64,000 bases of DNA from Hyaloraphidium curvatum SAG 235-1 (lineage: Eukaryota; Fungi; Monoblepharomycota), in assembly GCA_025558095.1 (NCBI GenBank), contig JAIVFI010000008.1, positions 248,001 through 312,000 on the forward strand. The letters run 5' to 3'. The notes beneath the pieces were generated by a model, which searched no databases, was not told where the DNA came from, and saw only the letters and a program-made list of their open reading frames with translations. This document shows, one piece after another, positions 1-64,000 of the stretch (within the stretch, counting starts at the first letter, position 1; the number at the start of each line of letters is the position of its first letter). The position numbers were made by a program, and so were the translations under genes.

Positions 1-978
1 AGCGGTGTTCAACGGTCCCATCTTCAAGGCTCTCGTCGTTCTCCACAGTGCGTACAGATTCCTGCCGGGCTGCCCCGCCTCGGCACCATCTCCGACCGGG
101 CCCGTGCGCTGATCCTGCCTCCCACCGTCCTCTCCGAACTCCAGACGTCTTCCTCGCCGTCTTCTCGGCCCTGACGTTCCTCAACGCTGCGCCCCACGTC
201 TTCAACTTCTTCTACCAGGGCGGATTCAGCAAGGCCGCGGTAAGCTCGGCCCGAGGTGCCGAAAGGTGCCGTTGCTGACCCGTGTCGTGTGATCCAGTAC
301 TGCGATGCCAAGTCGGAGCTTTGGAATCCTTTCCTGCACTACTGGTCGTGGCTGTTCTACCTTTCGAAGTACTACGAGATCCTGGACACCGTGATCATTC
401 TTCTGCAAGGTCGGCTTGTCACGTTTGGCACTTCGCTGTAGCAACCGCTCACTGCCTGTCCTTCAACCGCGATTTCCAGGCAAGAAGACCTCGCTCCTGC
501 AGTCCTTCCACCACGCCGGTGCCATTCTCTCCATGTTCTGGTGCACCGCGTCCCAGACGACGGCCGTGTGGATCTTTGTCTGCTTCAACTCCTTCATCCA
601 CACCAGTGAGTTCGTCTTTGAAGCTTTGTGGCGCCGCGCTGACCGCTTCTTCCAGTCATGTACACCTACTACACCGCCTCGACCTTCGGCTTCCGCTTCC
701 CCTTCAAGTCCCTGATCACCTACTCGCAGATCACCCAGTTCCTGGTCGGCGACCCGCTGGCCATCTCGTACCTCCTCATCCCCGGCTGCATCAAGCACGA
801 CAGCCCCGACCTCCCGTGGTACCGGAACGAGCGGTGGTCTGACACCTACACCATCGTCTACGTGGCCGCCCTCGTCGTGCTCTTTGCCGACTTCGCAAAG
901 AAGTCGTACTCGAAGAAGGGCGCGAAAGCAAACGGCGCCAACGGCCATGCCAACGGGGCCGCGCTCAAGAAGGAGTGA
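1..978 (+). CDS. Fatty acid elongase, ELO/GNS1-SUR4 family; 5' end lies outside the window; introns at about 48-144, 240-297, 410-479 and 607-655
   Basis: Spliced translation gives LHNVFLAVFS, FYLSKYYEILDT, LQSFHH, NSFIH..MYTYY and ITYSQITQF, plus a C-terminal KKE ER-retrieval-like signal. Confidence 0.93.
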
Positions 979-1149
979 TCTGGGCTGCACACTGTAGGGA
1001 CCCGGATTGTTCGGATCGATGGACTCCGCCACGTGGAAGGAAGGGAGGAGAAAGATAAAGATGTTGTTTGACGGGCTGCAGCGCGCCAGCACGTGTTCAA
1101 CGAGTCAATTTCACAATCTAGACATCGTACAATGTGGAGTTCGTGGCCA

Positions 1150-4100
1150 TCACGCCGGTCCGCCGGTCGCCCCGTCGATCCTTTTGTTCGGCGGCAGACG
1201 CTTGAGCTTGTGCACATAGAACGATCCTCCGGCAGCTTTAGCCTGCTCGCTGCTGTTGGAAGACGACGACTGGTTCGTCAGGGGCGGTGTGTTTGGAGTA
1301 GCGGCGGGGTTGAGGATGGAGTCGGCGGTGGGGATCGACGAGGCCGACACAAGCGAATGGTCGTGCAGCGCCGTGAGGGCCGCAAGCGCAGTTGCTTCGT
1401 CCAAGCTGATGCGCGGGATCTGGATCGGCGGGGGCACCGCCTTCTCCGTGGCCACCGGCGCCTCATCTCCTGCACCCGTCGCCAAAGCCTGCGCACGGCC
1501 AGCCGGCGCTTCGCTCTGCGTCGGCACGGCCGCCATGTGAACGTCGCCAACGCCGACATGGTCCACCTCGGCCTTCATGGCGACGTCGGGGATGTTGATC
1601 CTGCTCACGGCCGACGCGCTGAGCACCGCACTGGAAGCTGATTCCGGCTGCGGGTCCACGTCCATGTCCTGAGGGCCCGAAGCCTGCGCCGACGGCGCCG
1701 CGATCGCCTCGAGGATGGAGGCGACGCTCACAGAGGCCACGGTCTCGACCGCCGAGGCAGGTTGGGCGTGCTCTGGCAACGGAGGGACCTGCTGCATCGC
1801 AGTACCCTGGTCCTGCTCCGCTGCCGAAGCAGCGCCTGGCGAAATGAGTCCGTCCGCGGCCGCACCGTCGCCGCCGTCCGCGTCGGCCCCGGCGCCAACC
1901 CGCTGGTACCCGCTGATTCCCAGAATCCCGGTTTTCTTCTTCTTGGGCTTCATGCGCGAAGGGTCCGGCAGCGGCAGATCGGCGACCTTGACCGGAGGAG
2001 GCTTGACGGGCTTCGGTGGCGGCCGGGGTTTCTTTGGCGGCGCGGTCTTTGCCGGAGGCTTCTCCTTCTCCTGCTTGGTTGCGGCTGGCTTCGCTGGCGG
2101 CGCCGACTTTGACGGCGGGGGAGGCGAAGCTTCCCTCTGCGCCTCCTTCTTGCGATCTCGCCGGTGTCGGTCCCGCTCGCGGTCCTCCTCCTCCTCGGAT
2201 CGTGCCGCGTCGTCCATCACCACGTCCTCCGTGGCCGACTCGTGCGCCAAGCGTTCCGCTTCCATCCTCGAAACCTCGAGCAGGCTCTCAATCATCGGGC
2301 TGCGGATCCGCTCCGGCTCGTCCTCGGCCGACGACCCGTGTTCGTGGGGCTCGTCGTAGAGTTGCGCGAGCGCGTCCAATTTCCGCGCGGCGCGGCGCGG
2401 GATAGGGGCACTGTCGATCACCGGCGACATTGAGCGCCGCCGTGCGCGCTTGGGCACATTGTCTAAAGAACGGTAAGCCAGCGACCAGATATCGCAGTGC
2501 AAGAAACGCACCTCGCCCATCGCGTTCCTTCTTGACCCGAACCGATCCGTCGACCATCTCCTCGTCCGAATCCGAAGACTCGGGCTCCACCTTGACCGCG
2601 GGGCTCGCGCTCCGCCTGCCCTTCTTGGACTTGCGCTCCTTCTCGCCGTCGCCCTTCCCTTTGGAGCCCTTGGACTTCTTGGCCTTGCCTTTGCGGCGCC
2701 CGCTGCCCCACTCGTCGAGGTCGTACGAGCCTTCCCGGCTGCTTCGCTGCTTTTCCTCGATCTCCTCCAGCTGCCGCCTGAGGATCGCGAGCTGCTCCTC
2801 CTCCTCCATGCGCATGCGGGTCTCGGGCGAAGGGCCGGGGGAGCCGTGCTCCGGCGCCGAGGACTTGGGCGGCCGGCCGCGCTTCTTCTGCGGCGTCGAC
2901 GGGTCCTCGGCGGCCTTGGGCTCCTTCTCCTTCTTCTTGTGGCTCTTGGACTTGGCCATCGGTCCCTCTTCGCGGTCGGAATGCCCCTTATCCTTGTCCT
3001 TGCGCTCCTTCTTCTTGGGCGGCTCTGACGGTTCGGCCGCGGACGCCTGCTTCTCCTCCGCCGGCGCCGCCTTGCCCTCGTGCGGCTGGTCCTTGGGCGC
3101 CGTCTTGCCCTCCTGCTTCTCGATGATCCGCATCAGCGCCTGCAGCTTCCTCTCCTCGCGGGTGACCGCCACGTCCTTGACCGCATCAAACCACGCGAAC
3201 CCCCATCCGAGCTGCGACGCCTCGCGCTCCATGCTGTGGTGCCCCTTGGCCGAGCGCCCGTTTTCGGAGCCCGTGCCGCCGTTGGCGGTGCCGCTGACGT
3301 GGGAGCTCGCGGATTCCGAGACGACGGAACCGGCGCGCACGTGGCCCGAGGAGCCGCGGCGGCCGTGCGTGGCGTGGTGGTGGTGCACGTGGCCGTTGGG
3401 CTGGTGGAAGGGGGCGCCGTCGCCATTGCCGCTCAGCTCCATGACCTCGGAAGAGCTGCCGGGGAAGGGGCGCATGATCCACTCGGGTTCGGAATGGGGG
3501 CGCCACGAGTCGGCCGGGCGGCGCAAGAGGTCCGCGCACGCGGCGTCCTCGCAGTCGTCCGGCGCGGCCTTGCCCGCGCGGTTGCGCAGGCTGGCATCGG
3601 CGCCGTATTTGAGGAGGAGTTCGACGACGGCCGAGTGCCCGTTGGTGGCCGCGTCGATTAGCGGCGTGTCCAGCTCGTCGTTTGCCGAGTCCACCTCGGA
3701 ACCAAGCCGCAGCAGGTGGTGCGCGGCGTCGGCGTGCCCGTACAGGCACGCCAAATGGAGCGGAGTGTAGCCGCAATTGTCCTTTCTGCGGACGTTGGCC
3801 CCGTAGAAAATCTGCGTCATGATCTCGGAGACATCGCCGGCCACGGCCGCGGCGTGCAGGGGGATCCTGCCCTCCGGATCGGCCGCGTTGACCTTGCAGA
3901 TCATCTCCTCCCACTTTGTCAGGCACTCGACCATCTCGGCGTCGTCGGCGACGTCCAGCGCGGTCTGGTTCTTCTGGTTCCGCGCGTTGAGGTGCGCGCC
4001 CGACTGCAGTAGCTTCTGGACCACGTCCACGTATCCGTTCTCGGCCGCGTCGTGGAGCGGCGTGTCGAGCACGTTGCAGGTGGCGTTGACGTCCGCGCCG

Positions 4101-4720
4101 TACTTTATCAGCAGGCTGGCCGTTTCCAGGTGGCCGTTCACGGCCGCCTTGTGCAGGGGCGTCCAGCCCCCGTAGTCCTTCAGGTTGACGTCCGCGCCGG
4201 CGTCGATGAGCTGGCGCACGGCCTCGAGGTCGCCGTGCTCGCAGTAGCGGAAGATGGGGGTCTGGCCCGACCGGTCCTGCACGTTGATGGCCTGCAGCTG
4301 AACGGGGCGGCGCTTCTTCCCCGGCGGGTTGGTGGCGAAAAGGACGCCCGTCCGCGGCGAGTGCTCCTTGGAGGAGCCGCCGCCGTCGCGGCCGCCGTGG
4401 CCGGGGCGGGAGGGTGCGGCCGAGTTGGATCTCTCGCTGCGGGCGTTCTCCTTTGCGGAGCCGGGGGGTTTGCCGGCGCCCTTCGAGGCGGGCTTGGAGG
4501 CCGAGGCGCTCTTCTTCTTCCCGCCGTCGGCCTTTGCCGGCCGCGAGTCCGACGAGGTCGACGAGAGGGAGGAGGAGCCGGAAGAAGAGGACGAGGTGTC
4601 GGAGTCGCTGGCGTCCGAGAGGTCGCTCGAGTCCGAGTCCCTCGAGCGCTTGCGGGAGTTCTGAGCGGCGTGGCCCATGGTGCCGTTCGGCTGCGGGCGC
4701 TTTTCGGTGGAGGTGGTCAT
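1150..4720 (-). CDS. Large ankyrin-repeat protein with Ser/Lys/Pro-rich disordered regions (Hos4/ANKRD11-12-like, putative chromatin co-repressor)
   Basis: About 6 ankyrin repeats (GQTPIF, GWTPLH, LDTPLH, GRIPLH, GYTPLH, LDTPLI) and an AT-hook-like KKRGRPPK. A 49 nt GT-AG intron at 2511-2463 joins ORFs 2288..4780 and 1150..2520 in frame. The start codon is uncertain. Confidence 0.8.
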
Positions 4721-5247
4721 CGCAACCCCGGCCTGCGCGAGGTGAGAGGGGGTTCCCCCTATTACGACAACGTCGCGCACACCTCCGAGCGGTCGCGCGC
4801 GGCCAGTGCTGCCTCAGCACATCCGGCGCCGGGCGGCCCGCGACGAATCACGCCCGCGGCACTCCGCTGAACGGGACGGCGAGTGCGGAGGGGGTTGGGC
4901 CCGCTCCCCGGCCCGAAAAACCGACGCCCCCGCCGGGCACTGGCAGAGAAAAACGAAAAGAATAGGTGGCTGCCTAAGCGCGGCCGCCAGGAGGGGCAGA
5001 AGGGGCCATCGGGGGTCAGTAAAGGAGGTTTCTCGGAACGAACCGCTGCGGGCGCAGCTGCGCAGGCGTTTCTCATCAGCTGATCCCACCCCGAAGAGCC
5101 GGGACGGTGCGACCTCCAAAATACCATTTTCCGTGCGGCCTAACACCGGAGGCAAGTCATCAGAGCATTCCATGGGGCGATCGCGACGTGGACGTCCCGG
5201 CAGCGCCGCCGCAGCCAGATCGGGCTCGTCAACATGGTATCGATTGA

Positions 5248-6722
5248 CTACAGAGGCGTCGCAAACCTCGTCCCGCCAAACTTGTGGACGGGGTTCAGCG
5301 GCGACGGCCGGTACACCGGCAGGGGGTATGTTGGCGTGGCAGACGGGACGGCCGAGAGCGCGTATCCCCTCCGTCCGCCGCGGCGGTTCCGCCTGGCCCG
5401 GGGCGTCAGATCCCGCGCGATAAGCCAAAAGGGAAACCCACCTCGGGTTCCTATCCCGCTCCCTCGTCAGCTTCACCAGGTCCGAGTCGGTGAGATCCTT
5501 GATGATGGGCTCCCAGTCGTCCTCCCGCATCCGGAACCCGTGCCGCCCGACCTCGGGAGCCTGCATCTCGTCCTCCCACGCTATCCGCGCGGCGACCAGC
5601 TGCTCGCGGATGCTGTGCGCGATGGAGGGGACGAATTCGGGGCCGAGCGCCATGTCGGCGCAGAGGATGCGGGCAAAGACCTCGGGGGTGACCTTGGTCG
5701 AGGAAGGCGAGAGGGGGTATTCGAACTTGTCGCGCAGGTGGGTGTTGCCGATTATCAAATCGAGCTGGCAGAATATGAGACGAATTTTAGCTGGGCGAAA
5801 CGGGGTCCGGCAAAGGCAAACGAACCCGAATGACCACCCTCAGCGTGTCCGAAGCATGGTCCACCGTCTTCCTCTCCTCCGCCTCCCCCGGGCTCGGTTC
5901 CTCGTCCGGCTCCGTCCGCTGCACCAGCGGTTCGTCCGGCACCACGGCCCCCTCGGGGTCCTCCGCCACCGCGGGCACGTACGCCGCGCACTGCGCGCGG
6001 ATCTGCGCGACGATGGACTGCACCAGCTGCGCATGCATGGTGGTCTTTTCCATCACCCGGCGGGGCTGGCCGCGCGGGCCGGGGACCATGACGTCCGCGA
6101 GGAGGAGGTGGGCAAAGTGTTCGGGGGTAATGAGGGTTTCTGTGGGCCAAGGAGGAGGGTCAGAGGTCAACCAGCGTCCCCAGTGACATCCGCCTCAATC
6201 TCCGACCCACCGTTGACGTTCCAAAGAAAGGTATCGGAGAGATGGAAGTTGTCGATGTCAAAGTCGATCCGAATGGGGACCAGCTTGACCGGGAGCGACG
6301 CGCACTCCTCGAGCTCGCTCCTCGTGCTGCCCCAGGCGGCCCGTCAGCCCCGCCGCAAAAAACGGCGGCGCGTCCGTAACCCACAAGTACAGGTGGTGGT
6401 TCTTTAGCCGCGCCTTCTTCTCCGAGTTGTACAGCACCATGCCCGAGAACGGCCTCGTCACGCTGATCTCGTCGTACGGGTCCGCGATCCCCGCCATGCC
6501 GCTCGTCTCGGACGTGTACGTGCGCCGCCCCGTGGGCGTGCCGCCGTACGTGTCGTCCTTGCGCGGGCGGCCGGGGCGGCGCTTGGCGGGCTGCTGCCGC
6601 GAGGACGACGAGTCGTCGCTGTCGGAGCCGTCGAAGTCGACCTCGTCGATGTTGACGTAGGCGCCCGCGCCGTACGGGTTGCTGGGGTTCGCGCGCACAT
6701 TGCGCACGGGCCGGCCCGCCAT
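5248..6722 (-). CDS. SNF5-domain chromatin remodelling subunit (Sfh1/Snf5 family), multi-exon
   Basis: LVPIRIDFDIDNFHLSDTFLWN, ITPEHFA, LRDKFEYPL and TPEVFARILCADMALGPEFVPSIAHSIREQL match the two SNF5 repeats. Confidence 0.88.
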
Positions 6723-6863
6723 GGCGGGCTGCAGCGGGGGCACAGGTGTTGGAGGAGCGCGTTCGGACGCGGTCAGCACCCGACCTCCCTCCCGGTGCCC
6801 GTTTTTCGCGAACCGTAGCGTCGATTTGCTTACACCGGGCTCCGGCCCCGCGGACCCGCGACC

Positions 6864-8222
6864 ATGGCCGATTCCAAGGGCAAAAAGCCGAGCGCGGTGC
6901 TCTCGATGCTGGCCGGCGGCTTTGCCGGCGGCGTCGAGGCCACCCTGACCTACCCGACCGAGTGGGTGCCCGCCGTCCCCTCCAACTTCGCCTCCTGACC
7001 AAATCCCATAGGTACGTCAAGACCCAGATGCAGCTCCAGGGCAAGCAGGGCGCCGGCGCCAAATTCAAGGGCCCGATCGACTGCGTCGTCAAGACGGTCC
7101 GGGAGCGCGGGATCGCGGGGCTGTACAAGGGGCTGTCCGCCATGGTCATCGGCAACTCGGCCAAGGCCGGGGTGCGGTTCGTCGCGTACGAGCAGTTCCA
7201 GAGGCTCGTCGCGGGGCCGGACGGGAAGGCGTCGAGCGGGGGGATGATGCTGGCGGGGCTGGGGGCGGGGATGACCGAGGCGGCGCTGGTGGTGACGCCG
7301 ACAGAGACGATCAAGTGGGCAATGCTCTGGCGTTGGCGTGCTGGACGGCAGCAGATTTCTGATCGTGCCCCCTTTTGTGGAACGGCGCGACCCGGACAGG
7401 ACCAAGCTGATCCACGACCAAAACTCCCCCTCCCCCCGCTTCCGCGGCCTCACCCACGCGACGGCCACCATCTTCCGGGAAGAAGGCATCGCGGGCATCT
7501 GGCGGGGTGTGGGGCCGGTCATGGCGCGGCAGGGGGCCAACCAGGCCGTTCGGTTCTCGGCGTACGGGACGATCAAGGATTGGATCTCGAAGCGGTACCC
7601 GGTGGACGCAAAGGGAAGACCGGTGACGCCGTGGTACGTCAGTTTCGGGAGCGGTCGGTGTGCTGCGGTTGTTTGGAGGCCGGTTCGGTGTTTGATTTGG
7701 CGTCGCTCAAACAGGCGTCGTCGCGGGCATTATCACCGTCTACGCGACCATGCCGGTGGACGTCGTCAAGGTTTGACGTTCTTCCACGCCCGCAACAGCA
7801 CCTGCTGACGGCCCGGACCGCAGACGAAGATGCAGTCGCTCGACGGCAAGCAAAAATACGGCAACTCGCTGCGCTGCGTGGCCATGGTGGCCAAGGAGGA
7901 GGGTATCCTCGCCTTCTGGAAGGGGGCAACGCCGCGATTAGGCCGGCTGATGGTGGGTGTCGCTCCAAAGGGGTTGGGAGCGGGTGGGGCGCGGGTGCGT
8001 TCCTTGGAGGGCGCGTTCGCTCCCAATCCTTCCCCTGCTCTTCTACCCCGCCCGTCATTTGAAGCAGGCTAACTTTCGCCATCCCCACGACAGTTCTCTG
8101 GAGCAATAGTCTTCACGACGTACGAACAGATCATGAAGGTGTTCGAAAGCGTGGGTTATCACCGCCGCGGACCGGCCCGACGGCTGATTTCGAAATCTTC
8201 CAACCAGTTAAATTGGACCTAG
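6864..8222 (+). CDS. CTP1: Mitochondrial citrate/tricarboxylate carrier (SLC25A1/Ctp1-like), multi-exon
   Basis: Carrier motifs YPTEYVKTQMQL, TPTETIK and MPVDVVKTKMQS; GNSAKAGVRF and RQGANQAVRF are typical of citrate carriers. Confidence 0.9.
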
Positions 8223-8651
8223 ATAGATTGTCTTGCTGCTCATGGCACGGTGGTGAAAGGTATAGAGGCGACTGGCTTGTGACAATGGGATGGCGCTTTT
8301 GTTTCTTCAGGCGCTCCCACCCTGTCCCTTGTCACGACTCACGACCGGACGTGAAGCCAAGCAGCAGCGGAATCCTCCTGTGCTTCGCCGCGCAGGAGCT
8401 CGGTCCTCTTAGCTGAGCGCACCGGGCCGGATTCCACGGCCGCCGGCCTCCGCCGAGTTCCGTTCCGCCGCCCGCCGCCCCTCGCGGCGCACCGACCGCC
8501 CGCTGATCCGAGGTCTATGAGTGCGTGAGCGCCGCGGCAGCTTCGCCACAGCGCCGCGGCAGCCGCCGGCCGGGGTCTCGGTGGGTGGCGCGGTCGCCGC
8601 CCCGCCGCCAACCGTAACCGTCGCCTCTCCTTTGGCAGACTCCCCCGCGGG

Positions 8652-9812
8652 ATGGCGTTTGCGGTGTCGCGCCGGCGCGGCGCCACCTACGTGAGCACGC
8701 CCGGCTCGTCGCCCGACGGCCCGCTCGGCCGCGCGTTCGGCCTGCCGTCCCCGGCCGCCAAGCTGTCGTACGCCTCGCTCGCCCGCGCCCGCCGCTCGCC
8801 CGACGCCGACTCGCGCACGCTGCTCGGCGAGGAGTCGCGGCGCACGCCCGAGGACCGCTTCCTCGGCCATGTGTCGCAGCTCGCCGCGGTCGTCTTCGAC
8901 TCGGTGTGGCGCGGCCACGGCGAGGGCGGCTTCGCGGCGCAGCCGAGGACCAGCAGGGAGCTGCAGCCGTTCCTGCACGCGCTGCTGCTGAGCACGCGCC
9001 CGATCACCGCAGCCAGCGTGCTCGCCGGCCTGTTCTACGTCGAGCGGCTGCGCAAGGCGCACCCCACGGCAAACGGAAGGGAGGGCTTCGAGGCCAGCGT
9101 CGTGACGTGCGCGCTGCTGCTCGCGACAAAGTTCTGGTCGGAGGACGGCCACGGCGACCGCGGCGAGCCCGCCCAGGTCGGCCTGCTGGACGGCCCGCTC
9201 GACGACGCCGAGGACGACGACTGCGCGTGCCGCTGCTGCCAGCGCAGGCGCGCCGCCGACGTGGAGGAGCCCACCCCCTACCTCGGCGGCGACGACTTTT
9301 GGCGCCCCAAGACGTACCGCGACATGGCCGCGCTGGACCCCGGCCGCAGGGACGTCTGGGACCTGGCCACGAGCGTCGAGGACGCGGCGGACGAGGACTG
9401 GCAGCCCGGGCGGCGCTCCAACGCCTACTGGGCCCGCCGCGCCGGCATCCCCCTCCGCGACCTCACGACCATGGAGGCCGAATTCCTCTCGGGGCTCGGC
9501 TTCCGGCTGTGCATCGCCCCGGACTGCTTCCTCCAGTGGCTGGGCCGCGTGGAGGAGCACGTGCGCGCGGACGTCAAGACGGGCGGCATCCGCCGCGGGA
9601 GGCACCTCCTTGCCGTCGTGCGCTCGGTGCGGGAGGAGGTGGCCGCCGGCATGCGCCGCGACTCGCTGCCCCCCGCGCTGGTGCGCTCGCCGGCGCCGCA
9701 GCACGGCCCGCGCAGGCCGGCGGACGACTTCCCGTTCGCCGCGCACCTGATCGAGCGCTCCATGACCCCGGAATCGGTGTCGTCGGACGCCACGGCCTCG
9801 ACGCCGTACTGA
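8652..9812 (+). CDS. PHO80/PCL-type (Pho85) cyclin-like protein, apparently single exon
   Basis: LFYVERL...ALLLATKF...SNAYWARRAGIPLRDLTTMEAEFLSGLGFRL is the cyclin-box signature of the Pcl/Pho80 family. Confidence 0.8.
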   Translation: MAFAVSRRRGATYVSTPGSSPDGPLGRAFGLPSPAAKLSYASLARARRSPDADSRTLLGEESRRTPEDRFLGHVSQLAAVVFDSVWRGHGEGGFAAQPRTSRELQPFLHALLLSTRPITAASVLAGLFYVERLRKAHPTANGREGFEASVVTCALLLATKFWSEDGHGDRGEPAQVGLLDGPLDDAEDDDCACRCCQRRRAADVEEPTPYLGGDDFWRPKTYRDMAALDPGRRDVWDLATSVEDAADEDWQPGRRSNAYWARRAGIPLRDLTTMEAEFLSGLGFRLCIAPDCFLQWLGRVEEHVRADVKTGGIRRGRHLLAVVRSVREEVAAGMRRDSLPPALVRSPAPQHGPRRPADDFPFAAHLIERSMTPESVSSDATASTPY

Positions 9813-10031
9813 ACGCCGGACGATCTCAAAAAGCGCGCGAGCGCCGCGCCGGACACTCGAATTGGAACCGCACTTTCTCGTCTCCTTCGTCCCCCGCGGA
9901 CACACACCGTTGGTAATGAATCAGCAACACTGCATGCGCATGCGCCAAAAAAAAGGAAGGTTGGCTCCGGTTTCCTAGACTCTACGTATAGGTCTCGCCG
10001 CGATCGGGAATGCAATCTCTATTCCCCCATC

Positions 10032-12653
10032 CTACGCGCCGCCCGATATCCCCTCCATCCCGTCCTCCCGCCCCTCGAGCCTGGGCAGCGGCCGGTTGGA
10101 GAACTCCACCATGGCCCTGCGGAGCGCCTCGACGTCCAGGGGCTTGGGCAGGAACCCGTGCATCCCCGCGCCGAGGCAGAGGTCGCGGTCCGAGGGGAGC
10201 GCGTTGGCGGTCAGCGCGACGATCCTGTGTCCCGGAGCGGGGGTCAGCTGCGCGGTGGGAGGGGAACGGGGGACGAACCAGGGCTGCTGCCCGCCGAGGT
10301 CCTCCGCGGCGATCATGCGGGTGGCTTCGATGCCGCTGGCGCGGGGCATCGACATGTCCTGCGGATACTGTCAGCGTGTGCGGAGGATGCGCAGCCGGGC
10401 GGAGCGAACCATGAGGACGATGTGGAACGGCCTGCGCTCCTCCCTGACGGCCCTGACGACCGCATCGACTGCCTGCACGCCGTCCAGCGCTGCCGCCGAA
10501 CACTGTCAGCCCCATGCGCACCCCATGTCCGCGCAGCAAAGACCCACCGAACTGCACGTCGGTGTACCCCAGCCTCCGCAGGAACTTGTGCGCCACCTTT
10601 GCGCCGATCGGGTTGTCCTCGGCCACCAGCACCCTCGTCGCGGCCGGCTGCGCGGCGCTCAGCATGCCCGCGGCCTCGGGCTCCCCCACGGCGCGGGCGC
10701 GGATGCGGGAGCCGATGCTTGATGCGAGGCGGGCGGCGTGCGCGTCGGGCGGGGAGCGCGGAGGGGGGGAGGGGAGGTCCCATGCGGCGGGGGCGTCGTT
10801 GCCGAGGGTGGAGGAGGAGAGGTCGGATGAGTGGCGCTCGTACGGGGCGCGGTCGAGCGGTTGCAGCGACGGGAAGAGGGAGGGCGGGGCGGGTTTGGCC
10901 GGGGGTTCGGGGAGCAGGTCGCCCGGGTCGGAGGAGGCGCGGCGGGGGGTGAGGGTGGGGCTGCGCGGGGTTTCGGCGGAGAGGCTGGGGCGGCGTCCGC
11001 GGGGTGCTGCTTCGAGGGTCGATGTGGAGCCCAGGGAGGAAGCGAGCTCCACGCCCGTGGGATCGGACCGCGTCTCGGCGTCGAGGTCGGGGGCGTCGAC
11101 GACCCCGACGGGCACGGTGAAGAAGAACTCGGAGCCGCGGCCGTACTCGCTGTCGAAGTCGATGGTGCCGCCCATGGCGTCGACGAGGGAGCGCACGATC
11201 GAGAGGCCGAGGCCGGTGCCCTCGTACCGCGGGCGGAACTTGCCATCCTGCGCATCGGCAGGGTGCATGCAGTCAGGCGGCATGCACGAGGGGCTGCGGC
11301 GAAGAGGCACGCACCACCTGCGAGAAACTCTTGAACAGCAAACCCCTCCTGTCCCCCGGTATCCCGATCCCCGTGTCGCGCACCCGCACCGTCAGCTCGT
11401 ACGCCCCCTTCCTGACCCCGGGCTCCGTCTCCTCCCCGTCCCCCGTCTCCCTCCCTTCCAGCGTCACCCTCACCGAGCCCCGCTCCGTGAACTTGACCGC
11501 GTTCGAGACCAGGTTGGTCAGGCACGTCCGCAGCTTGTCCGCGTCCCCCCAGAGCACCATTCCCTGGGGCACCGAGCTCCCGTACAGCAGCTCCACCCCT
11601 TTCGCCCACGCCCTGAGCTCCAGCAGCCTCAGGCTCGGGGCGACCACGTCCTCCTCGGCGCGGAAGGGGTGCTCCGCGGGGGCCAGCATGCCCGCCTGGG
11701 ACTTGGAGAAGATGAGCACGCCGTCGACGGTGCGGAGCAGCTCGTCCGCGCAGTCCTTGATGATCTGCACGCTCTCGGCCTGCTCCGCGCTGAGGGAGCC
11801 GTCGGGCTTGGCGCGCGAGTCGCGGCGGTGCGTCGAGGAGGAGGAGGAGCCGCCCGAGGTGCCGCGGGCCCGAGAGGAGCCGGTCATGGAGGTCGAGGAG
11901 GACCATTGCCGGGCAAAGGCCGGCAGGGGCTGGCCGGCGGGGGAGAGGAAGGGGGGTTCGGAGGGAGGGGACGAGGTGGGGTCGTCGTCGGCCTGCTCGG
12001 CGGCGTGGAGGAGGGAGGAGACCATGCCGAGGATGCCGTTGAGCGGGGTTCTGCGGAGGAGGGCGGGGGATGCATGCGGGGTTCGGTGGGTTGCGGCGGA
12101 TGCGGGGATCCGGGAGAACGGGCGGCCACGCCGGGGAGGCGTCCGATCAGATTCCGCATGCGAGTACGGCGACCCTCCCATACCTCAGTTCGTGCGAAAC
12201 GGTCGCGATGAACAGCGCCCGGGCGTCCGATTCACGCTTGAGGTCGTCGCACCGTCCCTGCAGCTCGGCGTTTGCCCGGACCAGCTCGGCGTTGCGGTCC
12301 GCGAGCTGGCGGTTCGACGCCTTCAGGCCGTCGACGTACTCGGGCAGCGGCGTGCCCGGCAGCGGCGTCGGCGGGCCGCGCGGCGAGGAGGGCTCCGATC
12401 TGCGGCGGCCGTGCGCGGGCGAGGGCGGGACGGGCGTTGCGGGGGCGGCGGGGCGCGCGGCGTCGAACCAGCAGGCGCCGGGCGGGTGCTCAGCCTTTGG
12501 AGGCGTGCCCGCAGCGGAGTGCCGCCAGCCGCCGCCGCAGACGAAGGCGCAGTGCGCGTGCAGCAGCGCGGCCAGGTTGCGGTTGTCGTCCCGCAGGGCG
12601 CTCAGCTCGGCGTCGAACAGCGGCACGCGCGGCGGCGGCACCGGCGCGGGCAT
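10032..12653 (-). CDS. Hybrid histidine kinase (HisKA, HATPase_c and receiver domain), multi-exon
   Basis: H-box FIATVSHELR|TPLNGILGM; N-box LTNLVSNAVKFT; G1 VRDTGIGI; G2 EGTGLGLSI; receiver VLVAEDN..LM|DMSMP..ALTANA..FLPKP. Confidence 0.93.
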
Positions 12654-14322
12654 CGTGGCGAAGGAGTGCGGAGAGGGAGAGACGCGAGAGGCAGGCGGGG
12701 TGTGTGCGGTTGCGGTTGCGGTGGCGGTTGGCCGCGACGGGACGGCAGGCGCACGCCGCGGAGCCCTCCCAAGACAGCTGCCGAGCGCCGCTGAGGGTTG
12801 CTCGGCGCCCTCCGCCGCGCAGGCAGTCGGCCGGCCGCCGGGAGCTCAGCGGTCCGGATCCGCGAGAAGGCGGGAAAGCGGAAGCGGTGAAAGCCCTCCG
12901 CGGACCCCGCGAACCGTCGTGCGGCACTCCCTCTCGCCGTCCCGCCCTGCTCCAAGAAAGATCAGCGCGCGGTGTGCGCGGGAACCGCCGTCGCCGCCGG
13001 TCACGTGGAAGCCGGCGGCCGGTCGAGTCCCGCGGTCGCCGACTCCGCGCGCTGACGTGGCGCGGCAACCCACACACGTCGGGTGCCAGCTAGCCACCCA
13101 AACCGGAAACCTCCGGCCCGGCGGGAAATCGCCCGGACGTTCGTGCAAACCGCTGCAGCGCAAACCCGAGCTCGACGCGTCCGCCGCGGCGGCCGTCCCT
13201 CGCTGCTCGCGCGGCGCGCGCCGCTCTGCCGCCCTCCGCTCGTGCCTTCTAGCCCGCCCGGAGGCGCGCTCGGCGGGTGCCCGGCCCTCCTCACCCGCTC
13301 AGCGACGGGCCAAGGAGGACACGGTGGCGACGGTGCACCGCCATATTGACGTCAATTTGCCCTTGCCCCTTTTTCGGTCGGCCTCCGCTCAGGGACGGTC
13401 CCCGGCCCGCGCCGCAGCCCCCGGACGCATCGGGATGCGGATGGGATGCAACTGATTGGTGCATCAATCGACGGACTGGTGTTTGTGGCCAGTTTGGACG
13501 GCATCGTTGCTCCGGTGGACGCTGGAACCGAGCGGAAGGGGCAACGCCACATCGCACAGCCTCCGCGACCGGCCGGCCTGCGGCCACCGGTGCCCGACCT
13601 TTCGCTCGGCCGAAGGAACCGCATCCTCCCCGCAACCTGCCTCCTCTCCGTCGCCGGAAACTCCCTCGCGCCCGACGCCCCGCGGATCGGTGGCCAGCGT
13701 TACCCGCGGAGGCCGCGGCGAATTCGGATCGCGACTTGCCGCCGCCTCCTCTTCCCCAATCCCTGCTTTACCTTGGCACGGACACCGTTCAAACGCGGGG
13801 CCTCTGCAGCCGGCGAAAGCCGGCGTCCGGAAGCGGGACGGGCTTCCATGCGGCGGCGGCGGCGGGAACCGGTGCTGTGCGGTCCCCCCGAGGGCTTCCG
13901 TCGCCGCTCCCGCCGTTTATCCGGCCGGACGGGACGGGGAGCAAATCATTCGTTCGTGCCGAGGCGCAGAATCGGCGGTCGTATACATGGCGCAATGAAC
14001 GTGGTGGCGCGAAACATGCGGCGTTAGACGCTGAAGAACGTCCCGCCTCGACTTGGAAGAATGAATCAACACATTGAACCATACAGCGCAGCCGGTTCTC
14101 CTCTCCAATCGCCGGTTTTGGCGGCCCCGTCCTCGGGAGCTCCCTCTTTCCGACCGCGCGAACGTCGCGGACGATGGCAACGAGGTGGATGTGCAGGACC
14201 GCAAGGGCCCACACCACGGCTTTCGGTCCCGGGAGTCAGACGAAGCGAATTCATGGTTCAATACATCCCGTACCAAAACACGCCGGTACCCTTCCAATCC
14301 ATATCGCCGCCCCGTCCCTCCA

Positions 14323-17300
14323 TCACTCCAGCACCCGCACCGCCTCCTCCCACCACGGCCCGTCCTTCCCATGCGGCGGCTCCTCCGTCCACAGGGTCGG
14401 TACCTCGCTCCGCTTGCGGTTGGCTTTCCCGTCGCCCCACTTGTGCCTGTGCGGGATGTCGCCCACGTACTCCCCGGCGTGGTTGAGCAGCCCCTGCGCG
14501 CCGCCGGGGTGGAACTGCGCGTCGATCGAAACCTCCTCGCCGCCGAGCAGGCCGGCTGCGCGGAAGATCCGGGCGTTGGAGAGCAGCGCGACGACGGCGG
14601 GGTCGGCGAGGATGCGCCGGATCTCCCGGACGCGGGGGTCCGCAGCACCGGGGAGCGCCGGCACGGGGGAGGCGTCGAGCAGCGCGGGGGTGGGATCGGA
14701 GGTGGGATCCGGGCCGATGAGCGCCACGTCGCGTTCCGCGAGGCGCCGTATGCCAAAGATGGAGTGAATGAGGCCCTTGACGGTCTGGCTGAAGAGGCGG
14801 ACGGCTGCCGGGGCATGGGGTCAGCTCGCTTTGGGGCACCGGGCGAAGGCAGATGCGGACCGCTTCCGATGAGGTCCCCGAGGTCGATCTCGAATCCGAC
14901 GCCCCACTGTTGTCCCGCGATGATGCCGGAAATGTCGCAGTAGAGCCTCCCCGTGGCGGCCGTAAGGCCGCTGACTCGCAGGTCCAAGCCCGCGTTCGCC
15001 GACGAGATGCTGAAGAAGTTTCGGCCTGCGAGGAGGGCCTTGGAAATGGCGTCCAGGGCCTTGGATGCGATGGTGGCGACCGTCTTGGCGGCCTCGAGGA
15101 CGACGTTGGCGACGTCGAGGGCGGCCTGTGCGACGCTGTTGGCGAACTTGGCGGCGCTGCAGCCGATGTCGCACACGGCGTCGACGATGACCTCTGCGGT
15201 TGCGAGTCAGGATGTGGCGTAAGGATCAAGAATCCGAGAGACGCACCGCGGATGAGGGTCCACGCTTGGCAGATCCATTCGACGATCTGCTCTGCCAGCC
15301 CGCAATTGAGAGCGATGAACTGTAAGAGGATCGCAGGTCAGGACCGCACACAACAGGGGCCGTCAAAATCCGCACGTTGTGTCCGTGGCTGCGAGGTGCT
15401 CGAGCGTCAGGATTCGGCCGTACGAAGAGCGGCTACTTTGCTCACCATTCAAAGTCGAAGAAGCCGCAGCCGCGTCGGACCTCGGGACACCGGAAAGTCT
15501 GCGTCCAAGCTTGTTGGAACCACGTCCGTCAACCCAATGTCGTTGCCCAAGAGGAAAGTTGCGACCTACCGGAGCAATCCGTCCTCTCCTTGATCGCCTT
15601 CACGCACTGATCGTGCCGACAAACTTCCCACCGATTCAGCCCAAGCAGCAATAGCGAAAAAAGGAACCACTCACCTCCTAGCAGAGTCTGCTCCACGCTG
15701 TCCTTTGCCTCGCTCACCGCATTCTGCGCCGCCGACATGGCCTTAACTCCATCTTGGCACCAGGCAGAGATCTGGGCCAGGACTTTGGCGGCGAACGTGT
15801 CAAGGTTCCTGCAGGTCCGGGACGGTAAGTGCGCCGCTTCGATCGATCGGCGAGCGGAGACCCCACTGGAGCTGAACGTATGCGGTAACGGCCATGGTGG
15901 GCCATCCTTTCAAACTGAGGTCGGCCGTGACGTTGATTTTTGCTTCCAACGAGAAGAAAGTCGCGTCCAGGTAGACGCGGAAGCGGTTGGGCATCACAAT
16001 GTCGGCGATCGCCGTGGCCTGGCGACGGACCAGGCATCAGAAGGCGCAACCGGAGGGCGATGGCAAATGCTTACCGCGACGACGCCGCCGAAAAGGGAGA
16101 CGTGGCCCGAGCCTTGGATGGTAGGCATAATCATCTTGGAGCCGCGGGCGTCGACGTAGAGGAAGGGGCCTTCGTTGAGCGCCGTGCGGTTCTTGACAAA
16201 GACAAAGATATCGCCGCCGATCCTGCAAGCAGAGTCAGCACAATGGCGAGCTCGATCGTAGGCGGCAACGGACTTCAACGGCGCAAGGGCGATGTCCACA
16301 AGGAATCCGTTGGTGGGATTGATCTCAATCTCGGCACGACCCTTGTACCCTGCAGACCGGAAGCGGTTCAGAGGTCGTCCCGTTCTCCGGCCAACGGCAC
16401 TCACCGAGAATGTTGAAAGCACCCTTGAAGTAGATTCCCTTCGGGAACTTGACTCCCGGCACGGGTTCCTGTTCCGAGAGCGCGGAGAATGACGCCGTGG
16501 TGATGCCCGGGAACCCGGTTTCGCCGAGGACGGAGGGAAGCTGGGGGCTGCCGTCGACGAAGGCGTCGAAGATGTTCTGGAGCACGAGGTTGCGGACCTT
16601 GACCCCGAACCTGCAGAGCGCTCGAGTCAGCGCGCGCATCCCCGTCAGCCCGCCACGCCACCCACCAGTTCGCGTCAGGGTTCGAAGGATCGATGCCGAT
16701 GTAGCTGCAGACAACGTCAGCGGATTCCGTGACGGAATCGGAGGCAAACCCACCCCGCGGCCGAAATGCACTTTGTCCTCGGTGCCGACGGCGCGAGTGT
16801 GCAGCATCTGCAGCCGCACGTGGACAGCGTGCGATCGGCGTACCACTGCCGTGTGGGATCCCGCTCGCAGAACATCTTCTCGGTCGACCCCGGGCCGCCG
16901 TTGATCTGGTCTTGTTTCGGATCCAGGATAAACTTGAGCTCGGCGTCCGTCCAGTCCGTGCATTTGAAGGTCTTGGGCGGCGGCGTGTCGCCGTAGTAGC
17001 AAGGTTGCGGGCCGATGGCGATCTGCGGGGCAGAGGCAACTCGTCAGACAACGACAAGGGAGTCGTAGATCAGCAACTACCTCGCCGCCCAAGGTGAACG
17101 CGGGCATGGGAAGGCCAAGGACGGGGGAGGTGGCCGTGACCCCCAGGGCAATGACGATGTTGCCGACCTGTAAAGGATGCGCATTCAGATGGGGCGGACG
17201 ATCTGTAGCGCCGCTCAAAACCCACGGCAAAACGCGGGATCCCGAAGGCGTTGCTCCACATCCCGGCCATGTACCCCTTGAGCTCAACCTTGGGAGGCGT

Positions 17301-20300
17301 AAAGATTGCCGCGACTTCGGCCTGAGGCGCCAATCAGCCACTGCAGACGAGCCACGCCGGACGAGGCCCACCCCGAAAGTCAGGGACTGAGTCGCCGACA
17401 CCTTGACCACGAGCTCGCCGACCACCGCCAGCCGCGTCTTCTTGCCGAGCACTAGCTCGAAGCCGACCTTGCTCAGCGTGAGGTCGTTGTTGATCTTGAG
17501 GTTCACGAGCGACGCCGCGCAGGCGAACTCGTCCGACTTGACACGGATGGCGAGGCGCAGCCGCGCGCTGCCCATGAATCCCCTGAAGGTCTGGCAGATG
17601 CTTTCGCCCTTGCAGTCCGAAGGGAATCCAAAGTCCGCCGCGACGACGAGCCTGCAAATCGGGGATCAGCGAGTCGATTCTAGCGACGGCGACAGAAGCA
17701 CAAACCCGGCAGGGATCGACGTCTCGGCTGCGATCGAGGGGATCGACCACTTCCAGTCCGGATTGCTGCCCAGATCCACCGACGTCATGGCCACCGTCGC
17801 AAACACCGCCGTCCCCGCGTTGGACGGCGCCACCGGCACCGCGTTGAGGTTCATCTCGGCGCTCCCCATGGCCGTGAGCAGCTGGCCCACGGACGAGAAG
17901 CTGCCGACCTCGATCACCAGCGCCGCGGCGGCGATCCGCTTGCTGTCCAGGGTGCCCGCCTGCAGCTCGAGGGTGGCCACGGGGACCGGGGAGGGGGATC
18001 CGCGGGCGCGGAACTGGTAGCTGCCGCCCTGATACATGGCCCGCATGAGGAAGTTATTGATGCTGAAGCCCTTTATCGCTTCGGTGACGAAGCTGAGGTC
18101 AACTGGGGAAGAGACGTCAGCTGCCTGCGGGCGCTCGCCACGGGAGCAAGACTGTACCGGGAATGACGCTGGTGGCAAGCTCGGCGAGTATCGCCCCCAG
18201 CGGCAGGCTCTTGCTCTCGATCGTGACGATGAACTTGGGTGCGCGCGGGTAGAGCGCGTGCCGCGCCCCGCGGTCCGCGTCGCCGTACCGCTCCAGGGCA
18301 TTCACCGGAACCGGGTCGCGCTCCTCTCGCAGCGCCATTCGCCGCCGCCTCTTGCTCTCGAACGGTGACCTCAACCCGCCCTTCAGCGGTACTCAGCAAA
18401 TGGCTCCGCGGAGGAACCTCAGCCGCACGCACCTCCCCCGCCTCCTGCATCTCCGAGTCCCAAACCACCGCCCTCCCCGACAGCGGCACCTCCACCTCCC
18501 CCCTCGCCGAGACCACCTTCCCGTCGACCCTCCAGTTCCCCGTGACGGCGAACCGGAACGACGAGGTGCCGTTGGTCCGCGCGTAGCCGGCCTCGAAGAG
18601 CACCTCCTCGAGCTTGAAGAAGCCGCCGTCGAGGGAGATGAGCTGGCCTTTGGCGATGGTGGCGATGCTGCGGCATGGCGGCGCGTGCGGTGAGCGAAGG
18701 AGGAGGGGGAGACGATCGGGGTCAGTCGCAAACTCCGACGATCGCGATCCGGGACGCAACAACTACCCACATCGTCACGGAATGGTCGCACGGGCTCCCA
18801 GCCCCGGGCGCGCATATGGTCCCCGCGATGCTCTTGAGCACCCCCGCGTTCTCGAGCCACCCCTGCACGTCCGCATCCGGCACCGACACCGTCACGCCCA
18901 TCGTCCTGACCAGCTTCATCAGGCCCCAGTTGAGCCCGTCGAGGTTGATGTCGACCGAGATGCTGGCGTTGGTGAAGGAGAGGGTGACCAGCGGGCCGGT
19001 GTTGTTGAGCGCGGGGACCGAGAGGCGGGCCTTGCCGGTGACGGTGTACACTTCCGCGTCGAGGACGATGCCGAAGGAGAGGGAGGTGAGCTTGACGCCG
19101 TCGGCGATCGGGATGTCCCCGATGGTCGCGGCGATGTCGGCGTAGATGGCCTTGCCCGAGGTGTCCGAGTGGATCAGGAACTTGGTCAGGTTGAGCGCCG
19201 GCAGGCCGCCGATGCAGCTCTCGCAGAAGGACGAGGCGAAGCTGATGTCCGACCGCGAAAAGATGGCCGAGGCGGCGATGCTCTGCGACGAGTTGAAGTT
19301 GATGCACAGGCCGCCGTTGCCGACGGCCACGGCCAGCTCGGGGAAGTTGGACGAGAGGCCGAAGAAGGTCTGCGCCTTGCCGGCGACGATTTCCGAGAAA
19401 AGCGCGTAGTCGTCGTCCGACATCTGGCGCAGCGCCGACGCGGTCGAGTTGACCACGTAGACCCCGTCCGTCTGGCACCTCTGGCAGAGCTCCACGTAGT
19501 TGTTGCACGAGAACTGGCTCCCCGCGCGGGTGGTGAAGGTCGTGCGGCTCTTGGAGGTGGTCGAGGAGCGGGTGATCGTGGTCGTCTGCGACAGCGAGGT
19601 GGTGCTGGGCGTCTGCGTGAAGGTCGTGATCGACGTACTCGTTGTGCGGGTCGTGGTGGTCGTCGGTTCCTGCGTGGTGGTCGTCGGCTTGGGCAGCACC
19701 TTGCCGACGACGTCCGAGCACTGGTAGCACCACGAGTCCGGGTCCGCGTACTGCTCCTGGCTGCACTCGATACGCCCGTCCGGCCCGCTCCCCACGGCCG
19801 AGTTGGCCGCGGTCCACAAGTCCTCCAGGGTCTGCGCGGAGATGCAGGCGCCGTCGAGGGAGAAGCAGAACTCCTCGTACAGCATCATTTCCCCGTACTC
19901 GTCGTAGCGGGCAAAGACGTGGGCCACGAGGACGAAGTAGCCTGCAGAGGTCTGGCAGGGGGTCCAGTTGTGCCTGAGGTGCCATGCTTCGGAGGGGTTG
20001 ATGCGCCGGCTGCGGGTTCGCAGGGGTTTGGGGACGCAGCGGTGCGACGGACGCGGCGCGCTCACTTGTAGATCCGGACCTCGTCCACCGCCCCGTTCAG
20101 GTACGGCGCAATCAGCATCCTCCTGGTGCCGCTGTTGATGGCCACGTTCCCGAAGATCTGCACGGGTTGTCAGTCGAAGCCCCCGACGCGGCCAGAGAGC
20201 GGCACGCACCACGGCCAGCGGGTTCTGGTCCCACAGGTCGGAGGCCAGCTCGATCCCGTTCGCACTGGGGAAGCTCGAGAGGTACCCGCGGGTCAGGATC

Positions 20301-20932
20301 AGCGTGTGGTAGCCCCCGGACGGGAGACCGCCGGGTAGGTTGGGGTAAGGCATGGTCACTTCGTTGCCCGCGCTGGTCGCGAAGCCGAACCGGCCCCGCC
20401 CCGTGTCGGACCAAAACTGCCAGGCGTAGAAATTGGGGGCCAGGAGTTTCCATGCTGCGATCGCCAAGGGGCGTTGAGCATGGCGGGGCGGGATAGGAGG
20501 GGGACGCCACTCGCCTCTCGCCGCGTCCTGGTCCGTGTCGGGGTCGGTGCGGAAGCGCACGACGATGGAAAAGTCCGAGGTGCCGAAGTCGCCCAGCGAT
20601 GTCGGCTGCAGGTTGAAGTAGCCTCCGCCCGAGACGCTCGAGTACCTGAATGCCTTGCGGGGCGGACTGGAGAAGGGCACGTCCTCGAGCGTCGGCGGCG
20701 TGCTGCCGGTCAGCGACACGGTGAAGCCGGGGACGGAGTTGCACGCGGAGGGCAGCGTCGCGTTGCGCGTCGGGTCGTAGAGCAGCCGCAGACGCAGCCC
20801 GCTCTGCACGATCCAGCCCTGGTCGCACGGGCCGACCTCGTCCGCGGTGGCGGTGGCGAGGGCGGCGAGCAGCACGGAGAGCGCGAGCGCGGCCCCGCGC
20901 CACGCGCGACCACCGGTCCCGCGGATCGCCAT
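14323..20932 (-). CDS. Very large secreted protein, copy A: signal peptide, LamG/ConA-like domain, Cys-rich segment, Thr-rich linker, long beta-strand-rich region and C-terminal helical/Cys region; many introns
   Basis: Leader MAIRGTGGRAWRGAALALSVLLAALATATA; LamG-like DFSIVVRFRT..YHTLILT..LNGAVDEVRIYK; exon structure conserved with copy B; function unknown. Confidence 0.8.
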
Positions 20933-21310
20933 CGCCGTCTGCCCGAGGGGATGCGGATGAGTGAGGGCGCGAATGCGTCAGCGACGCGGTCGGCTGGTGC
21001 GGCTCCTGGGGGCGGTCTGGACCGGTCCGGCGGCACAATTGGCCCGCGGCACGGAGCCATCCGGCTATGGGAACCCGCGCCGCGTGCCGCGAACGCCCGC
21101 TGTCGCGATCGGCGGCGGTGCGGCGGCGGCGGGCGGGCGCGCGGGCGGGCGGCGTCGGTGCGCGTCCGGCGAGTCATGCGTAATCACGCCGCCCGCCCGC
21201 CCGCCGCAGCCTCCGGCCGGTCTCGCCCCGCAGGATACGCCGACCAGGTTGCCGCCTCACTCGGCAGACGCTCCCGCGGGATCTCGCTCCGGCTGCCGCG
21301 CCGCTCGGAG

Positions 21311-24298
21311 ATGCGCGTTGCGGCGCAGAGGCCGCTCGCCGCCGCCGCCGCGCTGCTGCTCTTTGCCGCGGGCGCCGCCACCGCAGACAGCCACGACTTC
21401 GACCCCGACGCCTTCCTATCTTCAGGCCGCGGCAGCGACGCGATTCGCAACCACATCGTCTATGTACCCGAACACGAGCACGGCAGCTGGGCGCTCGGCG
21501 ACACACTCGTCGTCCGCGGGGATCAGCCGCTGCCGGACGACGATGATCAGGCAGACACGGACTCGCACAGGCTCGGCCGCAGGGACCCGGCCACAGAGGA
21601 CCTGCCTCCCGCCGCCTTGCCACGCCGCGTGATCCGCGACGTCCCCGGCTGCCCCGCCGCCCCGGCCATCGCCCTGTCCCCCGCGCAGCTGGACGCCGGC
21701 GACCCGTTCGACCTCGTGATCACGAACCTGCCGGCCGTGGGGGTCGACTTTGGCGACAGCTTGCCTCAATTTTTCGCCTTCTGGAACGCCTCGGTGCTCG
21801 AGATCAACGGCGCGGCGACGACGACGCTCACGACCGTGCCTGATCAACCAGTGACCACCTCGGGGGCGAGTTTCGGCGGCTGCTTCGCGACCCTGTCGCT
21901 CCCTGCCGCCATCACGGCCACCCTGACGCAGACCGGCGAGACGGCGAGCATCACGCCGAACGTCACGGGCCGCTACTTTGTCGACGCGACCATCAGCCCT
22001 GGGGACTACAGCACCCGCTTCGCCTTCCAGGCCACGACGGTGGGCATTTCGCGCATTTCCTTCCCATACCTTCTTACCCGCGTGCTCGCAGACGCCATAC
22101 AGCTTCACCCCTCCCCCCGGCTACGTCCCCCCCACCAGCACCGCCGCCGACCCGACCCCCCAACCCCGCTCATGCCTGCAGCTCCCCTCCATGCGCGGCG
22201 CCAACCCCACCGGCGTCCCCGTGTACGAGGGCGCCCTCGCCGGCTCCCCCATCCCCGTGACCCTGGCCAACGTGCCCGAGACGCTCGTGGGCTGGGCGCC
22301 CGGGGCAAAGACGACGACGCTCGAGGCCGTCTATAGGGCGGGGGAGATGCGGACGCTGGCGATATCGACCGTGGTCGCCGGAAAGAGCACGGGGACTTCC
22401 ACCAAGACGGTCACGGTGGCCACGGGCAAGATGGGTGTGTTTTCTCGTCCATCTTGCGTGGGCGAGTCTCATTCCCGATCTCCTTGCCAGTGACGACCAG
22501 GAGGACGTTCACGACCAGCCTCAACAACGCCGTCGACGGCTGCCTGCCGACGCTGGTGGACGGCAGCAACTGGGTGGTGCCGACGGTCAAGGTGGCCAAG
22601 GACGCGATCGTGCAGCTGGGAGGCGTCGTCGACGGCACGCCGATCCTGGGCGTGGCCATGGTACGCAGCGCCGGCTCCTCGACCGCCATCGTCTTCATCC
22701 GGGTCGGATCATCCGCAGATGAAGGAGGCCTTCACCAAGGTCGTCCCGCCGTACCCGACCGACCGGCCCCTGCCCCCAAAGCCGACCTCGATCGTCCCCA
22801 CCTCGTGCGGCAGGTTCAACGCCTACGCCACCCCGACCGCCGTCACACCCGGCCAGGTGATGACCCTGGTGCTCTCCAACGTCCCCGCGACCCCCGTCGG
22901 CCTCCTCGAGAAGGGCTACTCGACCGTTTACGAGGCCCGCTACGCCGCCACCATCCTGTCGGACTACGTGTCCGTCTCGGCGATCCCCACGCGGACGTAC
23001 ACCACCACCCTGCGCACCAACGCGTGCATCAACTTCACCGCAACCATCACCGCCGGCGCCGCCACGCGGTTCCTGCCGCTGACCGCGGCGCCCAGCCCGA
23101 CGAGGGTGTACCAGGTCCGCATGGCGGCGAGGAACTACTCGGACCAGCCGGACGTCCCGCCGCCTGCGGAGTACAGGGAAGCAGACGACGTGCGGACGTT
23201 CTACGTGGGTCCCACCCCGGCGAGCGCCCCATGTGATGCTGATCGACCCGCATCCGCCATGCAGCTCTCCGCCGGCCCCAACACGCCCCCAACCGTGATC
23301 GCCGGCAAGTTCCCCTGCCTCGCCGGCCCGCTCCGCACCCGCACGCGGATCACCTTCGACGCCGCGGCGTGGGCGTCGCGGTTCTACCGGTACAACCGGA
23401 CCACGTCCCGCGGGGTGACCACGCACCGCCTGAGCATCCGGCTGGGGTCGCGCAACGCGTTCTCGTTCGGGTTCGTGGCGAGGGACTACGATCGGGGAAG
23501 GGGGAGGATGGGTGGGTTTCGTCGTGCCGTCGGGGTGCCGTGGAGGAGCTGATTGCTGCCCCGGCGCAGATCTCTACGCGGCCAACGCAGCGGGGTTCCA
23601 GCGCCCGCAGGACTGGGCGTTCGAGTGGCAGCCCACGGGGGTCTTCACCGGGCGCACCATGCCGCCATTCACCGTGACGACGACCTACCTGGTAAGGGGC
23701 ACCCGCGTGGCATGCCGACGGATCTGACGGATCGCCCGGCGCGCAGGCCGACAACCTCATGTACCCCAACGGCACCCTCCTCCGCACCCCCCGCGCGCAG
23801 ATCCGCGCCGAACACAGCGTCGTCGTGCGCCCGTACTGGTCGGCCACGCCCAAGGGCGGCCGCCCCACGATCTTCGCCAACGTCACCGCCAAGACCTACG
23901 GCACCTCGGACAACGTCACGCTGGCGTGCGCGCATCCGGGGGCCAAGCGGTCCGCATTTATGGTGCTGCCGATGGCGGTGTTGGGGAGGCAGATGACGCA
24001 GGCGGACTTTTCGAGGGAGAGCGTAACCACGCGGTGGTCCTTCGTGGGTCCGATCGCACTGCTTTCCGCGCCTTTGGCTGACCCGGCGCGCATGCAGACA
24101 ACGGACAAGGCGGGCAGATGGGTCCCCCCGCACAGGCCGGTGCTTTTCACCAAGAACTTCGGGCCGCTGGCCGAGATGGACCTGCGGTACGCATCGGATG
24201 GGGAGGGGAGGTCCGGGGAGGGCAACCCGAACGCGCCCGAGGGGAGCCCGGACAGGGAGGGGCTGAGGAAGATGCTGGAGCGGTTCAGGCAGGTGTAG
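21311..24298 (+). CDS. Secreted Thr/Pro-rich protein with three repeated beta-sandwich-like modules, copy 1, multi-exon
   Basis: Leader MRVAAQRPLAAAAALLLFAAGAATA; acidic pro-region ending LGRR/LPRR; repeated GDPFDLVITNLP, GSPIPVTLANVP and GQVMTLVLSNVP. Confidence 0.75.
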
Positions 24299-24444
24299 GT
24301 GGTGCGGCAGGTGGATTGTTTTGGACGCAAGGCTTTATAGGGGTCTCTGACGGACAACGATCCGGAGAACGTGGCGGGGAGTCAACTGATGACGTTGAAC
24401 AGAGTTCATTGATCGCGGTCTATCGGGGCTTAGGAAACAAGTCT

Positions 24445-25306
24445 TCAATCGTCGGACAGATCCGGGAGTACAAACTCGGCTGCCTCGGCCTCGATCAGCC
24501 TCCTCGTATCCTCGACTCTCCGCAGCTCCTCCCGCAACGACGGAAATGTCCGCTGCAGCACCTCTTCCAGGTTCCCACCGTGCTCGTGGCGTCGGAGAAC
24601 AAGGATCCGCGCGTCCATGGCCGGCCTGGTGGCCACAAACCGCTCCCACGGCACCGCCGAGATCGAAAGACCGGCTTCAACGGCCGCCTCGACCATGGCC
24701 AACGTCGTCTCGGGCTTCCGCTGCACGTACGACAGCACGAACGACATAGAGGCACCGTCCAAGAAAGCGCATATCTGCGAAAACAGGTCCGCCAATGACG
24801 CGCGAGTCGTCGAAGGGTAAACGATCTCGGCCGCGATAGCTGCCTTAGCCAGGGGCGCAATTTCCCTCAGCGCGATGCCCGAGCTCCAGTCCCAAACTGC
24901 CGTCCGAAAATAGTTCGCAAGCCTGTTGGCGTCCAGCGTCCTTTTGGCATTTTCCAACGCCTCCTCGTTGCCATCTGTGGCAATCAGCTCCGCCTCTTCC
25001 TCGCGCTCTCGGAAAAGGCATCCCAGGCCCGCAGTCACGAGGCCGGTCCCGCAGCCCAGCTCCACCGTCTTCCGCGGCACGAAGCCCAGCTCCTCCTCGC
25101 AAGCGTGAGAGGTGAGGAACGCCAGAAGCGCGAGGCTGCCGGCGCCCCAGAGCATCGTACCCGTCCTGTCCCCCGCCGAGCCCGCGGGGCCCTCGAGCAC
25201 GTGGCCGGGTGTGGATTCGAGCAGGGAGACGGCAACGGGGTCGCGAAGGTTCGGAATGTGGAGGTGCGTGATCCGGAATCCGTGCGACACGAGGTCGTCC
25301 GTGGGC
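24445..25306 (-). CDS. Class I SAM-dependent methyltransferase, METTL21/Methyltransf_16 type; probably exon 2 of a fusion with the upstream C45 peptidase
   Basis: TGTMLWGAGSLAL, VELGCGTGL, LIATDGN, WDW and AAEIVY motifs. There is no ATG upstream of the first conserved motif. Confidence 0.85.
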
Positions 25307-25359
25307 CTGGCGTGAGAGTCAACGGTCGGATCGTTTCGGCCCAAAGCGCAACACGCACC

Positions 25360-26508
25360 TCACCCCAAGTGGTTTCCGTTCTCCAGCGGCACCGGTCCCC
25401 ACGGCACCTCCTTGAAATCCACGAGGTGAGGCGGCCCGGGCGCCACCCAGAATCGCGGCGCCGCTCCGGTGCGGGAGCAGCTGACGAACGAGCCGAAGGT
25501 GAGGAACTGCGGCCCCGCCACGGTCGGGTCGCGGCTCCGAGAGACGGGAGCGGAGCGGTCGGCCAACGCGGCCATTAGATCCTTCTCCGATTTCAGGTTG
25601 GGAGCCGCCGAAGAGATCACGCCGAGCCGAGCGCGGCTGAAGCCGGGATCATCGTCCGCGATGGAGCACGACTTCGCGCCGGGAGTGAGCGGGTGGTTGG
25701 TGTGCAGCAAGATGTCCGACACTCCCTCGTCGCGGTAGACGCTTCCGCCCGCGCCGGCTTCGACCGAACGGAGGCCCTCCGGGGAGGCCAGGGCGTAGTG
25801 CTGCCCAATCGCGTGGCCGACGCTCTTGAGGAACGTCTCCGCGGAGGAAATGTCCGTGCGCTCGAGGAGGCTGCGGATGACAAAGGCGACCGGGAGGCCA
25901 GAATCGCTCGTGGGAAGCGTGGAGAGGTTGTTGACGGCAACGGCGAGTCCGGAAGAGTTGCAGCCGAAAAGTGCGATCAGGCCCGCGGCCGTAAAGACCA
26001 GCAGCGCCGAGGGGCCGTCGCCGGCGTCAGAAAGGTGGTGTCTCACGACAACCTGGCTGCCGTCGTGGAAATCGGGAATATCCATCGTCTGGGAGAGGTA
26101 GACCCCGCCGTCCCGTGATGTGAACCCGGCAACGGTGCAGCCCGGCGGCTCTCCGTTCGGAACCCCGTTCGACGTCCGTTTCTTCCACTGCTTCGAGAAT
26201 TCCCACTCCTCGTCGAGCAGGTTGTACGCGAGAACGTGTTCGAAGGGAAGCCCGGCTCCATCAGCGATCCCGCGGACCTCCTCCAGCAAGTGAAGGGCAT
26301 GCTCCGTAATGGTGGCCACGTAGCCGGTCTCCTCGACAAATACCTTCAGATACGCGTCCGCAGAATCCAGAGAATGGGTTCTGCAGATCCCGTCGAGGAA
26401 CAGACCGATCTGCGTGCGGATGATGTCCCCCAGCAGCTGTCCCTGCGCGAACCCGCGTTCCGACGCCGTGCCGGCCACATCAATGATGCGGAGCTTGCCA
26501 TCGGCCAT
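25360..26508 (-). CDS. Peptidase C45 / isopenicillin-N N-acyltransferase-like Ntn hydrolase, no introns within the domain
   Basis: GTASERGFAQG, EEVRGIADGAG, autocleavage site G-CT, QTMD, GCNSSGLAVAVNNL and LLHTNH. Confidence 0.88.
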   Translation of the reverse strand: MADGKLRIIDVAGTASERGFAQGQLLGDIIRTQIGLFLDGICRTHSLDSADAYLKVFVEETGYVATITEHALHLLEEVRGIADGAGLPFEHVLAYNLLDEEWEFSKQWKKRTSNGVPNGEPPGCTVAGFTSRDGGVYLSQTMDIPDFHDGSQVVVRHHLSDAGDGPSALLVFTAAGLIALFGCNSSGLAVAVNNLSTLPTSDSGLPVAFVIRSLLERTDISSAETFLKSVGHAIGQHYALASPEGLRSVEAGAGGSVYRDEGVSDILLHTNHPLTPGAKSCSIADDDPGFSRARLGVISSAAPNLKSEKDLMAALADRSAPVSRSRDPTVAGPQFLTFGSFVSCSRTGAAPRFWVAPGPPHLVDFKEVPWGPVPLENGNHLG

Positions 26509-26650
26509 CCTCCGGTGGTGTCACACGTCAAATGGGGCCTTGCGGTGGTTTGTTTCACGGGGTCGGAAGCCGGATGATGCCGATCCGCGCGGCGGCCGAT
26601 CCGCGCCCGCAGTTTTCACTCCCCGAACTTGTCCCCCGCCGCACCCCGCC

Positions 26651-27323
26651 ATGGAGTTCCCCAGCCCCGCCACGCAGCGCCGCGGGCGCAGCGAAGCCAC
26701 GTCGCGCGCGTCGGCGCCCGAGAAGGCCAAGCGCCGGCTCGTCGAGACGCTGCGGCTGAACCAGCTGCGGGCCATCGACTTCCTCGTGCCCGGCATCCTG
26801 CTCGTCGGCGCGCTCATCTTCTGGCTGTCGTCGGGCGAGCCGCTCTTCGGCGACATCGACGACGGCGGCGACCCGCACTCGTCGACGAGGCCCAAGTTCA
26901 AGCACGAGCACGCCATGCTCAAGGCCGCCCTGGAGCAGCACACCCCCGAGCGCATCGCCGAGCACGCCATGAAGCACGTGCAGGCGCAAATCGCGAAAAA
27001 CCATGCGGAGCACCACGGCTACGAGTACCAGGAGCCCAAGCAGGAGGAGGAGGTCCGCGACAAGAACGACCCGTATTACGCCGACCCCGAGGCGGATCGG
27101 CACCAGGAGTTTTCCTTCCTGCGCGTCATGGCCCAGGCCTGCCTCTTCTTTGGCGTCGGCTTCCTTCTCCTTGCCATATGGGGCTCGATGTGGGTTTCGT
27201 CCCCTTTCGCGCCCGGTTGGACGCGGCGCCGAGAGATCAGTCCTGATCTGCCCTTTCCGCAGCACCGCCGACGACCCGAACATAAAGCCCTTGAAGGTCG
27301 AAGAACTTAAAAAGATCCGCTGA
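26651..27323 (+). CDS. Small membrane protein of unknown function with two hydrophobic helices and one 3' intron
   Basis: Strong GC3 codon bias; hydrophobic segments FLVPGILLVGALIFWL and ACLFFGVGFLLLAIW; C-terminal KKIR. Confidence 0.7.
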
Positions 27324-27582
27324 TGTGCGGGAGGACAGGAGATGGGCGGCATCTAGCCCGGCGTCGGCCGCCGGGTCGTGGAGGAGAAAGCGTCGTGATC
27401 ATTGGACTCTTGGACGGACGGACGCGGGATATCACCATCGTGCTCGTGGTCGGGCACGGCCGCAATGTACAGCTCGGACGCTGCTGCGAATCGGACTATC
27501 TTGGAGCTTGGACTTTGGCTTCACCGTCCACGACAACACAACTCCTTGCTAACGGGCCAATCACAAACCTGGACATCAAATC

Positions 27583-28674
27583 TCACAGGGCACTCCTTCC
27601 CGGCGTCTTGGCGTACTTGAGGAAGATTGCCACGCAGTCCTCCGGAGCGTCTTCCTGAGGCGGGAGGAGGAAGATCGAAACCCAATCTCAAGCCCGTCCA
27701 ACGCCGACGTACCTGAGGAAAGTGTCCTGCCCCGGCGATCCGGTCCAAGGTGGACCCCGGCACGCCCGCGTGCCACTTCTCCGCCCACTCGTAGGTGAAC
27801 ACCCCGTCCGCATCCCCGAACGCAAAGTGCACGGGGATTCCGAGCGTCGGCAGCGCTTTGAAGCACCTCTCCTGGTCCGCCGCGTTGCCCTCCAGCGGCT
27901 GCGCGAACGGGATGCAGAACGGGAACCTCCGCGCGCCCGCTTTGGACCCGTACGAATCGTAGGGGGCGTCGTAGGCGCGCTTGACCGCCTCGCGGTCGTG
28001 GCCCGGCCGCCGGAGCGAGCCCGAGACTACGCGGCCCGTGGGCATGTCGCCGCCGAGGGACTTGGGGTCGGTGGCGCGGGCGCGCCACTCGCGAATGCCG
28101 GGGGAGTAGACGTAGCCCTCGTGGTGCAGCCAGGTGTTGAGGATGTAGATGCGCTCGAAGCGGTGCGGCTGGTCGCAGACCTGGCGGAGGCCGGTGGGGC
28201 CGCCCCAGTCCTGGTCCCGGGTGGTGAGCAGTGGGGCATGTGCCGAGGCGTGACGCGTACCTGGACGACGATGTGGATCCGTTTGAGGTCCAACGTGTCG
28301 ATGAGGTGCCTGATCCGTTCGCAATGCCTGTCCGGGCGCGTCAGGCACCGTCCCCCTGCATCTCGGCCGACCGACCTCTCGACCACGTAGAAATTGTCGT
28401 CGGTAGGCTTGTCGCTCCGCCCAAAGCCAATATGGTCCGGCGCAACGACGCGGAACCCGGCCGCGACGAGGCGAGGGATCCACTTCCGGTACATGTAGCT
28501 CCACGTCGGTTCCCCGTGCATGAGCAGGGCCACAGGCGCGTCCTTCGGCCCCTCATCGAGGTGCGCGACGCGGAAACCGCGCCAGTCCAGGTAGTGCGGC
28601 TTGAAGGGAAAGTCCGGGAGCTCGAAGTGCGAGTCGGGCGTGCGGGACACGCCAGGAAGGGGATTCGAGGCCAT
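27583..28674 (-). CDS. Haloalkane dehalogenase-like alpha/beta hydrolase (DhlA/HLD-I type), 3 introns
   Basis: [33 protein letters not shown], nucleophile VQ|DWGG, acid FGDAD and base GAGHFPQ|ED; ends GRSAL. Confidence 0.9.
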
Positions 28675-28892
28675 CGCGGCGCGTGCGGACGCGGGGAGAC
28701 AGGGAGGCAGTGGGGTGGATTCACGTGTGTCGGAGGCGAGGCCGACGCGGATTTACTCCGTCCCGCCGCGCCAGGCGGCGGAGCGCGTCGGCTCGGCGGG
28801 CCGCTTCTGAGAAGCGGTCAAAAGCTGCCCCGGATCGCTCATTCAGAGCAGCATTCTCCCTTTCCGACCACTGCAAACACCGGCAAATCACG

Positions 28893-30371
28893 ATGCCCGC
28901 CCCCGCCGTGGTGCGTGTGGTGCCGATTCGCCTTCGCGTCGCGCCTGACCTGGCCCCGCCTCTCGCAGAACTCGGACCGCCCGCTGGACCTCATCGTCCA
29001 CGGCGCAACGGGCTATACCGGCGTCAACGTCCTCGAGTACCTCGCCAAGCACGGCCCGCGCGACCTCCGCTGGGGCATCTCGGGGCGCTCCAAGGTCAAG
29101 CTCGAGGAGCTCAAGGCCAAGGTCGAGGCGACCGCACCGCACTACGACGTGCGCGTGATCACCGCCGATGCCTCGGACAAGGAGAGCGTGCGGAGCATGG
29201 TCTCCCAGGCCCAGATCGTGCTGGCGTGCGCCGGGCCCTTCACCAAGGTCGGAACACCGTCGTCCGCTTGCTCTTTCTCCCTCCTGACTTCCTGTTTTCC
29301 AGGTCGGCACTCCCGTAGTGGAGGCCTGCGCCGAAACTGGCACACACTATGCCGACATAACGGGCGAGACCCCATGGGTCCACGACATGATCCAGCGCTT
29401 CGGTCCCGCCGCCGAGCGCACCGGCGCCCTCCTCGTGCCCTTCTCCGGCTTCGACTCCGTTCCCAGCGACCTCGGCGCGTTCCTGGTCGCCGAGAAGCTC
29501 GCGCAGGGCGGGGAGAGGACCGTCAGGGTGAACCAGAGCCTGTGGGCCGTCAAGGGCGGGATTTCGGCGGGCACGATGGCGAGCGGCCTCGAGCTGACCA
29601 AGGAAGGCGTGCTGGATGCCTACCTCCTCAACCCCGAAGGCGGTGCGTTGCCTCATTCCTCAGCTTGCGACCACTCCCCTGACCATTTGCCCCTTTAGAC
29701 AAATCCGGCCCCGACCAACCCCTCTTTCCCCTCTTCTTCTACCAGCCCGCCCTCGGTCGCTGGCAGGCCCCCAACCCCATGTCCCTCATCAACACCCGCG
29801 TCGTGCGCCGCACGCAGTCGCTCCTCTCGCACCGGCACGGCCGCTTCTCCTACCTCGAGACCGTCTCGATGCCCGCGATCCCCGTCGTCGGGTTCCTCGC
29901 GGCCATGTGGATCGGGTGGGGTTTCCTCTGGGCGGCGCTGTTCGCGGCGTTCGCGCCCGTGTGGGTGAAGAAGGCGGTGCAGTCGTGGATCCCGGTGGGC
30001 AAGGCGTTCGGGGTGGAGGACGAGGGGGGTTTCTTTGTGAACAAGCTGATCGGGACGGGGGAGAAGGGCGGGAAGGTGGTGCTGACCTGGAGGGGGACCT
30101 CCGATCCCGGTGCGTTGATTCGCTGCGCTGCCGATATGGAGGATACTGATCGCCTCCATGGGCAGGCTACCGCGAGACGCCCCTCATGCTCGTCGAGTCG
30201 GCGCTGTGCCTCATCAAGGACCGCGACCGGATCCCGGCCGTCGCCGAGGGCCGGTGCGGCTTTCAGACGCCCGCGTCGGCGTTCGGGCACGTGCTCGCTG
30301 AGAGGCTGGAAAAGGCGGGCGTGAAGCTCGAGTTTGCCGCTGCGGACGGGGTGGCCAAGAAGGCCAAGTGA
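28893..30371 (+). CDS. Saccharopine dehydrogenase-like oxidoreductase (SCCPDH type), multi-exon
   Basis: IVHGATGYTG, ISGRS, ACAGPF, HYADITGE, GFDSVPSDLG, SDP|GY and GFQTPASAFG. Confidence 0.9.
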
Positions 30372-30566
30372 GGCGCCATCTTTTCAAGAGTTGCATATCT
30401 CTTCAGTGTTCGTTTCTTGGTCCTGCATAGACCTGCATAGATAGATGCTCTTCGGCATCGCGTAGAGCCACAGAATGATCGTTCAGTTCCCGACGCTGAA
30501 TTCGTCTACGTGTTGCCAGGCTCTCCTCTCACGCACTCGCATCCAAAGCTCCACCTGCCGCACCAC

Positions 30567-33557
30567 CTACACCTGCCTGAACCGCTCCAGCATCTTCCTC
30601 AGCCCCTCCCTGTCCGGGCTCCCCTCGGGCGCGTTCGGGTTGCCCTCCCCGGACCTCCCCTCCCCATCCGATGCGTACCGCAGGTCCATCTCGGCCAGCG
30701 GCCCGAAGTTCTTGGTGAAAAGCACCGGCCTGTGCGGGGGGACCCATCTGCCCGCCTTGTCCGTTGTCTGCATGCGCGCCGGGTCAGCCAAAGGCGCGGA
30801 AAGCAGTGCGATCGGACCCACGAAGGACCACCGCGTGGTTACGCTCTCCCTCGAAAAGTCCGCCTGCGTCATCTGCCTCCCCAACACCGCCATCGGCAGC
30901 ACCATAAATGCGGACCGCTTGGCCCCCGGATGCGCGCACGCCAGCGTGACGTTGTCCGAGGTGCCGTAGGTCTTGGCGGTGACGTTGGCGAAGATCGTGG
31001 GGCGGCCGCCCTTGGGCGTGGCCGACCAGTACGGGCGCACGACGACGCTGTGTTCGGCGCGGATCTGCGCGCGGGGGGTGCGGAGGAGGGTGCCGTTGGG
31101 GTACATGAGGTTGTCGGCCTGCGCGCCGGGCGATCCGTCAGATCCGTCGGCATGCCACGCGGGTGCCCCTTACCAGGTAGGTCGTCGTCACGGTGAATGG
31201 CGGCATGGTGCGCCCGGTGAAGACCCCCGTGGGCTGCCACTCGAACGCCCAGTCCTGCGGGCGCTGGAACCCCGCTGCGTTGGCCGCGTAGAGATCTGCG
31301 CCGGGGCAGCAATCAGCTCCTCCACGGCACCCCGACGGCACGACGAAACCCACCCATCCTCCCCCTTCCCCGATCGTAGTCCCTCGCCACGAACCCGAAC
31401 GAGAACGCGTTGCGCGACCCCAGCCGGATGCTCAGGCGGTGCGTGGTCACCCCGCGGGACGTGGTCCGGTTGTACCGGTAGAACCGCGACGCCCACGCCG
31501 CGGCGTCGAAGGTGATCCGCGTGCGGGTGCGGAGCGGGCCGGCGAGGCAGGGGAACTTGCCGGCGATCACGGTTGGGGGCGTGTTGGGGCCGGCGGAGAG
31601 CTGCATGGCGGATGCGGGTCGATCAGCATCACATGGGGCGCTCGCCGGGGTGGGACCCACGTAGAACGTCCGCACGTCGTCTGCTTCCCTGTACTCCGCA
31701 GGCGGCGGGACGTCCGGCTGGTCCGAGTAGTTCCTCGCCGCCATGCGGACCTGGTACACCCTCGTCGGGCTGGGCGCCGCGGTCAGCGGCAGGAACCGCG
31801 TGGCGGCGCCGGCGGTGATGGTTGCGGTGAAGTTGATGCACGCGTTGGTGCGCAGGGTGGTGGTGTACGTCCGCGTGGGGATCGCCGAGACGGACACGTA
31901 GTCCGACAGGATGGTGGCGGCGTAGCGGGCCTCGTAAACGGTCGAGTAGCCCTTCTCGAGGAGGCCGACGGGGGTCGCGGGGACGTTGGAGAGCACCAGG
32001 GTCATCACCTGGCCGGGTGTGACGGCGGTCGGGGTGGCGTAGGCGTTGAACCTGCCGCACGAGGTGGGGACGATCGAGGTCGGCTTTGGGGGCAGGGGCC
32101 GGTCGGTCGGGTACGGCGGGACGACCTTGGTGAAGGCCTCCTTCATCTGCGGATGATCCGACCCGGATGAAGACGATGGCGGTCGAGGAGCCGGCGCTGC
32201 GTACCATGGCCACGCCCAGGATCGGCGTGCCGTCGACGACGCCTCCCAGCTGCACGATCGCGTCCTTGGCCACCTTGACCGTCGGCACCACCCAGTTGCT
32301 GCCGTCCACCAGCGTCGGCAGGCAGCCGTCGACGGCGTTGTTGAGGCTGGTCGTGAACGTCCTCCTGGTCGTCACTGGCAAGGAGATCGGGAATGAGACT
32401 CGCCCACGCAAGATGGACGAGAAAACACACCCATCTTGCCCGTGGCCACCGTGACCGTCTTGGTGGAAGTCCCCGTGCTCTTTCCGGCGACCACGGTCGA
32501 TATCGCCAGCGTCCGCATCTCCCCCGCCCTATAGACGGCCTCGAGCGTCGTCGTCTTTGCCCCGGGCGCCCAGCCCACGAGCGTCTCGGGCACGTTGGCC
32601 AGGGTCACGGGGATGGGGGAGCCGGCGAGGGCGCCCTCGTACACGGGGACGCCGGTGGGGTTGGCGCCGCGCATGGAGGGGAGCTGCAGGCATGAGCGGG
32701 GTTGGGGGGTCGGGTCGGCGGCGGTGCTGGTGGGGGGGACGTAGCCGGGGGGAGGGGTGAAGCTGTATGGCGTCTGCGAGCACGCGGGTAAGAAGGTATG
32801 GGAAGGAAATGCGCGAAATGCCCACCGTCGTGGCCTGGAAGGCGAAGCGGGTGCTGTAGTCCCCAGGGCTGATGGTCGCGTCGACAAAGTAGCGGCCCGT
32901 AACGTTCGGCGTGATGCTCGCCGTCTCGCCGGTCTGCGTCAGGGTGGCCGTGATGGCGGCAGGGAGCGACAGGGTCGCGAAGCAGCCGCCGAAACTCGCC
33001 CCCGAGGTGGTCACTGGTTGATCAGGCACGGTCGTGAGCGTCGTCGTCGCCGCGCCGTTGATCTCGAGCACCGAGGCGTTCCAGAAGGCGAAAAATTGAG
33101 GCAAGCCGTCGCCAAAGTCGACCCCCACGGCCGGCAGGTTCGTGATCACGAGGTCGAACGGGTCGCCGGCGTCCAGCTGCGCGGGGGACAGGGCGATGGC
33201 CGGGGCGGCGGGGCAGCCGGGGACGTCGCGGATCACGCGGCGTGGCAAGGCGGCGGGAGGCAGGTCCTCTGTGGCCGGGTCCCTGCGGCCGAGCCTGTGC
33301 GAGTCCGTGTCTGCCTGATCATCGTCGTCCGGCAGCGGCTGATCCCCGCGGACGACGAGTGTGTCGCCGAGCGCCCAGCTGCCGTGCTCGTGTTCGGGTA
33401 CATAGACGATGTGGTTGCGAATCGCGTCGCTGCCGCGGCCTGAAGCGAGGAAGGCGTCGGGATCAAAATTGTGGGAGTCGTCCGCCGCGGAGGCGACGGC
33501 GGCCCCCGCGGCGGCGAGGAGGAGCGCGGCGGCGGCGGCGAGCCGCTTCGGCGCCAT
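30567..33557 (-). CDS. Secreted repeated-module protein, copy 2
   Basis: Near-identical to 21311-24298 except for the signal peptide (MAPKRLAAAAALLLAAAGAAVASA) and rare changes such as DSLP versus DGLP. Confidence 0.75.
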
Positions 33558-33906
33558 GGCGAAGACCGCAGTCGGCCGGCCAGTGAGGCCGCGGGATTCC
33601 GGCCGCAGGTGGTTTTGGGTCTGTCGGGGGAACCGGCGGGCGGCATTATATGACGCGAGCGTTTCAATTCCGCGGACGCTGCAACCGTTTTCTCGGCGCC
33701 CGCGAGCGCAACCGCCGCCGCTGCACCGCGAAAGGCGGCGGACGGTCCAGCGCCGCGATTATCCGGGGCCTGCGGACGCCGGATCGCTGCTTCGGGGCCT
33801 CGAATTGCACCGCCGGGCCCTCCTGAACCTGCACCAGCCCGTTCGTCGCCTCCCCCTCCTCGCTCATCATTCGAAATCGCCGGCGCGCGGCGCGCTTCGG
33901 CAGCAG

Positions 33907-36900
33907 ATGGCGCCGCGCGGGGCGATCCTCCGGGGTTGGCGCGCGGCCGCGCTCGCGCTGGCTGCGCTGCTGGCCCTCGCCGCGTCCGCCGCCGCCGACG
34001 ACCCCGGCCCGTGCGATCAGGGCTGGATCGTGCAGAGCGGGCTCCGGCTGCGCCTGCTGTACGATCCGACGCGCAACGCGTCGTTTCCCTCGCCCTGCAA
34101 CGACGTCACGGCGGCCTACCCCAACTTCCAGATCATCACTTCTGGCGGCAACACACCGCCGACGCTGGAGGACATACCCTACAGCAACCCGAAGCGCAAG
34201 GCGTTCAAGTACTCCACCGTCGACGGCAGTGGCGGCCACTTTGCCCTGTCGCCGACGACGCTGGGTGACTTTGGCCAGTCAGACTTCAGCATCGTTGTGC
34301 GGTTCCGCACCGATTTCGATACCGCCTCGGACGACTCCAGAGGTGACGCCCCTGCGCGTGCGATAGCCGCCCTCCTACTAACGCCCCCCCCGCCCCCCAC
34401 CCCCCTTCGCCGGCTGCCCGCAGGGTGGAAGGTTCTGGCGCCCAATCTTTGGAACTGGCAAATCTACTCGGACAAGGCGAGGCGTCGGCACGGTTTTAGC
34501 GCGACGAGCCTTGGATCCGTGGACTACCCGTACTCGGACGCCCCCGGCTCGTACCCGGACGGGGGTTACCACACCCTTGTCGTCACCAAAGGCGAGACCG
34601 GCCGCGGGGTCGGGGTTGCGGTCTTCACCGACCTGGAGGAGTGGCGGTTCCAGCCGGCCATGTTTATTGTGGGTCGGCGCATGCTCCCGGCCCACTTTCG
34701 GCTCACCCGCCCTCGGCAGAATCCCAACGCCATCAACAGCAACACAAGGCGGATGCTGATCGCGCCGTACCTGAACGGGGCCGTGGACGAGATCCGGATC
34801 TACAAGTAAGCTCGTCCACCCCACGTGCGTGCGCCTGTCCGACAGCCGTTCCCGTCCAGCCGCAGGATCAGCAATGCCGAGGCCTTCCACCTGGCCCAGA
34901 ACTGGAGGCCGTGCCAGACGGCCCAGGGTTACTGGGTCCTCGTGACATACATATTCGCCCGGTTCGACGAGGAAACGGAGGAGATCTTCCTGTACGAGGA
35001 ATTTTGCTTCTCTCTGGACGGCGCCTGCATTTCCGCCCAGACGGTGGACGATCTCTGGACCGCGGCCAATTCTGCAGTCGGAAACGGCACCGACAACCGG
35101 CTCGAGTGCACCCCTCAACAGTACGCGGACCCAGACTCGTGGTGCTACCAGTGCTCCGACGTCGTCGGCAAGGTGCTGCCCAAGCCGACGACCACCACGC
35201 AGGAACCGACGACCACCACGACCCGCACAACGAGTACGTCGATCACGACCTTCACGCAGACGCCCAGCACCACCTCGCTGTCGCAGACGACCACGATCAC
35301 CCGCTCCTCGACCACCTCCAAGAGCCGCACGACCTTCACCACCCGCGCGGGGAGCCAGTTCTCGTGCAACAACTACGTGGAGCTCTGCCAGCGGTGCCAG
35401 ACGGACGGGGTCTACGTGGTCAACTCGACCGCCTCGGCGCTGCGCCAGATGTCGGACGACGACTACGCGCTGTTCTCGGACATCGTCGCCGGCAAGGCGC
35501 AGACCTTCTTCGGCCTCTCGTCCAACTTCCCCGAGCTGGCCGTGGCCGTCGGCAACGGCGGCCTGTGCATCAACTTCAACTCGTCGCAGAGCATCGCCGC
35601 CCCGGCCATCTTTTCGCGGTCGGACATCAGCTTCGCCTCGTCCTTCTGCGAGAGCTGCATCGGCGGCCTGCCGGCGCTCAACCTGACCAAGTTCCTGATC
35701 CACTCGGACACCTCGGGCAAGGCCATCTACGCCGACATCGCCGCGACCATCGGGGACATCCCGATCGCCGACGGCGTCAAGCTCACCTCCCTCTCCTTCG
35801 GCATCGTCCTCGACGCGGAAGTGTACACCGTCACCGGCAAGGCCCGCCTCTCGGTCCCCGCGCTCAACAACACCGGCCCGCTGGTCACCCTCTCCTTCAC
35901 CAACGCCAGCATCTCGGTCGACATCAACCTCGACGGGCTCAACTGGGGCCTGATGAAGCTGGTCAGGACGATGGGCGTGACGGTGTCGGTGCCGGATGCG
36001 GACGTGCAGGGGTGGCTCGAGAACGCGGGGGTGCTCAAGAGCATCGCGGGGACCATATGCGCGCCCGGGGCTGGGAGCCCGTGCGACCATTCCGTGACGA
36101 TGTGGGTAGTTGTTGCGTCCCGGATCGCGATCGTCGGAGTTTGCGACTGACCCCGATCGTCTCCCCCTCCTCTTCGCTCACCGCACGCGCCGCCATGCCG
36201 CAGCATCGCCACCATCGCCAAAGGCCAGCTCATCTCCCTCGACGGCGGCTTCTTCAAGCTCGAGGAGGTGCTCTTCGAGGCCGGCTACGCGCGGACCAAC
36301 GGCACCTCGTCGTTCCGGTTCGCCGTCACGGGGAACTGGAGGGTCGACGGGAAGGTGGTCTCGGCGAGGGGGGAGGTGGAGGTGCCGCTGTCGGGGAGGG
36401 CGGTGGTTTGGGACTCGGAGATGCAGGAGGCGGGGGAGGTGCGTGCGGCTGAGGTTCCTCCGCGGAGCCATTTGCTGAGTACCGCTGAAGGGCGGGTTGA
36501 GGTCACCGTTCGAGAGCAAGAGGCGGCGGCGAATGGCGCTGCGAGAGGAGCGCGACCCGGTTCCGGTGAATGCCCTGGAGCGGTACGGCGACGCGGACCG
36601 CGGGGCGCGGCACGCGCTCTACCCGCGCGCACCCAAGTTCATCGTCACGATCGAGAGCAAGAGCCTGCCGCTGGGGGCGATACTCGCCGAGCTTGCCACC
36701 AGCGTCATTCCCGGTACAGTCTTGCTGCCGTGGCGAGCGCCCGCAGGGAGCTGACGTCTCTTCCCCAGTTGACCTCAGCTTCGTCACCGAAGCGATAAAG
36801 GGCTTCAGCATCAATAACTTCCTCATGCGGGCCATGTACCAGGGCGGCAGCTACCAGTTCCGCGCCCGCGGATCCCCCTCCCCGGTCCCCGTGGCCACCC

Positions 36901-39900
36901 TCGAGCTGCAGGCGGGCACCCTGGACAGCAAGCGGATCGCCGCCGCGGCGCTGGTGATCGAGGTCGGCAGCTTCTCGTCCGTGGGCCAGCTGCTCACGGC
37001 CATGGGGAGCGCCGAGATGAACCTCAACGCGGTGCCGGTGGCGCCGTCCAACGCGGGGACGGCGGTGTTTGCGACGGTGGCCATGACGTCGGTGGATCTG
37101 GGCAGCAATCCGGACTGGAAGTGGTCGATCCCCTCGATCGCAGCCGAGACGTCGATCCCTGCCGGGTTTGTGCTTCTGTCGCCGTCGCTAGAATCGACTC
37201 GCTGATCCCCGATTTGCAGGCTCGTCGTCGCGGCGGACTTTGGATTCCCTTCGGACTGCAAGGGCGAAAGCATCTGCCAGACCTTCAGGGGATTCATGGG
37301 CAGCGCGCGGCTGCGCCTCGCCATCCGTGTCAAGTCGGACGAGTTCGCCTGCGCGGCGTCGCTCGTGAACCTCAAGATCAACAAGGACCTCACCCTAAGC
37401 AAGGTCGGCTTCGAGCTCGTGCTCGGCAAGAAGACGCGGCTGGCGGTGGTCGGCGAGCTCGTGGTCAAGGTGTCGGCGACTCAGTCCCTGACTTTCGGGG
37501 TGGGCCTCGTCCGGCGTGGCTCGTCTGCAGTGGCTGATTGGCGCCTCAGGCCGAAGTCGCGGCAATCTTTACGCCTCCCAAGGTTGAGCTCAAGGGGTAC
37601 ATGGCCGGGATGTGGAGCAACGCCTTCGGGATCCCGCGTTTTGCCGTGGGTTTTGAGCGGCGCTACAGATCGTCCGCCCCATCTGAATGCGCATCCTTTA
37701 CAGGTCGGCAACATCGTCATTGCCCTGGGGGTCACGGCCACCTCCCCCGTCCTTGGCCTTCCCATGCCCGCGTTCACCTTGGGCGGCGAGGTAGTTGCTG
37801 ATCTACGACTCCCTTGTCGTTGTCTGACGAGTTGCCTCTGCCCCGCAGATCGCCATCGGCCCGCAACCTTGTTACTACGGCGACACGCCGCCGCCCAAGA
37901 CCTTCAAATGCACGGACTGGACGGACGCCGAGCTCAAGTTTATCCTGGATCCGAAACAGGACCAGATCAACGGCGGCCCGGGGTCGACGGAGAAGATGTT
38001 CTGCGAGCGGGATCCCACACGGCAGTGGTACGCCGATCGCACGCTGTCCACGTGCGGCTGCAGATGCTGCACACTCGCGCCGTCGGCACCGAGGACAAAG
38101 TGCATTTCGGCAGCGGGGTGGGTCTGCTTCGATAGTGGGCGCGGAATCCGCTGACGTTGTCTGCAGCTACATCGGCATCGATCCTTCGAACCCTGACGCG
38201 AACTGGTGGGTGGCGTGGCGGGCTGACGGGGATGCGCGCGCTGACTCGAGCGCTCTGCAGGTTCGGGGTCAAGGTCCGCAACCTCGTGCTCCAGAACATC
38301 TTCGACGCCTTCGTCGACGGCAGCCCCCAGCTTCCCTCCGTCCTCGGCGAAACCGGGTTCCCGGGCATCACCACGGCGTCATTCTCCGCGCTCTCGGAAC
38401 AGGAACCCGTGCCGGGAGTCAAGTTCCCGAAGGGAATCTACTTCAAGGGTGCTTTCAACATTCTCGGTGAGTGCCGTTGGCCGGAGAACGGGACGACCTC
38501 TGAACCGCTTCCGGTCTGCAGGGTACAAGGGTCGTGCCGAGATTGAGATCAACCCCACCAACGGATTCCTTGTGGACATCGCCCTTGCCCCGCTGAAGTA
38601 TGTTGCCGCCTACGATCGAGCTCCCCATTATGCTGACTCTGCTTGCAGGATCGGCGGCGACATCTTTGTCTTTGTCAAGAACCGCACAGCGCTCAACGAA
38701 GGCCCTTTCCTCTACGTCGACGCCCGCGGCTCCAAGATGATTATGCCGACCATCCAAGGCTCGGGCCTTATCTCCCTTTTCGGCGACGTCGTCTCCGTGA
38801 GCATTGGCATCGTCCTTGTTGTGCGCCATCTGATAACTTGCTATCCTCCCTCAGGCTTCAGCCATCGTGGACATCGTGATGCCCAACCGCTTCCGTGTTT
38901 ACCTGGACGCGACCTTCTTCTCCTTGGAAGCCAGGGTCAACGTTACGGCCGACCTCAGCGTGAAAGGCTGGTCCAGCATGGCGGTTTCAGCCTACGTCCA
39001 ACTCCGGTTGGATCCTCGTTCGCAATCGATCGAAACTGAGCGCTTACCCTCCCGGAACGCAGGGGCCTCGACACCTTCGCCAGCAAGGTCCTGGCCCAGA
39101 TCTCGGCGTGGTGCCAAGATGGAGTTAAGGCCATGACGGCGGCGCAGAGCGCGGTGAGCGATGCCCGGGACAGCGTGGAGCAGACTTTGCTCGGAGGTGG
39201 GTAATTGCTTCGCTTTCTACTGCTGCTCGGGCTGACTCGCTGGCAAGTTTGTCGGCACGACCAGTGCGTCACGGCGATCAAGGAGAGGACAGACTGTTCC
39301 TGTAAGTCGCATCTTCGGTGTCCGGTGACGACAATGGGTTTGACACGAGCTCCTCCAGCATGGAAGCAAACTCTCCGGTGCCCCGAGATCCGACGGGGCT
39401 GCAGCTTCTTCGACTTCGAATGGTGAGCAGAGCAGATGCCCTTTGTAAGATCGAATCCTGACGCTCGAACGCCCCGCAGCCACGGACACAATGTACGGAC
39501 TTTGGTGGCCCCTGCTGCGTGATGCTAACCTGCGTCCTTTCACAGTTCCTTGCTTTGAACTGCGGGCTGGCGGAGCAGATTATCGAATGGATCTGCCAGG
39601 CCTGGACACTGATTCGAGGTGCGCCCCGCGGATCCTGGCTGGTTCCGGTCTGGTCCTGACTCTCGACTGCAGAGGTCATTGTCGACGCCCTGTGCGATAT
39701 AGGCTGCGGCGCCGCCAAGTTCGCAAACTCGGTCGCCCAGGCCGCGCTCGGCGCGGCCGAGGTCGTCCTGGAGGCCGCCAAGACGGTCGCCACCATCGCC
39801 TCCAAGGCGCTGGATGCCATCTCCAAGGCCCTGCTCGAGGCGCGCAACTTCTTCAGCATATCGTCGATGAACTCGGGCTTCGACCTGCGCCTCAGCGGCG

Positions 39901-40554
39901 CTACAGCCGCCACAGGCCGTTTCTATTGCGACGTCGCTGGGATCATCGCCGGCCGCTCGTGGAGCGTCGGCTTCGAGATCGACCTCGGGGACCTCATCGG
40001 AAGCGGTGGGGTTTCGCAATGTGGTCGCCTGGCCGGCGATCTGACACCTGCGCCCGCCAGCGATCCGCCTCTTCAGCCAGACCGTCAAGGGCCTGATCAG
40101 CTCCATCTTCGGCCGCAAGCGCCTCGAAGAACGAGAGGTCCTCCTCATCGGACCCGATCCCACCGCCGATCCCACCACCCCCGCGCTGCTCGACGCCTCC
40201 CCGGTGCCCGCGCTGCCCGGTGCCCCTCCGATCCCGGACCCCCGGGTCCAGGAGATCCACCGCATCCTCTCGGACCCCGCCGTCGTCGCGCTGCTCTCCA
40301 ACGCCCGCATCTTCCGCGCAGCCGGACTGCTCGGCGGGGAGGATGTTTCGATCGACGCGCAGTTCCACCCCGGCGGCGCGCACGGGCTGCTCAACCACGC
40401 GGGCGAGTACATGGGCGACATACCGCACCGGCACAAGTGGGGCGACAGGAAAGCTAACCGCAAGCGGAGCGAGATACCGACCCTCTGGACCGAGGAATCG
40501 CCGCATGGGCAGGATGGGCCGTGGTGGGAAGAGGCGGTGCGGGTGCTGGAGTGA
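33907..40554 (+). CDS. Very large secreted LamG/beta-rich protein, copy B
   Basis: Leader MAPRGAILRGWRAAALALAALLALAASAAA; paralog of 14323-20932 with a diverged LamG domain and C-terminal third and a near-identical middle. Confidence 0.8.
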
Positions 40555-40751
40555 CGGGGCGGCGATACCAAGCAGCCTGCGCCTTGCAAAGTCGAGGTTA
40601 CCACGACATGTATCTGCGCGGCATGTATTGGATATCCGCGATGACATGGTGGGGGAACGACGCGGAGCCCAACACGACGCGGCATCACACTTGCCACCGT
40701 CTGAGAACGCCTGCGGCCGCGGCGGCGGACAGAAAGCCGCCCACGCCCAGC

Positions 40752-42611
40752 ATGGGCCGCTGGACACCTCTGCGCGGAGTGCGCGTCGACGTCGCGGCGC
40801 GGCTGCCGCTGTGGGCCTCGGACTGGCGCGACGGCCTCTTCCACCGCCGGCCGCCCGGCTCGCGCCGCGTTTCGCCTTCGATCCTCGCGCCGGCGCTCTA
40901 CATCTTCACGGCGTCGGTGCTCCCGGCGCTCGCGTTCGGGCAGCAGATGGCCGTGGCGACGGGCGGGCTGGCCACGCCGCTGCAGACCTTGCTGTCGACC
41001 GGCATCGGGGGCGTGCTCCAGAGCGTCGTCGGCGGGCAGCCCCTCCTGATCGTCGGCGTCGCCGAACCCATCGTGGTCATCTGGGTCATACTGTACGGCT
41101 TCGCCGAGGCGCGGGGGATCGCGTTCCTCCCCTGGTGCGGCTGGGTCTGCACCTTCACTGCGGCGATGCTGGCCATCCTAGCGGTCACCAACGCCTGCGA
41201 TGCGGTCGGGCTCTTTACCCGCTTCGCCGGCGAGTCATTCGGCCTGCTCATTGCCATTCTCTTCGCGCAAGTGGGGATCGTGGGCGCCGTACACGAGTTC
41301 AGGCCCGAGGGCGGCGCCGGCTGGAGCCCATGGACGCTCGTCAACGGGCTTTGGGCATTGATTTTGGCTCTGGGGCTGGCGATAACCTCGCTAGGAACCA
41401 GACATGCCCGCAGATGGAGGTATCTGCGCGATTTGCTGCGGGGCTTGGTCGCGGACTACGGAGTGCCGATGCTCGTCGTGGCCTGGAGCGCGCTCTCGTT
41501 TGCCGTCGCTTGCACGGACTGCGGGGAGCCGGTCCCCCGGCGCGTACAAGCACCGGATGCGTGGGCTCCCGGTGCGCTGGCCGGGATCACCAGCACGGTG
41601 CCGGCCATGGCCTCGGTGCCGGGCCCGTACATCGCCGCTGCCCTGCTGCCGGCAGCGATCGTCGCCATGCTCTTCTACTTTGACCACAGCGTGAGCGCGC
41701 AGCTGGCCCAGAGCCCGGATTTCGGCCTGCGGAAGCCGTCGGCCTACCACTACGATCTGCTGCTCCTCGCCGGGACCACGCTCGCGCTGGGGCTGCTCGG
41801 GCTGCCTCCCGTGAACGGCGTAATACCGCAGGCGCCGATGCACACGCGCTCACTAGCCGTCGTCGACGACGCGGTTGTGGAGGAGCGGGTGGAGCTCCCA
41901 GAGCACGAGCCTCCGAAGCGGGACATCGAGAAGCAGGAGCTTGGCGAACTTTCTGCCCAGGATCAGCTGGAAAGTAACCTTGAGGAGCCCGATACCGACC
42001 GTCCTGCCGCTGCTCAACCTGCCACCGAACCGCCTGCGGACGTTCCGCACCACCCCCACATCCGCGTCACCGAAACGCGGCTCGCCAACCTGATCCAATC
42101 CCTCCTCTGCTTCGCCGGCACCGCCGCCATGCCGCTGGCCCGCCTGGTGCCCTCCGGCGTGATCTGGGGCTACTTCCTGTTCCTCGCCCTGGAATCCCTC
42201 CCGACCTCGCAGCTCTTTGAGCGCCTCCGCTTCTGCCTCACCGACCCCGCGCGGCGCCGCGCGGCGTTTTCCCGCCCGCACGCGGCGTGCCTCCGCACCG
42301 TGCCGTTCCCGACCCTCGCCTGGTTCACCGCGCTGCAGGTGTTTGTCGTGCTGGGCATCTGGGCGTTCGCCGCCTTCGCGGGCCCGGCGGGGGTGGCCTT
42401 CCCCGTGCTCATCGTGGCGCTGGTGCCGCTGCGCAGGTACGTCCTCCCGAGGTGGTTCGGGGCGCGGGAGCTGGCGGAGCTGGACAGGGCTGAGTGGGAG
42501 GAGGAGAGGGGGGAGCCGGCGCCCGAAGAGGCGGAGGAGGGGGGCGAGGTGGAGGGAGGGTTCGCGGGGGTCGAGCCGGTGCGGTGGGTGGATCCTGCGG
42601 CGGATGCGTGA
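40752..42611 (+). CDS. Borate exporter / SLC4 anion transporter (BOR family), intronless
   Basis: ILAPALYIFTASVLP, GGQPLLIVGVAEP, FTRFAGESFGLLIA, FYFDHSVSAQLAQ, LRKPSAYHYDLLLL and NGVIPQAPMHTRSL. Confidence 0.93.
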   Translation: MGRWTPLRGVRVDVAARLPLWASDWRDGLFHRRPPGSRRVSPSILAPALYIFTASVLPALAFGQQMAVATGGLATPLQTLLSTGIGGVLQSVVGGQPLLIVGVAEPIVVIWVILYGFAEARGIAFLPWCGWVCTFTAAMLAILAVTNACDAVGLFTRFAGESFGLLIAILFAQVGIVGAVHEFRPEGGAGWSPWTLVNGLWALILALGLAITSLGTRHARRWRYLRDLLRGLVADYGVPMLVVAWSALSFAVACTDCGEPVPRRVQAPDAWAPGALAGITSTVPAMASVPGPYIAAALLPAAIVAMLFYFDHSVSAQLAQSPDFGLRKPSAYHYDLLLLAGTTLALGLLGLPPVNGVIPQAPMHTRSLAVVDDAVVEERVELPEHEPPKRDIEKQELGELSAQDQLESNLEEPDTDRPAAAQPATEPPADVPHHPHIRVTETRLANLIQSLLCFAGTAAMPLARLVPSGVIWGYFLFLALESLPTSQLFERLRFCLTDPARRRAAFSRPHAACLRTVPFPTLAWFTALQVFVVLGIWAFAAFAGPAGVAFPVLIVALVPLRRYVLPRWFGARELAELDRAEWEEERGEPAPEEAEEGGEVEGGFAGVEPVRWVDPAADA

Positions 42612-42780
42612 TCCACTTTCTGCGAGCTTGTATCGGAAGATACATTCTCGTCGCGGTCGTCAGTACCTCGCGAGAGTTTGTGCAGAATGTGTGGGAGGTG
42701 ATGCGGCAAGGTCCGATCGCCGGCCTGATGACGTGTCCAAACAAACCAACTTCTCCCCCTCGCGCAACCGGCACCTCGCG

Positions 42781-43486
42781 ATGCCGCTCCCCCTCGACTC
42801 CCTCAACCACATCGCCCGCTCCTCCCCCCGCCCCCTCGCTCTCGCCGCCTTCTACTCCCGCGTCCTCGGCCTGCGCCCCGTCCGGCGGCCCGACCTCGGC
42901 TTCGCGGGCGCGTGGCTCGGCGTGCCGGGCGACGGCAGGGTGCTGCTGCACATCATCGAGGCGCCCGCAGGGGCGGAAGGCAGAGCGGCGCCGGAGCGGC
43001 CGATGGCGGAGGGAGGGGACGCGAGCAGGAGGCCGCCGGAGGACCCGCAGGGCGTGGCAAAGGGGCACCACCTCGCGTTCCGGACGGAGCGGTTCGACGA
43101 GTGCAAGAGGATGCTGGGGGAGATGGGGGTGGAGTATTTCGAGCAGACGGGGGTCGGGAGGTGGGAAGGGGGTGAGGACGGCGGGAAGTCCGGGGACGGG
43201 TGGGGCGAGACGAGGCAGCTCTTCCGTGGGTCGGCCGCCGCGCGGAGCGATAGCGTTCTGAGCTCATCCCCTCGTCCAACTGCGTTTCGTGCCCACAGTC
43301 TTTGACCCGGACGGCAACGGCGTCGAGATCTCCGAGCTGCCGCGCGGGCAGCCTCCGTTCGTCGACGCCACACCCGGCGCGACCTCGGCCGAAGAGGCGT
43401 CGCCAACTGAGGACAAGAGAGCGACGCGGGACTGCAGGTGGTCCCGATCCGATGGAGATGGCCGACCTGGTGCCTGTTCAACGTAG
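42781..43486 (+). CDS. Glyoxalase/VOC-family protein, one intron near the 3' end
   Basis: LNHIAR..FYSRVLGL, GAWL, HHLAF and QLF|LFDPDGNGVEI. Confidence 0.85.
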
Positions 43487-43607
43487 CTACACGGCAGCGA
43501 CACCCGAGTACGCTTTCCACTTCCCTTGCCGCTGCGCTCCTCCCTTGACTACAAGATCCACCTCATCTTCCCGACGTCCGGCAGCCCCCGTGGTCCCCGA
43601 TCCCAGA

Positions 43608-44147
43608 TCACGTCGACGCTCGTCTGGGCACGAGCGTCCTGTCTCCGACATCCGCAGCCTCGTCGGCCTCCGGATTGTCCTTGACGGGCGCACCCGGCAT
43701 CTCCTTCTGCAATGCGGTCGAGTCCGAAGCTGCCGAGCGCTCGGAGAGCATGGAGTCGGCCGGCACGGCGGCCGAGAGCCAGGGTCCGAGCACCGCCTCC
43801 TGCGGCGCCTCCTCCTCGTCGTCCTCGCTCCATTCTGCCCAGGCATCGCAGATGCCGCGCACGAACCGCTTGTGGCACGGCGGGCAGTCCGAGGTGCGGG
43901 CGTGCGGGCACGGCGGGGCGGCGCCGCGGGCGGTCCAGAATGCCGGGGGCAGCGCCTCCGCGAAGAACGTGTGCCGAACGTCGACGCCGTTTGCCCACGG
44001 GGGCGGCAGCCGCACGGCGGCCCTCACGGCGAACGGCAGCGCGGGGAACGCGAGCAGCCGCTGCGCGGCGGGCGGCGGCGGCGCGCGGGTGGCCGAAGCG
44101 GCGGCGCGCGGGGCGGCGGCCGGCGCGGGCTCGGTGCGGATGGCCAT
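43608..44147 (-). CDS. Hypothetical protein with a small Cys/His cluster
   Basis: ATG-initiated ORF with plausible composition (CPH..CPPCH..C and an acidic tail); no family recognised. Confidence 0.4.
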   Translation of the reverse strand: MAIRTEPAPAAAPRAAASATRAPPPPAAQRLLAFPALPFAVRAAVRLPPPWANGVDVRHTFFAEALPPAFWTARGAAPPCPHARTSDCPPCHKRFVRGICDAWAEWSEDDEEEAPQEAVLGPWLSAAVPADSMLSERSAASDSTALQKEMPGAPVKDNPEADEAADVGDRTLVPRRAST

Positions 44148-44863
44148 CGCGGCGCGCTGGTTGTCGCGGCCTCGAATGCGTTCGCAGCGGCGGTTTGCAG
44201 GGGTTCGGGCCGTCGGGATGGCGGCCCGTGGAATAGGCTCTTTGCTTTCGGACGCTCCGGGTCTAGCCCGCGGTCCACTCGGCCTCCGCCGCCGCACCGC
44301 CCTCGTTCCCCATGCCCCGCATGCAGCGAGACGCCGATGCGCGGATCAAGCCATAGCAGTCTCCCAATGTATGTGCGGGGGCGATCCGCGGCCGCAGCTT
44401 CCCACACCTTCCCGGACGGCGCCGTCCCAACGGCCGATACCAGCGACGCCCAGAGCGTCGGCCGCCCGCCGAGCGGCGACGCGGACGCCAACGCTGCGGT
44501 CTCCGCCTGCCTGCCACGGGGCCGCGAGGACCCCGGCCGCCCCCGGCACCACCGGAGCTGTGCCTCTGCTATGGAACCCTAGAGCTGTTGCGGTTGGAGG
44601 CGCCCGATACAACCCCGGCACGGCGCCGAAGCTCCGGCGGCTAAACAGCCCGTGCGGCCCATGCGGCCCCGGGATGCCGCGTCCTCGGCCCAGGAAACCC
44701 CGTCCTGTGCCGCGCCTTGCGCATCCCTCGTCCGAATGCAATCACCCGCCCCAGCGCCCGCATCCGTCCGCTGCCTTCCCGCACCGTCCGCATCCGCATC
44801 CGTGCAGCCGGCACCGCGCCGACGCCCCCGCGCCGCCGCCCCCGCACCACCTCCGCCATCCCG

Positions 44864-44994
44864 TGTCAGGACGGGGCGCGGGGGACCCGTAAAGACCTGT
44901 GTTGACGACGTTGAGGAGTCACTACACAGCACTGCGCCTAGTCTTCCCTCGCCGGGGACCACCGTCCCCCTTGCCCCGACGCCGGCGCGTTACA
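44864..44994 (-). repeat. 3' LTR (131 bp)
   Basis: Exact direct repeat of 50208-50338, preceded on the minus strand by a G-rich polypurine tract (about 44995-45010). Confidence 0.97.
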
Positions 44995-47900
44995 TCACCC
45001 CCCCCCAACCGCCGCGTAGGACCCGGCTTGTCCGGAAAGCGGCGGTGAAAGTCGGCAACGGCGTCGGGGGCGTGCTGGAGGTGCTCCCACGGTTCCCATG
45101 AGCGCTCCGATGGAGGAAAGTCCTTCCAGTCCACCAAGTACTGCAAGTGATTGCGGAATCGGCGGGAATCCAGGATCTGGTTAACCTCGTACTCGGGTTC
45201 GCCGTCAATGATGTCCGGGGGTGGAGTCTCTGCGACGCGGCCGGGAAAATCGGCGGTGTCCGAGGGAGTATAGGGTTCGAGAAGCGAGACGTGAAAAACG
45301 TCATGAATGCCCATCGTGGGCGGAAGATCCAATCGAAACGCAACGGGATTGATCTGCTCCTTAATGCGGTAGGGCCCGAGGTAGCGAACGTCGAGCTTGC
45401 GAGACGGTCGACGCGTACGAATATTGCGCGCCGATAGCCAAGCACGGTCGCCGACGCGGAAAACGGGAGCATCCTCACGACTGACGTCTGCGGAGTCTTT
45501 GTAGCGTTCCTGGGCCCGCTGGAGGTTCTCGCGAAGGACGTCGTGGAGGGCGCGAAGCTCCCGGATGCGTTCCTCGGCGGCGGGAACGCGCGGCGCGTCG
45601 GGTGCTAAAAGGTCGGCTCGCGGGTCGTAACCGTAGTTGGCGCGGAAAGGCGACATGCCAATGCTGGCGTGCACCGAGTTGTTGTACGCGAACTCGGCGA
45701 GCGGGAGCTGATTGAACCAGTCGTCCTGGGCGTAATTGACGTAGGTCCGGAGGTACTGCTCCAAAATCTGATTGATGCGCTCCGTCTGGCCGTCCGACTC
45801 GGGGTGCGCGGCCGAGGAGCGGTAAAGCTTGATGTCCATGAGTCCAAGAAGCCTTTCCCAGAATTTGGCGATGAATTGCGGTCCGCGGTCGCTGACGATG
45901 TCGAAGGGGAAGCCGTGGAGGCGGAATATTTCGCGAAGGAAGAGCCGAGCGGTGTCGTCGGCGGAGAAGTCCTTCCGCGCGCCAGCGAAATGAGCCTGCT
46001 TGGTCGACCGATCGGCCACGACGAGCACGGCGTCGAATCCCTCGGACTGGGGCAGGTCGGTGACGAAGTCCATACTGATCGAACGCCAAGGTCCGTCCGG
46101 GATTGGAAGTGGCTGGAGAAGGCCGTGCGGGGCATGGCGCGGGGCCTTGGTTCGCGTGCACGTCTCGCAGCTCCGAATGTAGCGGGCGACGGTGTCCCAA
46201 ACACGCGGCCACCAAAAATCTCGCAATATGAGCTCCACAGTCTTGCGAATTCCGAAGTGGCCGGCAGTAACGGCATCGTGACGGGTTCGGAGAAGCTCCG
46301 TCCGAGACTTGCCGACCGGCACGAAGATGAGACCGTCGCGGTAGAGAACGCCATCGAGAAGATGGAAACGAGAAACGGACGCGTCGTGAGCCTCCAGAAG
46401 AGCGATAATGCGACGGGCGAATGGGTCCTTGGCCGTATCGCGACGGATCATGTCCAGGAAATCCAACGAAGTCGCGTGGAGCGCGGCGACCAGGTGCGGC
46501 CCGAGGAGCGTGACGCGCTGTTGCGTAGAGACATCGTCGAAGTTGCCCGGAACGTAGTCGGAGCGGCGAGAAAGCGCGTCGGCGACGACTTGATCGGTGC
46601 CGGGTCGATGCTTCAAAACAAAGTCGTAGCCCGCGAGGGTCATGGCCCATCGAGCCTGACGGCGATTGAGCATCTGCTGCTTCATGAAGTACTCCAGGTT
46701 CTTGTGGTCCGTGAAGACGTCGACTTTATGCGGGCTACCCTCGAGGTATCGCCGCCACGCCTTGAACGCGTCGACAACTGCGAGTAGCTCCTTGTCGTAG
46801 ATCGGGTAGTTGATCTCCGCCGGCTGGAACTTCCGGGAATGAAACGCCACGGGATGCATAAGCCCGTCGTTGGGGGCGGGCTGCGACAGCACGGCTCCGA
46901 GGGCGAAGTCGGAAGCATCTGCCTCAACTGTGTACGGAACGGCTGGATCGGCGTTACGCAGGAACGGAGCCGAAGTGAAAGCGGATTTGAGCGCATCGAA
47001 GGCTGCGCGAGCTTCCGGCGTGAAACGGAACGGATCGCCCGGCTTGAGCTTAGTGAGGTCCGTGAGCGGAAGTGTGATCTGCGCGTAGTCCTTGATGAAG
47101 CAGCGGTAGAAGTTGGCAAAGCCGAGGAAGCTTTGGAGCTGGCGAAGGGTCGCAGGCTCGGGCCATGAGGTGATGGACTCGACCTTGGAGGGGTCCATGA
47201 TGACCTTGCCGTCGCCCACGATGAACCCGGCGTACTCGACGGTCGTAACATCGAACGAACACTTGGAGAGCTTCGCGTACAGGTGGTTGTCCCGGAGGCG
47301 CTGCAGAACCTGGCGCACATGCCCCGCGTGATCGGCTTCGTTCTCTGAGAAGATCAAGATGTCGTCGAGGTAGATCGCGACGAAGATGTCGAGTACGTCA
47401 TGGAAGATGCTGTGCATGAAGCGCTGGAAGATGGCCGGCGCATTCATGAGGCCCATGGGCATGACGAGGTACTCGAACTGGCCGTAGCGGGTGCGGAAAG
47501 CCGTCTTCCACTCGTCTCCTTCGCGGACGCGAATCTGACGGTAGGCTTCGCGGAGATCCAGCTTTGTGAAGATCTTGGCACGGGAGAGGCGGTCCAGAAG
47601 GTCGGAAATGAGCGGGATCGGGTAGCGGTCTCGCTTCGTGATCCGGTTGAGACCGCGGTAATCCTCGCAGACGCGAAGCCCGCCGTCCTTCTTCTTTGCA
47701 AAGATGACTGGAACCCCGCTCGGAGAATCCGAAGGGCGGAGACGCCCCGATGCGGAAAGCTCTTCGATGTGCTTCCGGAGTGCCTCGGATTCGACTTCGG
47801 AGAGGCCGTGGAGACGTCCAGAAGGAGGGACTGCCCCTTCTTCGAGTTCGATTGCGCAATCGAAACCGGGACGATGCGGCGGCAGTGACGATGCAGGCTT

Positions 47901-48080
47901 GTCCGGGTCGAAGACGTCCGCGAAGTCGGCGTACTGCGATGGGACCGTGGGCTCGGCGGCGGCCGCGCTTGCAGCGCGCGCGGCGGGGTCGGAGACCATG
48001 GCGACGAAGATCTGTGCGTCCTTGCGCTCGCGACGCATCTCGGCGACAAACTGGCGCGCCGAGAGATTAGCGATCTTCAC
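44922..48080 (-). CDS. pol: Pol: reverse transcriptase, RNase H, integrase with GPY/F motif, and chromodomain
   Basis: YLDDILIFS; EADASDFALGAVL; HHCC zinc motif; SMDFV, SDRGPQF and GQTER; LGPYRI; EYEVNQILDSR..YLVDWKDF..SWEP. Confidence 0.96.
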   Translation of the reverse strand: MKIANLSARQFVAEMRRERKDAQIFVAMVSDPAARAASAAAAEPTVPSQYADFADVFDPDKPASSLPPHRPGFDCAIELEEGAVPPSGRLHGLSEVESEALRKHIEELSASGRLRPSDSPSGVPVIFAKKKDGGLRVCEDYRGLNRITKRDRYPIPLISDLLDRLSRAKIFTKLDLREAYRQIRVREGDEWKTAFRTRYGQFEYLVMPMGLMNAPAIFQRFMHSIFHDVLDIFVAIYLDDILIFSENEADHAGHVRQVLQRLRDNHLYAKLSKCSFDVTTVEYAGFIVGDGKVIMDPSKVESITSWPEPATLRQLQSFLGFANFYRCFIKDYAQITLPLTDLTKLKPGDPFRFTPEARAAFDALKSAFTSAPFLRNADPAVPYTVEADASDFALGAVLSQPAPNDGLMHPVAFHSRKFQPAEINYPIYDKELLAVVDAFKAWRRYLEGSPHKVDVFTDHKNLEYFMKQQMLNRRQARWAMTLAGYDFVLKHRPGTDQVVADALSRRSDYVPGNFDDVSTQQRVTLLGPHLVAALHATSLDFLDMIRRDTAKDPFARRIIALLEAHDASVSRFHLLDGVLYRDGLIFVPVGKSRTELLRTRHDAVTAGHFGIRKTVELILRDFWWPRVWDTVARYIRSCETCTRTKAPRHAPHGLLQPLPIPDGPWRSISMDFVTDLPQSEGFDAVLVVADRSTKQAHFAGARKDFSADDTARLFLREIFRLHGFPFDIVSDRGPQFIAKFWERLLGLMDIKLYRSSAAHPESDGQTERINQILEQYLRTYVNYAQDDWFNQLPLAEFAYNNSVHASIGMSPFRANYGYDPRADLLAPDAPRVPAAEERIRELRALHDVLRENLQRAQERYKDSADVSREDAPVFRVGDRAWLSARNIRTRRPSRKLDVRYLGPYRIKEQINPVAFRLDLPPTMGIHDVFHVSLLEPYTPSDTADFPGRVAETPPPDIIDGEPEYEVNQILDSRRFRNHLQYLVDWKDFPPSERSWEPWEHLQHAPDAVADFHRRFPDKPGPTRRLGGGDVTRRRRGKGDGGPRRGKTRRSAV

Positions 48081-48955
48081 CTTAGGCGGCGGAGGCGGAG
48101 GTACCGCGGCGCGCCCCGACCGGTCCCATCGGCCGGGGTTGGCCTCGGCGGTTGTTCGTCGACCCCGCGGCCCAAGGGGACGGCCTGCGGAGGTCTGCCT
48201 GCGTCGCCCGATCCCATGGAAGCCGAAAAGGAAGCCGTGTGTTGGTATTCGGACTCCGTGATGTCCTCGAGGATGGTCCGGTCGCTGGCCTGGCTGGAGG
48301 CGGGGTCAGCAGCTGGGAGACATCCACCGGCAGAGACGGATACGTCCACCGGGGCCGCCCGGCTGGCGCCTTCAGCCGGGCTTGTCTTTGGCGGTTCCTG
48401 ATCCGCCGCCGGAGCCTTAGGCGCGCTCAACGGCGGGGAAACTCCCGGTGCGAACGGGCGAGGGATCCGCAGGGATCGACGGGACCAATCGAGCGCCGCG
48501 TTCACGAACTCGAGGTACGAGAGTCCGAGAACGACCGGAATCGACGCGCTGATGATGTTGAAGCTGACTCCGACGGTAATGCCATCGGCTGTCAGTGCGA
48601 CGGGCTCCGTCTCCTGGGTGACGTCGCCCGACGAAATAGGCCGCCCGTCCACCACGTCGAGCCCGAAAGGCGTGGAGCGCTGCAAGCACGAGTATCCAAC
48701 GCAGCGCGCGAAAGCCTCGTCCATGAAGCAGGCGTCGGCGCCGGAGTCCACGAGTGCGTCCACGATCCGAAGCCGGCCGTCCGGAAGCACGATGCGCACG
48801 GGAATGACGAAGGAAGGAACCGGGTCGGACCGGAGCAGAGGAAATGGCGGCCGCCCGGAAGACGCCGCCAAGCAAGGGGCACGGGAAAACTGAAGACTTG
48901 TATTGGCATCGCCAGCGTCGGAGGTGCCCCGGAATCCGAGCTGGCGTTTCAAAAA
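48077..48955 (-). CDS. Retroviral-type aspartic protease ORF, in the -1 frame relative to gag
   Basis: ALVDSGAD catalytic motif and VVLGLSYL. Confidence 0.9.
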   Translation of the reverse strand, partial: FLKRQLGFRGTSDAGDANTSLQFSRAPCLAASSGRPPFPLLRSDPVPSFVIPVRIVLPDGRLRIVDALVDSGADACFMDEAFARCVGYSCLQRSTPFGLDVVDGRPISSGDVTQETEPVALTADGITVGVSFNIISASIPVVLGLSYLEFVNAALDWSRRSLRIPRPFAPGVSPPLSAPKAPAADQEPPKTSPAEGASRAAPVDVSVSAGGCLPAADPASSQASDRTILEDITESEYQHTASFSASMGSGDAGRPPQAVPLGRGVDEQPPRPTPADGTGRGAPRYLRLRRLR

Positions 48956-50142
48956 GACGACGATGCAGACTTGGCGGGGCAAAAGGCCTTGACGTGACCG
49001 GGCTGACCACAGTAAATGCAGAGCCCCTCGCGAAGGCGGCGCTGGCGCTCCTCCGGCGTCAGCTTGGCGCGCGACCCTGAGGACGCCGAGCCTGAAGCCC
49101 CGCCCGGCTGGCCAGATGCAGACGCGGAGCCCAGCACCATCGGCACGGGGCCGGAAGCACTTGCGGAAGGAGCTGCCGGAGAGACATGCGATCCGATGGG
49201 CACCGACTGCATCGCTCCGGGGTAGGGATACCCAGAGGTGGGCCGGTCGCGGCTCCGAGCTTTGCGCAGCGCAGCTTGCTGCTCGGAGAGGCGAACTTGA
49301 GCAGCAAATGCGATCTTCTTCGCTTCCTGGTACGTGCTGGGCTTCGAATGCTGGCCCATCTGGTTCACGATCTCCGCGGAGAGGCCAGCCAGGAACATAT
49401 CCATGAACGTGGCATCACTGTAGCCCTCGACATCCGGCTTCAGGCTTTCAAATTCGACTGCGTATTCGGCCAGATGCCCGGGCTTCTGGACGAGTGCATG
49501 GAGCGCATTGACGGCGGAAGTGTGTCGAAGTGGCATCTGAAAGGTAGAGAGAAACTCCTCGCGAAGCGAGATCCACGAGGGCGCAATCGTCCCGGAGCTG
49601 CTCTGCTGGGCAGCAAACCAGCGGAGCGCATCGCCCTTGAGAAGCAGACTGAAGAACGCGATCTTTTGGGCGTCCGAGGCAAGCTCCGGCTTGAGCTCGA
49701 GCGCGTTGTCGACCTGCATCATGAAGTAACGGGTGCGTGCGTGATCGGTCCCGTCGAACTTGTCCGGGGTAGGCACGTTGATCGGTTTCGCGGTTGGGGC
49801 AGCAGCGGCGTGCTGGGGCAGGAACCCCATGCGCGCGACAGAGCCGACAAACGCGTCCGTGAGCGCAGCGGCGGACACCGAAATCGGAGCAGACAGAGGA
49901 GCGTGCTGCGCGACGTGGGTTGCTTGGGAAGCGCGGTAGGTGGCGACTTGGGCACGGATCGGGAGCGCGATGAACTCGGGCTGAGCGTCGCCGAGGGCGT
50001 CCAAGAAGCTGACGAAAGCAGCACGCTCCTGCGGCTCGAGGGTATCAAGGAAAACCCTTTCGCGCTCGATAAGGACTTCGACGGGAGTCTGGGGGTCCGG
50101 GGTCGCGGAGAGGAGATCGCGGAGAGCGTCGGCGCCAGCCAT
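48949..50142 (-). CDS. gag: Gag with CCHC zinc knuckle
   Basis: PDKFDG, LLKGDALRWF and CIYCGQPGHVKAFC. Confidence 0.95.
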   Translation of the reverse strand: MAGADALRDLLSATPDPQTPVEVLIERERVFLDTLEPQERAAFVSFLDALGDAQPEFIALPIRAQVATYRASQATHVAQHAPLSAPISVSAAALTDAFVGSVARMGFLPQHAAAAPTAKPINVPTPDKFDGTDHARTRYFMMQVDNALELKPELASDAQKIAFFSLLLKGDALRWFAAQQSSSGTIAPSWISLREEFLSTFQMPLRHTSAVNALHALVQKPGHLAEYAVEFESLKPDVEGYSDATFMDMFLAGLSAEIVNQMGQHSKPSTYQEAKKIAFAAQVRLSEQQAALRKARSRDRPTSGYPYPGAMQSVPIGSHVSPAAPSASASGPVPMVLGSASASGQPGGASGSASSGSRAKLTPEERQRRLREGLCIYCGQPGHVKAFCPAKSASSSF

Positions 50143-50194
50143 GCTGCACCGAGGGCGAGGTCACGGGGAACGGGAAACGTGGATTCAGGGTTGG

Positions 50195-50205
50195 AACGTC
50201 GTCAA
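50195..50205 (-). promoter_or_regulatory. Self-priming primer-binding site
   Basis: Minus-strand TTGACGACGTT lies 2 nt inside the 5' LTR boundary and is exactly complementary to AACGTCGTCAA within the LTR (50256-50246). Confidence 0.85.
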
Positions 50206-50207
50206 AC

Positions 50208-50338
50208 TGTCAGGACGGGGCGCGGGGGACCCGTAAAGACCTGTGTTGACGACGTTGAGGAGTCACTACACAGCACTGCGCCTAGTCTTCCCTCGCCGGG
50301 GACCACCGTCCCCCTTGCCCCGACGCCGGCGCGTTACA
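50208..50338 (-). repeat. 5' LTR (131 bp)
   Basis: Exact direct repeat of 44864-44994. Confidence 0.97.
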
Positions 50339-50490
50339 TCCCGCTCTCTGCCCTGGATCCTCGTCCCGCCTTGAAACAAGAACGAAGATGTGTTTACATC
50401 TCGATCTCCCGAATGTATGCCCTCTCTTCACTAAGTTCTCCTACAGACCACCTTTCTCTTCTTTCCTTTCCCACTGGATCCAGCCCGTCC

Positions 50491-51749
50491 TCAGTGGTGC
50501 TTCGCATGCTTCCCGATGAGCCCGATGGGCAGCACCAGCCTTCCCCACGTCTCGTTGATGAGCACCGCCGTCCCTGTGTAGATGCCCACGACCCCGAGCG
50601 CCTGAACGGCAAGCGATCAGCGAAGGGCAAGTCCGCCGCCGCCGCGGGACCCACGATGGAAAACACGCCCGAGAGGATGGTGCACACGTTGCTCCAGTGC
50701 CCGACGGCGGTGAAGATGAAGCTCAGCGCCGCGAAGCCTGCCGGGAACAACCTCCGGTCAGGCGCGATCGGCCGCGGGCGGGGCACCTCGCAGGACCCAC
50801 CAAAGATGCCCATGAGCGCCAGCGAGTGCTTCGTGGTGACGACGAAGATGCCCGCGGCGATGGAGCCCCAGGTGAGGAAGCTGATGAAGAAGACCCACTT
50901 GGACTCGGCGACGAGGGCGGCGGGGACGATGCCGACGATGATCTCGATGTAGAAGAGGCCCAGTCCGATCCAGAAGAATCCGAAGGTGGTGAACGCTGTA
51001 AGGAGATCCCGGGGTCAGATGGCGCCAGGCTTGACCGCAATTACAACCACTTGTCCCCGCAAACGTCTGACCGCGCCAGAGCTCGAAAGCACCGGCAACG
51101 ACCTGCGCGATTCCGCCGTGCACCAGGGCCCCTGGCGACACGTCAGTCGGCCCGGCCCGTGGGCCCGAAGACAGATCACGGCGATCGACGCCTACAGTTC
51201 ATCGCAAGCATGATGAAGCCAGCGTTGGGCTGGATCCCGATGTTCTGTGAGGAGGTAACGTCGATCGATGCCCGACCCGGATGGAGTGCTCCGCTAACGA
51301 TGAACCCGAACAGGATCGCCGTCACCGAGAATGCGTACAGCCCGAACGGGCTCGGATTCCCGATCGCCGGGCTCCAATCCGTCACGGCGACCTTGCGCAG
51401 CGCCTCGGGGTCGTACCCGAACGCCTCGGGCCCGCGCTCGACGAACGGGAACTTGGACGCGCGGCGGGCGAACGAGGCCTGCGGGGTCAGCGCAGAGGGG
51501 GAGGGGAGGTTCTCGTTGGCGCGGTGGAAGGGGGCGGCGTCGATGGTGACAGCCGAGCCGCCTCGGGGGCGGCCGTCGGCGGGGGCGTGGCTCTCCGGGT
51601 TGAAGACCTGGAGATGGAGGCCCGCAGATCAGACGCCGCGTCCGCGGCGCGCGAAGCCGGCAACCCACGTCCGCCTGTCCGTGGAGCATCGCTTGGTCCG
51701 TGACTATCGGCTTCACCCCGCCGTCCTCCATCTCGCGCGGTCCGTCCAT
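50491..51749 (-). CDS. GPR1/FUN34/YaaH (Ady2/ATO-type) acetate or ammonia transporter, multi-exon
   Basis: IGNPSPFGLYAF (NPAPLGL-type motif), GIAQVVAGAFELWRGQTF, FTTFGFFW and GIYTGTAVLINETWGR. Confidence 0.85.
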
Positions 51750-52232
51750 CACGGTGTCTGCCGAGGTCGTCCTGTCGCGGGGGTCTCGGGGGACGCTGGA
51801 GGGCCTCGTGAGCGCCACGGAACGGCGTGCGCATCGCAGCGAAAGTACTTCAAGTTCGACATGCTTAGCAGGGCGGAAATGAACAAGGTGGGAGAAAGGT
51901 GATGAGGTGGAGCGTGACGTGGCCCGCCGCGCCACACGCTCGCTCGGCAACGACGAATTTCGAGCCGAAGGACCAACAAATAGCCAACAGCGAAAACAGA
52001 AGGGACAATGTAGTCTTCCAGTGCGTGAAATCAAAACGTCATCGTTGATTCTGGCAATTCAACGACCTCTCGATCTGTCGTCCTCTTGTACTGTACACGT
52101 CCATGCCCCATGACACTAATTCGTCGCATCCAATAGCAGCAACACCCTGTGCAAACCCAATTTCTGACGCATGTTGCTCGCAAAGCACCCTGCGGCTGCA
52201 CGCCGGCAGGCGGAGCGCGGCCGTCTGGCCGC

Positions 52233-54013
52233 CTAGAAGCACTTTCTGTGAACGATCGATGGCCCGGCGTCGTCGTACTCCTCTTTCGTGATCCACATCT
52301 GCTGGAACGTCGACAGCGATGCCAGGATGGAGCCACCTGCAGGATCCGGAATCTGAGAAGGCGCTCTCCTCTGCAGTGAGCCCGACGCACCAATCCAAAC
52401 GGAGTACTTGCGCTCCGGCGGGGCGACGATCTTGACCATCATGGTCTGCGGCGCCAGCTGCGAGACCTCATAATGCAGGCGCTCTGCGATACCCTCAAAC
52501 ACTGCGTGGGAGAAGAGTTCAGCATCGGGGGGTAACAGCGGCAGAGACCGACCCACTTGTGGTGCCACCCGCCAGGACAATGTTGCCCCAGAGCTCCTTC
52601 CTGATGTCCACGTCGCACTTCACGATGCTGTCGTGGATCATCTGGTGAATGCCAGGTTGTTCCGTTCCGATCAAACTGGGCTGGAAGAGGGCCTGGAGCG
52701 ATCACGACGGGCAGAATGCTAGGACAGAATCGCAGCTCCGATCGACGGCTGGAACACACCTCCGGCGCGCGGAAGCGCTCGTTGCCGACCGTTATCATCT
52801 GGCCGTCGGGAAGCTCGTATTGTTTCTCTACCGCGCTGGAGTCTTGGGTATCCAACAGTTCTTTGGCGAAGTCTGCGCGCGGGTTTCCAATCAGCCCGAT
52901 TCAGGGAGCTCCAAAGGGCACGATTTGCTCACCGAATGCCACGTAGCCAAGCTTCTCCTTTATGTCCCTCACGATCTCGCGCTCGGCGGTGGTCGTGAAG
53001 GAATACCCGCGTTCAACGAGCAGCTTCATCATGTAGTCCGTAAGGTCCCTTCCGGCCAAATCCAGTCTCGTTATAGCGTGGGGCACCGCGTAGCCTTCGT
53101 AGACGGGTATGACGTGCGTCACGCCTTCGCCGGAATCGAGGACGACGCCTTGGAAGGAGGTCGGTGTCGCTCATGGGCAACACATCACGGAGAGGGGAAC
53201 CTACCGGTGTTTCGACCCGAAGCGTACAGGGCCAGCACCCCTTGAATTGCGACGTACATCTCTGCCGGAGAAGGAACGTGAGTCAGGATCTGCGGACGTG
53301 CAGTGCGGTTGGTGCCCTTACGGGGATGGTTGAATGTCTCGAAGGATATTTGGGTGAGCCTTTCCCGGTTCGCCTTTGGGTTCAACGGAGCTTCCGCTGC
53401 CCGGAAGCGGAATGTTAGCGACTCCGGATTATGGGATAGGGGCCGGACCAACTCAAAAGGATCGGATGCTCCTCAGGAGCGATACGGAGCTCGTTGTAGA
53501 ATGTGTGATGCTACCGCAAGGCAATCAGCATGTCGTGGGAGTGCGGACGGCGCAGATACGTGCCAGGATCTTGTCCATGTCGTCCCAATTGGTGACAATG
53601 CCGTGTTCAATCGGGTATTTGAGAACCAGGAGGCCTCTCTTGGCAACAGCTTCGTCCCCGACGTAGGCATCTTTGGTTCCCATGCCGACCATGACGCCCT
53701 GGCGTGCGGAAACCGCGCGATTGTCCGGTTGTTCGTCAGAAGCAAGCGATGGCCCCCTGCGTCGCCGGGGCACGCAGGGTCCACGCACCTGATTCCTCGG
53801 GCGTCCGACGATGCTCGGGAACACGGCGCGCGGGGCATCCTCGCCGGCGAAGCCCGCCTTGATCATGCCGCTGCCAATGTCGATGACGATGGGCTGGATT
53901 CCTTCCCCCTCCTGGCCGCGCGCGCCGGAGATGGCGGCCAGCGCTCCGGCGGCGAGCGCGGCGGCGCGGGCGATGCGGGCGACGCGGGAGTGGCGCTGGT
54001 GACGGCGTGCCAT
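52233..54013 (-). CDS. Divergent conventional-type actin with an N-terminal signal-peptide-like extension, multi-exon
   Basis: [95 protein letters not shown] and IVHRKCF. Confidence 0.95.
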
Positions 54014-54156
54014 CGCGAATGCAGGAGTCGGGGCCGGTATGGGACACGCCTGACGCAGTGGGCCCTGAGCCCGCCAGCCATGCAGGGAGACCTGTCCCCA
54101 GTCCACAGGTTAATCGCACCCCCGCGAACTGCCGTAATCGGCCTTCGGGCAGCGCG

Positions 54157-57057
54157 ATGGCTGGCCGCTACGCCGCGCTGGCCTGCGCGGTGCTCGCCGG
54201 TCTCGCCGCCGCCGCGGAAGCCGCGCGGTGGACGAACATCGCCGTCGCGGGCGTGCCCCCTTCCGACAATCTGGTGGGCCCCTCCCCTGCCCTGTGCCGG
54301 CCCGGATCTGACGTGCGCTCAGGTGGATATTGCATTCAACCCGGCAAACAAGTTATTCCTCGCCGCCGGCCTCCTCGGCAACATCTACGGTTTCTCAGGC
54401 GCTTCCAGGGCCGCGGCAGGGACGCGCAATGGCACCTTTTCCCTGCAGCTGGACACGGACTACAATATCTCGAGCATCGTGAGAATCACGCGTCGTTACG
54501 GCTGCGGAGCAAAGTGGGCTCATTCCCGATCCCAGAGCTGCCCGGTCGCGGGGCAGTGCATCGCCGCCGGAGCAGGCCGGCCCATCTCAACGTGGCAAGC
54601 CGCGGGATGGTCGATCAGGCAGGCGCTTGCGGTGCCAAGGACGTTTACGTTTTCGTACATTGATTGTGTGGACGCCACCTTCTGCGTGGCGGTCGGCGCC
54701 GACGCCGCGCTGGCCGATGAGACCGGCAAAACCGGAGGTGCGTTGTGGTCACGGGCGCGCCGTAGCTCCACTGATCGTTACCGTGCTATGCAGGCCTGAT
54801 CTTCGTGAGAAGGAACGGAACATGGATTCTCTCTCAAGCTTCGATCCCCGCCATGATCGACGTCACTTGCTCCTCCCGCACCGACTGCACGGCCGTCGGC
54901 GACCTGTCCACCGTTTTGGCATTCAACGGCACCAAGTGGAACCGCATCGTTTTCCCGAATGCCACCTCGGATCCTTTCAAGGTCGTGCAGGTCGTTGGAG
55001 ACACCACGTTCATTTTCCGGACCGAGAGCGCCGCAGACGGCGGCACCGTCGCTCGCATTTACTACTACAGCAAGTCTCGCGGGACCTTCGACATGGTGCC
55101 GCCGTCCGTCCTTTCGGGGGTTTCGGATCTCATCAACATCAACTGCCCGACGAAAACCGACTGCATTGCTCTCGGCCTCGACAGTGACGCTTACGGCAAC
55201 GTCATCTGCCGCTGGAAGGGGCCCTCACCTACGGGCTGGACCAGAGGTGGATCGTGAGGCAGTCTGGCGCATCCAGCAACTGACCCACATCGCCCCGTGC
55301 AGATTCGGTGAATGCGACCATCATCAAGGGCATCTTCAACGCCGTGGAGTGCTCGACGCCGTGCGAGAGGAGCATTTCGGACAGATGCTGCCAGTGCGTC
55401 GCCGTTGGCGAACACGGCGTCGCTGCTGTGACCAGACCTACGCTGGTGAGCGGAACCGTTCCACGTTCGTCCTTCCATGCATCAACCCTGCCCTCCCAGG
55501 CCAGGACCTGCCTTTCGAGCAAACCGGACCCCAAGGCGCAGAGGATCCGCAGCGGTCAGCCGTCCGTCACGACCCCGTTCAAGCCCGAGGTTTTCCTCGC
55601 CAAGCAGGCCCTCGACGCGTCCAAGGTACTTGTGCTGGACCTCGGATCGACCACCGTGCGCGCCGGTTACGCCGGAGACGGCACGCCGCAGTTCAGCTTC
55701 CCGAACGTCTACGTGACGCTAGCCAACGGGACGACCCTGGTGGGCCAGCCGGCGGTCGACTTCCGCAGGCCTACCAAAGCCCCGATCGTCAACGGCATTC
55801 TTTCGGACACGTGAGTCGAGAACGGATGCGCGATCTTGCCGCACCGCTGATCCGCGCATCCCAGGCCCGGCCTCGTCCTCGTGATAAAGTACGCGCTCGG
55901 CCTCCTCGGCGTCCGCAACACGGCCCAGGTCGCCAACAAGCTCATCCTTCTGGTCTCGCCACTCAATACCATGGCGGTGCGCACGGCCTTTTCTGCCAGG
56001 ATCATGACCGAGTTCTCCCCCGCGGCGCTCTGGGTGGGCCAGCCCGCGCTCGTGGAGCCGTTCATCACGGGATCGGGTGCGTCTTTGCTCGTCTTCCGTG
56101 ATCGGCTATTGGCTCATCATCGGCTCGGATGTGCAGTCTCGGACGGGACCCAGGCCCTCTCATTGGATTTCGGACAGACCGCGACCGCCGTTCCTGTCTT
56201 CAAGGACAACGGCAACATCTTCACCTACCTGTCCGCGATCAGGACCACTACGCTCGTCGCCACGAACCTGGACGCCTACATCGCCCGCCAGCTCCGCATC
56301 ACCACCACTCAGGCTGCCGAGCTCAAGCAGGCCCGCAACGTGTTCTTTGCTTCCGTCCCCGACGCCGGCGCATCCAGGGGCAGAACGCCGCCCATCGGCT
56401 TCAGGCTCGCCAACGGCACCAACGTCACCGTCCCCGGCGACCTGAGGTGGACGATCCCGGAGGCGATCTTCAGGCCCGGCATCATCGGCGTCAGGGGACC
56501 CGGGTTCGCCGCCATCGCAGCCGCGGCCGTGGCTGCCTCCCCCCAGTCCTACAGGGCCGGGGCCGTGTCCATGAAAATCGTCGTCGCGGGCGGATCCACC
56601 CTGTTCAGGTCGTTCGGCGACCGGCTGCGCATCGAGATCGGCAAGCTGTCGCCTTGGAACATGGTCAGGGGGAACATCGACAACACCCAGGCGCTCCACA
56701 ACTTCACCAACATCTTGATGGCCCCCGGCAGGATCGGTGCCGCGTTCAGGGGCGCCAGCGGGCTAGGCGGTGGGTTGCCGGTTGCCCACCACCGATCGTT
56801 TCCGGCACCCTCGATCTCATCCCTGCCGGCAGCTGCCCCTGCTGCCGACGGACCCGACTACGTGTTCCCGGCAAACTTCAGCGCATCCGGCGCGGCGGCC
56901 TTTGGGAGTGGGTGCCTGCCGCCCGCGGTGTCGCGCTGTCTGATCTCACACCGACTTGCCAGCCGTGTGCCTGCCGCCCAACTCGGCGATCTGCGCGTGC
57001 GACAATGCGCAGGCCTCGCCATGCAGCGTTTCCGGGAGTGCGTGCGTGTGCACCTGA
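54157..57057 (+). CDS. Secreted multidomain protein: signal peptide, Cys-repeat beta-propeller-like region, divergent actin-fold domain and Cys-rich tail; multi-exon
   Basis: Leader MAGRYAALACAVLAGLAAAAEA; five C..CxAxG repeats; actin motifs VLDLGSTTVRAGYAGD, PIVNGI, LDFGQTATAVPV, IPEAIFRP, IVVAGGSTLFRSFGDRL and AFRGAS; last exon TVCLPPNSAICACDNAQASPCSVSGSACVCT*. Confidence 0.85.
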
Positions 57058-57318
57058 TTGGACCGGCGGCGGTCGCCGGGAAGTATGCTTATTGTGGACT
57101 TTGGGCGAAAGTACGTTTGTGTACAACACAGTCACAGAAAGGAACTGTAGGGGCGCTTGTTGGTTGTCGACATGATCGATAAAGAGAATGCATCTGTACA
57201 CGAGTGACGATGGCGGTATCTTGTTACAGGCGGCAGCACCGGCGCGGCTCCTCCCATGCCCCAGACCCTCCTGCTCCCCGCACCCACGCTCCCGCTCTCC
57301 CTCGGGCCCAGCTCGGAA

Positions 57319-58532
57319 TCACTCGCCCCGCTGCCTCTTGATCTTGACCTTCTCCTCCTCCTGCGGCACCACCGCCTCGGCCGGCTGCTGCAACAGCACC
57401 AGCTGCTGCCCGCCGTAGCCCTCCCCCCCGACCATGACGAACTGCCCCAGCCCGCCCAGCCCCTGCACGCCGGGCGACGACAGGGCGTAGAACAGCTGCC
57501 CGTTGGCGCCCTGAACGAGGTACGGCATCGACACGGCCTGGGGCTGCTGCTGCTGGCTGGGGAAGGTGTAGACGGGGGAGTAGTTGAGCGGGGGGGTGTA
57601 GGGGTCGCCGCCGTGCAGGAGCGGGGTGGCCGTGGCGGCAGGTGGCGGGGTGGGGGGCTTGCTGGCCGGTTCCGTCGGGGGGGTGGAGACGGCGGGCGGG
57701 GTGGCGGCGGGGGAGGGCTTGGCGGAGCGGCGCGGCTTGCGCGGCGCGGAGGGAGCCGCGGCCGGCTTGGGCGGCGGCGGGGCAGGCGCGGGTTCGGGGT
57801 CCTCGGGGGGGCCGGCGGCGCCGGACTCGTCGTCCAGCTCCGAGGGGTCCGAGTTGAGGCACGCCTGGATCAGGTTCTTGCCCTGCTCGCGGGTGATGAT
57901 GGGCTGGAGCTTGGGCGTGGCAAATGTGTAGACATGGCCCGTTTCAGAGGCCACCAGCAGCAGGACCTGCGTGCCCGTGAGGGTTGAGAGCTCGTAGGCC
58001 TGGAAGGCGGCGGCAATGACGGGCGAAAAGGAGGCAAGGAGCGTTAGATGCCATTTCAGAAATGAAAAAGGCCTGGCGACGGCCAGCGACCAGGGAGGGG
58101 TGAATCGACCGAGGGCGGTCGGGCTCGCCGCAGCTGTGCCCTCCCGGTGCGGCACCCATCCGCTGCAGCCCGTCCTTTGGCCGCGGTATGCCTCTCCGAC
58201 CCGTTTTCCGCCACCCGGGACCCGAGTCCGACGACGCACCTTCTTCATGATCCCGGCCTTGCGCTTCGAGAAGGTGATGTGCCTGCGGCTCTTGTCGTGG
58301 ATGTACTCGATCTTTATCTTGCGCCTGCCCTGCCTGGCGGGCTTGCCGCCGCCGTCGTCGCCGTCGGACGAGCCCATGTCGTCGTCATCGTCGGCAGCTG
58401 GGCGGGGGTGGGGGTCAGGTGGGCGGGGCTGCCGGCGGCGGGTGGCCCACGTCTGCCGTTCTGCGCGGCGGCGAGCATCTGGTGCGAGAGGTGCGCGATG
58501 TCCTGCGGCTGCAGCAGCGCCTGCTTGCTCAT
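57319..58532 (-). CDS. MCM1: SRF-type MADS-box transcription factor
   Basis: GRRKIKIEYIHDKSRRHITFSKRKAGIMKK|AYELSTLTGTQVLLLVASETGHVYTFATPKLQP. Confidence 0.93.
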
Positions 58533-59380
58533 CGTCTGCGGCGGCCGTCAGCGGATGGCCGGAGGGGCCGCGCCACGCTCGACGGCAGGCGGCGGCGGGC
58601 GCCCGGACGACGCCCGCGCGCCCGGGGCCGCGACGCACCTCGCGCTGGGGGCACCACGGGTGGTTGCGCGGGCCCAATGGGACCGGAGTTCCACGCTCTC
58701 CGAAAGGGAAAAGGCTCGCTCGCTCGCTAAGGAAACGGGGCTGGGGTGAAGGTGGTTGTGAGGCTGAAAACGATGAAAAGGGAAGGAGGTCGCCCCCACA
58801 CACTGCCCCGCCCCAGCAGGGACCTCTCATGGCCTCCAAACACCGGGGAGAAGGGCTCAATCTGCTTTTATCCGTTTGGATCTCTTGAATATGTGGTGGA
58901 GGCGGTTGACGCCGTCAGGGGCGGCCGCGAGGGGCGGCCGCGAGCCGACGGGTTCATCACTACCACCGAAACCGAGGCGCGCAACGCCAAACGTGTTTCA
59001 AATGGCCTGCAATCGATGGCACCTGGTGCCATTTGGCCTGATGGCCCTTCTTTGGACGTCCAGAGGTGAGTTTCGAGTCGGCCGATATCCAGGTGCCCGG
59101 AAGAGCATCCGGGCCGAGTCCATCACCGCACTGTGGGGCCAATCTGCGAATCTTCTCTGCGTCTTTGATCGATTAGCGGTGCCATGGCCAAGTCTCATGA
59201 TACGCCAAGCGCCCGATGCCTTGTCGCGGCACGGCTCAATGAGTTAGCCGCCCGTGCCGAACACCACCGTCTCCCGCTCCGAGCCCCGCTCCTCCCGAGA
59301 CCGGCTCGTTCACGGCCGTTCCAACGCCGTCTCCCGAATTTGCACCCTTCGCCGAGGCCACCGCGCCCCCTCCGCCCGCG

Positions 59381-60401
59381 ATGGCCGCCCCCGCCCCCAA
59401 CTACACCTTCGAGACCCTCCGCACCTCCTTCCCGGCGCCTTTCGTGCTGCACGTCGAGATCAACCGGCCCACGAGCCTGAACGCGTTCAACCCGACGTTC
59501 TGGGCCGAGTGCAAGGCGTGCTTCGAGCGCGTGGCCGACGACCCGGACGTCCGCGCTGTGGTCCTGTCGGGCGGCGACTCGAGGATCTTCACGGCAGGAT
59601 TGGACAGTCGGTCCCCCCTCACCGTCCGCCGAAACCCGCTGACTCGCCCGCCCTCCCAGTCAAGGCCTTCCAGCCCGGCGCCGCCCGCGCCAAGCCCGTC
59701 GACCCCGCGCGGGACGCCTACCGCCGCCTGAAGCACCTCAAGCGGGACATCCAGGACCCCTTCATCGCCATCGAGGAGTGCGACAAGCCCGTCGTCGCGG
59801 CGTGGGTCCGGCCCGGCGTCCGCCGCCCGGGCCGATCGCTCACCCCGCTCCCGCCCCCGTAGCGTGCACTCCACGGTGATCGGCGCCGGCTGCGAGATGA
59901 TCGCCGCGTGCGACATCCGCTACGCCACCGAGGACGCCCGCTTCAGCGTCAAGGAGGTTGACATCGGCATCGCGGCCGACTCGGGCGGCCTGCAGCGCAT
60001 CTCCAAGATCTCGGGCAGCGATTCGTTCGTCCGCGAGATCGTCTTCACCGCGCGCTTCTTCTCGGCGGCCGAGGCCGAGAGGCACGGGTTCGTTTCCAGG
60101 ATCCTGAAGGACAAGGCGGCGTGCGTGGCGGCGGCGGTCGAGACGGCCAAGCTGATCGCGGAGAAGAGCCCCGTGGCGACGCTGGGGAGCAAGCACATGT
60201 GGGTTTCCTGCTGCGTGGCGCTGCCGGGGAGGCGCTGACTCCCGCCCGCTGCGCAGCATGAACTGGAGCAGGGACCGCACCGTGCGCGACGGGCTGCACT
60301 ACACCAACGTGTGGTCGGCCATCTTCCAGCAGACCGAGGACATGGGGAAGGCCGCGCTGGCAAACGCCAAGAAGACCACGGCCGAGTTTGCCAAGCTCTG
60401 A
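59381..60401 (+). CDS. ECH1: Delta(3,5)-Delta(2,4)-dienoyl-CoA isomerase (crotonase family), peroxisomal
   Basis: VEINRP..LNAF, FTAGLD, IEECDKPVVAA, ACDIRY, KEVDIGIAADSGGLQR and KSPVA; ends with PTS1 AKL. Confidence 0.9.
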
Positions 60402-60651
60402 ACTCCCGTTCGGGTGGGACCGCAGGGGGCAGGAGTTGGACGGACGGTCTAGGACGGCGGCATGGATCGCGCAGACGAATGATATTTGATGGCATACTTG
60501 CGGTTCGCGATGCTGTCAAAGGCCGCTCATTTTCCTTCCTCCCGAAATCCTTCCTCCGAAATCCTTCCTCCGCTAATCTACCTCCACCGAGCCGAATCCT
60601 CCGAACCAACCCATCGATCTGTCAGGAACCCTGCCCCGCTCCTCCGTTCCC

Positions 60652-61926
60652 TCAACCCAGCAGCTCCGCCACGGCGCCCTGCACGCCCCCGCTCCCGACC
60701 ATCCGCGCCAGCTCCTCGTCGCTCCTCCCCTGGCCGAGCCCCATCTCGCGGATCTGCGCCACCTGCGCCGCCAGCAGCACGGTCGCCGGCGAGGGGGGGA
60801 AGGCGGCGGCGGGGGGAGGCGGGAAGTGCGGCGGCGGGGGGCCGGGCCAGCCGCGCATCCCGGGGGGCGGGGGAGGGAACTGGTGCGGCGGGGGAGGGAA
60901 GGGGGGGAAGTGGGGAGGGGGAGGGGGGAAGGCGCCCGGCATCGCCGGGGGCTCGGGGCCGGGAGGAGGAGGGGGGCGGCGGGTGCGCGCGGCCATGTCG
61001 CCGATGACGCGGGCGACCTGCTGCGCGACGACGAAGGCCATGGAGAGTGCCGAGGCGCCGACGTTTGCGGCGGTCCCAGGGGCGGGCGGGGTGATGGTGG
61101 GCGTGGTCGGGGTGGTCGGCGGGGCGGCGGCGGGGGCGGCGCCGCGGCGGCGGTCGAGGTCCGCGGCCCATTCCTCGACGCTCTTGCCGATCCTGTCCGC
61201 CAGCTCGTCGATCCCGCCGTTGGCTTGGGCCTGGGGCTGCGGAGCCTGGGCGCGGGCGCCCTGCGTGGTGGCCTGCCAGGCGCCGACGCCCATGCCGGCG
61301 ACGGAGCGCACCACGTCAGCGGCGTTGGCGCCCACGGCGCTGACGACCCTCCTGACGAGCGCCTGCAGCTCGGGGTCCGAGTCCCAGTGCGCGCGCAGGG
61401 TGGCGATCAGGCTGCGGAGCAGGGGGAGGATCGGCTCGGGCGGGGTGCGCTGGTTGGCGGCGGCGGGCGCGGCGGCTGCCTGCGCGGGCTCCTCCGCGTC
61501 GCCGACGGGGAACGAGCCGGGCACGGAGCGCTGCTCCTCGACGTCCATGCAGTCGTCCGCGGGTGCGGCGCGAGCCAGCTCGTCCTCCATGGCGGCTGCG
61601 AGCTCCTCCTCGGTGACGGGCGTGGCGGGCGCCATCTCGCTGCGCGGGCCGTCGGCGGGGTCGGCGCGGGCGGGCAGCAGCGGCGGCACGGCGGGGTACG
61701 CGATGTCGGGCGCGGCGGCGGCGGGGACCAGCACCAGCTTGGCTCCCGCGGCAACGGCGGCGGCGAGCGCGGCGTCGTCGGCCACGGGGGCGCCCTCGGC
61801 GGTCTGCAGCGCGAGATGCACGCCGGGCGGCACGCCGAAGCGGTCGCGCGCCGTGGCGAGGACTTCCAGCAGAGGGGCCGCGGGCAACTTCCGGGTCTGC
61901 CCGGCAAACGCGATCTTGACGGACAT
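60652..61926 (-). CDS. Protein with an N-terminal PB1/ubiquitin-like domain, Pro-rich linker and C-terminal UBA-like domain
   Basis: N-terminal MSVKIAFAGQTRKL; C-terminal QVAQIREMGL..GGVQGAVAELLG. Confidence 0.65.
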   Translation of the reverse strand: MSVKIAFAGQTRKLPAAPLLEVLATARDRFGVPPGVHLALQTAEGAPVADDAALAAAVAAGAKLVLVPAAAAPDIAYPAVPPLLPARADPADGPRSEMAPATPVTEEELAAAMEDELARAAPADDCMDVEEQRSVPGSFPVGDAEEPAQAAAAPAAANQRTPPEPILPLLRSLIATLRAHWDSDPELQALVRRVVSAVGANAADVVRSVAGMGVGAWQATTQGARAQAPQPQAQANGGIDELADRIGKSVEEWAADLDRRRGAAPAAAPPTTPTTPTITPPAPGTAANVGASALSMAFVVAQQVARVIGDMAARTRRPPPPPGPEPPAMPGAFPPPPPHFPPFPPPPHQFPPPPPGMRGWPGPPPPHFPPPPAAAFPPSPATVLLAAQVAQIREMGLGQGRSDEELARMVGSGGVQGAVAELLG

Positions 61927-62191
61927 CGTGGGAGGGCGGGGGTGCGGCGGTCGTTCAGGTCAGGGAGAGGTGTCGCGGGTGTCTCTTGCGTACGCCGAAC
62001 GCGAGAGAACGTCCCGCTTTTGCGTTTCGGGATTGCTGGGGACGTCTTGCGCGTCGCTTGCGTTGCTTGGTCGGGATTCGCCCGCGCTGACCGGTTTCTG
62101 AGAGGTCCTAAAACTCATATTTCCGGGAGCCTCGCAAGCCCGCGAGCGCACCGCATCTCCCTCAGAAACACCGCAAATCACCGCACCTCTC

Positions 62192-62389
62192 ATGTCCGCG
62201 CAGCTGCCCGTGTCGCAGGACCGCGCCGACGAGAAGGACCACCCGCAGATCCGCTCCTCCGACATGCCGGACTCCTCGAAGGTCCCCCCTCCGTACGGCA
62301 CCCGCTCGCACGAAGTGGAATGGTGGCGCTTGGCGTGGGTGCCAGCCGCCGCCGCGGCGTTCGCGGTGGCTTGGGCGGTGCGGAAGTGA
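62192..62389 (+). CDS. Small putative tail-anchored membrane protein; 3' end may be spliced
   Basis: ATG ORF with GC3 bias and a single C-terminal hydrophobic stretch. Confidence 0.4.
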   Translation: MSAQLPVSQDRADEKDHPQIRSSDMPDSSKVPPPYGTRSHEVEWWRLAWVPAAAAAFAVAWAVRK

Positions 62390-62696
62390 GCGCCACGCCG
62401 CTCGGACTTTCCTCGGACTCGTTCTCCGGTGCGGACGGACTCCACTCGGGCCCCTGGAGGCCTCAATGACACTTGCTCCATGCTGGGCAACCGGTCTTTC
62501 TCAGTCCTATGTAGTGCAACTTAGCAGATACAAAATAGTCTCGCAACACTCGATCCGCGCAGTGCTCTTCGCCTCTCTCGTCCGTCGTCCGGTGCCCCTC
62601 CACGCAGCCGCCACACCTCCCCCCACCCTCGGCCCGGGCCAGCACGGTCCCCACGTCCGCCGCCTCGCACCCCGCCAAGGACACAGTTCCGCGGTC

Positions 62697-64000
62697 CTAG
62701 ACGGCGCACCCGACGGCCCACAACAGGGAAAGCACCACCGGGCCCCACGCAAGCCCCGGACGATCCATCCCCTTTGATCCGCCGGGCCTGCTCGTCGGAG
62801 TCGGCGGGACCGCCGTCCCTGTCGCCGTCGCCGTCGCCCACGCGCACGCCGGCGCCGGCGCCGGCATCGCCGCCAACCCACCCACCTCCGCGTCCCCCAC
62901 CCCGCACCCCCGCGCCTCGGCCACGTGCTCCAGCCCGTTCGCCTCGTCGATCGCCACCGCGCGGCCGCGGACAAAGGGGATGCCCAGGACGGAGAAGGCG
63001 CCCGGCTGGCCGGGGGTGAGGTAGAATTTCCAGCTCGGGGAGGCGGGGGAGGTGAGCGCCGCTCCTAGAGGCTGAGAAGCGTTGAGCGCCGCCAGGATGG
63101 GGAAGAAGTAGGCTTGCGGCGGGAGCAGGTAGGATGCGCGCTGCGGGGTGCCCGACGTCGAGCCGAGCACGAGCGTCACGTTCGGCCAGGCCGACAGTTC
63201 TGCATAGGTGAGCAGCCGCGGGTTGAAGTTTGACGCGGTGCATGTTGCGGCGGTGCAGCCCGGCAGGGCAGACGCCTGGGCGGCGAGGAGGGAGGTGAGC
63301 GCCGCGTACGCATTGGGACTCAGCTGGATGGTCTCGGTGCCTGTCGAGGGAATACAGTCAGCGCTCGCGCCGACGACGATGCTTCCCCGAGCATTCGCCC
63401 CCGAGCGTTCGCCCACCAGAGTCGATCAGAATCCCCTGCGTCCCCTCGTCGACGGCGGAAACGGGGCCTCCGCCAACCCCGATCCCGACGATGCTGGCCT
63501 CGATCGATCCCGGTTTGGCCACCGACGCGTTGGACGGCGGCGCGGTATTCATCGGCCAGGAAACGTACGCCGTCCTGTTCGCGGCGAGGTCCAGCGCACC
63601 CCACGTCACGGTACCCCCGAACTGCCCCCCGAAGCAGAGTGTAAACACCTGCGGCAGCCCGAGCGCGGCCGACAGCTGCGCAGGAAAGTTCGGGTACGGC
63701 GGCCCCGCCGCGGCCGCCGTGCCGACGGGGTTGAGCAGCGCGCTCCGCACGCCGACGATGCCGTCCACGTCCGAATTGTTGGGCAGGAACGCGGTGCGCT
63801 CGTACATGCCCGCGAACATCGCCGGGATCGAGACGTTGCCCGCCCCGGGCAGCGAGACGCTGTCGTTGAACACGGCGCCCTTCCAGCTGGCGCCGCTGAC
63901 GTAGCCGACCTGCTGCCCGCACTGCGGCGGGAAGCTCCCCGCCGTGCAGAACCCCCCGCAGAACCCCGCCGTGCAGGAAACGGGCGCCGCCGAGGCCGAC
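62697..64000 (-). CDS. Pepsin-like (A1) aspartic protease, possibly GPI-anchored; 5' end lies outside the window
   Basis: DGIVG, VFTLCF, ILIDS|GT second catalytic motif, VLGIPFVRG and a hydrophobic C-terminal tail. Confidence 0.85.

Follow-up and report, generated by a model that had tools for sequence, protein, structure and literature searches.

A leader-bearing actin of Hyaloraphidium curvatum with a predicted signal peptide and a head-to-head actin-fold partner

A gene on the minus strand (52233-54013) of a 64,000-nucleotide stretch of the Hyaloraphidium curvatum SAG 235-1 genome, referred to here as the window, encodes an actin that is close to the conventional ones but is preceded by a leader of 33 residues. 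We propose, with modest confidence, that the leader is part of the translated protein, that it functions as an ER signal peptide and that the actin is targeted to the ER. The window corresponds to positions 248001-312000 of contig 8, and the genome surveyed comprises 31.9 Mb in 55 contigs. If the ER reading holds, the window carries one of two copies of a gene pair consisting of a secretory actin and a partner that has an actin fold of its own.

Structure and expression of the leader-actin gene

Exon tracing and RNA joints resolved the leader-actin gene into ten exons with 409 codons and a stop. Exon 1 (53789-54013, 75 codons) starts at the ATG 54013-54011 and ends at the donor GTGCGT (53788); its junction with exon 2 (53789/53698) was confirmed by an RNA contig. 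The following exons were traced at 53698-53564 (exon 2), 53510-53453 (exon 3), 53396-53322 (exon 4), 53261-53205 (exon 5), 53148-52933 (exon 6), 52872-52760 (exon 7), 52692-52557 (exon 8), 52501-52391 (exon 9) and 52336-52236 (exon 10), the last being followed by the stop codon. Spliced RNA contigs from one public run reproduced introns 1 to 6, 8 and 9 to the base (8 of the 9). Intron 2 (53511-53563) is of the GC-AG type, with the donor GCACGT and an acceptor ending in TAG. The use of this GC donor had been suggested in the first-pass annotation and is borne out by a spliced RNA contig that joins 53510 to 53564 and skips exactly that stretch, whose ends read CT..GC on the plus strand.

The leader that the same annotation had described, with a basic n-region, an Ala/Leu h-region and an A-x-G motif before the actin, was recovered in frame from ATG 54013. 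It had also pointed out that Met is absent from the usual actin start; Q is indeed found in its place, and the first Met further along this frame is the conserved one in GSGM. On every point that could be checked, that account of the sequence proved accurate. By reading-frame inspection there is no in-frame ATG upstream, and ATG 54013 is the only usable start. The product belongs to the Pfam Actin family (PF00022). The profile matches exon 1 at residues 37-75 with an E value of 2.8e-12, the exon peptides, searched singly, gave E values of 2.8e-12, 4.3e-12 and 5.2e-15, and the locus stood above the curated cut-off in an Actin profile scan of the organism's own genome. It is not, however, a conventional actin in the sense of a protein with Met directly before the acidic N-terminus and no targeting peptide.

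The leader-actin and its divergent partner gene are both transcribed and, over most of each gene, correctly spliced. One leader-actin RNA contig spans exons 7 to 1 and ends at 53847, 65 nt short of the acceptor junction (53912/53911) of a candidate intron discussed below. RNA depth is zero in 53924-54843, which corresponds to the GC-rich 5' ends of the leader-actin and partner genes, and no contig lies within 53848-54843. That the contigs do not reach the 5' end leaves some room for a start set in the wrong place. The true start could belong to an unseen exon further upstream, or transcription could begin within the leader; what looks like a leader would in that case be 5' UTR or intron sequence, and its ATG fortuitous. 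The frame is open upstream to 54106, an out-of-frame ATG occurs at 54081, and the first exon of this genome's conventional actins is a mini-exon of six codons. Yet just 143 bp separate the actin ATG from the partner ATG, the candidate upstream donors are poor (e.g. GTCAGG), no downstream start could make a working actin, and both the coding periodicity of the leader and the paralogue described below argue against such an arrangement, to which we give very little credence. One concrete version, the ATG at 54081 combined with the GTCAGG donor, would be in frame; it was rejected on account of its poor donor and of an N-terminus that does not look like that of an actin. The out-of-frame ATG (54081-54079, minus strand) opens a 72-codon ORF that overlaps the actin start and, if the main ATG is used efficiently, limits the possible transcript starts.

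The leader and the candidate intron across it

The leader occupies codons 1-33 (53915-54013, minus strand), its A-x-G standing immediately before Q34. It contains seven Arg, six of them within residues 3-16, plus two His, and the h-region (A17-A31) is an uncharged Ala/Leu stretch composed mostly of Ala; the best 12-residue Kyte-Doolittle mean is 2.18. Signal-peptide calls were made here with crude n/h/c rules, by which a Sec signal has a positive n-region, an uncharged hydrophobic h-region that is 7 or more residues long, and small side chains at -3 and -1. Under this crude rule set the leader has the make-up of a cleavable Sec-type signal peptide (charge +6, a 15-residue uncharged run, the hydropathy mean given above and A-x-G). 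The same rules were passed by 5 of 357 ATG-started ORFs from this DNA (1.4%).

In the annotated frame, C is found at 24 of the 32 third codon positions of the leader (permutation p 0.00125), and the leader uses GCC, CGC, ATC and TCC like the remainder of exon 1. Since this bias is present in the CGC-rich first half as well as in the GCC-rich second half, it is not simply the product of one trinucleotide repeat. When codon usage was scored by a log-likelihood trained on the mature actin, a leader so rich in Ala and Arg gave no informative result, frame 0 being merely the best of three. The in-frame coding signature, which in the paralogue takes the form of G at first codon positions, argues for translation of the leader, as do the fact that ATG 54013 is the only usable start and the atypical nature of the one candidate intron that would remove it.

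This candidate is a 99 nt in-frame GC-AG stretch, GCACGC...GGCCAG (53912-54010, minus strand). Were it removed, always or alternatively, the gene would encode an ordinary cytosolic actin of divergent sequence, and the signal-like look of the translated stretch would merely be owed to GC-rich DNA. The sequence ATG|GCACGC...GGCCAG|GAG reads as the first-pass annotation had it, and its splicing would give the product a normal acidic actin N-terminus of normal length. The stretch resembles the GC-AG introns of fungi in beginning with GCACGC and ending in CAG, and a proven GCACGT...TAG intron exists in the same gene: the donor TG|GCACGC is one base off the confirmed TG|GCACGT of intron 2. The acceptor CAG|G is also fine, a CAG occurs at the same spot in the paralogue, the conventional actins of this genome have an intron within their first seven codons, and a cytosolic site would fit the CCT dependence of actin folding. 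However, the candidate differs from such introns, and from all nine real introns of the gene, in length and composition, with 99 nt and a GC content of 0.84 against 53-90 nt and 0.59-0.69. A CTRAY branch motif and a pyrimidine tract were sought in 54010-53912 and neither was found, in agreement with the first-pass annotation, whereas strict CTRAY is present in 5 of the 9 real introns and a near match in the remaining 4. By branch motif, length and composition, then, it is not like the spliceosomal introns around it. The strong third-position C bias runs in frame across the same nucleotides. In the paralogue the matching donor would be GCGGGG, and the leader there is a textbook hydrophobic signal peptide. 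Moreover, "ATG GC" may simply reflect an Ala at position 2, as in both partner genes. We consider removal of the stretch as an intron rather unlikely. The first-pass annotation had offered either a secreted actin or a splice switch between secreted and cytosolic isoforms. The former was strengthened by the periodicity, the paralogue, the partner and the loss of sequon and Cys residues, while the switch gained no support, the intron length, GC content and branch site all being atypical.

Introns lie at other positions in the two conventional actin genes of this genome, both of which begin with a mini-exon of six codons, MEDEVA|gt (L003 1248-1265 and L006 1040-1057), ahead of a first intron of ~235-355 nt. 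In the leader-actin, CAG (Q40) is the codon homologous to the acceptor of that intron, and on account of this position the leader region might derive from an exonised ancestral first intron.

Concerning its destination, the Arg-rich amphipathic first half of the leader resembles a mitochondrial presequence, a possibility that had not been weighed in the earlier annotation. The leader has seven Arg and no Asp or Glu in 33 residues, an 11-residue segment with an amphipathic moment of 0.69, and R32 at -2 from the predicted cut, and it therefore passes for a presequence as well; the matrix processing peptidase would cut at an R-2 site, A-R-G|Q, and the actin would be delivered to mitochondria. Against this, the charges lie within residues 3-16 and the next 15 residues are uncharged (Kyte-Doolittle mean 2.2), an arrangement that matches the n/h/c plan of a signal peptide. 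The leader of the paralogue contains a single Arg and has a hydrophobic core 20 residues long. The partner is evidently a secretory protein, and the loss of sequon and Cys residues suits the ER better than mitochondria. We judge a mitochondrial location very unlikely, and the 15-residue uncharged hydrophobic run together with the leader of the paralogue appears to fit a signal peptide better.

The paralogous actin and the head-to-head partner genes

The Actin profile scan of the organism's own genome revealed two conventional actins, several Arp-like genes and one further leader-actin, located on contig 24. This paralogue also has ten exons, shares all nine intron positions with the leader-actin of the window and has identical exon lengths in 7 of the 10 exons. 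Its exon 1 reads MAGPSVWSVVVRVLAAAVAALAVLGNAAA|QDTGDELPLVIDLGSS, that is, a strongly hydrophobic leader of 29 residues with A-x-A before Q, so that in both proteins a signal-like leader is followed by Q and then by the acidic stretch. The best 12-residue Kyte-Doolittle mean of the contig-24 leader is 2.9, a value reached by 1 of the 357 background ATG-started ORFs; it contains one Arg and a 20-residue hydrophobic core, and G is found at 19 of its 28 first codon positions (p 0.0035). Residue similarity between the two leaders was not above that of shuffled sequences (2137 of 5000 reached the observed score) and only their character is common, the absence of residue-level likeness being usual among signal peptides, though it lends no support by itself. 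In spite of the common gene structure, the two actins show only ~59% protein identity. In the contig-24 copy the nucleotide site is remodelled (GSSTTK, VSGDQ), the leader is more hydrophobic and carries few charges, and the spacer to the partner measures ~590 bp, compared with 143 bp in the window.

N-x-S/T sequons were absent from both leader-actins. The one sequon of conventional actin, at N12 of D-N-G-S, a position conserved elsewhere, is lost in all the relevant proteins: the residue is I in the window actin, L in its paralogue and L in the actin fold of the partner. This genome's conventional actins have five Cys, and each leader-actin keeps no more than C285 and C374 of these; a C284-C373 disulfide has been reported in oxidised beta-actin, which we take as a lead only. 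The loss of the sequon and of Cys residues would be in keeping with a protein that meets the ER enzymes for glycosylation and oxidation, but taken alone these marks are weak because an Arp4-like gene of the same genome also lacks N12.

The start codons of the leader-actin and its partner are divergent and are separated by a 143 bp spacer (54014-54156), presumed to be a bidirectional promoter. The partner gene (54157-57057, plus strand) has seven exons encoding ~850 aa; four of its introns are present in RNA contigs from one public run. The protein begins with a standard signal peptide, MAGRYAALACAVLAGLAAAAEA, which is followed by a Cys-rich propeller-like domain, a divergent actin fold (VLVLDLGSTTVRAGYAGDG...; Pfam Actin E values of 2.4e-8 and 3.9e-11) and a 6-Cys tail. 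In total it contains 11 N-x-S/T sequons and 24 Cys, and the actin fold itself carries N-glycosylation sequons. No membrane span was found before the actin fold. Given the signal peptide, the 11 sequons, the 24 Cys and the lack of such a span, the actin fold of the partner is predicted to be luminal or extracellular. Pfam gave no match for the N-terminal domain (54794-55244). Its language-model features come closest to those of hypothetical proteins from actinobacteria that have Ycf48 (PSII_BNR) or Rax2 propeller domains (score 0.94), a resemblance that serves as a lead only.

The organism's own genome contains exactly two leader-actins, each placed head-to-head with one of only two copies of the partner. 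A secreted actin is favoured by this exclusive pairing with a plainly secretory partner, by the stronger signal peptide of a paralogue with the same intron positions, and by the absence of sequons and the loss of three of the five Cys in the leader-actins. Alternatively, the leader, though translated, could stay uncleaved as a membrane anchor or a plain extension, with the actin domain left in the cytosol at the membrane. Such a topology would permit CCT-assisted folding, and the 20-residue hydrophobic stretch of the paralogue is long enough for a membrane span. It is, however, quite improbable. In the window copy the uncharged stretch numbers just 15 residues and is Ala for the most part; with so much positive charge preceding it, the actin domain that follows would come to face the lumen, as is predicted for the actin fold of the partner. 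Both leaders are also followed by good -3/-1 cleavage sites.

The two partner copies are 84% identical in DNA over 2.9 kb (54191-57058 versus L008 1894-4745), apparently with introns included. Yet the spacers of the two pairs do not align and the adjacent actins are only ~59% identical in protein, a disparity which suggests either gene conversion confined to the partner or very unequal rates, with faster change in the actins. Two alternative in-frame introns of the partner were seen in RNA contigs (55394-55504 and 55445-55498; site 55393-55505), differing by 19 codons of the Cys-rich region. At 56651-56702, within the partner gene, one RNA contig leaves out 50 nt whose ends read CT..AC, as in an intron of the minus strand, opposite to the partner itself; it may represent an antisense transcript or an artefact. 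Just past the partner lies an SRF/Mcm1-type MADS-box gene (RRKIKIEYIHDKSRRHITFSKRKAGIMKK...; 57319-58860, minus strand), and an RNA contig at 57163-57400 has a depth of ~285, far above that of the actin pair.

A proposed route for the leader-actin and its comparison with known systems

According to the reading that we favour, the 33 codons from ATG 54013 would be translated into a cleavable ER signal peptide and signal peptidase would cut after A-R-G33, leaving Q34, probably cyclised to pyroglutamate, in front of the acidic actin N-terminus. The near-canonical actin, predicted to bind ATP, would enter the secretory pathway together with the product of the divergent partner gene, a putative glycosylated, disulfide-rich secreted protein ending in its own actin fold. 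The two proteins may cooperate, for instance as a heterodimer of the actin/Arp kind, and could do so in the lumen, at the wall or in the cell's surroundings. More tentatively, and as something we regard as possible rather than probable, the two duplicated divergent pairs could form a small secretory-pathway actin system in which an actin with a cleavable signal peptide and a glycosylated actin-fold partner fold and work in the ER, at the wall or extracellularly, independently of CCT.

Several observations stand against an ER destination. The n-region of the leader is unusually long and basic for a eukaryotic signal peptide (seven Arg, moment 0.69) and the h-region is mostly Ala. The donor of the candidate intron is one base from a confirmed GC donor, the two leaders are alike only in character, and the RNA contigs are absent from 53848-54843. 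Finally, actin reaches its folded state with the help of CCT, a cytosolic chaperonin on which it depends and which is absent from the ER.

Outside this genome, searches of 1.84 billion representative proteins, a word search of 5.8 billion proteins and searches of metagenome and viral contigs brought up no leader-bearing orthologue. When the exon-1 peptides of both leader-actins were combined into a profile and run against the 1.84 billion representatives, it found only fragments of conventional actins whose upstream frames had been translated through. The 162-aa genomic ORF that begins at the leader-actin ATG had no match above 65% identity. The 342-aa actin-fold exon of the partner had no match at all, and the partner's N-terminal domain had no relative in metagenome or viral contigs. 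Owing to length limits and single-exon queries, these negative results carry little weight for the actin and somewhat more for the partner. Likewise, a literature search found no actin with a signal peptide, and we know of no member of the actin/Arp family proper that has one; the routing of an actin into the secretory pathway has not been previously described.

Actin is regarded as strictly cytosolic and nuclear. If the proposed reading is true, a protein 75-80% identical to conventional actin and built for the secretory pathway, with a co-regulated actin-fold partner, challenges that view. How actin could fold without CCT would then need an answer, as would the role of an actin pair in the lumen, the wall or the cell's surroundings, and the gene would offer a clean natural case of a cytoskeletal protein re-addressed via a new N-terminal exon region. 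If, on the other hand, the leader is spliced out, the gene is merely a divergent actin paralogue with a GC-AG first intron.

Compared with the conventional actins (PF00022; those of the same genome are on contigs 1 and 32), the mature part of the leader-actin shows its 75-80% identity exon by exon and agrees with them in length, with 376 aa against 375. Also retained are the D-loop, HRKCF at the C-terminus and the intron at Q41/G42, and the sequence of the nucleotide-binding loops (DxGSGM and following) is kept apart from the replacements N12 to I and D157 to E. The leader-actin differs from them in its 33-residue leader, in the lack of a start Met at the acidic N-terminus, in the loss of C17, C217 and C257, in a distinct intron set and in being paired with the gene of a secreted partner. 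Among the ER-luminal and extracellular proteins of the broader ASKHA superfamily, BiP/Grp78 and the GDA1/CD39 NTPDases are actin-fold ATPases and nucleotidases that have signal peptides and operate in the secretory pathway. These proteins belong, however, to the Hsp70 and NTPDase families, whereas the leader-actin of H. curvatum is a member of the actin family proper.

Follow-up and report, generated by a model that had tools for sequence, protein, structure and literature searches.

Textbooks place actin in the cytosol and the nucleus. To fold, it depends on cytosolic prefoldin and CCT, which are missing from the ER lumen, and ATP is scarce outside the cell. No actin or actin-related protein (Arp) is known to carry a signal peptide. 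The question of whether an actin could nevertheless be made for the secretory route is raised by a locus on contig 8 of Hyaloraphidium curvatum, a freshwater fungus. At this locus an actin gene and a gene fusing a propeller-type repeat region to an actin fold lie head to head, separated by 143 bp. The locus was analysed within a window of 64,000 nucleotides, and all positions below refer to this window. The sequences suggest that actin-type proteins may act within the secretory pathway or extracellularly. In the literature, no paper describing such an actin system was found.

Results

Structure of the two divergent genes

The leader-bearing actin gene (52233–54013, minus strand) encodes 409 residues in a splice model of ten exons, and the Pfam Actin family is matched on these exons. 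Exons 1–5 are located at 54013–53789, 53698–53564, 53510–53453, 53396–53322 and 53261–53205, and exons 6–10 at 53148–52933, 52872–52760, 52692–52557, 52501–52391 and 52336–52233, all on the minus strand. The nine introns of the model are 53–90 nt long, and one of them has a GC-AG donor. This is the predicted intron 2 (53511–53563, minus strand), which is the sole in-frame solution. The actin paralog on contig 24 shares all nine intron positions and has a GT donor at the position of the GC-AG intron.

The fusion gene (54157–57057, plus strand) corresponds to NCBI DFJ74DRAFT_751279 (P0001), and this protein of 798 residues, encoded in ten exons, maps exactly onto the window. Its exons 1–5 are at 54157–54273, 54323–54478, 54536–54737, 54794–55246 and 55303–55445, and its exons 6–10 at 55500–55810, 55865–56076, 56137–56769, 56833–56907 and 56963–57057, all on the plus strand. 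The similarity to the fusion paralog on contig 24 stops at the stop codon (57055–57057, plus strand). One open frame spans the last propeller repeat and the beginning of the actin fold, which makes the fusion independent of the gene model.

The first-pass annotation of this DNA had described two head-to-head actin-family genes, one a near-conventional actin and the other a Cys-repeat propeller joined to a divergent actin domain. All three points were confirmed. The start codons of the actin (54013–54011, minus strand) and of the fusion gene (54157–54159, plus strand) enclose a divergent intergenic gap of 143 bp (54014–54156), which is presumed to be a promoter common to both genes. The contig 8 actin is 73–75% identical to conventional actins, and its exons score 46 and 60 bits against PF00022, for which the curated cut-off is 27 bits. 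For the fusion protein the score is 86.4 bits (E=2e-24), and a whole-genome PF00022 scan picks up both genes.

The near-conventional actin

The contig 8 actin retains D11, G13–G15, K18, H73, Q137, D154, G156, G158, H161, the D-loop and the C-terminus. On the nucleotide-site list (D11, G13–G15, K18, Q137, D154, G156–G158 and H161) it differs by D157E alone. Further changes are W86L and N12I, the latter outside this list. The nucleotide site of the contig 24 actin is remodelled. Three cysteines are lost in both leader actins, and the only ones retained are Cys285 and Cys374, a pair capable of forming a disulfide. Neither protein has an N-glycosylation site, and N12, the sole such site of conventional actin, is lost from both. 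A leaderless divergent actin on contig 12 retains N12. Since N12 is replaced in many leaderless divergent actins, its replacement is not diagnostic, and it was rejected as a proof of secretion.

The fusion protein

The start of the fusion protein is followed by about seven repeats of propeller type, in which the cysteines are paired (54223–55409, plus strand). A Pfam search of this region gave no match. Its look-alikes in the atlas are bacterial propellers of Ycf48/BNR, Rax2 and WD40 type, with a score of 0.91. A sequence search gave a single weak match, P0152, a secreted repeat protein of bacterial appearance (E=1.4e-4, 26% identity). The AF2 model of the full-length fusion, built from four sequences, was unusable (pLDDT 35), and the predicted propeller stretch came out as beta strands in it. 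A linker with one in-frame 54-nt intron (55410–55622, plus strand) leads to the divergent actin-fold domain (55623–56768, plus strand).

For this domain, AF2 gave a model with a pLDDT of 88.5 and a pTM of 0.87 from a 62-sequence alignment that is itself made of actins. The top PDB matches of the model in Foldseek are actins (TM 0.80–0.81, rmsd 2.6–2.8 Å). The alignment shows a deletion of the D-loop, with other residues in place of the catalytic Q137 and of D157, G158 and H161 in the P2-loop. Because these elements are missing, the domain does not have the features of a catalytically competent actin. In place of the last ~30 residues of actin, the protein ends in a six-Cys tail, described as Cys-knot-like (56769–57057 with the stop codon, plus strand). 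The tail is the most constrained segment of the fusion protein (dN/dS 0.056). An ML tree of 26 actin-family rows, built without Arp2, Arp3, Arp4 and the copy on contig 43, was a polytomy (branch length 3.5) and placed the fusion actin fold neither with nor apart from the leader-actin lineage.

The cysteines of the fusion protein are unevenly placed, with 15 in the propeller and linker, none in the actin fold and six in the tail. N-glycosylation sites number 11, when 5.3 are expected (P=0.011), and ten of the positions are common to the contig 24 paralog. Of the 11 sites, six lie in the repeats and linker (residues 23–398), and of the five in residues 399–798 four are in the actin fold and the fifth in the tail. 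By these sequence features the fusion protein looks extracellular.

No transmembrane segment was found in the fusion protein, and besides the leader it has no second strongly hydrophobic segment. A GPI anchor, transmembrane anchoring and ER retention were considered and rejected, as the C-terminal tail is not hydrophobic, no transmembrane segment lies inside the protein and a KDEL/HDEL motif is absent.

Leaders of the two proteins

The actin leader comprises 34 codons (53912–54013, minus strand). A basic n-region of 16 residues (+6) is followed by an uncharged Ala/Leu core of 15 residues with small residues at −3/−1, and an acidic, actin-like N-terminus comes next. The conventional leaderless N-terminus of actin, Met and acidic residues before the first strand, is therefore absent. 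The fusion protein has a signal-peptide-like start of 22 residues (54157–54222, plus strand) with one basic residue, an uncharged core of 16 residues and an A-x-A site. The contig 24 fusion paralog shows the same signal-like features in a different sequence (dN/dS 0.48). The leader of the contig 24 actin is strongly hydrophobic and of canonical signal type, with one basic residue and an A-A-A site. In all four proteins of both pairs, the ATG opens a basic stretch, after which come a hydrophobic core and a small-x-small site, and predicted cleavage would leave an acidic, actin-like N-terminus on both actins.

The leaders were assessed with heuristic measures of our own, which look for n-h-c architecture with small −3/−1 residues inside the first ~35 residues. 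By these measures the contig 8 actin leader has the architecture of a signal peptide, with an atypically long and basic n-region. It is the weakest of the four leaders. When the leader DNA was shuffled with dinucleotides preserved, the observed hydrophobicity was reached by 1 of 19,797 shuffles for the contig 8 actin and by none of 17,102 for the contig 24 actin. The hydrophobicity of the leaders is not explained by GC-rich DNA. The first-pass claim that both neighbours start with a signal-peptide-like leader is confirmed.

Whether the actin leader directs secretion is a separate matter. The fusion protein could be secreted while the actin leader does something else, as a presequence for mitochondria or another organelle, as a membrane anchor or as an extension that is inert. 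The actin would then work on the cytosolic or organellar side, and the adjacency would be a relic of an old duplication. A mitochondrial presequence is a real alternative because the n-region is long and basic, the hydrophobic moment is 0.69 and the core is merely Ala-rich. The leader is also Arg-rich, amphipathic, only moderately hydrophobic and devoid of acidic residues, and judged by its sequence it could be either a signal peptide or a presequence of mitochondrial type. The missing N-glycosylation site and the nearly complete ATP site fit a non-secretory leader too, and the established CCT dependence of actin favours folding outside the ER. However, the core hydrophobicity of 2.18 is near the 2.38 of the partner's signal peptide, and the contig 24 actin carries a canonical signal-type leader. 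Both leader actins share the loss of N12 and of three cysteines, and both adjoin secreted-type partners. A non-secretory actin leader is considered unlikely.

A second pair and the age of the arrangement

The first-pass annotation had linked its reading to conserved linkage of the two genes. Within the genome the layout occurs a second time on contig 24 (contig positions 57394–62622), which carries an older paralogous head-to-head actin/fusion pair, likewise with leaders. None was found in other species. Sequence searches outside H. curvatum found neither an ortholog nor conserved linkage. Two metagenome scans for fusion relatives gave no match, and P0001 and P0151 were both absent from an assembled-contig look-up. 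The one metagenomic relative is a fragment of 2.3 kb.

Among the ~11 actin/Arp loci of the genome, leaders are present only in the contig 8 and contig 24 actins. Both of these adjoin fusion genes, so that two of the three fusion genes have such a neighbour. Contig 43 carries the third fusion paralog, which lacks both an actin neighbour and a visible leader. The separate leaderless canonical actin supposed in the first-pass annotation was found on contigs 1 and 32, in each case with Met and an acidic N-terminus.

Between contigs 8 and 24, dS is 1.42 and omega 0.22 for the actin paralogs, and dS is 0.43 and omega 0.18 for the fusion paralogs. These values indicate that the arrangement is old and that both genes are constrained. 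Both contig 8 genes are intact and under purifying selection.

The same data bear on the possibility that both proteins are secretory yet act independently, with the layout coming from ancestry or a common promoter and with no physical partnership. The contig 43 paralog, which stands alone, would agree with this, and so would the intergenic regions, since no motif common to the 143-bp gap on contig 8 and the 579-bp gap on contig 24 was found. In contrast, the layout has been kept since the actin paralogs split, under constraint on both genes, and the only two leader actins of the genome are exactly those adjoining fusion genes. Independent action is given a minority chance.

Probable translation of the leaders

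The leaders look translated by their coding signal. Their in-frame coding log-likelihoods are +4.5, +6.4 and +5.2 bits, versus −9 to −24 bits out of frame. The first of these values belongs to the contig 8 actin leader, which gives −9 and −24 bits in its other frames and has a GC3 of 0.91. The GC content is 0.72–0.82 in the leaders versus 0.51–0.76 in the introns.

If the actin leader were instead an artefact of the gene model, being part of a 5' UTR or an intron, the gene product would be an ordinary cytosolic actin paralog. The contig 1 canonical actin indeed has a 235-nt intron directly before the first beta-strand, after codon 6, and both leader actins have a good, normal-looking CAG acceptor exactly at the leader/mature boundary (scores 5.5 and 6.6). 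But the ATG-initiated upstream exons hold no usable donor. The donors able to splice the leader out score at most 3.0 in the contig 8 actin and 0.5 in the contig 24 actin, whereas 35 real donors score 3.3–11.0. In both leader actins, no in-frame Met was found between the boundary acceptor and the P-loop. The gap is merely 143 bp, leader composition and periodicity are coding-like, and shuffles do not yield such peptides. An artefact is considered quite improbable.

That the genes are functionless decaying duplicates is hardly credible at all: the unusual GC-AG intron required by the contig 8 actin and the remodelled nucleotide site of the contig 24 actin could be taken for decay, but frames and splice sites are intact and omega is 0.18–0.22, falling to 0.056 in the tail.

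Discussion

We tentatively favour, at a little below an even chance, an old divergent pair whose products would both be secretory through cleavable signal peptides, with the fusion protein docking on the secreted actin to serve as its anchor, cap or nucleus. The leaders would act as cleavable N-terminal signal peptides and bring both products into the secretory pathway, translocation into the ER and cleavage being inferred from their sequence. One secreted partner would be a near-conventional actin with almost all nucleotide-site and filament-contact residues retained. The other would be a glycosylated, disulfide-rich fusion protein. A glycan of the wall or the surface is the probable ligand of its propeller, and its actin fold, which lacks the D-loop and is catalytically dead, would probably attach to the secreted actin. 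The mutual binding of the two proteins is speculative, as is the site of action in the ER/Golgi lumen, the periplasmic space or the wall. The specific roles proposed in the first-pass annotation, a filament with a cap or anchor, or decoys, are likewise speculation.

Secretion of both proteins is supported but unproven. The first-pass reading of a secretory or extracellular actin pair is partly supported, by the leaders, the second pair, the purifying selection, the leaderless canonical actins elsewhere in the genome and the extracellular hallmarks of the fusion protein, and its expectation of linkage outside the species was not borne out by the searches.

Some points count against the favoured explanation, namely the presequence-like n-region of the contig 8 actin leader, the CAG acceptor at the leader/mature boundary, the lack of N-glycosylation sites in the leader actins, the need of actin for CCT, the scarcity of ATP outside the cell, the contig 43 paralog that stands alone, the linkage not found elsewhere and the gaps with no common motif.

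A larger proposal is a dedicated non-cytosolic actin system, in which a signal-peptide actin folded without CCT, either secreted or retained in a lumen, would assemble on a glycan-bound propeller-pseudoactin anchor as a periplasmic or wall filament or scaffold. This proposal is doubtful. Such a structure could possibly be linked to the curved, walled form of the cell.

If secretory entry is true, a near-conventional actin is able to fold without CCT, and the actin fold has been taken into use in a lumen or outside the cell. The locus would then hold a natural actin/pseudo-actin pair as a minimal anchoring or nucleating module. If the leader targets mitochondria instead, the gene would encode a dedicated organellar actin paralog, which would likewise be new.

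Comparison with known systems

By profile score, the contig 8 actin and the fusion protein belong to the family of conventional actin and Arps (PF00022), and the fusion domain does so by its modelled fold as well. Conventional actin starts with Met and acidic residues; the contig 8 actin instead has a hydrophobic leader, N12I, D157E, W86L and two cysteines. Proteins of the actin/Hsp70/sugar-kinase fold class, such as BiP/Kar2 and the GDA1/CD39 apyrases, do work in the ER/Golgi lumen or extracellularly. They belong to other families than PF00022 and form no filaments.

The bacterial secreted propeller proteins (P0152 and the Ycf48/BNR and Rax2 types) have a signal peptide, as the fusion protein appears to have. 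In both, two cysteines bracket a strand that is followed by Gly and an aromatic residue. The similarity is weak, as given above for P0152, and none of these propellers is joined to an actin fold. For the actin fold itself, the pointed-end nucleators of Arp2/3 type offer a functional analogy, as a non-polymerising actin-fold protein could template or anchor a filament. Their sequence relationship to the fusion protein is at the family level only.

An extracellular role has also been proposed for insect actin 5C, as it is here for the contig 8 actin. This ordinary cytoplasmic actin is reported to leave the cell by an unconventional, exosome-independent route (PMC4450071). Unlike the contig 8 actin, actin 5C has no signal peptide, dedicated paralog or partner.

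Actins with a hydrophobic N-terminal leader also occur in public transcript assemblies (P0040/P0154 and P0214; runs SRR31628435, SRR31628392 and SRR13566442), which are unverified. They come from unrelated lineages, being ~45% identical to all actins or of animal type. In P0214, as in the leader actins of contigs 8 and 24, Cys285 and Cys374 are the sole cysteines retained. The presence of such signal-bearing transcripts in unrelated organisms is a hint at a possible repeated origin of secretory actins.

The fusion gene and the neighbouring actin gene

The fusion gene occupies 54157-57057 on the plus strand and exactly matches the NCBI model DFJ74DRAFT_751279 (P0001, 798 aa). The protein begins with a 22-residue signal-type start. 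Next come about seven repeats of propeller type, in which the cysteines are paired; a linker then leads to the actin-fold domain, and the protein closes with a tail containing six cysteines. A single open frame covers both the last part of the propeller and the beginning of the actin fold, so the fusion is insensitive to how the gene is modelled. The protein matches Pfam Actin (E=2e-24), and the best PDB neighbours of the modelled actin fold (pLDDT 88.5, 62-sequence alignment) are actins (TM 0.80-0.81). The D-loop, Q137, D157, G158 and H161 are missing in the alignment, and because of these losses the domain is probably neither an ATPase nor a normal filament subunit.

The neighbouring actin gene runs on the minus strand from 54013 down to 52233, with ten exons encoding 409 aa. 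Its intron 2 requires a GC-AG donor at the place where the contig 24 paralog has a GT donor. Residues 35-409 are near-conventional, with 73-75% identity to yeast, zygomycete and sea-urchin actins; the aligned nucleotide site is intact except for N12I and D157E, and the protein retains its D-loop, its hydrophobic plug and its C-terminus. The first 34 codons form the leader, which has 16 residues with six basic and zero acidic, then 15 uncharged Ala/Leu/Gly residues, and small residues at -3/-1. The acidic stretch after the leader resembles a normal actin N-terminus.

Hyaloraphidium curvatum is a walled freshwater fungus without a flagellum. The 31.9-Mb genome is assembled in 55 contigs; the window (contig 8, 248001-312000) has about 67% GC, and its introns, including those of these genes, are short (48-90 nt). 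Directly downstream of the fusion gene is an SRF/Mcm1-type MADS-box gene (57319-58860, minus strand), whose MADS core closely resembles that of animal SRF. The region downstream of the actin gene holds an exon for a membrane protein of the GPR1/FUN34/YaaH type (acetate transporter-like; 51176-51385, minus strand). The 143-bp gap (54014-54156) contains ATGs upstream of both starts: the actin side has one, at 54081 and out of frame, and the fusion side has three. The 5' UTRs must therefore be very short, unless there are small upstream reading frames.

A second pair and a third fusion copy in the genome

The first-pass annotation had described one head-to-head pair of leader-bearing actin-fold genes. 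This pairing is borne out, and the rest of the genome makes the observation stronger than was known then, by adding a second, older pair and a third copy of the fusion. The second pair, on contig 24 at 57394-62622 (L001:4395-9623), consists of a fusion paralog and an actin paralog 579 bp apart. The fusion paralog (P0151, 830 aa) is 83% identical to the contig 8 fusion, and the similarity between the two genes stops at the stop codon (57055-57057). The contig 24 actin (400 aa) and its contig 8 counterpart are 59% identical and have all nine intron positions in common. The leader of the contig 24 actin is of the textbook signal type, with a single basic residue, a core of 18 uncharged residues and an A-A-A site, and the nucleotide site of this actin is remodelled (N12L, G15S, H73Y, Q137E, D154V, G158Q and K336A). 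The third fusion paralog, a propeller and actin-fold gene on contig 43 at about 60186-62443 (L012:5187-7444), is about 45% identical; it shares the six-cysteine tail, and its linker is rich in Lys and Thr. Upstream of it, neither an N-terminal half nor a leader was recognised, and it has no actin neighbour; the upstream gene looks like a tRNA 2-selenouridine synthase.

A whole-genome Pfam Actin scan found about eleven actin/Arp loci, Arp1, Arp2, Arp3, Arp4 and others among them. The separate leaderless canonical actin envisaged by the first-pass annotation does exist, in two copies (contigs 1 and 32), and contig 12 carries a leaderless divergent actin. Only two actins in the genome bear leaders, exactly those adjoining fusion genes on contigs 8 and 24. 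The contig 1 actin (L002:941-1500) has an intron after its first six codons, a micro-exon of 9 nt that encodes G-V-M in three codons, and another intron that splits the W86 codon; in the leader actins the first of these introns is absent and the W86 intron is shifted by one base.

Between contigs 8 and 24, the fusion paralogs show dS 0.43 and omega (dN/dS) 0.18 overall (actin fold 0.17, tail 0.056, signal 0.48), and the actin paralogs show dS 1.42 and omega 0.22. Two histories would fit these values: old pairs with later homogenisation of the fusion copies, or a head-to-head layout that arose twice. Under both histories, the layout has long been kept and all four genes are constrained.

Targeting of the two proteins

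The fusion protein contains 11 N-glycosylation sites, where 5.3 would be expected (P=0.011). The contig 24 paralog shares ten of them, and a metagenomic relative also has one. All of its cysteines are in the propeller, linker and tail, with zero in the actin fold, and neither a transmembrane segment nor a retention motif was found in the protein. A conventional actin carries 4-6 cysteines and a single N-glycosylation site, N12, which lies in the phosphate loop. This site is absent from both leader actins, whose only cysteines are Cys285 and Cys374, a pair capable of forming an intramolecular disulfide (PMC7875868). Many divergent actins without a leader likewise have N12 replaced, although the one on contig 12 keeps it. 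The glycosylation and cysteine features of both proteins are compatible with secretion and do not prove it.

Judged from sequence, the fusion protein is likely to be secreted, and the contig 8 actin has about an even chance of entering the secretory pathway. Among the four leaders, that of the contig 8 actin is the least typical, and it also resembles a mitochondrial presequence. The folding of actin depends on CCT, which argues against ER folding of the contig 8 actin. It is possible, though considered improbable, that a functional actin system operates outside the cell or in a lumen; such a system would be remarkable.

Translation of the leaders

The position-specific composition of the leaders scored +4.5, +6.4 and +5.2 bits in frame and between -9 and -24 bits when read in another frame, which favours in-frame translation. 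The GC content of the leaders is 0.72-0.82 versus 0.51-0.76 for introns. When the leader DNA was shuffled with dinucleotides preserved, the observed hydrophobic run was reached in 1 of 19,797 shuffles for the contig 8 actin and in none of 17,102 for that of contig 24. Relaxed leader criteria were passed by only 2% of the stop-free 34-residue windows in six frames of the whole window.

A normal acceptor is present at the leader/mature boundary of both actins, as expected if the leader were an intron, but this reading is disfavoured because ATG-initiated upstream exons have no adequate donor (best score ≤3.0 for contig 8 and ≤0.5 for contig 24, versus 3.3-11.0 for real donors, with splice matrices trained on 35 introns from the four genes of both pairs) and neither actin has an in-frame Met between the boundary acceptor and the P-loop.

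Distribution and comparison with known actins

The actin fold of the fusion protein had only five matches at E ≤ 1e-10 among 1.84 billion representatives. These include P0002 and P0004 (about 49% identical), which are neighbouring reading frames on one metagenome contig of 2.3 kb. The full-length fusion search matched two H. curvatum proteins only. The propeller sequence gave one weak match, to a bacterial-looking secreted repeat protein, and its Atlas look-alikes are bacterial propellers.

Three actins in Logan transcript contigs (P0040, P0154 and P0214, from L013, L014 and L015) have clear hydrophobic N-terminal leaders; they come from unrelated organisms, and the transcripts appear to be full-length mRNAs. 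The animal-type P0214 has only Cys285 and Cys374, as in the Hyaloraphidium leader actins. These transcripts may represent a wider, undescribed class of leader actins, or they may be assembly chimeras. The first-pass annotation knew of no described system like the Hyaloraphidium pair, and our literature search agrees, with no paper on signal-peptide actins found. The nearest published case is insect actin 5C, an ordinary actin reported to be released by an unconventional route (PMC4450071).

Follow-up and report, generated by a model that had tools for sequence, protein, structure and literature searches.

Hyaloraphidium curvatum, a monoblepharid freshwater fungus, carries a gene in which propeller repeats are followed by an actin-like domain, raising the questions of whether this is one gene, where its parts came from and in which compartment its product would work. 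Actin and its relatives are, to our knowledge, regarded as strictly cytosolic and nuclear, and we know of none that works in the secretory pathway; if secreted, the product of this gene would be a first example of the actin fold proper put to new use in a compartment where proteins are oxidised and glycosylated. The locus was analysed within a window of 64,000 nucleotides (bases 248001-312000 of contig 8 in a 32-Mb assembly), which is GC-rich (60-73%) and eukaryotic. We consider it probable (about 60%) that the gene is a single, functional and lineage-restricted one, with a product built for entry into the endoplasmic reticulum (ER) and acting along the secretory route, on the cell surface or within the wall.

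Propeller and actin domain belong to one spliced gene

The exon model describes a ten-exon gene of 798 residues on the forward strand, from an ATG at 54157 to a TGA at 57055-57057 (Table 1); the range 54157-57057 proposed in an earlier sequence-only reading therefore extends exactly from start codon to stop codon. The introns are of the GT..AG type and 49-63 nt long. The translated model matches P0002, which is publicly annotated only as [quoted passage not shown] and in which all the motifs quoted in the earlier reading were found. Its parts follow one another in the order predicted signal peptide, seven-bladed propeller, linker, actin-fold domain and six-Cys tail.

Table 1. Coordinates of the fusion gene, its parts and its divergent neighbour in the window
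Feature	Position	Strand	Basis and remarks
Coding region, whole fusion gene	54157..57057	+	Exons joined at predicted splice sites; translation matches P0002 in full
Exons	54157-54273, 54323-54478, 54536-54737, 54794-55246, 55303-55445, 55500-55810, 55865-56076, 56137-56769, 56833-56907, 56963-57057	+	
Predicted signal peptide, residues 1-22	54157..54222	+	Read from sequence; Kyte-Doolittle maximum 2.43
Seven-bladed beta-propeller, residues 23 to ~350	54223..55424	+	Four introns inside; phmmer, AlphaFold, Foldseek
Linker, residues ~351-395, with many Pro, Ser, Thr and basic residues	55425..55613	+	RNA joint spans intron 55446-55499
Actin-fold domain, residues 396-767	55614..56906	+	Pfam Actin, AlphaFold, Foldseek, alignment on viral actins
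Six-Cys C-terminal tail, residues 768-798, and stop codon	56907..57057	+	Contains intron 56908-56962
Head-to-head actin paralogue, ~376 aa, with ~33-residue signal-peptide-like leader	52233..54013	-	RNA joints, sequence
Spacer of 143 bp between divergent start codons 54013 (-) and 54157 (+)	54014..54156	.	Presumed shared bidirectional promoter

Spliced contigs from one public RNA run confirmed three introns (55247-55302, 55446-55499 and 56908-56962). The joint from 55445 to 55500 links the exon of the last blade to the exon encoding the linker and the phosphate-1 loop, and thereby provides the single transcript across 55440-55500 that the sequence-only reading had posed as a check; the gene is thus transcribed and spliced as one unit. 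The RNA data set is small and of low depth, and its contigs miss exons 1-3, so that support for the signal-peptide exon comes from the public model and from the similarity of the paralogues.

Two further copies were identified in the genome, and the junction between propeller and actin domain is conserved in both. A full paralogue lies on contig 24, where the alignment runs from ATG to stop, with none beyond, and the indels sit in predicted introns; the paralogous protein P0001 (830 aa) bears the database name "actin-domain-containing protein". The third copy, on contig 43, is partial and more divergent (38-58% identity) and is absent from protein databases. It has kept blades 4-7, the actin domain, the tail and the linker, the last of these poorly conserved in sequence; a search of the upstream sequence revealed no signal peptide, no blades 1-3 and no upstream exons. 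Codon-wise comparison of the window copy with the contig-24 copy yielded a dN of 0.077 and a dS of 0.44 (dN/dS 0.18), with a dN/dS below 0.55 for each exon and of only 0.02 for the tail exon. The fusion gene is under purifying selection.

These data bear on two rival explanations. The public models are automatic predictions and a concern had been voiced over 55440-55500, so that two genes, one for a secreted propeller protein and one for an actin-like protein, might have been merged in the annotation. This is highly improbable, given the RNA contig that splices the last blade to the phosphate-1-loop exon, the retention of the same junction at three loci and the lack in P0002 of any in-frame Met between the last blade and the phosphate-1 loop, the first Met of the actin part lying about 100 residues further on. 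Scarcely more credible is a decaying, functionless chimera, the remnant of gene transfer and duplication. The confinement of the gene to one species in all databases searched and the low RNA depth would be consistent with decay, but the reading frames are intact in both full copies, the dN/dS is low at a substantial dS, the transcript is spliced, and the Cys residues and motifs are all conserved, even in a copy that is 54% identical.

The propeller and its likely bacterial origin

The motif C-x5-C-x-A-[VAL]-G recurs in blades 2, 3, 4 and 6 (Cys pairs 93/99, 135/141, 184/190 and 276/282), and six further Cys residues are found in blade 7 (cluster 326-341) and the linker, which holds the conserved Cys361. 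An exhaustive phmmer search retrieved 1675 relatives, each matched in several repeats, 155 of them at E <= 1e-10 (best value, 4e-26). The Cys motif, in the form C-x5-C-x-[AG]-x-[GD], was present in 155 of the 157 relatives fetched, and the family consensus reads L-x-x-V-S-C-x-S-x3-C-x-A-V-G ... W-N-G-x-x-W. The family has no name in NCBIfam. Pfam assigned no family to P0002:24-360, the cut-off of Ycf48/PSII_BNR (PF14870) thus not being reached; only some of the bacterial relatives reach it, and their weak Pfam matches are to PSII_BNR/Ycf48, DUF6087 and DUF2510.

For the relatives examined, several observations indicate a bacterial source. The gene contexts were prokaryotic in both cases examined (2/2), and the nearest ESM Atlas clusters were 96-100% bacterial. 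The GTDB relatives of one match came from metagenome-assembled genomes of Acidimicrobiia, Solirubrobacterales, Streptosporangiaceae, Verrucomicrobiota, Chloroflexota and Dormibacterota. The bacterial proteins carry N-terminal signal peptides directly before blade 1, and they share with the fungal protein this position of the signal peptide, the repeat motif and the seven-bladed fold. They usually consist of at least 14 repeats in 600-760 residues and lack an actin domain, whereas the fungal protein has one; the fungal propeller further differs in its spliceosomal introns, in two blades without a Cys pair and in an elaborated seventh blade with five Cys residues.

The AlphaFold model of the propeller, calculated from an alignment of the phmmer relatives, had a pLDDT of 86.4 and a pTM of 0.87. 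Foldseek ranked Ycf48, the photosystem II assembly factor, as the best structural match (TM 0.67-0.74), and the other best matches were also seven-bladed propellers. Sequence identity to Ycf48 is only 14-15%, and in a fungus there is no tie to photosystem assembly.

The sequence-only reading had likened the C-x5-C-x-A-V-G blades to those of secreted actinobacterial proteins, and the family was indeed found in secreted bacterial, largely actinobacterial, proteins. Within the H. curvatum genome, the propeller occurs only at the three fusion loci. Among the relatives inspected, a portion of the 1675 retrieved, the repeat was otherwise seen in secreted proteins from Actinomycetota, Verrucomicrobiota and Chloroflexota; a bacterial origin is therefore likely, and the economical reading is that the introns were gained later. 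Since its blades are otherwise those of secreted bacterial proteins, the gene, with such blades fused to an actin domain, is a chimera, as had been suspected. It illustrates cleanly how domains can be fused following a gene transfer, here a probable one from bacterium to fungus.

A divergent actin-fold domain and its six-Cys tail

The actin motifs DLGSTTVRAG, DFGQT and VAGGST lie at residues 403, 542 and 681, respectively. The Pfam Actin family (PF00022; cut-off 27 bits) was matched with 86.4 bits in P0002 and 93.4 bits in P0001, and a scan up to an E value of 10 returned only Actin, a weak match to FtsA and DUF4394, with none to GDA1_CD39, Hsp70 or sugar-kinase families. Among proteins of solved structure, the closest in sequence was Arp1 (77 bits), followed by actins (48-65 bits). 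By fold, G-actin came first: the AlphaFold model of the domain (pLDDT 78, pTM 0.77) superimposed on it in Foldseek with a TM of 0.84-0.87 and an rmsd of 2.5-3.0 A, in agreement with the actin fold previously claimed; the model leans towards actin because viral actins were included in its alignment.

Individual residues were compared in an alignment anchored on intron-less giant-virus actins. With conventional actin and Arp1 (centractin), the domain shares the four-subdomain fold, the D-x-G-S of phosphate-1, Gln137, the D-x-G of phosphate-2 and the adenosine motif G-G-[ST]-T. The residues retained are D11, G13, S14, Q137, D154, G156, G301, G302 and T304, with the conservative replacements K18R and T303S; those altered are Asn12 (Leu), Gly15 (Thr), Asp157 (Gln), Gly158 (Thr), His161 (absent or Ala) and His73 (Asn). 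Compared with that of actin, the D-loop has lost about 8-9 residues and now bears the conserved N433 sequon (55725-55733), so that the D-loop and His73 regions are shortened or altered, as had been read from the sequence. In addition, phosphate-2 is preceded by an insert of 4 residues, 5 residues are deleted near Lys213/Glu214, and a 13-residue insert with the N720 sequon precedes the last strand. The C-terminal helices, corresponding to the last ~25 residues of actin with Cys374/Phe375, are replaced by the six-Cys tail, and the domain, itself devoid of Cys, stands behind a predicted signal peptide and a fused propeller. The features of filament-forming actin (a full-length D-loop, His73 and the C-terminal helices) being lost or replaced, the domain looks real but not apparently able to form filaments, which accords with the proposal of a non-polymerising protein; the capping role proposed alongside is speculation. 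Judged from the residues retained and lost, nucleotide binding is plausible and hydrolysis doubtful.

The relationship of the domain to named actin-related proteins was assessed in a maximum-likelihood tree of this genome's actins, Arp1-4, other family members and viral actins only, with exon rows merged per gene. The three fusion domains formed a clade of their own (support 100/100), set apart by a branch of 1.8 substitutions per site and with no affinity to any Arp, and their identity to any actin or Arp was 19-30%. The genome contains separate Arp1, Arp2, Arp3 and Arp4 genes. Orthology to a named Arp is thus not seen, and the earlier designation as an actin-related protein in the Arp1-Arp11 sense has to be abandoned, as the domain joins no Arp class. 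Word-based protein searches with the actin domain, which are weak for distant relatives owing to length window and divergence, returned P0001 and P0002 only, or nothing; metagenome scans with a conserved block of the actin domain and with the six-Cys tail yielded no relative.

The tail displays the pattern C-x7-C-x-C-x7-C-x6-C-x-C (Cys770, 778, 780, 788, 795 and 797), and its six Cys residues are invariant in all three copies. Like the propeller, it was found in the H. curvatum genome at the three fusion loci only. The AlphaFold model is of low confidence in the tail and in the insert.

Features suggestive of secretion, and the head-to-head leader-actins

The predicted signal peptide has an n-h-c layout, with one Arg, a 16-residue core of Ala, Leu and Val, and A-E-A next to the predicted cleavage site; the leader of the paralogue is laid out in the same way, with A-D-A at this position. 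Outside the signal peptide, the Cys residues (four C-x5-C pairs, six in blade 7 and linker, six in the tail) are all conserved and even in number, the exception being Cys297, which is missing in the contig-24 copy. None of the three copies has a Cys within the ~385-residue actin domain.

P0002 contains 11 N-x-S/T sequons, as against 5.3 expected from shuffled sequence (P = 0.012), a count close to the ten or so noted earlier, and several of them are indeed in the actin domain (N433, N624/N627 and N720). Those at 433, 624 and 720 are retained in all three copies, once as NGS for NGT. The blade NGT sequons coincide with the motif N-G-[TS]-x-W of the repeat family, a motif that the bacterial homologues carry just as often, and they are therefore not independent evidence for glycosylation. 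The earlier argument that the sequons are an independent sign of passage through the ER accordingly holds for the conserved ones of the actin domain, which fit it, and fails for those of the blades. The predicted signal peptide, the paired Cys residues and the actin-domain sequons fit passage through the ER, and the paired Cys, Cys-free actin domain and conserved actin-domain sequons fit an oxidising, glycosylating compartment. The fusion protein is most likely a secreted or surface glycoprotein, as judged from these sequence features.

A further actin gene is arranged head-to-head with the fusion gene, and the spacer between the two start codons would serve as a shared bidirectional promoter. 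Eight introns of this neighbour, one of them GC-AG, were confirmed by RNA, and a ninth was read from the sequence. Its leader is basic and then Ala/Leu-rich, preceding an acidic actin-like N-terminus. The contig-24 copy shows the same head-to-head arrangement, with a neighbour whose leader is textbook signal-peptide-like. The possibility that the leader is a retained intron was rejected, as no donor/acceptor pair or other intron signal was found inside either leader. The strongly basic leader of the window neighbour could be a targeting signal of a different type, which counts against a secretory reading.

The two leader-actins share with the fusion their genome, the head-to-head order, a signal-peptide-like leader and the loss of Asn12, which in the genome's conventional actins belongs to a D-N-G-S sequon. 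Unlike the fusion actin domain, they are near-conventional, with full D-loop and C-terminus: the window neighbour is 72-83% identical to conventional actin (58-83% for the two together), and both group with conventional actin in the tree, apart from the fusion domain. Neither bears a sequon, and their only Cys residues are Cys285 and Cys374, a pair reported to form a disulfide upon oxidation (PMC4244204). Comparison of exon boundaries revealed no clearly shared intron positions between the fusion gene and the neighbouring actin, a result that is neutral as to common ancestry. No paper on these genes, or on actin relatives that are secreted or bear a leader, came up in a literature search.

Two other interpretations of the protein have to be weighed against a secreted product with an actin-like role. 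The N-terminal hydrophobic stretch might be an uncleaved membrane anchor, or irrelevant, and the protein might act from the cytosolic side, perhaps with a lipid attached to its C-x-C-x end. The tails finish in C-V-C-T, C-L-C-T or C-V-C-R, a faint echo of the prenylation box of cytosolic proteins; this counts against secretion, as does the contig-43 copy, in which neither a signal peptide nor the first three blades are visible. This interpretation is nevertheless unlikely: the n-h-c layout and A-x-A are those of a classic signal peptide, the homologues in bacteria are secreted proteins, the blade Cys residues are all paired and conserved, the actin domain is free of Cys and has sequons conserved in three copies, and the tail can end in either T or R while the six Cys residues are invariant. 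Only slightly less unlikely is a role for the actin domain as an enzyme that hydrolyses nucleotides, or binds sugars or nucleotides, in the lumen or outside the cell, with no cytoskeleton-like or actin-pairing function. Such a role would resemble that of ecto-NTPDases or lumenal Hsp70s, which share the wider actin-like ATPase fold, and the D-x-G-[ST]-T of phosphate-1, with the D-x-G of phosphate-2, is closer to the motif generally recognised for that superfamily than to actin. However, Pfam matched Actin alone and none of the enzyme families, His161 is missing, and such a role would not explain why pairing with a leader-bearing actin gene is conserved at two loci.

Under the preferred reading of a single gene with a secreted or surface product, the localisation, function, ligand, nucleotide binding and partnership that we infer are as follows. 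The bacterial propeller would have been acquired together with its secreted character and would act as a ligand-binding head, for a glycan or a protein. The actin-fold domain has kept the D-x-G loops, Gln137 and G-G-[ST]-T and may therefore still bind nucleotide; having lost two histidines (His73 and His161), the C-terminal helices and most of the D-loop, it would make no F-actin contacts and may be a monomeric clamp or pairing module. Its probable partner would be the leader-bearing actin encoded head-to-head, a partnership to which the gene arrangement points. The six-Cys tail would cross-link or anchor the protein.

More tentatively, and with rather less confidence than in the secreted product itself, H. 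curvatum might possess an actin-family system in the secretory pathway or outside the cell, in which leader-actins, stripped of their sequon and of every Cys but the disulfide-capable pair, are co-expressed from bidirectional promoters with the propeller fusions, which would bind them and, by way of the propeller of bacterial origin, tether them to a ligand of the wall or surface. The fusion genes and leader-actins constitute two small gene pairs and thus a directly testable system. Another actin-like gene, without a leader, is present on contig 12.

Leader-bearing actins and head-to-head pairs

The actin paralogue adjoining the fusion gene has 72-83% identity to conventional actin and carries a signal-peptide-like leader of 33 residues. 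Its only cysteines are Cys285 and Cys374, it has no sequon, and Asn12 is replaced by Ile. The product is a candidate secretory-pathway actin. This gene contains a GC-AG intron (window 53511-53563, minus strand), confirmed by an RNA joint.

A second head-to-head pair, consisting of a fusion paralogue (P0001) and a leader-bearing actin, was found on contig 24 (loci L001 and L003). This second leader-bearing actin is 58% identical to actin, and its phosphate-1 loop reads D-L-G-S-S-T-T-K. The two neighbouring actins share 59% identity and are far more diverged than the two fusion genes, which share 88-89%, a contrast suggestive of gene conversion or of a difference in age. In the public model of P0001 (830 aa), two in-frame introns appear to have been kept as coding sequence; on comparison with L001 they correspond to window 54274-54322 and 54479-54535, and they would explain the model's 32 extra residues.

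Features of the fusion-gene loci and their surroundings
Feature	Location	Strand
Actin paralogue with signal-peptide-like leader	window 52233-54013	-
SRF/MCM1-type MADS-box gene, downstream of the fusion gene	window 57319-58860	-	
Second head-to-head pair (fusion paralogue P0001 and its leader-bearing actin)	L001 (contig 24: 52000-61999), about 5400-8280 and from 8859; L003	- and +, respectively	
Third, divergent partial copy of the fusion gene	L002 (contig 43), 5186-7446	+	

A partial copy on contig 43

The third copy encodes blades 4-7, the linker, the actin domain and the tail, with a Lys/Thr-rich linker containing K-R pairs. Its start coincides exactly with the boundary of exon 4. Neither exons further upstream nor a signal peptide could be identified for this copy, and it is absent from protein databases. 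A pseudogene is one possible explanation, an unrecognised 5' end another.

Alternative and possible antisense splicing

RNA contigs revealed an alternative GT..AG joint (window 55393-55505) skipping 111 nt. The reading frame is preserved, and roughly 19 codons, among them that for Cys341, are lost from blade 7 and the linker. At a depth of 2.2, this joint is covered about as well as the main one (3.1). Within exon 8 of the fusion gene, a spliced joint at window 56651-56702 has CT..AC ends, corresponding to a minus-strand intron. This is a sign of spliced antisense RNA, which may represent a long 3' end of the minus-strand gene downstream. At window 57146-57300 the depth of the RNA contigs rises abruptly to about 250.
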